IMG/VR virus record: IMGVR_UViG_3300012942_000104
Location: 1-30,695 of that record
Strand: one strand, 5' to 3'
Source: a virus
Taxonomy: Duplodnaviria; Caudoviricetes
DNA length: 30,695 nucleotides
Both the position numbers and the translations under genes were made by a program. Under the pieces are notes generated by a model. The model saw only the letters and a program-made list of their open reading frames with translations, did no database searches and had not been told where the DNA came from. Below, in pieces: positions 1-30,695 of the stretch (the stretch's first letter is position 1; every line of letters begins with the position of its first letter).

Positions 1-178
1 CTGCCCCGGAGACACTACGACCAACAATACTGTTGAGACCATTCCCCACAGGGATCATTCCAGCGGCCGTGAGCTTAGCCGGAGCGGTCTCCAGCATGTT
101 GTCACGAACATATGTGTTGTACTGAGTAGAGGTGAAAATGGTGTTCTCTACGGCAGTCATGGGGGCCGTCCAGGCCAT
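1..178 (-). CDS. minor tail protein, partial (runs off window start); paralog of 188..718
   Basis: ATG at 178 preceded by GGAGGAG RBS; translates MAWTAPMTAVENTIFTSTQYNTYVRDNMLETAPAKLTAAG..., nearly identical to the N-terminus of the adjacent gene; not in the ORF track. Confidence 0.85.
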   Translation of the reverse strand, partial: MAWTAPMTAVENTIFTSTQYNTYVRDNMLETAPAKLTAAGMIPVGNGLNSIVGRSVSGA

Positions 179-187
179 CTCTCCTCC

Positions 188-718
188 TTACAGTGGAATG
201 ACGACCAGGTGTCGTCGCTGGAAGTTTCCGGTACCGCCAACCACCCGGTACTTTACAGTGAAAGTGTTGCTCCCTGCGGTTAGTCCAGTAACCCGGAAGA
301 ACTCAGAAGCTGTTTGGTAGGTGGCTGGAGTGTTTGCAACCTGAACGCCACCTTCGTCTGAAGCGGCTAGTGTAGTAGCACCAGAGACCTGGTATGAGGC
401 CAGAGCATAACTAGAAGTGTTGTAAATACAAGAAGAGACGACTACTAGAGCGGAGGTGCCTGTAGTTACGGTAACCGCCGGGCCCGGGGTTGCAAGGTCT
501 GTGAAACTGGTAGAGGTCGTTGATTCGGCAGTAGAAATTCCGGCTGAGGCTGGGATTCGCTCAATGATGCTATTGGCACCATTGCCGACTATTAGGCTAC
601 CCGCAGTAGTAGCCTTAGCCGGAGCGGTCTCCAGAAGGTTATCGCGGATATACGTATTAAACTGGGCCGCTGTAAAGGCAGTGTTAGCCACAGCGGTCAT
701 TGGGGCTGTCCAAGCCAT
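188..718 (-). CDS. minor tail protein
   Basis: 176 aa, Thr/Ser/Ala-rich and beta-type; lies downstream of the tape measure and tail-tip genes. Confidence 0.75.
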   Translation of the reverse strand: MAWTAPMTAVANTAFTAAQFNTYIRDNLLETAPAKATTAGSLIVGNGANSIIERIPASAGISTAESTTSTSFTDLATPGPAVTVTTGTSALVVVSSCIYNTSSYALASYQVSGATTLAASDEGGVQVANTPATYQTASEFFRVTGLTAGSNTFTVKYRVVGGTGNFQRRHLVVIPL

Positions 719-963
719 TAGGCAGTCCCTCCACTAGTGTCAGTCGAAGACTGACTCTGGTACTCAGCAACGAATTGATCGCTGAGGGTCATCAGAGAAG
801 CCATGATAGAAGTAACCTTGGCCTGCTCATCAGCGAGCTTCTGAGTGTAGGTGTCCACAGCTTCCTGGTACGCGGCTACATTAGCCTGAGCGGCCTGTAG
901 ATCCTGTAGCTGGGGCTCAGCCTGTAGAACTATGGCCAGTAGAGGGTTGAGGTCATCCGCCAT
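718..963 (-). CDS. hypothetical coiled-coil protein
   Basis: 81 aa, helical and Q/A-rich; overlaps both neighbours. Confidence 0.7.
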   Translation of the reverse strand: MADDLNPLLAIVLQAEPQLQDLQAAQANVAAYQEAVDTYTQKLADEQAKVTSIMASLMTLSDQFVAEYQSQSSTDTSGGTA

Positions 964-1282
964 TGGTCATCTCCTCTGCCTCAGCCCTCAACTCCTCAGG
1001 GGTTTGCCCTGTGGGACACCCGGCCCGAACACCCAGCTCATGGCCCACTGGAAACCAGTTTCGATTCTTCGGAAGAGGGCGCTCTGAAAGAGCGTCCAGT
1101 ATTTCCTGAAGATTCTCAGGCCACTCGACCTCCGCAATATGCCCACAGCCTCCTGGGGGCGAGCAGAAGAACTGAGCCTGTCCAGGCTCCAGCACCATAG
1201 CGCCACCGCAGCCAATTGGGCAATCGGCGATCACTCGTCCGAAGTTGACGTAAACGCGTGCACGATTGGTGATCAGGTTCAT
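953..1282 (-). CDS. hypothetical protein with Cys cluster (possible metal-binding tail accessory)
   Basis: 109 aa with CPxxC...CxxxxxC; GAGGAGGG RBS. Confidence 0.75.
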   Translation of the reverse strand: MNLITNRARVYVNFGRVIADCPIGCGGAMVLEPGQAQFFCSPPGGCGHIAEVEWPENLQEILDALSERPLPKNRNWFPVGHELGVRAGCPTGQTPEELRAEAEEMTNGG

Positions 1283-1291
1283 GTGCCCTCC

Positions 1292-3385
1292 TCAGAACGC
1301 CAGCAAACCTTGGTCAAGGTTGCTTTGGTCCAAAATGAACATAGTGGACGAAGTGTCGATACCACTATAGCCGAAATAGCCTGCATCGAAGCCACGAGTA
1401 GCGTCATCAAACGTGAAAACACTGGTCGGCTGAGTACGGACCTTCTCACAACCAAAGGACGCCTTGTGGTATAGACCAGCCTCCGAAATGGTGTGCTGAA
1501 TCTGTTCCACAAAGTAGTCGCCGTTTGTGTATGTCTCGGGTTCTACCAGATGAACACGATCGGAAAGACGAGTACCCAGAAGGGTAGTCATCCTTGTGTT
1601 GTTATCGTTGTTCAGCTCATAAGTGATAACCGGCAGACGATCTGATCGGTGCCCCAGGTAGATCCACATGATGTCGTAAGCGTCGTTCGCACTGGCCCAT
1701 GGCATTGAGTCAGTGTAGGACTTTACCCCGTACGTTTGGATAGAGGCATCATCCTGACCCGTAACCTTGATCGTCTGAGCCACAGGAACCGAGTAAGCCC
1801 GTAGATTCATACCCGTGATAGTGGCCCCACCCAGAGAGTAGATCTGGATATTGGTAGCGGCCCCGGAGGTACGAGAAAGGGTAACCGTAGCGTCGCCCGA
1901 TACAAGCGTGTAGTCGGTAGTGAGCTGAGGAGCCACTGCCCCGAAGAACGGATCAGACCCAGATACCTTAATCAGATAAGTCTGACCAGCCGCCACAGTA
2001 AAAGTATCTGTGGACTGGTACACGTTCACCAGGGTAGAGCTTGGTGCCCGCTCGCTAATAGTCAGATCAAAGCTATTGATCAGGTCCTTCCACCCGATGT
2101 CATAGGAGAAGTTATCGGCGGACATGCCGGGCTCGTTACCATCGCCATAGATGCTGGCTTGGATAGCGGTGGATCGACTGTCTATCAACCTGTGATGCCG
2201 ATCACGGAATACGAAGTTGCCCTGCTCATCCACATAGGTGATGGCAGGAAGACCTTCCGAGTTTACGATGTCGATAATCGCTTGGAGGGCATCTCCGCCC
2301 TCAACCCACCAATACCGGACCACAGATGCGCCCTGGTCGATATCCCGCTTCTCCGGGTCCCACCCAATCTCGTCTAGGACATAGTTGATCAGCTCTCCGG
2401 TTCGCTTGCCCTTGCGAAGCTTTGTGGAGAGAGTGATCTGAGACATCTGACCCAGAAGATCGAGCACTGATACCCCGACCGACTTATTCATTGGTGTAGG
2501 GTCGATTGTGTAGTCGTCAACAAATCCCTGGAACAGGTTAAACCGCTTTCCACCGTACTCGGCGTAGAACAGGAATGGCTTGCCAGGCCCGAGGTACCCG
2601 TAGAGAGGTGAAGTGGGGTTGTTCGGGGTGTAGCGACGGTCCTGGTTGTCCAGGGTTAGAGACATGCTACCCGCCTGCATCTTACCCACAGAACGGTCAA
2701 GGTCTCGTCCCATGGACATTTGCAGGTCATTGCGGCTCAGGACTGTGTCGGTAATTTCCTCACCGGCATAAAAGAACTGAACCTCATCGACATAGGTCAG
2801 CGACCCGTCAGCCGGAATACTTACCGGACTGATGAATATCTCATGTGTAGTAGAGGTAGCAGTAAAGCTGAACGTGACTTCCTGGAATGAACCCGTCCCT
2901 GAGGTATTTGCTGAGGTCACCTGACCGGTAATGCCCATCATAATCTGGACACCGTTTGAGGCTGGTACATAGACCCAGGCCGAAACGTCATAGGTAACCC
3001 CTACGACTAGGCCAGTGAGAGTCTTATAGACCTGAGGCGCACTTACAGAAGGATCGCCAGACGTGCTAGAGCCAAACTGACCCTGGTCAAAACCTTGCCC
3101 AGAAACGTCGAACTGGATAGGGTTCGGAGGGTTCGCAAATGAGGCGAGACCAAACTTACCCTGGTCGTAACCCGCACCTACCACATCGAACTGAATCGGG
3201 TTGTAGACATTCCAGGTAATCTTCATAGCCCAGTCTCCGCTGTATGCGTGATCCTGGGAGCCAGTGACTGCCGGTGGAGTAGTTCCGCGAGGAATCCATG
3301 TTGTGACAATAGGACCGAAGTCCGAGAGCTCTAGGCCCCCGGACTTCTGCCAGTCAACGAACACCTTGTAGTTCGCTGTGGCCAT
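1292..3385 (-). CDS. large minor tail (tail tip/hub) protein with N-terminal carbohydrate-binding-like domain
   Basis: 697 aa directly after TMP; CBM-like segment (YDVSAWVYVP...YVDEVQF); tail-tip-type motifs LTLDNQDRRYTP and YFVEQIQHTI. Confidence 0.8.
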   Translation of the reverse strand: MATANYKVFVDWQKSGGLELSDFGPIVTTWIPRGTTPPAVTGSQDHAYSGDWAMKITWNVYNPIQFDVVGAGYDQGKFGLASFANPPNPIQFDVSGQGFDQGQFGSSTSGDPSVSAPQVYKTLTGLVVGVTYDVSAWVYVPASNGVQIMMGITGQVTSANTSGTGSFQEVTFSFTATSTTHEIFISPVSIPADGSLTYVDEVQFFYAGEEITDTVLSRNDLQMSMGRDLDRSVGKMQAGSMSLTLDNQDRRYTPNNPTSPLYGYLGPGKPFLFYAEYGGKRFNLFQGFVDDYTIDPTPMNKSVGVSVLDLLGQMSQITLSTKLRKGKRTGELINYVLDEIGWDPEKRDIDQGASVVRYWWVEGGDALQAIIDIVNSEGLPAITYVDEQGNFVFRDRHHRLIDSRSTAIQASIYGDGNEPGMSADNFSYDIGWKDLINSFDLTISERAPSSTLVNVYQSTDTFTVAAGQTYLIKVSGSDPFFGAVAPQLTTDYTLVSGDATVTLSRTSGAATNIQIYSLGGATITGMNLRAYSVPVAQTIKVTGQDDASIQTYGVKSYTDSMPWASANDAYDIMWIYLGHRSDRLPVITYELNNDNNTRMTTLLGTRLSDRVHLVEPETYTNGDYFVEQIQHTISEAGLYHKASFGCEKVRTQPTSVFTFDDATRGFDAGYFGYSGIDTSSTMFILDQSNLDQGLLAF

Positions 3386-6300
3386 TACTTCAGCCTGCCC
3401 TTCCGCTTAGCTGAGGTGATGCCCTTAACCACAAGGTCTTCGATAGCCTTCTGGTCTGTGACACTTGCCCCGGTGACGGTGATGTTCACATTATACGTGT
3501 CTCCACCGCCACCCTCGAATAGCCTACGAGTCTGGCTTGCACTGGTAACTGCTGAGGCAGAACCTGCATTGATCAGCTCTGGCCCACGCTCTCCCACAAG
3601 AGAGAGACCCCGTGCAATTCCTCCAGTCCAGTAACCCTTCGGGGGCTTGCTGGCATCGGCCTGCTGCACATTCCCAATACCGCCGTATCGGCTGATGATG
3701 TACCGGATGGCCGCTGCGACGTTAGCCACAGGGTCCATCTGGCCCTTGCCCTTAAGGGAAGCAGGTACGTAGGCATTGAAGGTAGAGGCGATTACCTGTG
3801 CCAGACCTTCTGACGGGTGTCCCTGTTGGGCGTTGATGTCAGTACGGTTGACAGCGCTGCTGTTCCATGCGGACTCGCGACTGATCAGGGTGTTCATACC
3901 TGATTCCCAAGCACCCCACGGCTTGGCGACGCCTGCCGCAGCAAGCGCCTGGTCAATGATCTGCTTGTGCTGGCCGGTCGGGATTACGCCCTTTCCGCCA
4001 ACACCACTACCTCCGGAAGTCTCCTTACCCTTAATCCAGGAGATCAGCTTGTCGATTCCGTTGTCTACCACAGTGGGGATTACGTGGCCCCAGGCACTGC
4101 CGCCGAAGGGAACGCGTCCAGCAGCAGCCTTGACAGGAGACAGAACCTTGGACAGAGCTGCCGCAGCACCTGTCCTAACGAACTTGACTCCCCAGTCGAA
4201 TCCCTTCTTAGCTAGAGCTAGCGGGCTGGCGGGCCGGTTAGGGGTAAGACCCTTACCTGGGGTTGCCCCGCCACCGCCACCAGGACCGGTCGGAATTCCG
4301 GGAACAGCACCGCCACCGGCATACCCGGGCACGGAACCGGTACGGTTCATGTGGTCCAGGATGGCCCGAGGAATGTTCTGCGTAGCTTCCTTGCGCAGCA
4401 CGTACTCGCCACCGTGGACAACACCCTTGGGCTCGTACTTGCCGCCGTCTCCGGTGTAACCACCGGTCGCGAATCCGAGGTTCGGAGGAGCAGGCATCTT
4501 CGGGATACCTGGAATCTTACCGATCGTGTTATTCCACGCTGGCCGTAGTCCTCCCCCGTATACGGTGTTGACGAAGAACTTGACCGGCGCCGCAACGGCA
4601 GACCGTAGTGCATTCCATGCTGACCGGATTCCGCTAACCATAGTGTGGAAAGCAGAAACCATGGCATTCTTGAAGCCATTTACGCCAGACTTGATCCCGT
4701 TCCAGATGGATTCCGCAAAGCTCTTGATGCCGCCCCAGAAGCTGTGCCAGATAGACTGTGCAGTGCTCTTCAGTGATCCGAAAACGTGAGATACGAAGTT
4801 AGCCGTTGAATTCCAGGAATTCTTGATCCAATTCCAAGCTCCGTTGGCTATATTACGAATACCATTCCACAGATTATTCCAACTTGAGCGAGCAACGCTG
4901 CCCAGTGAAGACATAACCCTGGAAACAGTATTAGCTGTAGCTGTCCAGGCACCCTTGATCCAATTCCAGGCCCCATTAGCTATACTACGAACACCATTCC
5001 ACAGAGTGTTCCAGACTGCCCTAGCAATGCTTCCTAGGGAGGACATAACCCGAGAAACCGTGTTAGCTGTGGCTATCCAAGCTGACCTAAGCCAACCCCA
5101 GATAGCATTAGCTACAGACTTAACTCCATCCCACACCTGACGCCAGTGAGCACCAATTGCGATCATCCAGCCCACTGGGCCAAGGAATGCAATCAACCAG
5201 CCCCACTTGCTGTGGAGGAATCCCGTTACAGCGGCAAAGGCTGACTTCATGAAGTTCCACACAGCCGAAGCTACGGCCTTAATACCACCCCAGCAAGCAT
5301 CCCAGGCTGTCCTAAGCGCAGAAGTTACCTGCTTCCAGTGGGTAGCAAGCAGCACGGCAGCCAGAGCTATAGCGGCCAGAACGATAATGATAGGTCCAGC
5401 AGAAAACCAGCCACCCTTAGTAAAGTCCTGCATAACCTTCTTAGCATTTTTAAAAGTATCCACCATGCCTTGAATACTTTTAATTGCATTACCAAAGGAA
5501 AGAGCTGCCTTAAGAGCTAGGAATGCATAAGCAAGAGCCGTAATAACCTGGGGCGGTGCACCAGCAATCAGCTTCAGAAGAAGTGTAGTGAAGGACAGCA
5601 TGAAAGGACCTGCGAGCTTTAGAGACTCGGTCAGGTTCTTGATCGCGCCCCACAGTGCTTCGAACAGAGCCTTTACCGCTGGTGCATTTGCCTTGATGTA
5701 TGACACAAACGCCTGTACGCCGGACCCATTAGCCCATTCCCGCATCTTAGCGGTCATGTTCACCAGGGCCTGAGTGACCGAGGTACCCATGGGGGCGAAT
5801 GCCTTGATGACGCCACCGATAGTGGCTGCCAGGTTCACTGCAATCTGGATGAACTGACGGAATGCAGGCACGCCGTACTGGACGATGAAGTTGACTACCT
5901 TGGTCAGTCCCCCGCCGGAACTCCACTTGGCAAACCCATTTGCCACAGCCTGAGTCGCTGGTGCCATGGCACGTAGAATCGGGGTTAGCTTGGGCAGGTC
6001 AGAAGCCAGGGTCTTCATCACTGTGATTAGAGCCGGTGCGGTAAACTTCGCAACCGAGTCTGACCACTTCTTAAACGAGCTCTGAAGGCCGATGTAGGCG
6101 ACAGTCATGCTGCGCAGAGCTGGCGGCATGGCAGCAAGCTGAGCCTGGTATGCCTTGAGGTCTGTAGCAGCGCTCTTACTGCCTGTGGCCACAGCCTTCT
6201 GGTAGGTGGCGTAGGCAGAGGCTGCCGAGGTTACCTGAGACATCTGGCCCTTTACAGCCAGACCGAAGACTCCCAGGGCGCCACCTGCCGAAGCCAGCGA

Positions 6301-6816
6301 GCTTCCTAGGGCCAGAACACCGCCCGCAGCGACACCTAGAATAGGCACAAGCGAGGGTAGCGTAGCTATTAGCCCCACGAGAACCTTGCCGAAGAAGCTA
6401 GAACCCCCTCCAGCGCCGTTACCGGACTTGTTGACACGGTCCATTTCGCCACGTAGAGAGGCCAGTTCAGCTTCAAGCTTAGCGATCTTCTCCGTGTCAC
6501 CAGCAGTATTTACGCCAATACGGACAGAAGCGCTCTTACGGGCGATCTCGTCCATGCGTAGGGCGATCTTGTCCAGGGCAGCCTTAGCCCCTGCATCATC
6601 GACAGCCACCTTCATAGTGCCGCTCTTGCGGCTGATGGTGTCCATCTTCTTATTGAGGTTGTCCAGAGCCTTTACGGCTTCACGAGTATCAGCGGTAACA
6701 CGGAGACTTACCGACTTGTTAAGCCGGTCCATACGCTTCTGGAGGTCAGAGAGCGCACGTACAGCGTTACTGGTATTAGCCCCCACCTGGATTGAAAGCC
6801 GGGCTATGTCCGCCAA
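3385..6816 (-). CDS. tape measure protein with C-terminal lytic transglycosylase (SLT) domain
   Basis: 1143 aa, Ala/Gly-rich with periodic Trp repeats; SLT motifs RESAWN, GLAQV and NVAAAIRYI; TTG start with GGGAG RBS. Confidence 0.95.
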   Translation of the reverse strand: MADIARLSIQVGANTSNAVRALSDLQKRMDRLNKSVSLRVTADTREAVKALDNLNKKMDTISRKSGTMKVAVDDAGAKAALDKIALRMDEIARKSASVRIGVNTAGDTEKIAKLEAELASLRGEMDRVNKSGNGAGGGSSFFGKVLVGLIATLPSLVPILGVAAGGVLALGSSLASAGGALGVFGLAVKGQMSQVTSAASAYATYQKAVATGSKSAATDLKAYQAQLAAMPPALRSMTVAYIGLQSSFKKWSDSVAKFTAPALITVMKTLASDLPKLTPILRAMAPATQAVANGFAKWSSGGGLTKVVNFIVQYGVPAFRQFIQIAVNLAATIGGVIKAFAPMGTSVTQALVNMTAKMREWANGSGVQAFVSYIKANAPAVKALFEALWGAIKNLTESLKLAGPFMLSFTTLLLKLIAGAPPQVITALAYAFLALKAALSFGNAIKSIQGMVDTFKNAKKVMQDFTKGGWFSAGPIIIVLAAIALAAVLLATHWKQVTSALRTAWDACWGGIKAVASAVWNFMKSAFAAVTGFLHSKWGWLIAFLGPVGWMIAIGAHWRQVWDGVKSVANAIWGWLRSAWIATANTVSRVMSSLGSIARAVWNTLWNGVRSIANGAWNWIKGAWTATANTVSRVMSSLGSVARSSWNNLWNGIRNIANGAWNWIKNSWNSTANFVSHVFGSLKSTAQSIWHSFWGGIKSFAESIWNGIKSGVNGFKNAMVSAFHTMVSGIRSAWNALRSAVAAPVKFFVNTVYGGGLRPAWNNTIGKIPGIPKMPAPPNLGFATGGYTGDGGKYEPKGVVHGGEYVLRKEATQNIPRAILDHMNRTGSVPGYAGGGAVPGIPTGPGGGGGATPGKGLTPNRPASPLALAKKGFDWGVKFVRTGAAAALSKVLSPVKAAAGRVPFGGSAWGHVIPTVVDNGIDKLISWIKGKETSGGSGVGGKGVIPTGQHKQIIDQALAAAGVAKPWGAWESGMNTLISRESAWNSSAVNRTDINAQQGHPSEGLAQVIASTFNAYVPASLKGKGQMDPVANVAAAIRYIISRYGGIGNVQQADASKPPKGYWTGGIARGLSLVGERGPELINAGSASAVTSASQTRRLFEGGGGDTYNVNITVTGASVTDQKAIEDLVVKGITSAKRKGRLK
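4823..5140. repeat. degenerate 132-bp (44-aa) tandem repeat within TMP
   Basis: ttgatccaattcca...accattccacaga at 4823 and 4955, with a weaker copy near 5087; protein repeat TANTVSRVMSSLGS. Confidence 0.8.
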
Positions 6817-6822
6817 AACTAG

Positions 6823-7308
6823 TCACTCCCTTCGACCGGGAGGATTCTCCAGGTACTTTTCGGCATCGCCACGCCAAGCAAAATTTTCCAGTGCGTGTAG
6901 CCTAATATTACATGTACTACACAATAACCCACGAATTTCCCCCGTCGTGTGGTCATGGTCGATATGCAATAGTTTACCACTTGGGTGAGCTTCGGAGGCT
7001 TTGCGTTGGCAGATAGCACAACTATCGTTTTGCCTCTCTGCCAGTTCTTCGTACAGTTCAGGTGTTACATGCGCCCCAAAACGATGCCGATAGGAAGCAC
7101 GACGCATTTGATGTTTGGCTACATCTGTGGCGTTACGGGTCTTAGCTTTTGCCAGGATGTCTTCACGATTTTGCTGGTAGTACTCCCGGCTTGCGACTCT
7201 AGCACATACTAGACATCGAGGATTAAGGCCATCAATACGTGATTTGTCTCCTCCGAAGTCTTCAGTATTTTTGTTGGTATGACAAGTAACGCAAGTTTTA
7301 TAAGTCAC
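6823..7308 (-). CDS. endonuclease VII-like (HNH) homing endonuclease
   Basis: N-terminal CxxC...CxxC; QNDSCAIC...LHIDHDHTTGEIRGLLCSTCN; GTG start with AGGAG RBS. Confidence 0.9.
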   Translation of the reverse strand: MTYKTCVTCHTNKNTEDFGGDKSRIDGLNPRCLVCARVASREYYQQNREDILAKAKTRNATDVAKHQMRRASYRHRFGAHVTPELYEELAERQNDSCAICQRKASEAHPSGKLLHIDHDHTTGEIRGLLCSTCNIRLHALENFAWRGDAEKYLENPPGRRE

Positions 7309-7318
7309 TGCAACTCCT

Positions 7319-7346
7319 AAACAAAGACCCGGGGATCGCCCGGGCC
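7319..7346 (-). terminator. putative intrinsic terminator after tail assembly chaperone
   Basis: GGCCCGGG-cgatc-CCCGGGTC followed by TTTGTTT. Confidence 0.6.
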
Positions 7347-7350
7347 TTCA

Positions 7351-7524
7351 CTATTTGGCTTTATTGGCTTTCTCTTCGAGTTCTGCCTTACGTAGCCAGT
7401 ATGCTGTCCAGTAATTCAGGTCCTTCTGCGTAAGAGGGCGGTTCTCGCCGTATAGCAGTTCAGATACTGATTTCCCGGTTGTCTCTGCTATGCGATGGAT
7501 GAGGAAAAGCTCATCATTCGCTTT
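7351..7524 (-). CDS. tail assembly chaperone C-terminal extension (gpT-like, reached by frameshift)
   Basis: Open frame KANDELFLIHRIAETTGKSVSELLYG...LNYWTAYWLRKAELEEKANKAK* with no start codon of its own; offset +1 from the upstream chaperone. Confidence 0.8.
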   Translation of the reverse strand, partial: KANDELFLIHRIAETTGKSVSELLYGENRPLTQKDLNYWTAYWLRKAELEEKANKAK

Positions 7525-7873
7525 TCATGTCCTCATCAGCCTCTTCGGCTGCCTCTTCGGAGATACCCGAAATGTCCATGATCTTTAGCAGGACCTTGTT
7601 GACTGCACTGGAGTTCTTTTCCATGATGCGGTTGACCTGGTCGGGGGTGAACTTAGGCTCAACGACACCATGGACGAAGTACAGACCCTCAACAAGCTGT
7701 TCGTCAACCTTGTTACCACGGGTAGCACGCTTACGAATAGCGTGCTCCTGGGCCTTGGTCAGCGGCTGAACCTTGACTGAGCACTTCCACTCAGGGACAT
7801 CCACACTGTGGATCTCACGGTCGTCAATGGCCAGAATAGCGTCAACAGAGCCCAGAGGCAGGTTCTCACTCAT
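7514..7873 (-). CDS. tail assembly chaperone (gpG-like)
   Basis: 119 aa between the tail tube gene and TMP; VDVPEW...VKVQPLT and KIMDISGI motifs. Confidence 0.85.
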   Translation of the reverse strand: MSENLPLGSVDAILAIDDREIHSVDVPEWKCSVKVQPLTKAQEHAIRKRATRGNKVDEQLVEGLYFVHGVVEPKFTPDQVNRIMEKNSSAVNKVLLKIMDISGISEEAAEEADEDMKSE

Positions 7874-7897
7874 TTGTTTGCCCTCTCAGAATGTGTC

Positions 7898-8290
7898 TTA
7901 GGACTGGATAGTACGGGTAACGTCGCCGGTAATCTGCCACTCGGCGTCGCCGCTTCCGGCGTCCTTAACGGCCGTGCCCACAGAGTAGGAGCTGAGCACA
8001 CAGTTGCCAGTGTACTGCACCAGGCCGGTGCCAATACCCTGAGGCGAGTAGGTGAACGGAACGACCAGACGCTTCATGGCGAAAATGGCAGCGTCCATGG
8101 TCGGGTCAAAGTAACCCGAGCACTTGAAGGTACCGTCGTCCAGACCAGGAATGTAGGTCTTGGCAGTCTTACCGAGAGTCGTGGTCTCGGCAGCGTCAAT
8201 AGAGTCGTTGTAGGTTGCGTCGCTAAGGTAGTCTGACACGTCAACTGAGTTGACGGTCAGCTTGGCAACTGAACCGTGAGAGAAAGACAT
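7898..8290 (-). CDS. major tail (tube) protein
   Basis: 130 aa; ETTTLG...TYIPGLDDGT; directly upstream of the chaperone; preceded by its own -10 element. Confidence 0.8.
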   Translation of the reverse strand: MSFSHGSVAKLTVNSVDVSDYLSDATYNDSIDAAETTTLGKTAKTYIPGLDDGTFKCSGYFDPTMDAAIFAMKRLVVPFTYSPQGIGTGLVQYTGNCVLSSYSVGTAVKDAGSGDAEWQITGDVTRTIQS

Positions 8291-8338
8291 TTTAACCTCT
8301 TTCGGGGAGCTAGCTAGCTACGCCTATAGTACCTGAAA

Positions 8339-9064
8339 TCAGACGCCTCGGCTGTATGCCACGTGGAATGTAAATGATGGGGATGTCCCGGAAATGGTCC
8401 AGGCCAGTCGAATATACCGGTCAACATTGCCAGAAACGCTCTGGTACTGCGAACCTACGCCAGTTGCGGCATTGAAGGTAAGCAGATCAGCCCACGTGGT
8501 ATGGTCAGCAGAACTCTGGAGCTTCACAGTAATAGACGGGGTAGTGCCCGATACTGAGAAGATCTGGAGAGCTGCGCTGAGGCCCTTTGTGGTGGCCGCT
8601 AGGTCGTCCAGGTATGTTGCAAACCCTGTGGCGGTTTGTGCAGAAGTTGCTGCTGCACTTAGGCCACGGGGGAACCCTGTATTTGTCTGGAACTCCACAT
8701 CACAGGAGGCAGCATCCTTTACGGTGGTGCCGATGTCGTGTGCGGTTAGCTCCATAGTCCCGATGTACGCGGGCTCGCCAGCCAGGTCGGAGGCAGGTAG
8801 GTACGTAATCGGTACAGAGGCACGTCGAGTAAGAGCCTTGAGCTTATAGTCAAAGCTATTTGCATCGATGCTGTTGTGGTCCAGGAACCCGCTGCACTTA
8901 AAAGTGGCGTCTTCATTTCCTGGAATGTAGGTCTTGGCCGTCTTACCAAGCGTAGTGGTCTCAGCAGTGTCAATCGACCCGCCCATTGTCACATCACTAA
9001 AGAAGGGTGATGCGTCAAAACCATCTACGTAAATCTTGGCGATAGACCCATGGCTAAAAGCCAT
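8339..9064 (-). CDS. tail tube-like protein with extra C-terminal beta domain
   Basis: N-terminal ~130 aa is paralogous to 7898..8290 (FSHGS.AK, AETTTLGKTAKTYIPG, TFKCSG). Confidence 0.75.
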   Translation of the reverse strand: MAFSHGSIAKIYVDGFDASPFFSDVTMGGSIDTAETTTLGKTAKTYIPGNEDATFKCSGFLDHNSIDANSFDYKLKALTRRASVPITYLPASDLAGEPAYIGTMELTAHDIGTTVKDAASCDVEFQTNTGFPRGLSAAATSAQTATGFATYLDDLAATTKGLSAALQIFSVSGTTPSITVKLQSSADHTTWADLLTFNAATGVGSQYQSVSGNVDRYIRLAWTISGTSPSFTFHVAYSRGV

Positions 9065-9282
9065 TACTCACTCTCCTTGATGTGGCCAGAGCTGAGAAGC
9101 CAAGCCAGTGTGTCTTCGTCCAGCGGAGGAACAGCGTCCCCCTCTTCTACTCGGCTGCCATCAGCGAGAGTCAGGCCATGGACAGCCTTGAATGCACCTG
9201 CGGCTTTTGGCTCAGCAGGAGCTGATTCTGGTTCTGGCTGGACAGGAGAGCCTTCCGCTACCATGTCCTCTGAATCCGACAT
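9064..9282 (-). CDS. small acidic hypothetical virion-module protein
   Basis: ATG at 9282 with GGAGGT RBS; 72 aa. Confidence 0.7.
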   Translation of the reverse strand: MSDSEDMVAEGSPVQPEPESAPAEPKAAGAFKAVHGLTLADGSRVEEGDAVPPLDEDTLAWLLSSGHIKESE

Positions 9283-9322
9283 TGAGACCTCCGATTGCAA
9301 TCGTGTCTTTATGATACCGCGA

Positions 9323-9745
9323 TTAGCCGGTCCAGACTATGTAAACAGTAGTCACATAGACAAAGAATTCCCCGCCAGGGTTGGAATCCTGAGTTTCATT
9401 CCCTGTGGAGGGCTCCATGCAGATAAGCCTTCCGCTGGGAAGATCAGCGGCCTTCCAGTTCAGAATCTCATTTAGACGATCCCGAATTTGGCGTGCCCGA
9501 TCTCCTCCATCATCACCACGATTCACAACCTGAATCGCGAACCAGTGACGCATGTATGCAGTACCTGAATCCAGATGGCCTTCCACTGCGTCAGTCTGCT
9601 TTTGCAGAATGACGTAGGGAAGAACTGCATCCATTGGTGCTCGATAGAAGTACGGAGGCTCAGTAAGGCCCAGAGAAGTTAGCTCAGAGTCCGCAGCAAT
9701 CTGGGTACAGACCCACTCTGCTACATCCCGAAATGTCGCGGTCAT
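9323..9745 (-). CDS. tail terminator protein
   Basis: 140 aa; AP...LPYVIL motif; position between the gp10-like and tail tube genes. Confidence 0.7.
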   Translation of the reverse strand: MTATFRDVAEWVCTQIAADSELTSLGLTEPPYFYRAPMDAVLPYVILQKQTDAVEGHLDSGTAYMRHWFAIQVVNRGDDGGDRARQIRDRLNEILNWKAADLPSGRLICMEPSTGNETQDSNPGGEFFVYVTTVYIVWTG

Positions 9746-10098
9746 TCTTGCATCCCTTCGACCTTACGCTTAAGGTGCTGTGCGCCCTGATCTAAGGCAC
9801 CCTCAACCGCAGGAATGGCAGGAGTCATAAAGGGCTGTGCAGGGGTATGCCTGGTGCCGTACTCTACGTAGAAGGCATATTCCCGCTTAGCTCCGCCTTC
9901 AGTCGATTGAGCGTGCACTGTAGCCCCGTCTGGGGTATCCTCAGTCGTGATGGAGACTTTCAGAGCGCCAGTATCCACAGGAACCCGGGCCTTGGCTGCA
10001 TCTTTTCCCCGTTCTACAGCCGTCCGAGCTTCCTCTACCGCCCATTCCTGAAGCGAGTTTGCCAAGGCGTCTAGATGACTAAAATCACGTGAAGGCAC
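9742..10098 (-). CDS. HK97 gp10-like tail completion protein
   Basis: VPVDTGALKVSI and YAFYVEYGT...AQPFMTPA motifs. Confidence 0.9.
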   Translation of the reverse strand: MPSRDFSHLDALANSLQEWAVEEARTAVERGKDAAKARVPVDTGALKVSITTEDTPDGATVHAQSTEGGAKREYAFYVEYGTRHTPAQPFMTPAIPAVEGALDQGAQHLKRKVEGMQE

Positions 10099-10519
10099 GC
10101 TCCCCCACCACCCTAAGTCGCGTTGCTGTGTGGATTGTATCGCTCTTGTTCATGCCGGTAACGCGGAAGGTTCGAGTCGGGGTGCCACTAGGTGCCTCAC
10201 CGGGAACATTCTGGTCCTCAGAGGAGTACCAGTCCACAAAACAGGTGTCGTCCACCTTGGCGTCCCAGGCAACGATGATAAAAGCGTCTGTGACAGCAGT
10301 CTCTCGCTCGGCGCGGAAAGCGCTCTCGGTAGATGTGCCTGAGGCACCTGAAGAGATCCAGAAACGGCAGGGAATCAGTGTTTCCCAGGTCTCGAAGGTA
10401 CGTGAAATACCGCCTCGTCCATTCGGGGCCTCAATAGGCTTACGAATGGTGCAACGGTCCGGCATGTTCTGGTTCTGAACCTGCCGAATATAGTCTATGT
10501 ATTGATCCCACAGAGTCAT
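10085..10519 (-). CDS. head-to-tail stopper
   Basis: 144 aa; MPDRCTIRK...GRGG motif; synteny. Confidence 0.7.
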   Translation of the reverse strand: MTLWDQYIDYIRQVQNQNMPDRCTIRKPIEAPNGRGGISRTFETWETLIPCRFWISSGASGTSTESAFRAERETAVTDAFIIVAWDAKVDDTCFVDWYSSEDQNVPGEAPSGTPTRTFRVTGMNKSDTIHTATRLRVVGERAFT

Positions 10520-10521
10520 GC

Positions 10522-11100
10522 TCAGCCCCTGATGTCGTCGCGGTTGAGCCTAATCTGTGCAGCGTGACCCTCGCCCGGCCAACCCCACCCCCATGCCTTT
10601 GCGGAGAGTGCAGAAACCTCCTTCTGCATGTCCGAGGCACGGTAGAGATTCTGGACGTTAAGGCCATCCACAGAGAAGGCACTGAACTGCGCCCGCATGG
10701 AGCTGATCATTGTCTGCATAAGGCTGGCAGCAGCGCCGTAGACATTGTAGGTCTGGCCCGTAATGCGCAGCTCATCCACGTTCAGCCCGTTTGTGAAGGT
10801 GAAGACGCCGGTCATGTAGTTAGCAACGTCTGGGGTCACGATCGTCCCCTCAAAACGCTGAAGTACTACATCAGTCTCCCAAAAGCCAAGCGGAGCATCA
10901 AACTCAATCCACTTGTAGAAGCCATTGGTCTGAAGAGTACCTTCAGAGTCGACATTTCGTGCCTTGATGCGTAGGCAGTTCATGTCCAGACGACTCTGTA
11001 TCTCCTCATCGGTGAAAGAGGGGTTAGCTGCACTGGACGGATCGTTGATGAGTAGCCGAACGAACGCAATAAGGTCCGTCATGGAAGAGCGGACAGCCAT
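10522..11100 (-). CDS. head-to-tail adaptor
   Basis: VRLLIND...FTDEEI and VYGAAA motifs; synteny. Confidence 0.75.
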   Translation of the reverse strand: MAVRSSMTDLIAFVRLLINDPSSAANPSFTDEEIQSRLDMNCLRIKARNVDSEGTLQTNGFYKWIEFDAPLGFWETDVVLQRFEGTIVTPDVANYMTGVFTFTNGLNVDELRITGQTYNVYGAAASLMQTMISSMRAQFSAFSVDGLNVQNLYRASDMQKEVSALSAKAWGWGWPGEGHAAQIRLNRDDIRG

Positions 11101-11170
11101 CCTGACCTCCGGTGGGTGGGGGTGTACAGCGCGAAATCTACCTACCTAGTTTAAGTCATTATATGAGTAA

Positions 11171-11213
11171 CAAAAGACCCCCCACTGGCCGAGGGCAAAA
11201 ACCAGTGAGGGGC
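11171..11213 (-). terminator. intrinsic terminator after capsid genes
   Basis: GGCCCCTCACTGGT...GCCAGTGGGGGGTC followed by TTTTG. Confidence 0.7.
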
Positions 11214-11226
11214 CGTTTTGAGGTCG

Positions 11227-11619
11227 TCAGGCGGCGTGACGGTCCAGGTCGTAGACCCTAAAGGTCACGGAACCGCTGGTACCACCAACGGCAACCTGAA
11301 TCGTGCCATCCTTGCGACCAAACCGAGCCAGGTCAAGGCAGAGAACCTTTGTCTGGCCGGAGGCAAAGGTAACGGCGGTGCCGTCACCATATGCAATGTC
11401 CTGGCCGATGTCGCCGACCTTGACAGTTGCGGTAGAAGTGGGAACAGAACCAGACTCGACCATCTCTACGAGGACATAGCGTCCACGGAAAGACTCACCA
11501 GAGGCGGGGGTCAGAACTGCGACGTTACCCGTGGTGACTGCCTGCCCAGCGGGAGCAGCTACAGCAGTGTTCTTGGTCAGCTTGGCGACGTTTGCACCGG
11601 AAACTACGGTGTTAGCCAT
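11227..11619 (-). CDS. putative capsid decoration/minor capsid protein
   Basis: 130 aa, beta-rich, directly after the major capsid gene, with highly-expressed codon style. Confidence 0.6.
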   Translation of the reverse strand: MANTVVSGANVAKLTKNTAVAAPAGQAVTTGNVAVLTPASGESFRGRYVLVEMVESGSVPTSTATVKVGDIGQDIAYGDGTAVTFASGQTKVLCLDLARFGRKDGTIQVAVGGTSGSVTFRVYDLDRHAA

Positions 11620-11637
11620 ATTTTCTCCCTAGGTCAG

Positions 11638-11675
11638 GAAAGAGGGCCGCCCGGTCGTGAGATACCGGGCGGCCC
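11638..11675 (-). terminator. hairpin/terminator after major capsid gene
   Basis: 12-bp perfect stem GGGCCGCCCGGT/ACCGGGCGGCCC followed by TCTTT. Confidence 0.65.
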
Positions 11676-11681
11676 AGTTTA

Positions 11682-12530
11682 TTAGAGGGTTACGTCGACA
11701 GAGGCGAGCAGGGCCGGGCGAACGACCTTTGCGCCGTAAACGTGCAGACCCTTCACAGCGTCGGAGAAGCGTGCCTGCGGACGGTAAGCCTCAACCTTAC
11801 TGACCTGCTCAGCGAGAGTGGTAGCCCAGGTGTGACCGGCCAGAACGGTGGAAACACCGGTTGCGATGGGGGTCTGGTTCGAGACGAACACGTTGAACCC
11901 GGCAACAGAGCCGATGTGACGGTTTGCGATGGTTGCGCGGTTCGGGTCGGTACCGAAGCTGATGAACCGCTGGTCCTTCAGCAGTGCGCCAACAGCCTGC
12001 GGGGGAACGACCACGTAGCGGCCGCCGTCTGCGGGGGCGTTGTTCTCGTCAAGAACGACAGAAAGGTCAACCAGAGCCTCGTAGACCTTGCCGTCCACAG
12101 TCATGTCGGTGACGGCGCTGACCTTGTTCCCGGAGGGAACAGCAGCCTGGATGGTGGAGGACAGGTAAGCGTCCAGGTCGTTACCGAGGGCGAAAGCTGC
12201 CTCGCGCATTGCTGCGCCCATGACCTTCGGGTTGACCTGTGCAGCATCAACATCGTCGATCTGGAAGTTGAACATCTTGGACCGGTCAATGGTCAGAACG
12301 GTCTCACCAGAGGTCAGGGTCTCTGCACCGGTTGCGAAGTCACTGTTCGGGGTATAGTCCGAAACAGTCACGCCGCCGATGTTGTGAATACGAACGGTGT
12401 CCCCGTAAGCGGAGACCTCACCCTCGTAGTCACGGTTGACGATGGTGGGGGAGCCGTAGACCAGAGAGTTGTGCAGGTTGACCAGAAGCTGGGCCGACCA
12501 GATCTCGGGAATGAAATTCGCGAGCGACAT
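11682..12530 (-). CDS. major capsid protein
   Basis: FIPEIWSAQLL, NRDYEGE, GDTVRI and DAVKGLHVYGAKVVRP motifs; ATG at 12530 with AAGGAG RBS. Confidence 0.95.
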   Translation of the reverse strand: MSLANFIPEIWSAQLLVNLHNSLVYGSPTIVNRDYEGEVSAYGDTVRIHNIGGVTVSDYTPNSDFATGAETLTSGETVLTIDRSKMFNFQIDDVDAAQVNPKVMGAAMREAAFALGNDLDAYLSSTIQAAVPSGNKVSAVTDMTVDGKVYEALVDLSVVLDENNAPADGGRYVVVPPQAVGALLKDQRFISFGTDPNRATIANRHIGSVAGFNVFVSNQTPIATGVSTVLAGHTWATTLAEQVSKVEAYRPQARFSDAVKGLHVYGAKVVRPALLASVDVTL

Positions 12531-12707
12531 GCTCACTCCTTCTTACTTGGAGATATGAAAGTGGATGGGTTTTACCCCACATACTGACAGGTCTCCGAGT
12601 AAGGTACCAGACCAAGCTCGAAGTGGAATCCGATCAACAGATTCTGCCCGTCGCACACTGTGGCGTTCGTAGAATAGAATACCACGCTTTGCAGCTAAGA
12701 ATACCAC

Positions 12708-12740
12708 AAAGAAAAACCCCGGCCACAAGGGCCGGGGTTG
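12708..12740 (-). terminator. intrinsic terminator after scaffold gene
   Basis: AACCCCGGCC-cttgt-GGCCGGGGTT followed by TTTCTTT. Confidence 0.8.
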
Positions 12741-12757
12741 GTTTTCTCAGGATAACA

Positions 12758-13426
12758 TCAGAGCTCGATATTACCGTTGTGATAGTGCTCCAGAATCTTC
12801 TCGGGAGACATGCTCTTCAGATCAGCGCGAGTGACCTTCCTCTGGCCATTCTGCTTGGGCGGGTTAGTCGTACCAGTATGCGGAGCCTGGGGCTGAGTAG
12901 CTGCTACCAGCCACGGGTGAGCCTTCTTAAGGTCACTCAGTACTTCCTTCATATTGGTAATCTTGCCGTCTGACCACTCAAGAGCATCATGGTCGATAAG
13001 CTTCACAGCAGCGTCGATATCGACAAGCTTCTCAGCATTTGCGGCCCGTGCAACCTGGAAATTCAGCTCAGCGGTCTTGGCCCGAGCCTCGGCAGTGGAA
13101 AAACCATTCCGAAGTTCGTCGAGTTCCTTCTTAGCCTTGTCCTCAGCAGAGAGCTGGGCATCTTCGAAGGCCTTTACGCGCTTCTGAAGGTCTTCTAGTT
13201 CCTTCTTAGCGGCCTGCTTCTCTGTGCGATGCTTTGCTGCCTCATCACGAAGAGCCTTGACCGTAGCCTCATCGAAAACCTTGGGTGCGTTATCAGCCTT
13301 CGGAGCGGAATCGCCCTGAGGGGCTGAACCACCATCGCCAGCGACTACGTGTGCGTCCTTGCTGGTGCCGACCACAGAAGGGTCAGAACCGGGGGCGGTA
13401 CCGTCGTTTGCGCCGTTGTCACTCAT
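12758..13426 (-). CDS. capsid scaffolding protein
   Basis: 222 aa coiled coil, LRDEAAKHR motif, between portal and capsid. Confidence 0.85.
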   Translation of the reverse strand: MSDNGANDGTAPGSDPSVVGTSKDAHVVAGDGGSAPQGDSAPKADNAPKVFDEATVKALRDEAAKHRTEKQAAKKELEDLQKRVKAFEDAQLSAEDKAKKELDELRNGFSTAEARAKTAELNFQVARAANAEKLVDIDAAVKLIDHDALEWSDGKITNMKEVLSDLKKAHPWLVAATQPQAPHTGTTNPPKQNGQRKVTRADLKSMSPEKILEHYHNGNIEL

Positions 13427-13484
13427 TTAATTAGCCCTCCTACGGGCGTATTCCGTACCTGACGGAGCTTTTGCCAATTGTTCG

Positions 13485-13509
13485 GGACCCGGGGCATAGC
13501 CCCGGGTCC
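13485..13509. other. perfect 11-bp hairpin between portal and scaffold
   Basis: GGACCCGGGGC-ata-GCCCCGGGTCC with no U-tract; about 10 nt downstream of a TG-N-TACACT -10 element on the minus strand. Confidence 0.7.
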
Positions 13510-13529
13510 GTCTTGAGTAGTGTATCAGA

Positions 13530-15176
13530 TTACTTAGTTGGTGACTTAGGTGTGCTATTGCCCGTGGCACCAGCACCCCCAACCCTACTCGGGTTATTAG
13601 GGGCGTTAGGTGCTACTCCGGTAGGTTGAGCCGTTTTGGAGGTGATTGTATCGTCCTGAAGACTTCCTGCCGAATTTAGACGAACACGGGACTGGGTGTC
13701 CATTCCCTGACCTCCGTTCGCTACGGCCTCCTGAACCGCTGCTTCCAGCTCGGCCTGGCGGCGAGTCTGCTCAAGATCTGGGTCGTAGCCAAGTCGGGCC
13801 AGGATGGTGTACATAGATGCACCCATAGCATGGTCCTGCTGTAGTGTCTGACGCTCAAGATAGTCAGATCCAGGCATAGACTCAGGCCACACGATGGAAA
13901 GGCTATCCATTGCCTCCTGTGGGTCTTCTCCCATAAGTACGAGCAGCTTGTAGTTGATCCGCTCCAGCATATCGCCGTAAGAGATCCGCTTCAGCTCGGT
14001 CTTCTGAAGAATGGGGGCGTACAGGATGGAGAGGGAAGCACCCGACATGTTCATGGAGGCCGTAGAGACCTTGCCCAGAGCAATCGGGGGAACCTGAAGC
14101 ATCTCGTAGAGGTCTTCACGTAGCTTGTCCGTGAAGTTCGTGGAGGCATCAATATTCGTCAGCGGCTCAACGACCTTAAGGTCGGTTTCAGGACCAGCAC
14201 CTGGCAGAGTGACGATGTTATCCGCAGAAACATCGATCTCGTCTACCTGCTCCGGCATGACACCTTTGGCGAACAGACGAGGCGAGCCGTGAATACGAAC
14301 GATCTTGTTCACAGAAGACATGGAACGCTGAAGAGACATGATTACGTCCACAGAGGCGTCATCAATGTCCGGCAGACCCCAGAATTGGTTCGGGATCTCC
14401 ATGTTCTGGCAATTCTCGATGGGTGGCCATGAGTAAGGCCACTCGACCGGAGGACCGACAGGCTCAGGCTGCTCTAGACCAGGAACCCAGCCCGTTCCGG
14501 GCATCCAATCGGCTTCCTGGACGTAATCCTGAAGAGTCCACGAGTGAACAACGTCATTGTCGTCCTCGTTTGGCGTGATCTTCTGGATATGTAGGACCGG
14601 TTTCCCGTCAGGACCCTCGGTCATGTACTCAATGTCGAACTCTTCAACCTCTTCACAGTCGTCTGGGTCCCACTTAACATTAACGTTAGCGGGGTCCAGA
14701 AGAACCATGCGAGGGAACTCGTTATTAAGTCCAGCACCATTAGGGACGAACTTGATGAAGCAGTGGCCGTGAATAGCACCCGAAGTGCCGATACGGTTAA
14801 GCAGAGACTGCTTCCTATTGGCCTTCCAAGCCTGGTTTAGCTGACGAAGCCAGTCAGGGGTTGATGCTGCGGGAGTTCCTTCCTCTTCTGTGGAAGTAGC
14901 GCCGCCTGGATCTGTGAGCTTGTCCTGCTGATTCGGAGAAACCTCGAACTGGACTTCGTGCCCAAAGAGGAAGTACACGGACGTGTTGATCATGGCCCGT
15001 GCAGGGTTCGTTTTTACGTTGTCGTTGGCCGGGGTATCAGTGACAAGGGCATCTGGCATCTCAGCCAGGTACGCCTGCCATGCACGCTGGAACCGGAGAA
15101 GCCTTGCCTGCTTCTCATCGGCCTGGTGCATCTGGAAATCGTCATCAGTTCGGTTCCTACCGAAAAAGAAACCCAC
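13530..15176 (-). CDS. portal protein
   Basis: 548 aa after TerL; SPP1-like features (WGLPDI, SGASL); GTG start with GAGGAG RBS. Confidence 0.9.
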   Translation of the reverse strand: MGFFFGRNRTDDDFQMHQADEKQARLLRFQRAWQAYLAEMPDALVTDTPANDNVKTNPARAMINTSVYFLFGHEVQFEVSPNQQDKLTDPGGATSTEEEGTPAASTPDWLRQLNQAWKANRKQSLLNRIGTSGAIHGHCFIKFVPNGAGLNNEFPRMVLLDPANVNVKWDPDDCEEVEEFDIEYMTEGPDGKPVLHIQKITPNEDDNDVVHSWTLQDYVQEADWMPGTGWVPGLEQPEPVGPPVEWPYSWPPIENCQNMEIPNQFWGLPDIDDASVDVIMSLQRSMSSVNKIVRIHGSPRLFAKGVMPEQVDEIDVSADNIVTLPGAGPETDLKVVEPLTNIDASTNFTDKLREDLYEMLQVPPIALGKVSTASMNMSGASLSILYAPILQKTELKRISYGDMLERINYKLLVLMGEDPQEAMDSLSIVWPESMPGSDYLERQTLQQDHAMGASMYTILARLGYDPDLEQTRRQAELEAAVQEAVANGGQGMDTQSRVRLNSAGSLQDDTITSKTAQPTGVAPNAPNNPSRVGGAGATGNSTPKSPTK

Positions 15177-15259
15177 CGTCGCTCCTCAAGAGTCCATGTG
15201 GTCGCCTGTTTATGGCCGCCTGGACCTCCACAGAGCTGTCGTATGTCCTTTATATTACC

Positions 15260-16606
15260 TCAGGACCAGATACTCCGCCTCTTACGGCGGATTTTGGTCT
15301 TGTCACGTGCCCTACCGACCTGTCCGTGGGATGCAATCCGCAAAAAGGCCGCTGCGAAGGCGTCCACCATATCGTCATGGTTGCCCATGGGGAAAGCTTG
15401 GGCCTCGTTGAGGAAATCTCGGATGTTCATGCCGTTTATTAGGAAGATTTGGCCGTGTTCTGCCGCTGCGGACACGTTTCGAGCCCGGTCTACCTTGTTT
15501 CCGGTGGGTCGATCTCCTCGGAAGTTGTATCCGAGCAGCACATAGCGCCGATAGTGGTCGATAATGCCCACTCCGGACGATCCCGGCTCCTGTTCCATGT
15601 AAATTTCGGTGCCTACGCGGCCATCAGCCTCCGCAATCTGGCGTACCCACTTCTCTACACGGGCCGGGGACATCCTGTCGCGCTGAATATCAAGCACATA
15701 CACGTTGCCGTCATCCCCGAGACCCATCAGGCATGACGCTGTGTAGTCAGGGTCGGCTGCGTTCTTAGTTTCGTCCGTAGATGCAAGGTCCCAGTACCTG
15801 ACTTTACGGACTAAGGTCACGTCTGAAGGTACCTGCGGAAGAATCTTGCCCTGGAACCACTCCTTCCGGAACATGTTGCCCTCAGCCTCGATGTCCCAGT
15901 CACCGTTCTTAAGCTGTGCTCGGGTCACAGGGTCAAGGTTGTCCAGGGACTCCAGGTACTCAACGCTGTCCACGTGGGGGTTGTCCGCCAGCGAAGCCGG
16001 GACGAAGATCCGATTCTTACGAATCTGGTTATCATCCGTAGCGTCCAGCATGTCAATGAAGCGTTCCTTGACCCAGATGTGACCTACACCACCCGGGTTT
16101 CCCGCTCCGCGCATCCGCAGAGGCACGTCATTGTCCTTATTACGACGTAGACGGGAGAACATGTAGGAGTACATGGGGAAGGTGAACTGGGTCAGCTCAT
16201 CGAACCCTACGAACTGAAACTCCGCTCCCTGGTAGTTGTACTTGTCTACCTCGGTGTCCATGTACGCGAACGTCAGAGTGGCGCCGGACGGAAATGTCCA
16301 GCGCTTCTCCTGCTTGTCCCAGTGCGCATCTGACTTCCCGAGCCATTCGTGGGCACGGTCCATCAGAGCTCCCGGCTGGGCCAGGTCCTTATATGTACGA
16401 CGGAACAGGATGGCATTGTACCCAGGATGATCCACATATTGCAGAGCTGCCATCAGGAGGGCTGACGACTTACCTGGGCCTGCCGCACCGCCGAAGAATG
16501 CCTCGCGGTGAGGAACGAGAAGGAATGCTGCCTGACGAGGGGTCGGCTTCTGGGGAACGTATCTCTCCGGGAGGTTATAGGAGAGCAGCGTCTTTAGGTC
16601 AGTCAC
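15260..16606 (-). CDS. terL: terminase large subunit
   Basis: Walker A GGAAGPGKS, Walker B FVGFDE, GNPGG, YWDLA and HDDMVDA; GTG at 16606 with GGAGG RBS. Confidence 0.95.
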   Translation of the reverse strand: MTDLKTLLSYNLPERYVPQKPTPRQAAFLLVPHREAFFGGAAGPGKSSALLMAALQYVDHPGYNAILFRRTYKDLAQPGALMDRAHEWLGKSDAHWDKQEKRWTFPSGATLTFAYMDTEVDKYNYQGAEFQFVGFDELTQFTFPMYSYMFSRLRRNKDNDVPLRMRGAGNPGGVGHIWVKERFIDMLDATDDNQIRKNRIFVPASLADNPHVDSVEYLESLDNLDPVTRAQLKNGDWDIEAEGNMFRKEWFQGKILPQVPSDVTLVRKVRYWDLASTDETKNAADPDYTASCLMGLGDDGNVYVLDIQRDRMSPARVEKWVRQIAEADGRVGTEIYMEQEPGSSGVGIIDHYRRYVLLGYNFRGDRPTGNKVDRARNVSAAAEHGQIFLINGMNIRDFLNEAQAFPMGNHDDMVDAFAAAFLRIASHGQVGRARDKTKIRRKRRSIWS

Positions 16607-16806
16607 ACTTCCTCCGGATGCTCGGACCACGCGTGCATCCACACAGGTGATACATCGGCGTCGGCCCAAATGTTCAGAAGACTCTCGTCTCCGCCTGCAT
16701 CTTCTTTGACCCCGGCGTATACCGGAATGTCGATCGTGTCACCACATAGGTGACAGACTATCGACAGGTCTCCGACATTCACTCCGTCCTCGGGCAGCTC
16801 AGCCAT
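16603..16806 (-). CDS. small hypothetical protein (CxxC...HxxxxH)
   Basis: MAELPEDG..., 67 aa; GTGA overlap with terL. Confidence 0.65.
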   Translation of the reverse strand: MAELPEDGVNVGDLSIVCHLCGDTIDIPVYAGVKEDAGGDESLLNIWADADVSPVWMHAWSEHPEEV

Positions 16807-17197
16807 CTTCGTCATCTCCGTACAGCGCATCCATATACGCTTCATAGTCTGTTTCCCGCAGGTACTGAAGATCAGCCTTGCGCTGAGCCTCTTGCTTCTT
16901 CTCATACTCGCGGTCATCCTGTAGCATCGTCTGCCACATGTGGGCGCAGAGGTTGCGGGTGGGCATTGTGAACTGCTGCTGGTCAGCCCCCGAGGGGGCT
17001 GCGTCTAGCTCACAGTACAGGGCCCAGAGGGCGCGGACCTCATAGTATGTGTTGGGGCAAAGCCAGATCTCTCGACCATCTACAGTCTCGTAAGGTAGAG
17101 GAGCGTAATAGGCGGGTCTGTGGTACTGGACGCAGTAGCACTTAGCCCACTCCGGGACGGTTCGAGTTCGACCGCCTACAGAGACCTGCCTAGTCAT
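16799..17197 (-). CDS. hypothetical protein
   Basis: 132 aa with CxCxxxH...CP; coupled overlaps with neighbours. Confidence 0.7.
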   Translation of the reverse strand: MTRQVSVGGRTRTVPEWAKCYCVQYHRPAYYAPLPYETVDGREIWLCPNTYYEVRALWALYCELDAAPSGADQQQFTMPTRNLCAHMWQTMLQDDREYEKKQEAQRKADLQYLRETDYEAYMDALYGDDEDG

Positions 17198-17846
17198 CCT
17201 CGACTACCTCAGCATCCTCAATATCGGGAACCGCGCCGATCTCCTGAAGGATACGGGCCATCTCGATAGCATCGGAGTCAGTAATCGTATTGATCGACAC
17301 CTTCTCCTCGCGGTTGATGTTGATATTGGTCGTCTTGGACTCGGTGTACTCGTCCTTGTTGAGCTGTTCGAGAAGCCACTTGGCCGCACGCCAGTCCCCC
17401 ATTGCCTCAGCCCTGATGGAATCCATAAGCTCCTCTTCAACAGAGGAGATAGACGCGATCATGACCTTGTACCACAGGGTATAGACGGGGTGGTTTTGCT
17501 CAGCCGCTAGGCGAGTCCAACGATCCCAGGAGGAGACGTGGTATCCGGCCTTGCCGAGAATGGCTCGCTTGGAGATGCCCTTCTTAGCATCCCGGGCCAT
17601 TGCACTGATCTCCGCAGGCTTAAGCGCCTGCTTGTGATCACGCCATACCGAAGCGGGTAGCTGCTTGCGTACCCATTCAGCCGTGATACGGTCCGGCATG
17701 CCCTCAAAGACATCCTCATCGATCTTCGGCGTAGGGGTAGGCTGACGCTTTGCAGGTAGCTTGTCCTTAGGGGTGTCGGCCGGCGTTTTCTTCGGCCTTC
17801 CCCGGCGTGCTGGCTGCGGGATATCCGCGTCTGCTTCGTTTGACAT
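17190..17846 (-). CDS. terminase small subunit (putative)
   Basis: HTH-like segment plus DWRAAKWLLE motif; first gene of the late arm. Confidence 0.75.
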   Translation of the reverse strand: MSNEADADIPQPARRGRPKKTPADTPKDKLPAKRQPTPTPKIDEDVFEGMPDRITAEWVRKQLPASVWRDHKQALKPAEISAMARDAKKGISKRAILGKAGYHVSSWDRWTRLAAEQNHPVYTLWYKVMIASISSVEEELMDSIRAEAMGDWRAAKWLLEQLNKDEYTESKTTNININREEKVSINTITDSDAIEMARILQEIGAVPDIEDAEVVEDD

Positions 17847-17887
17847 GATCTGCCCTCCTAGATCACCAATTATTCTACCCGAAGCTA

Positions 17888-17916
17888 TTGACTTCGGGGC
17901 CTATCTGCGGTACGTT
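17888..17916 (+). promoter_or_regulatory. sigma70/HrdB-type promoter for the plus-strand operon
   Basis: TTGACT-N17-TACGTT; overlapped by the inverted repeat CCCGAAG-N7-CTTCGGG (17878-17898). Confidence 0.8.
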
Positions 17917-17964
17917 TGTAGATATCAGGGCAACAAAGCCCGCACCGCCAGAAAGGAGCACATC

Positions 17965-18189
17965 ATGAACATGCCGTTCGGAGAGCAGACCGGCAAGCTG
18001 AAGATTCACCGCGTGTCCGGCGGTGGCCAGATGATCCACCGGGGGACTCTTGGCCACACCGAGCTATGCAAGGCACCCAAGGCTCCATCCTGGGTAGTCC
18101 TGTGGCCCTCAGGTCGGATCATGGATGAGCACACGACGTTTGACAGCGCACGGGAAGCTGTGGTACGGTTCCTGGACGCACAGAGGTAG
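17965..18189 (+). CDS. hypothetical protein
   Basis: ATG at 17965 after AAAGGAG; 74 aa. Confidence 0.75.
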   Translation: MNMPFGEQTGKLKIHRVSGGGQMIHRGTLGHTELCKAPKAPSWVVLWPSGRIMDEHTTFDSAREAVVRFLDAQR

Positions 18190-18198
18190 GAGAAGATC

Positions 18199-18306
18199 AT
18201 GTACGCGGCGCTGTTCCCGGAGCTGGCTCAGGAGACTGACGCAGACTTCAAGGCACGTATGGCACTGGAAGCTGAAGACCTGTACTTTGAGGAGAACGAT
18301 GACTGA
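18199..18306 (+). CDS. small acidic protein (35 aa)
   Basis: AGGAG RBS; MYAALFPELAQETDADFKARMALEAEDLYFEENDD; below ORF-track cutoff. Confidence 0.65.
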   Translation: MYAALFPELAQETDADFKARMALEAEDLYFEENDD

Positions 18307-18451
18307 GGCCGAGTTCCGCGCGCTAGTGTTCGCCGCGATGAGCCGCAATCAGCGGTTCGTCATCCCGATGATGGACCGAGAGACGATCACCCAGGAGGTC
18401 ACGAAGCTGGCCAAGGTAGCGGGGATCGAGTTCGAGACGGAGGAAGTATGA
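18299..18451 (+). CDS. hypothetical protein (50 aa)
   Basis: GAGGAG RBS; MTEAEFRAL...; ATGA overlap with the next gene. Confidence 0.7.
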   Translation: MTEAEFRALVFAAMSRNQRFVIPMMDRETITQEVTKLAKVAGIEFETEEV

Positions 18452-19092
18452 CCGCCCTGGATGATCCGCATACCCCAGAGAACCATCCGTTCGGTACTAA
18501 GTACGTCCTCAACCAATGCAACGATCCCAAGTACGTCTACGAGACTACGGTTAAGTTCCAGCCGTTCGAGCCCGGCACCAATGACTTCGATCTGTTGGTT
18601 TACCGCGACGTGACCACAGACATGCTAGCTAGCTGCACCCGTTCCGCTGGCCTGTTCAAGCCCTATGAAGAGCCACTGCGCTGGGAAGCAGGCAAGGCGT
18701 ATCGGTACGATAGATATACCACACTCACTTGTTCTGTGGTGGACATCAATGGTCATGCCATTGTCTACCCTACAGACAATCCATCTTATCCTCGCCTTAG
18801 GAAAGCCGATCAACGCAAGTACTACGATGAGGTATGTGTGTGTGAGATGAGCTATCAGGAAACTGCGGACCGCATCGTCCGCGAGTACGGCGAACAGGCA
18901 GCCCGCGTGCTCGACTGTCCGACCGTCTCTCAGGTCGAGTCGTTCGAACGTGCCGTTCTGCACCGGGCCGCCGAGAAGATCCGGGCGGATATGACCGGCG
19001 ATGCCTGCCGCTTCACCGTGGCAGGTGAATGGGCGTACCGCTGTTACACGGCAGACGAGGCCGCCGACCTGATCGATCCGGAGGTGTCATGA
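18448..19092 (+). CDS. hypothetical protein (possibly two fused genes)
   Basis: 214 aa; GGAGG RBS. Confidence 0.65.
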   Translation: MTALDDPHTPENHPFGTKYVLNQCNDPKYVYETTVKFQPFEPGTNDFDLLVYRDVTTDMLASCTRSAGLFKPYEEPLRWEAGKAYRYDRYTTLTCSVVDINGHAIVYPTDNPSYPRLRKADQRKYYDEVCVCEMSYQETADRIVREYGEQAARVLDCPTVSQVESFERAVLHRAAEKIRADMTGDACRFTVAGEWAYRCYTADEAADLIDPEVS

Positions 19093-19241
19093 AGATACTG
19101 ACGAAGATACTGAACAAGATCCGCAAGCCCCACACCTCAGGACCGGTTGAGGTCCATATCTCAATTGATACCTACATGTCCGAGGCTGCTTACGTGGAAG
19201 CGTTTAAGCGACTGAACCAAGAGCTTAGGAAGCACCGTTGA
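19089..19241 (+). CDS. hypothetical protein (50 aa)
   Basis: GGAGGTG RBS; 4-nt overlaps on both sides. Confidence 0.7.
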   Translation: MKILTKILNKIRKPHTSGPVEVHISIDTYMSEAAYVEAFKRLNQELRKHR

Positions 19242-19924
19242 CTGACATCAAATTCCGGAATGACGTGACAGTTGAGCTGGTGCAGCACTGCGGCTCAGAT
19301 GCAATGATCGCAAATGCAGCGCGTGTCTCCACAGGGGCGGACACTCGCGAGCATACGGATGAGCGGGACAAGGGACTAATCAAGTATCTGATGCGCGAAC
19401 GGCACGGATCGCCATTCGAACACAATCTGTTCACGTTCCGTATCGAAGCGCCACTCTTCGTGTCCAAGGAACACATGCGCCACCGCTCCGGTTGGTCATA
19501 CAACGAGACCTCGGGTCGTTACCGTGAGCTAGAGCCTGTGTTCTATGAGCCTAGCAGTGTACGGCCACTCGTTCAGACAGGAAAGCCGGGGGCTTACACC
19601 TTCACTTCGGGTGACTGGTCTCATAAGTCTGCGGTTCAAGACAGTACTTTTGAGAGCTACGACATCGCTTGGCGTGAATACCAGAACATGCTTCAGTACG
19701 GTGTTGCCAAGGAAGTAGCCCGTACAGTTCTCCCTGTGGGTATATACACCCACTACTATGCGTCATGTAATGCTCGGTCTCTGATGCACTTCCTGGGACT
19801 ACGTACTTCTGAAGACGCACTGCATGAGATCCGACAGGTAGCGCACAAGATGGAAGAGCGTTTCCGAGACGTTATGCCTACCGTATGGAATGCTTGGATA
19901 GAGTCAGACCGGCGTGCACCTTGA
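19238..19924 (+). CDS. thyX: FAD-dependent thymidylate synthase
   Basis: HGSPFEH; ThyX motif RHRSGWSYNETSGRY; KEVARTVLP; NARSLMHFLGLR. Confidence 0.96.
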   Translation: MTDIKFRNDVTVELVQHCGSDAMIANAARVSTGADTREHTDERDKGLIKYLMRERHGSPFEHNLFTFRIEAPLFVSKEHMRHRSGWSYNETSGRYRELEPVFYEPSSVRPLVQTGKPGAYTFTSGDWSHKSAVQDSTFESYDIAWREYQNMLQYGVAKEVARTVLPVGIYTHYYASCNARSLMHFLGLRTSEDALHEIRQVAHKMEERFRDVMPTVWNAWIESDRRAP

Positions 19925-19964
19925 TGTGTCCCAACAGGTCTATGATCGAAGGAGGTGGTTCGGG

Positions 19965-20418
19965 ATGAGTAAGCGTAAGGCTGTCATCTACGATTGAAGT
20001 GGATGGAACTCTGGCGAACGTAGAGGGCGTCCGTCATCACGTCCTGGGCAAGAACCGCCATTACGACCGCTTTCACAGTGAGGCAATTTCCTGCCCGCCA
20101 CATGAGTGGGTAGCTGATCTGGCCCGCCTGACACATCATGCTGGGTACACGAACCTAGTCGTCACCGCGCGAGGGGAAAAGTACAGGAAAGCCACCGGTA
20201 TCTGGTTGGCTCTCCATGACATCCCGCACGATCACCTCATCATGCGTCCGTTCAAGGACATGCGCAAGGACTATCTAGTCAAGGCCGACATGTTTCGATG
20301 CATCAGCCGAGGGTATGACGTTCGTATAGCCGTAGACGATAACCCGAACATCATCGCCCTGTGGCACTCTGTGGGCGTTCCTATTGTGTTTGAGGTTCTA
20401 GGGTGGGCAGAAGGATAA
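19965..20418 (+). pseudogene. HAD-family / polynucleotide kinase 3'-phosphatase-like gene, interrupted in motif I
   Basis: Strong RBS, then MSKRKAVIYD-[TGAA]-VDGTL; motifs VTAR, LIMRP...D...K and AVDDNP are intact. Confidence 0.75.
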
Positions 20419-20621
20419 ACGAGTTCGAGGCATGCTTCCCCGTGATCCAGCTGGAAGACGGGGAACTTCGATGTGGCAATGAGGTGTGTAGTCGGCTACT
20501 GCCTCCCGGAGCACCGTACGGCAACTCAGTAGAGTCTATAGGCGAGTGCTATGGCGGCATACCTATCGAAACCGTCATTCTTGTATGTGTCTACTGTAGT
20601 CTCGGTATTGAACCGGGGTAG
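20403..20621 (+). CDS. small zinc-finger-like protein
   Basis: CxxxxC...CxxC; GAGG RBS before GTG. Confidence 0.6.
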   Translation: MGRRINEFEACFPVIQLEDGELRCGNEVCSRLLPPGAPYGNSVESIGECYGGIPIETVILVCVYCSLGIEPG

Positions 20622-20633
20622 GGGGCCCTGTTT

Positions 20634-20885
20634 ATGAAGGTGAAGACAGCCTATCGGCTACTGTTGGTGTTCTTGGCAACCCTAGTCTTAGTGATTGAGT
20701 GGCCGTTCCTCTCCAAGGAAGAGCGGAACGCACGAAGCCACAAGACAGCTATGCTCAAGGAACATGTGGAAGCCCTTACTCCTGAACAGATCACCCTTAT
20801 TGGTCGAGATCAGTTCCTGAAGCAGCTTCACCGGGCCGCGCTCGGTCGTCCCATAGAAATCCTAGACCCTGAGGACTATTCCTGA
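20634..20885 (+). CDS. hypothetical protein with N-terminal membrane segment
   Basis: Hydrophobic stretch LLLVFLATLVLVIEW. Confidence 0.65.
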   Translation: MKVKTAYRLLLVFLATLVLVIEWPFLSKEERNARSHKTAMLKEHVEALTPEQITLIGRDQFLKQLHRAALGRPIEILDPEDYS

Positions 20886-21154
20886 TGCAGAAGCCCAACC
20901 TGAATCTCAACACCTTCTCAAACGAGCTAGATCTGACCGTTGTAACTGACGGTAACTACACCTACGCCACTATCAGCATTAAGGTAGGACGTGAGCTGCT
21001 GGACATCGGCCAAGGTGAGGCCTTCCGCCACCCGGATGATGAGGTCAACAAGGACTATGCCGCTGATCTCGCTACGCTTCGAGCCTTCGAAACTGCCGCT
21101 AAGCGGTTGCGGGAAGAGATCGGAGAGGCAGAAAACCTCGGGGAGTACTCATGA
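20885..21154 (+). CDS. DUF1876 (Rv2632c-like, dsRBD-fold) protein
   Basis: GQGEAFRHPDD...DLATLRAF resembles the family motif. Confidence 0.65.
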   Translation: MQKPNLNLNTFSNELDLTVVTDGNYTYATISIKVGRELLDIGQGEAFRHPDDEVNKDYAADLATLRAFETAAKRLREEIGEAENLGEYS

Positions 21155-21267
21155 TCTGCTCTGGATGTGCTAACGCGTGCCACAGTGAGTGTCCTGGCGA
21201 CTGCTGCTGCCAACACAGGGTATTGGACGGGAAGGGTGTGCCCAAAAGTGACGACGACAGCGATTGA
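21151..21267 (+). CDS. Cys-rich miniprotein (38 aa)
   Basis: MICSGCANACHSECPGDCCCQHR...; GGGAG RBS; ATGA overlap. Confidence 0.65.
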   Translation: MICSGCANACHSECPGDCCCQHRVLDGKGVPKSDDDSD

Positions 21268-21439
21268 GCACGATACCGGTCTCTGTGTGAACCAGACACC
21301 TAACCACGGCGTAGAAGCTCAGACAACCCCTAAGATCTGGTGCCACTGCGCCTGTTCACAATGTTACGACTCTAGCAAGGCGCAGGAAGGTGACTGGCTG
21401 TGCTCGGGTTGTATCTGTAAGCGATGCGCTTGTAGGTAG
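21248..21439 (+). CDS. Cys-rich miniprotein (63 aa)
   Basis: GTG at 21248; CHCACSQC...CSGCICKRCAC. Confidence 0.6.
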   Translation: MTTTAIEHDTGLCVNQTPNHGVEAQTTPKIWCHCACSQCYDSSKAQEGDWLCSGCICKRCACR

Positions 21440-21441
21440 CC

Positions 21442-21765
21442 ATGAAACGGTGTGGTCAGTTAAACAAACATGAGCCCCATTCATGGACTATGGCTCGCGG
21501 TACACGGTGGTGCGACGGTCGCCCACCCGGTTTTACAACTAAGTACGACAGAGATTTTGAGGAAATCATACGTCAAACTGACCTGAAAGTTGACGTAGAG
21601 AAGATTCAGCAAACTCTGAAGACAAATAAGCCCCACAAGAAACTTGATTTCGCTGAGCGAGTCAAGAATACGCGCAAGCACCAGACCACAGATGTGTGGT
21701 TTATGGTCTTTGTATTCATTATTTTGACTACTTCGATGATTGCCATCGCACTGGTATACCCCTAG
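21442..21765 (+). CDS. hypothetical protein with C-terminal TM helix
   Basis: 107 aa; CxxxxxHxxH...C at the N-terminus; hydrophobic C-terminus. Confidence 0.7.
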   Translation: MKRCGQLNKHEPHSWTMARGTRWCDGRPPGFTTKYDRDFEEIIRQTDLKVDVEKIQQTLKTNKPHKKLDFAERVKNTRKHQTTDVWFMVFVFIILTTSMIAIALVYP

Positions 21766-21878
21766 GGGTCTTATGTTTCTACGAGTATTGACCCTGACCG
21801 GTTTTCCTCTACATATCTATTTTTCGTAGGTGTGTACTGGCTGTGCCACCTGTGGGTGTACCGAAAGGGAAAGCGAGC

Positions 21879-21977
21879 ATGCCAGTACAACGACCAGGGA
21901 CCTTTGAAGAGTGGCGTGTAATAGAGCTGATCACCCAGCATTTCACTGAAAGGACGGCTGATGTTCGGCAAGCCTAA
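21879..21977 (+). CDS. small hypothetical protein (32 aa)
   Basis: MPVQRPGTFEEWRVIELITQHF...; purine-rich RBS; fills the gap. Confidence 0.45.
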   Translation: MPVQRPGTFEEWRVIELITQHFTERTADVRQA

Positions 21978-22386
21978 GTCTCCAGAGACTTTCAAGATCA
22001 CTGTCGGCCCCTACGCCTCCGCAGAAACCGAGTGGGAAGAGCGCTGGTTCTGGGAAGCCAAGGGTTCCCGGGGTACCACGAACTCTTATGGGGTTTTCCC
22101 CCGTGATCTGTATCACTGTACAGACTACGAGTACATCCCACAGGGGCATTGGAAGACTCGGGCAGAGGCTGAGGCTGCCGCAGAGCGGTGGGTCTGGGCT
22201 GTGCAAAAGTTTCAGATGAAGAAGTACATGGCACGGGCCTCCGACAAGGACCGCAAGGCTAGGGATGTTGTCTACGAGATCGACAACACCGCTGCGATCC
22301 GTGGAGCGCTGCTTCAGGAGCAGATCACAGAGCTGGAGGCCGAGAACGACCGGCTCACACACAGGATTGAGGAGCTGCAAAAATGA
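21961..22386 (+). CDS. hypothetical protein with C-terminal coiled coil
   Basis: 141 aa; GAAAGGA RBS. Confidence 0.75.
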   Translation: MFGKPKSPETFKITVGPYASAETEWEERWFWEAKGSRGTTNSYGVFPRDLYHCTDYEYIPQGHWKTRAEAEAAAERWVWAVQKFQMKKYMARASDKDRKARDVVYEIDNTAAIRGALLQEQITELEAENDRLTHRIEELQK

Positions 22387-22721
22387 AGCCCCGCACCCGT
22401 CTGAAGCGCCGCATGCTCCGAGTCTCCCGGCGAAACAAGATCGAGATGGAAACCTACCCTACCGAGAACTACCTTCACAGGGTGGTATTGGTCCGGGAGG
22501 ACTACTTCGTTGACCGCCGAGACACGTACGGCCCCAAGGTTCAGGCCAAAGAGATGCGCGAGTACGTACAGTGGGAAGTCGATCACGGACTGTCACAATG
22601 TTGCGGCAAGGGGCTGGACGAGTACGGCAATCTGATCTTCCCGTATCTCAAGGACCATGCGGAGCCGGATGCCGAGCCGTTTGGTGACCCTCGGTACATC
22701 TCCGTGTTCGATAGGAAGTGA
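22383..22721 (+). CDS. hypothetical protein
   Basis: 112 aa; ATGA overlap; GAGGAG RBS. Confidence 0.7.
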   Translation: MKPRTRLKRRMLRVSRRNKIEMETYPTENYLHRVVLVREDYFVDRRDTYGPKVQAKEMREYVQWEVDHGLSQCCGKGLDEYGNLIFPYLKDHAEPDAEPFGDPRYISVFDRK

Positions 22722-23200
22722 CTCATGGCTTACTGCCGGAAGCCCGAGACCCCCGTGTTCACGTACTCCAAGATGGAGAGCGCATCGGCGGCATAGCCAC
22801 AGCCCTAGTCGGGCTCCCTCCTACTGATAGGAATCTCAGGACTGTGAAGAAGCAAGAGCTGAAAGACCGCATCGCCGATCTAGAGTGGCAAGTCGAGCAT
22901 TGGAAGAAGGCGGCAGCCCGCGTAGAGGGCGTTCGCTCGAAGGAGCGGGCTCACATCGCAGCCCTTGAGCGGCGCATCGCCGAGCTGGAGATCGATGCTC
23001 GCGACTACAAGCGCGAGGCTGACCATCTGCGCGAGCTACAGCAGCCGTTCGAGCCAGACTCGGCAGTGTACGAGCACGATAGCGAGCGCGGCGGGTGGCA
23101 GATAAACGCTGAAGGCATCCGTCAGCTCAGCGAGTACATCGAGGACATCAAGCGCCGGTACAGTGCACCGCCGAGTCCAGATCAGGGGTGGAAGTCATGA
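22718..23200 (+). CDS. hypothetical coiled-coil protein
   Basis: 160 aa; GTGA overlap; start uncertain. Confidence 0.65.
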   Translation: MTHGLLPEARDPRVHVLQDGERIGGIATALVGLPPTDRNLRTVKKQELKDRIADLEWQVEHWKKAAARVEGVRSKERAHIAALERRIAELEIDARDYKREADHLRELQQPFEPDSAVYEHDSERGGWQINAEGIRQLSEYIEDIKRRYSAPPSPDQGWKS

Positions 23201-23481
23201 AGATTGACGAGTGGTACCGCTTCGGCGGCACGGATATCCCCTTCAAGGTGGATGGCCTGTTCCGCACAGTGGACGGGACAGATATCGTCATAGCGTACTT
23301 CCCGGACACAGGGCAGACCACGCCGCTCAAGCTCACCCCACAGCAGGTGGAGGAGCTGGAGACGCTAGAGCTTCCGGAGCCGCGTCCACAGTGTTGCTGC
23401 TGCGACGCCCCAGACCCCTGTGTGCGTCGGTGTTGCTGCCCCACATGCCACAGTGGGGGAAACTGTGTGGAGGAGGAGTAA
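23197..23481 (+). CDS. hypothetical protein with Cys-rich C-terminus
   Basis: ATGA overlap; CCCCDAPDPCVRRCCCPTCHSGGNC. Confidence 0.7.
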   Translation: MKIDEWYRFGGTDIPFKVDGLFRTVDGTDIVIAYFPDTGQTTPLKLTPQQVEELETLELPEPRPQCCCCDAPDPCVRRCCCPTCHSGGNCVEEE

Positions 23482-23687
23482 TGCCTGAGAACTACTACAA
23501 CGACCAGACCCTGAGTCGGTTCATAGACGAGATCATGTTGATCGACGGGGTGACTTACGAGATCTCCTATGACGTTGTGCGGGTCGCCCTGAACAAGGGT
23601 TTCCTCATCCGGGAGCGAGAGCCCCGAGAACTCTGTGGTATCTGTGACCTAGGTACCCCTATGACCTGCTCGTGTCCGGAGGACTGA
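23481..23687 (+). CDS. hypothetical protein (68 aa)
   Basis: GGAGGAG RBS; MPENYY...CGIC...CSC. Confidence 0.7.
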   Translation: MPENYYNDQTLSRFIDEIMLIDGVTYEISYDVVRVALNKGFLIREREPRELCGICDLGTPMTCSCPED

Positions 23688-23908
23688 TGAACAAGCTATA
23701 CAGCGGAGAGTTTGTCAAGCTGGTGGAGGAGTTTATCGGGGAGAAGCTACCTTCTGACACAATTTTCAAGATCGCCGCAGACCCGGGTAGGATTCGGGTC
23801 GAGTACTACGTGACAGACGTGGACGGAAAGCTTATGCTGGAAGGCGGAGGGCCTCTCACAGCCTCCGTGGAGTACCCGTTCTTGGGATGGGCGGTGGAAC
23901 ACCGATGA
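23687..23908 (+). CDS. hypothetical protein (73 aa)
   Basis: GGAGGA RBS; TGATG overlap. Confidence 0.7.
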   Translation: MNKLYSGEFVKLVEEFIGEKLPSDTIFKIAADPGRIRVEYYVTDVDGKLMLEGGGPLTASVEYPFLGWAVEHR

Positions 23909-24045
23909 AGCGCTGCCACGAGTGCAAGCGCCGGATCTGGTTAGGCGGCGTGCAGACGAACGGCCCGGAGTTCGGCAGGCGGTTCTGGCATTTCGAGTGC
24001 TGGCATAAAGCCTTCCTACGAGCGGTCCGGAGGATGATCCGCTGA
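23905..24045 (+). CDS. small basic zinc-finger-like protein (46 aa)
   Basis: MKRCHEC...WHFECW; ATGA overlap; last gene of the operon. Confidence 0.6.
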   Translation: MKRCHECKRRIWLGGVQTNGPEFGRRFWHFECWHKAFLRAVRRMIR

Positions 24046-24054
24046 CCGTCTATG

Positions 24055-24663
24055 TTACTGGTGAGTAGCAAGGTAGCCGATCACCAGGCGCAGACGATCG
24101 GGGTCATCATCCGCAAACGCCATGATCCCGTTGCACCCGTTGCAGGTAAACCCGCGAAACCTCCCGGTGTGGTGCGAGTGCTCAATACACAGCCGTGTAC
24201 GGGTACGATCCGGCCCCGAGCCGCAAATATCACAAAGCCCGCTGTGCCGGATGAACGCGTACTCCACCTCATCCTTGTCCAGCCCAAGCGCTCCGGCACG
24301 AACCCGCACCTGCCGCCGTGTGGAGATCTGCTCGTCCATCTCGGCGCGGACCTGCTGCTGTACTTCTCGGCACTCCTTCTTAAGGGCCGCTTTTTCTTGT
24401 TTCAGGGCGCGCCGTACAGCTAGATCCAGCCGGTTCTGGGCGGATTTCTCGGCGTGGTACCTGGCGCTGTTCGCCCTGCACCGGGCTCGGAACTCTGCAT
24501 CCTGCTTGTTCTTCTGGTACGCCTTGCGATTCCGAACAGCGCAGCAGTCTCGGCACCAGTAGGTTACCTGCCGCGTCAAGCCTTTCTTGGGCTTTTTCAG
24601 GGCGTAGAACGCTTCCGCTGGCTTCCATGAATTACAGTCTGTGCAGTGGTATTGTGTCTTCAT
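24055..24663 (-). CDS. endonuclease VII-like (HNH) endonuclease
   Basis: CDICG...LCIEHSHHTGRFRGFTCNGCN; N-terminal CxxC...CxxC. Confidence 0.85.
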   Translation of the reverse strand: MKTQYHCTDCNSWKPAEAFYALKKPKKGLTRQVTYWCRDCCAVRNRKAYQKNKQDAEFRARCRANSARYHAEKSAQNRLDLAVRRALKQEKAALKKECREVQQQVRAEMDEQISTRRQVRVRAGALGLDKDEVEYAFIRHSGLCDICGSGPDRTRTRLCIEHSHHTGRFRGFTCNGCNGIMAFADDDPDRLRLVIGYLATHQ

Positions 24664-24678
24664 GTGCTAAGTCTAGCA
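24664..24678 (-). promoter_or_regulatory. extended -10 promoter giving a probable leaderless endoVII mRNA
   Basis: TG-C-TAGACT lies 6 nt before the ATG; no RBS. Confidence 0.55.
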
Positions 24679-24749
24679 TGTTTCATTGGGTAGACTTTTC
24701 TGGGTATGGTGGACCATCGCCCGCACAGCAACCCCACCATCACAAAAGT

Positions 24750-25615
24750 TAATCGGAGTTCCTACTAAATCGTTGAGCCCAAAAAGAGTTCCAAGGCGCA
24801 CGCAACGATCGATCATCGATCAGGACCCACAAGGAATGCCAGCACGTGCAACAGTTGAAGGCTCAAAGGTTAGGAACTCTAAGTTTCGCCAGCAAACAGT
24901 TGAAACCTCAAACTGTGGAAGTCAAGAATCTCGACATCAAGCAATCCACAAAAAGAAATATCTAACTCGGAACAATCCACGCGATCAAGGAACTTCTTAA
25001 GGTCAAAAAGATTGAACCACGAACGATGTCACATACATCATTGACATGTATATGATAGACATACCTATACTACCTACCACATACCTATACCACTACACAT
25101 ACCACATCCATCACTACACATAGTAACTAACACAGCATGTAACACACTACACACAGTGATACATACAACACATACAGCCATAACTACACACAGTGATTGA
25201 TACTCTTAATCTAACGACCAATCAGAAACTTGACATATCGACAGCGGACTGATTACGCTAAGTAACAACACATCACTCTCAGTAACTGACTAGAACATGT
25301 TCTATTTCAAACCATCAAACCTATCGTGCAACCTATCGCCCAACCTATCAAGCCATAATCCCAGGTCAGACAAGGTTTCTTGGGCAATCTTGATAGGCTT
25401 GATGGTTTTTCTCTAAAAGTAGATAGGAATAGACAGTACATACACCTCACCGTACATAGAGCTTTCCGTCGCCTCAAACCATCTAACCTATCAAATGATC
25501 ATGGAAAAACCCCGTCTGACCTGGGCAAACGCCGCTTGATAGGTTGGTGATGCCTTCGCCGAAGCATCACAAAGCCGCAGGTCAGACAGGGTGCAAGAGG
25601 CATCACACCTATTCG
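24750..25615. repeat. non-coding repeat-rich region; candidate replication origin
   Basis: AT-rich and G-poor on the plus strand; repeated AACCTATC/GATAGG units in both orientations, plus ACATACCTATAC x2, ACTACACACAGTGAT x2 and AACAGTTGAAnnCTCAAA x2. Confidence 0.65.
25230..25259 (+). promoter_or_regulatory. sigma70/HrdB-type promoter without a downstream plus-strand gene
   Basis: TTGACA-N18-TACGCT. Confidence 0.6.
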
Positions 25616-25979
25616 CGCTACGTCCAGTCGGCGTAGGTCGAACCATCCGCAGCGTCCACCGGCCACAATGGCAGCGCCCGCCGGCACGCTGGGCACTGGG
25701 ATACCAGCTTGCGGGCGAACGGGCTTCTGACGGCCCTTCTGAAGCCTTGTCGACCCATTCCGGTGATCCTGCACCTTGCCTTGCGTAGCCCGGCCGGCGC
25801 GGGTCATCGTCAGCCCACTTATGTCCCTCTGCGCCTTTCTGTGGGGTCACACCGGCCTTGCGTAGGGTGTAGTAGACCGTCTGCAAGTGAATGCCGTAGC
25901 GCTCAGCCAGAGCCTTGCATGACCAGTTCTCGTCTGTCCGCAGTCGCCCATCCCCGGCCGAAATAAACACCAAGATCAA
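25491..25979 (-). CDS. HTH DNA-binding protein (boundaries uncertain, possibly frameshifted)
   Basis: WSCKALAERYGIHLQTVYYTLRKAGV is a clear HTH; the rest has poor coding character and runs into the repeat array. Confidence 0.5.
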   Translation of the reverse strand: MILVFISAGDGRLRTDENWSCKALAERYGIHLQTVYYTLRKAGVTPQKGAEGHKWADDDPRRPGYARQGAGSPEWVDKASEGPSEARSPASWYPSAQRAGGRCHCGRWTLRMVRPTPTGRSANRCDASCTLSDLRLCDASAKASPTYQAAFAQVRRGFSMII

Positions 25980-26036
25980 CTTCTACTCGCCAGGCGAGAC
26001 TCTGTCCGTTTTTAGACAAAGTCTAAACTGAGAGCA

Positions 26037-26081
26037 AATAAAAAAGAGCCCCGCAGCGCCGGCGCCGAAGCGCCACGGGGC
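26037..26081 (-). terminator. intrinsic terminator
   Basis: GCCCCGTGGCGC...GCGCTGCGGGGC followed by TCTTTTTTATTT. Confidence 0.8.
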
Positions 26082-26091
26082 ATTATGGGTT

Positions 26092-26330
26092 CTAGTCGTC
26101 CTGCTGGCTCTTAGCCTTTTCCTCGCGCTCACGGCCTCTTCGTCAGTCAGCTCTCGAAAGCCGTCGTCCGTGCTGTAGCGATCCGGCCCGTTGCACGCGG
26201 TCACAGAGCCGTCATCCAACACCGTGAGCGCATTGCCGTCCTCATCCACCGCAGTCACACGGAATGCGAAATCGGTAGTCGGGGCCGGCCTGAACGACGA
26301 CCACTCGGATCACCACGTCAGCCCCGCTCA
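26092..26330 (-). pseudogene. small hypothetical gene apparently broken by two single-base indels
   Basis: Segments MSGADVVIRVVVVQAGP / TTDFAFRVTAVDEDG...LTDEEA / REREEKAKSQQDD* join across C-runs and end just before the terminator. Confidence 0.45.
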
Positions 26331-26578
26331 TCCGACACAGCCCCACAAGGCCGCCGACCTGCCCACAGCCACCCAAGCCATCCGATACCGCCCGCCGACC
26401 AGCATACCCGCCGAAAACGCACAGAATGGCACCGTAGCCGGGCGCAAACCCCACCTCCGGGCAACCACACCAGCGCCCCTCTGAAACAGCCGCAGAACGG
26501 CCTTTAAACAAGATCAACAAAACCAGCCCCCGCCGGCGACTATCTTGTATAGTACTAACCACCGTAGTAAATCAGCCC

Positions 26579-26611
26579 AAAAGAAAAGCACCCCCGCTGC
26601 CGCAGGGGTGC
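26579..26611 (-). terminator. intrinsic terminator
   Basis: GCACCCCTGC-ggca-GCGGGGGTGC followed by TTTTCTTTTT. Confidence 0.85.
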
Positions 26612-26640
26612 CGTTTCTCAGTCACGCCGCCGACTGGCCC

Positions 26641-26787
26641 TCACACACGCTCGTGTTCGCCGGTGTACGGGCTCTCGCATTCCCGCTCGCCGGAGTAATC
26701 CACCCAGGCGTAGAAAACCCCGGCTTCCTCATCGGCGGGAACACAAGTCAGCTCCTCGCCGCAGTAGCGGCAGACCGGGAGATTCAC
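26641..26787 (-). CDS. small zinc-binding-like protein (48 aa)
   Basis: MNLPVCRYCGEEL...C...H; GTGA overlap. Confidence 0.6.
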   Translation of the reverse strand: MNLPVCRYCGEELTCVPADEEAGVFYAWVDYSGERECESPYTGEHERV

Positions 26788-26945
26788 AGATATCCACCGA
26801 TCTCGACCGGCTTAACGGCCTCACGCTTGACTTCCAGGATCAGGCCGGTAGTGGTCACTACCTGAGCCTTGTCCGGGGCCGTAGCGACGACCTGAGCGGT
26901 CGTCCCGGCCACAATCACGACATCGCCCTTCTCAACCTCAGTCAT
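26784..26945 (-). CDS. small SH3/KOW-like beta-barrel protein (53 aa)
   Basis: MTEVEKGDVVIVAGTTAQVV...; GGAG RBS. Confidence 0.6.
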   Translation of the reverse strand: MTEVEKGDVVIVAGTTAQVVATAPDKAQVVTTTGLILEVKREAVKPVEIGGYL

Positions 26946-27444
26946 TGTAGGTCTCTCCGTTTAATAGGCGACGAATGGTCCGTTTGCTGATCCCGTACAC
27001 TGCGGACAGCATCGCTTGAGTCCGCAGACCCTTAGCGAATGCCTCTCGAATTTCCTGGGCCTCAGCATTGGTGAGCTTGGCCAGGTTGCCTGTCTCACCG
27101 TGCAGTCGTGTCCCGTGCTTATGCCTGTCGGCAGCATTGCCCGCAGGAGTGTCGTATCTCAGATTGGTGGACCGGTTGTCCCAAGGCTTGCCGTTGTCGT
27201 GGCAGACGTGCATTCCCTCCGGCCTGGGCCCTATGTAGGCTTCGGCCACAAGGTGTGGGATCACTCGGGTCCGGCTCTTGCCGTCCACCCTGAGGACAAC
27301 CCGAGGATAGCCGTACTTGTCAAAATAAGGCTTTAGCCACCCTCCGGCCGCGCCCTGCCGTTTCGGTGCCCACACGTACCCATCATCACTGACCACATAG
27401 TCAGGGAATCCGGGTACGCGTCTGGTCTGGAATACCTGTCGCAT
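26938..27444 (-). CDS. NUMOD4-HNH homing endonuclease with C-terminal HTH
   Basis: VPGFPDYVVSDDGYV, HLVAEAYIGPRPEGMHVCHDNGKPWDNRSTNLRY, AKLT...IR motifs. Confidence 0.92.
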   Translation of the reverse strand: MRQVFQTRRVPGFPDYVVSDDGYVWAPKRQGAAGGWLKPYFDKYGYPRVVLRVDGKSRTRVIPHLVAEAYIGPRPEGMHVCHDNGKPWDNRSTNLRYDTPAGNAADRHKHGTRLHGETGNLAKLTNAEAQEIREAFAKGLRTQAMLSAVYGISKRTIRRLLNGETYND

Positions 27445-27454
27445 GGCGCACAGC

Positions 27455-28333
27455 TTACCCAATGTAAGAGGTCGCCAAACCTCGGGCATCCTCATCAGTC
27501 ATGAATAGAAACTGGGTCTCCTTAGCCACATTGTGAGAGACCAGGAATCCCCGGCCGCGCTGCGGCGGAGCGGGCTGGTAACGCCCAGCGTCTGGGACCA
27601 GCCAGCGCCACGCGCTAAGCGAGTAGTTCACCATAGCCTTGACGCCGAAGTTGTCCACGGCCTCCTGACCGCCGAGAGCCTGCCGGGTGGCGAGCTGAGC
27701 GGTAGCGATCATGTGCACGCGGCAGGCACGGCCGAGAAACAGAATGTCTCGGTAGGCGTCAATGGCGCCGTACTGCCCAGCAGGAACCTTTTTGTCCAGT
27801 TCCTTAATCTGAGAGAAGGTGGCGTTCATCTCTTCGGCCAAAACGACCAGGGTAGGCATTTCGAACTTCGGATTGTCGAAAGCGTCTTCCCCGTACTTCT
27901 CAATGATGGCCGTGCGCCGGTGAAGCTCATGACCGACCGAAACCAGCGCGTCCCCGATGTCGGGGAGCGTCTTAGCGTACGCCACGCGGGGGAGGTCATA
28001 GGCCCATCGGTGGCTGAACCGCTTATAGTCCAGCACAGTGGCCACGCCGCCGGCATGCAAGATCTGAGAGACAGCAGCGCGAGCCATTACGGATTTACCG
28101 CCGCCGGTTCCGCCGTTCAGGATGACATGGGGCGTTTCGGAGAGATCTATATTGATCGGCTCGCCCTCACCATTCACACCCATGTGGAAGTACTGCGGGT
28201 TGTCGTTTCGGATGTGGTCCGCCGCACCGTCAAGCCCGTGTACCTCGGGGAAACGGATAGCAGCGGCGGGGGTACCAATGCCCGCATAGACACTGGCGGC
28301 GGTTTCCTTGACTCCGGGAATGATGAGCGGCAT
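27455..28333 (-). CDS. FtsK/SpoIIIE (TraB-like) ATPase domain protein
   Basis: PHVILNGGTGGGKS (Walker A), LDYK, LVVLAEE (Walker B), GRACRVHMIATAQ; ATG at 28333 with GAGGAG RBS. Confidence 0.85.
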   Translation of the reverse strand: MPLIIPGVKETAASVYAGIGTPAAAIRFPEVHGLDGAADHIRNDNPQYFHMGVNGEGEPINIDLSETPHVILNGGTGGGKSVMARAAVSQILHAGGVATVLDYKRFSHRWAYDLPRVAYAKTLPDIGDALVSVGHELHRRTAIIEKYGEDAFDNPKFEMPTLVVLAEEMNATFSQIKELDKKVPAGQYGAIDAYRDILFLGRACRVHMIATAQLATRQALGGQEAVDNFGVKAMVNYSLSAWRWLVPDAGRYQPAPPQRGRGFLVSHNVAKETQFLFMTDEDARGLATSYIG

Positions 28334-28338
28334 TTCAG

Positions 28339-28566
28339 TTACTCCTCTGTGGTTTCTTCGTCGTCTTCGTCTAGGTCTTCCTCGACCATTGACATGTAAT
28401 CGCTGACACCGACTCGGAATGCGACCGGGTCTACCGCCTTTAGCAGATAACCCGGGTCGTAATCGTACCCACAGACGCTGACGACTTCGTAACAGTCGTT
28501 CAACATCTCCTCGTACATGTCTTCCCACTCGTATTGAGTGAGAGCGTCGAATTCCTCGCGGTTCAT
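28339..28566 (-). CDS. small acidic hypothetical protein
   Basis: 75 aa; LLKAVDPVAFRVG; GGAG RBS. Confidence 0.75.
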   Translation of the reverse strand: MNREEFDALTQYEWEDMYEEMLNDCYEVVSVCGYDYDPGYLLKAVDPVAFRVGVSDYMSMVEEDLDEDDEETTEE

Positions 28567-28628
28567 CTGTCTCCGTCTTCTTCCCAGACGACATGCTCAC
28601 CGGACATAAAGGCAAAGATGTGGCTCAT
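28563..28628 (-). CDS. 21-aa mini-ORF
   Basis: MSHIFAFMSGEHVVWEEDGDR with ATGA overlaps at both ends. Confidence 0.5.
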   Translation of the reverse strand: MSHIFAFMSGEHVVWEEDGDR

Positions 28629-28855
28629 GCGTGACTCAACTGCCCCTGCTCGTAAGCGACTTGGGCATCCTCGTACCCTCGCCAGAACGGATCTCCTTGG
28701 TCCTCAGTCGGCGGGATCAGGTTGGGCGCCTCACCCCTCTCCCACAGGAGGGCGTCATCCTGGCCGGCTCGCCAACCAGCCGCGTACTGATCGGCTGCAC
28801 GGTCGTCGAACACGTCAACGTCGCCGTCGTAGTCGTAGGCGTCATGGCTGGTCAT
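28625..28855 (-). CDS. small acidic hypothetical protein
   Basis: 76 aa; YAAGWRAG and FWRGYED motifs; ATGA overlap. Confidence 0.7.
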   Translation of the reverse strand: MTSHDAYDYDGDVDVFDDRAADQYAAGWRAGQDDALLWERGEAPNLIPPTEDQGDPFWRGYEDAQVAYEQGQLSHA

Positions 28856-29049
28856 GATGTCTCCCGCTCGTAGAAGTGGAACAGCTCAGTGGCCATGCTG
28901 TGAGCCTTCAGACTTTCGACAGCGTGGCGGTTGCCGTCGTGGGCTTGCTGGTACAGGTCCGGGTGCGCATCGCGCGACTGAAACCAGTACCGGGCCTCTG
29001 TCAGGGTTTCCTGCTGGCGCTCGTATGCTGCGAAGACGCTGACGATCAT
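28852..29049 (-). CDS. hypothetical protein
   Basis: 65 aa; GAGGGAG RBS; ATGA overlaps. Confidence 0.7.
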   Translation of the reverse strand: MIVSVFAAYERQQETLTEARYWFQSRDAHPDLYQQAHDGNRHAVESLKAHSMATELFHFYERETS

Positions 29050-29225
29050 TCGGTGTGCGCTCCCTCTCCGATCATGTTGACGACCACTCCGGGTCGTACG
29101 CGGCTCAGTTCCTGGGCGTACGCGGTGGCCGCTTCCATTGATGACCAGCCGGCATACTCATGCTTCCGGTCCTCTTCCGGAACGCCTTCCTTGGGCATCC
29201 AAGCCTCAGTGACGATGTAAGCCAT
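29046..29225 (-). CDS. hypothetical protein (59 aa)
   Basis: MAYIVTEAW...; GAGAGG RBS. Confidence 0.7.
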   Translation of the reverse strand: MAYIVTEAWMPKEGVPEEDRKHEYAGWSSMEAATAYAQELSRVRPGVVVNMIGEGAHTE

Positions 29226-29300
29226 TGTCTTGCCTCTCTGTGCGTTTCGGTGCGGCCAACACAGCGACCCACCCTTTAGGGGTGGACCACTGAGATGGGA

Positions 29301-29480
29301 TCACCTCCGGGCAGCGTTCGCTGCCACCTGGGCTGACAGGGGACGGTGGTAGGACTCGGCGATGGCGTCAGCCGCTGCCAGAATCCTGCGACGCTCGTTG
29401 TACTCAAGATCCGCCAGGGCGTAGATCAGGTCCTCGGTGGTCGGGTCATCGTAGGAGGTGCGACAGAAGTCGGGGTCCAC
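29301..29480 (-). CDS. hypothetical protein (59 aa)
   Basis: GTG at 29480 after AGGAAG; DPDFCRTSY... Confidence 0.6.
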   Translation of the reverse strand: MDPDFCRTSYDDPTTEDLIYALADLEYNERRRILAAADAIAESYHRPLSAQVAANAARR

Positions 29481-29481
29481 G

Positions 29482-29622
29482 TCAGTCTTCCTTGTGGTAG
29501 GTGCGGCCGGGGGCGTAGTACTTGACCTGTTCGATGGGGTGATCATCGGGGTCCGGGACGCTCTGCACGTCGTAGCCACGTTCTTCGGTCGTGTCAACGC
29601 TCTGAAAGCGGTTCTCACGCAT
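29482..29622 (-). CDS. hypothetical protein (46 aa)
   Basis: MRENRFQSVDTTEERGYDV...; fills the gap exactly. Confidence 0.6.
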   Translation of the reverse strand: MRENRFQSVDTTEERGYDVQSVPDPDDHPIEQVKYYAPGRTYHKED

Positions 29623-29860
29623 CGGGGAACACATCCTCTCGGTAGAGGTGGAACTTCCGCCAGTGGTCGTTCATTCGAGTGTACGCCGCGTTCTCCGCCC
29701 GCTGAGCGGAGTTGAAGTACGAGAGCACCACCGGACTCGCTTCGTCCCGTAGAAGAGCCTGTGTGGCCTCTTCGTGGGCTGCCTGCCAGTCGGCGTGCAG
29801 CTCGCGGGCCTCTTGGATGTACCAAGCGTCAGGGTCGTGCGGTTCAAGCGGTGCGGACAT
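29615..29860 (-). CDS. hypothetical protein
   Basis: 81 aa; AGGGAG RBS. Confidence 0.7.
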   Translation of the reverse strand: MSAPLEPHDPDAWYIQEARELHADWQAAHEEATQALLRDEASPVVLSYFNSAQRAENAAYTRMNDHWRKFHLYREDVFPDA

Positions 29861-29871
29861 CTTAACTCCCT

Positions 29872-30261
29872 TTAGAACAGCGCCAGTTGGTTCGGGTCAA
29901 CTCGGGGCGGGACCGGTTCGGGGTAGAAGCACTCCCCGCCATCCCAATCGCCCGAGTCGTCAGCGATCAAATCCATGTCCCATCCATTCTCGCTCATCAG
30001 AACGGGGACCTCAGTCAGGCCGAGATCGATCGCTGCGGCCAGTCGGTGATGACCATCACCCATGTACCGATCGAAGCCTTCCATGTAGGACGTGAGCGGC
30101 CGCATAAAACCATTCTCGCGAAGGGCTTCCACAACCTTGGGGTAGTGCTCATCCTCGCGCTTCCAGCGGAGCACCTCCTTAAGGCGCACGCCCGCGCTGT
30201 CGCACGATCTCCAGTTCATCATCTCGTCCACCGGGACCCAGCGCACGACTCCGGACACCAT
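29872..30261 (-). CDS. ParB/Srx-like N-terminal domain protein
   Basis: LRENGFMRPL...DGHHRLAAAIDLGLTEVPV. Confidence 0.85.
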   Translation of the reverse strand: MVSGVVRWVPVDEMMNWRSCDSAGVRLKEVLRWKREDEHYPKVVEALRENGFMRPLTSYMEGFDRYMGDGHHRLAAAIDLGLTEVPVLMSENGWDMDLIADDSGDWDGGECFYPEPVPPRVDPNQLALF

Positions 30262-30425
30262 CAGAAAGACCGCCTCAGATTCGACCACACGGGGCGACCG
30301 GTGGCGTTCGCGACCATTACCATTCCCTCGGTGCGCTGAGCCGTGTGAACGGCCTCAGAGCGGGTCTGGTGGGTGCTTACCGTCTTCACGGTGCCGTTGG
30401 AAGCGGCACGCTTCACTTCGTACAT
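30261..30425 (-). CDS. hypothetical protein (54 aa)
   Basis: MYEVKRAASNG...; GAAGGAAG RBS; TGATG overlap with the ParB-like gene. Confidence 0.7.
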   Translation of the reverse strand: MYEVKRAASNGTVKTVSTHQTRSEAVHTAQRTEGMVMVANATGRPVWSNLRRSF

Positions 30426-30454
30426 GGCGACTTCCTTCGGATTGATGTGATGAG

Positions 30455-30620
30455 GACCGGCCCTAGCAGTGACGTAACCCCTCGGTCAAGAGGGCGTGTG
30501 CCGTACCGGGGTGTTAACCGGGTCAACGCTTCCATGCCTTCCGGTGGAGCCTGCGTTGCCCTACCCGCTATGCCTAGCGGGGCTCTGCTGTGCCGTTCAC
30601 CAGGTGACTAGCCCGGTGTG
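30455..30620 (-). ncRNA. candidate structured RNA (multibranch)
   Basis: Five hairpins, two with GNRA loops, and a long-range closing helix; no credible ORF. Confidence 0.5.
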
Positions 30621-30636
30621 CAGCGATTTAAGTCGG

Positions 30637-30695
30637 TGGCAATGACCGGAGTCGAACCGGCTTGGGGTGAGTTGCACTGACGCCCTGCGTCCTTA
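30637..30695 (-). tRNA. tRNA-like element, 3' part only (truncated by window end)
   Basis: T-arm GCCGG-TTCGACT-CCGGT, then 7-nt acceptor strand CATTGCC plus A; anticodon arm irregular; no encoded CCA. Confidence 0.5.

What the first reader, a model, noticed from the sequence alone, without database searches (positions are those of the whole stretch)
30455..30620. Candidate novel multibranch structured RNA upstream of the small-gene operon
Minus strand, 5' to 3': a hairpin CACCGGG-N7-CCTGGTG, then a domain closed by GGC..AGCAG / CTGCT...GCC. Inside are CCCGCTA-GGCA-TAGCGGG, CAACGC..TCCA.CC-GGAA-GG..TGGA.GCGTTG, CCGG-ttaacacc-CCGG and CCCTC-ttgacc-GAGGG. Two loops are GNRA tetraloops and G-U pairs favour this strand. 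It sits about 20 nt downstream of a tRNA-like element and about 25 nt before the first RBS. I do not recognise it as a known riboswitch or ribozyme. It may be an sRNA released by tRNA-type processing, or a cis-regulatory leader.
Basis: partly seen in the sequence, partly recalled or inferred. Interest (0 to 1): 0.7.

Follow-up and report, generated by a model that had tools for sequence, protein, structure and literature searches.

The report
Folded trailer after phage tRNA-like signal
In an uncultured soil phage, a non-coding stretch predicted to fold into three firm hairpins lies between a tRNA-shaped element and the first small gene; it is likely the folded front end left on the early message when host tRNA-cutting enzymes trim a long leader, rather than a proven new RNA class.

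Summary
Observation partly confirmed. Three helices hold in 6 of 6 folding contexts. GGCA is not a GNRA loop, and G-U pairs do not favour the minus strand. No Rfam hit, ribozyme core or distant homologue was found. The one sister strain shows no compensatory change. Context says more: the stretch is most of a 211-nt trailer between a T-arm/acceptor/A-C element and the first ribosome-binding site. Such T-arm elements stand in the same operon in 10 of 12 related loci. In mycobacteriophage L5 one lies at the published, unexplained 3' end of the abundant Pleft RNA. By that analogy the stable RNA would lie upstream, beyond the contig end, and this fold would be the processed 5' leader of the early mRNA. 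A discrete new RNA remains possible (about 0.2).

The parts
30637..30695 (-). 3' part of a tRNA-like element; its 5' part probably lies beyond the contig end. It has a bulged hairpin in place of a normal anticodon arm, then a T arm and an acceptor-type 3' strand
   Evidence: Sequence. ARAGORN finds no tRNA. Sister contigs run about 280 nt past the end
30645..30661 (-). Perfect T arm (5-bp stem, TTCGACT loop), the only perfect one found on either strand of the window
   Evidence: The sister strain turns its G-U pair into G-C. Best hit of model R2 in the window, T arm only, E 0.61
30636..30644 (-). Acceptor-type 3' strand (7 nt), then A and C in the tRNA 73-74 register, with no encoded CCA; predicted 3' cut region
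   Evidence: The same A-C register occurs in 25 of 29 T-arm elements examined. The cut is inferred
30598..30618 (-). Hairpin 1 (7 bp, 7-nt loop)
   Evidence: P 0.96-0.99. One pair is broken in the sister strain at 30600
30564..30581 (-). Hairpin A (7 bp, GGCA loop, not GNRA)
   Evidence: P 0.96-0.97; unchanged in the sister strain
30520..30561 (-). Arm B: 3+6+4+2 bp with an internal loop, a bulge and a GGAA tetraloop
   Evidence: P 0.90-0.99. Sister changes: one A-U to G-U, and one in a bulge
30475..30516 (-).
   Evidence: P 0.30-0.98. The sister strain has one A-U to G-U change and a 1-base deletion here
30458..30595 (-). Domain closed by GGC/GCC and AGCAG/CUGCU; context-dependent
   Evidence: P 0.25-0.99 and 0.33-0.98
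30423..30438 (-). Shine-Dalgarno-like GAAGGA and ATG of the first small gene
30261..30425 (-). 54-aa orphan gene, first of the small-gene operon
   Evidence: No Pfam or PHROG family. The only relative found is an identical protein on a 63,058-nt contig
29872..30261 (-). ParB-like nuclease-domain gene
   Evidence: PHROG matches; 43-50% identity to Microbacterium phage proteins in the 25 of 86 rows listed
27455..28333 (-). FtsK-like ATPase gene in the same operon, used to find related phages
   Evidence: PF01580; 43% identity to Streptomyces phage Dagobah

Best explanation
The stretch is non-coding DNA between a tRNA-like element and the first small gene, and it is likely the folded 5' leader left on an early mRNA after host tRNA-processing nucleases cut a longer leader transcript. 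Shown: the order T arm, acceptor-type strand, A-C, 211-nt trailer, ribosome-binding site, small-gene operon; three predicted firm hairpins; the same order in related phages. Inferred: a promoter beyond the contig end makes a long Pleft-type leader. RNase P would cut 5' of the tRNA-like element, and RNase Z or a related step would cut after the A at 30637, since no CCA is encoded. The hairpins would then shield the new 5' end from 5'-dependent decay and set the level of the early genes. The 4-way junction may form but need not be a conserved functional fold.
For: (1) 10 of 12 FtsK-like loci have a perfect T arm within up to 4.5 kb upstream: 14 sense, 0 antisense. Two duplicate loci and ten weak matches were left out before the count. 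(2) These elements pair by covariation. 5 of 6 acceptor pairs change on both sides, and 0 of 500 shuffles reach the score. The T-stem part was selected for pairing. (3) L5 has a tRNA-like element at 51,226-51,135 whose best fold is a cloverleaf, followed by a hairpin and gene 89. PMC5712189 puts the unexplained 3' end of the abundant 500-nt RNA at 51,140-51,190 and reports over 90% lower levels downstream. D29 keeps the element with two T-stem pairs swapped. (4) RNase P cuts acceptor-plus-T-arm substrates (PMC11143913). S. coelicolor has RNase J, and 53 of its 65 tRNA genes lack CCA (PMC4681348). (5) The sister strain's 1-base deletion argues against coding in any frame.
Against: The 5' acceptor strand is not visible; the best in-window partner pairs 6 of 7. 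The mini-tRNA model scores only the T arm (E 0.61). No cut site was observed, here or in L5, where the authors favour termination at that place. At 211 nt the trailer is longer than most (32-307 nt by a crude start finder; 3 of 29 had no start called), and protection alone does not need three arms. The sister strain breaks a pair in the first hairpin. The sharp ensemble hints at more than simple end protection.
Confidence: 0.5

Rival explanations
1. A discrete, conserved small RNA of a new class (4-way junction, about 165 nt), released by cutting after the tRNA-like element and trimming from the 3' side.
For: Three of the four substitutions in the stretch keep the fold. Related phages carry structured trailers in this position: the Dagobah type recurs in 3 genomes, with 12 of 37 predicted pairs changed on both sides, and L102 has a structured stretch between two T-arm elements.
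Against: No homologue. Divergence in the sister strain is 4 of 166, no lower than 18 of 697 in nearby small genes (p 1.0). No terminator-like site or second T arm marks a 3' end. The closing helix falls to P 0.33 in some contexts.
Confidence: 0.2
2. A translation switch: once the trailer's 5' end is freed, its first bases (30635-30630) pair with 30433-30428 beside the start codon and damp translation of the first gene.
For: P 0.89 for this helix in the cut trailer against 0.15 in the uncut sequence; 4 of 100 shuffles match it. Both strands are unchanged in the sister strain.
Against: The same helix falls to 0.05 and 0.00 when 25 more coding bases are included. Pairing of the ribosome-binding region is barely above shuffles (0.64 against 0.56; 8 of 60). 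It has only six base pairs, and no ligand or partner is known.
Confidence: 0.12
3. A near-neutral GC-rich spacer whose hairpins are largely chance.
For: z -2 is common in this genome (15 of 92). The opposite strand folds as well. The whole trailer has z -0.76. Conservation is not above background.
Against: Low ensemble diversity; a perfect 7-bp hairpin and a GNRA-capped arm; a position that related phages fill with hairpins.
Confidence: 0.15
4. A self-cleaving ribozyme or a degenerate tRNA/Y-RNA-like gene serving the upstream tRNA-like element.
For: It lies 3' of a tRNA-like end, as theta ribozymes do (PMC10879173). A D-arm-like reading of 30610-30592 and an SRP-helix-8-like arm can be seen by eye (motifs recalled).
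Against: No Rfam hit at E <= 10 other than a chance plus-strand snoRNA. A loose HDV descriptor gives 1 hit about 100 nt from the tRNA-like end, while 3 of 6 control windows also hit. No hammerhead GAAA and no Y-RNA GNCGAAN0-1G motif. The sister strain loses the D-loop-like GG.
Confidence: 0.03

Closest known systems
Pleft early leader of cluster A mycobacteriophages L5, D29, StarStuff (PMC5712189; passages and section 11 read)
   Same: Non-coding stretch at the head of a small-gene operon. In L5 and D29 I found the same order: tRNA-like element with A-C, hairpin, ribosome-binding site of the first gene.
   Different: No sequence likeness (model R1 on the L5 region, best E 0.12). The L5 trailer is about 50 nt with one hairpin; this one is 211 nt with three arms. 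The promoter and upstream leader are not in the window.
tRNA-like processing elements: RNase P model substrates (PMC11143913, passages); mascRNA/menRNA and organelle t-elements (recalled)
   Same: T arm stacked on an acceptor-type strand, with no usable anticodon arm. Phage relatives give weak mascRNA-menRNA hits (E 1-2).
   Different: The flagged stretch is the trailer behind such an element, not the element. Cleavage is untested.
C4 antisense RNA of phages P1/P7 (RNase P substrate per PMC11143913; mechanism recalled)
   Same: Phage early-leader RNA tied to tRNA-type processing.
   Different: No Rfam hit. The longest complement to any of 42 start regions in the window is 9 nt.
Theta (minimal HDV-like) ribozymes (PMC10879173, passages)
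   Same: Located 3' of a tRNA-like end in a phage.
   Different: No HDV-type fold starting within 5 nt of the tRNA-like end.
YrlA Y RNAs (PMC4201824, passages)
   Same: A T arm precedes a D-arm-like hairpin.
   Different: No acceptor stem-loop between them, no GNCGAAN0-1G motif, no YrlA hit.

Membership tests
Pleft-type processed early leader | Non-coding stretch directly ahead of the first small early gene | tested here: met
   'Early' is inferred from related phages
Pleft-type processed early leader | Early promoter about 500 nt upstream | not testable with these tools
   The contig ends at 30695. The 63,058-nt contig with the same proteins could not be fetched
Pleft-type processed early leader | Abundant stable RNA with processed ends | not testable with these tools
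   Needs RNA from infected cells
Actinophage tRNA-like element (upstream part) | Perfect T arm on the sense strand | tested here: met
Actinophage tRNA-like element (upstream part) | 12-bp acceptor-plus-T helix followed by A-C | tested here: inconclusive
   A-C register met. The 5' strand is probably off the contig; best in-window partner pairs 6 of 7
Actinophage mini-tRNA (short-linker type) | Full-length match to the family model | tested here: not met
   Model R2 matches the T arm only, 13.7 bits, E 0.61
Canonical tRNA or tmRNA | Cloverleaf with 7-nt anticodon loop, or G3-U70 with a tag frame | tested here: not met
   ARAGORN 0 genes; no Rfam hit; position 70 reads G
Theta/HDV-like ribozyme | G1 within 5 nt of the tRNA 3' end, with a nested double pseudoknot | tested here: not met
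   (my own loose descriptor)
Hammerhead, twister, pistol, hatchet ribozymes | Conserved catalytic core | tested here: not met
   No Rfam hit; no GAAA in the region (core motifs recalled)
YrlA Y RNA | GNCGAAN0-1G motif; T arm, acceptor stem-loop, D arm | tested here: not met
YrlA Y RNA | Ro60 gene within 4 kb | tested here: inconclusive
   None among the downstream proteins scanned; upstream DNA is missing
Bacterial SRP RNA | Helix 8 symmetric loop 3 bp from a GNRA loop | tested here: not met
   Similar letters occur but with about 5 extra bases on each side (motif recalled); no Rfam hit
Riboswitch | Conserved aptamer with covariation and an expression platform | tested here: inconclusive
   No Rfam hit; no homologues; the candidate sequestering helix is unstable across contexts

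The most novel reading that the evidence does not exclude
The stretch is a discrete, uncatalogued 4-way-junction RNA that the phage carries as a swappable module behind a tRNA-mimic cut site. Actinophages would use host tRNA nucleases to release a set of unrelated small RNAs from their early leaders; the Dagobah-type repeat RNA and the L102 RNA between two T arms would be other members.
Probability: 0.2. Interest if true: 0.62.

Novelty: new variant of a known kind. Interest (0 to 1): 0.3.

Why it matters
Alone, the stretch is one uncatalogued leader with no evidence of conservation, so its interest is modest. The arrangement matters more. tRNA-like elements head or punctuate small-gene early operons in many actinophages, and one sits at the unexplained 3' end of the most abundant, host-toxic RNA of phage L5. 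If host RNase P or RNase Z cut there, that would explain how these RNAs are delimited and how early genes are tuned. It can be tested directly in laboratory phages L5, D29 and Dagobah.

Tried and rejected
Homologue searches that found nothing: blastn against phage records (short chance hits only) and plasmids; exact patterns in viral contigs (0 hits; 3 hits, none scoring with R1); nhmmer on fetched loci; single-sequence model R1 on the window plus 70 loci, 7 loci unfiltered (best hit an unrelated repeat, 18 bits), 4 of 5 records (L010 not held) and 151 genomes of one family; DNA search of 401 genomes (10 short matches of 19-43 nt, of which 5 were rechecked with R1, none full length). Protein-guided searches with the ParB-like, FtsK-like and terminase proteins gave only distant phages. 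The metagenome scan covered 21 of 64 parts. Sequencing runs: no RNA holder listed; runs X5 and X7 laid nothing on the stretch. X1 may be the source sample, and X2, X3, X4 and X6 are one study. Relaxed ARAGORN gave noise. The 88-aa plus-strand ORF (30345-30611) and a short minus-strand frame were rejected because the sister strain's deletion shifts them. Apparent conservation against the 10%-diverged neighbour (p 0.002) was rejected, because the well-conserved block also covers 80 coding bases and matches the background elsewhere. An 8-nt repeat inside the stretch is at chance level by a rough hand estimate. The profile search of the FtsK-like protein gave no context and was not used. Literature searches listed no paper describing this RNA or tRNA-like elements in Pleft leaders. 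In one search, none of the 15 listed of 43 papers held the term 'tRNA-like'. The library lacks most subscription papers, and no supplements were read; those of PMC5712189 may bear on the L5 ends.

Full report
Setting. The window is a 30,695-nt fragment of a tailed phage; the held genome is the window itself. Structural genes fill the left part. A minus-strand run of small genes, with ParB-like, FtsK-like and HNH genes, starts at 30425. Its best named relatives are Microbacterium phages, Streptomyces phage Dagobah and a Streptomyces solincola contig, so an actinobacterial host is inferred. The best run holding it is a soil metagenome. A 63,058-nt contig carries the same proteins, and sister contigs run about 280 nt past 30695, so the contig end is not the genome end.

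Observation. Across six sequence contexts, three helices are firm: 30618-30598, 30581-30564 and 30561-30520 (P 0.90-0.99). The CCGG hairpin has P 0.00 in 6 of 6 contexts, the CCCUC hairpin 0.01-0.50 and the closing helix 0.33-0.98. Only one loop is GNRA. G-U pairs number 1 of 53 on the minus strand and 5 of 55 on the plus strand.

Against chance. Energy is unremarkable: z -2.03, plus strand -1.83, 15 of 92 windows at or below -2, and 9 of 67 GC-matched windows as stable. This measure was chosen after the fact, and it fades for the whole trailer (z -0.76; 10 of 60).

Variation. One sister strain, from one study, differs by 5 substitutions and 1 deletion in 30346-30695. One change turns a T-stem G-U into G-C. 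Within the flagged stretch two changes turn A-U into G-U, one lies in a bulge, and one breaks a C-G pair of the first hairpin. None is compensatory. The rate, 4 of 166, equals that of nearby small genes, 18 of 697. The deletion argues against coding in any frame. No more distant homologue was found in phage, plasmid, viral or genome collections. These searches are weak for a lone sequence.

Known families. Rfam gives nothing on the stretch and ARAGORN finds no gene. HDV/theta, hammerhead, Y-RNA and SRP tests fail. The theta and Y-RNA criteria come from passages of PMC10879173 and PMC4201824; the other motifs are recalled. No antisense target longer than 9 nt was found among 42 start regions.

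The upstream element. 30661-30645 is the only perfect T arm found in the window. Seven bases follow, then A-C, the register seen in 25 of 29 such elements. Following the FtsK-like gene to related phages showed that 10 of 12 loci carry perfect T arms upstream in the same operon, 14 sense and 0 antisense (two duplicates and ten weak matches left out). Short forms, with an acceptor stem, a 10-nt linker and a T arm, recur unannotated between small genes of Gordonia, Mycobacterium, Corynebacterium and Streptomyces phages. Their acceptor pairs covary. The window's element matches that model only at the T arm; it may be a long-insert form like those in L102 and L5, with its 5' strand off the contig. 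Trailers behind these elements run from 32 to 307 nt, mostly a hairpin and a ribosome-binding site. One long type is conserved in Dagobah and two uncultured phages and is unrelated to this one.

An experimental anchor. Earlier notes of this scan pointed to the Pleft leader, so I tested it. PMC5712189 (passages and section 11) reports an abundant 500-nt RNA in L5 ending at 51,140-51,190, with no evident terminator and over 90% lower levels downstream; the authors favour termination. L5 has a tRNA-like element at 51,226-51,135, whose best fold is a cloverleaf, followed by a hairpin and gene 89. D29 keeps the T arm with two pairs swapped and the same 3' strand. RNase P cuts acceptor-plus-T-arm substrates (PMC11143913, passages). 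S. coelicolor has RNase J and mostly CCA-less tRNA genes (PMC4681348, passages).

Reading. The window shows the same order as L5: tRNA-like element, hairpins, first small gene. The most likely reading (0.5) is that host tRNA nucleases cut a long leader here and the flagged fold is the new, protected 5' end of the early mRNA. The abundant RNA, if there is one, would lie upstream. Positions, folds and the shared layout are shown; promoter, cutting and protection are inferred. Rivals: a discrete new RNA (0.2), favoured by the long trailer and sharp ensemble but lacking covariation and a 3' boundary; a switch on the ribosome-binding site (0.12), whose helix swings from 0.89 to 0.00 with context; a near-neutral spacer (0.15); a ribozyme or degenerate tRNA (0.03).

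Verdict. A real non-coding, partly well-folded trailer in a recurring actinophage leader layout, with no evidence yet that its fold is a conserved new RNA. Novelty: new variant of a known kind. Interest 0.3; about 0.6 if it proves a discrete RNA. The tRNA-like elements themselves are the better lead. My searches listed no paper on them, but earlier unchecked notes of this scan describe similar elements.

Noticed in passing
L130:2635-2727 (L5 record 51,134-51,226, minus); L131 near D29 record 48,003: An unannotated cloverleaf-like element lies at the published, unexplained 3' end of the abundant Pleft RNA of L5. D29 keeps it with two T-stem pairs swapped. L5 has a second, short element before gene 88.
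   Followed up: partly
L001, L041-L046, L099-L107: Widespread unannotated mini-tRNA (acceptor stem, about 10-nt linker with GG, T arm, A-C), often 2-3 copies a genome, between small genes of actinophages; its pairs covary. In some copies the linker reads like the Y-RNA GNCGAAN0-1G motif of PMC4201824.
   Followed up: partly
L001:2376-2535, L101:7813-7965, L104:7690-7850: Conserved structured RNA directly upstream of the FtsK-like gene in Dagobah and two uncultured phages, with a hairpin motif repeated 2-3 times; z -3.4 in Dagobah, no Rfam hit there, 12 of 37 pairs changed on both sides. It may be a protein-binding leader.
   Followed up: partly
L102:3640-4420 and L099:4780-5340: Long non-coding leaders of 550-800 nt with one or two tRNA-like elements; in L102 about 130 structured bases lie between two T-arm elements.
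   Followed up: no
L010:5870-6260: About 400 nt of non-coding DNA ending in a tRNA-like gene that ARAGORN misses; no Rfam hit; a 60-nt piece matches Microbacterium phages Triscuit and Huwbert. Fold z only -0.6.
   Followed up: partly
L094:636-1077: GOLLD RNA (214 bits) containing a tRNA-like stretch, inside a tRNA array of about 44 genes in a 136-kb phage.
   Followed up: no
window 24700-25480: AT-rich non-coding stretch between divergent gene blocks, with a 21-nt direct repeat (25146, 25183), inverted repeats and two promoter-like sites; possibly an origin or packaging region.
   Followed up: no
window 25980-26620 and 12617-12782: Two terminator-like hairpins after the small-gene operon (26612, 26081). 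The strongest fold among 92 sampled windows (z -5.4) lies between the scaffold-like and capsid genes.
   Followed up: no
window 29651-29862 and 30085-30345: The sister strain replaces 210 bases covering the 81-aa gene with 180 others, and diverges about 10% in the ParB-like and 54-aa genes, against 2-3% elsewhere: a mosaic region.
   Followed up: no
window 7898-9064: Two adjacent tail-tube-like genes with similar N-termini, apparently paralogues (by eye).
   Followed up: no
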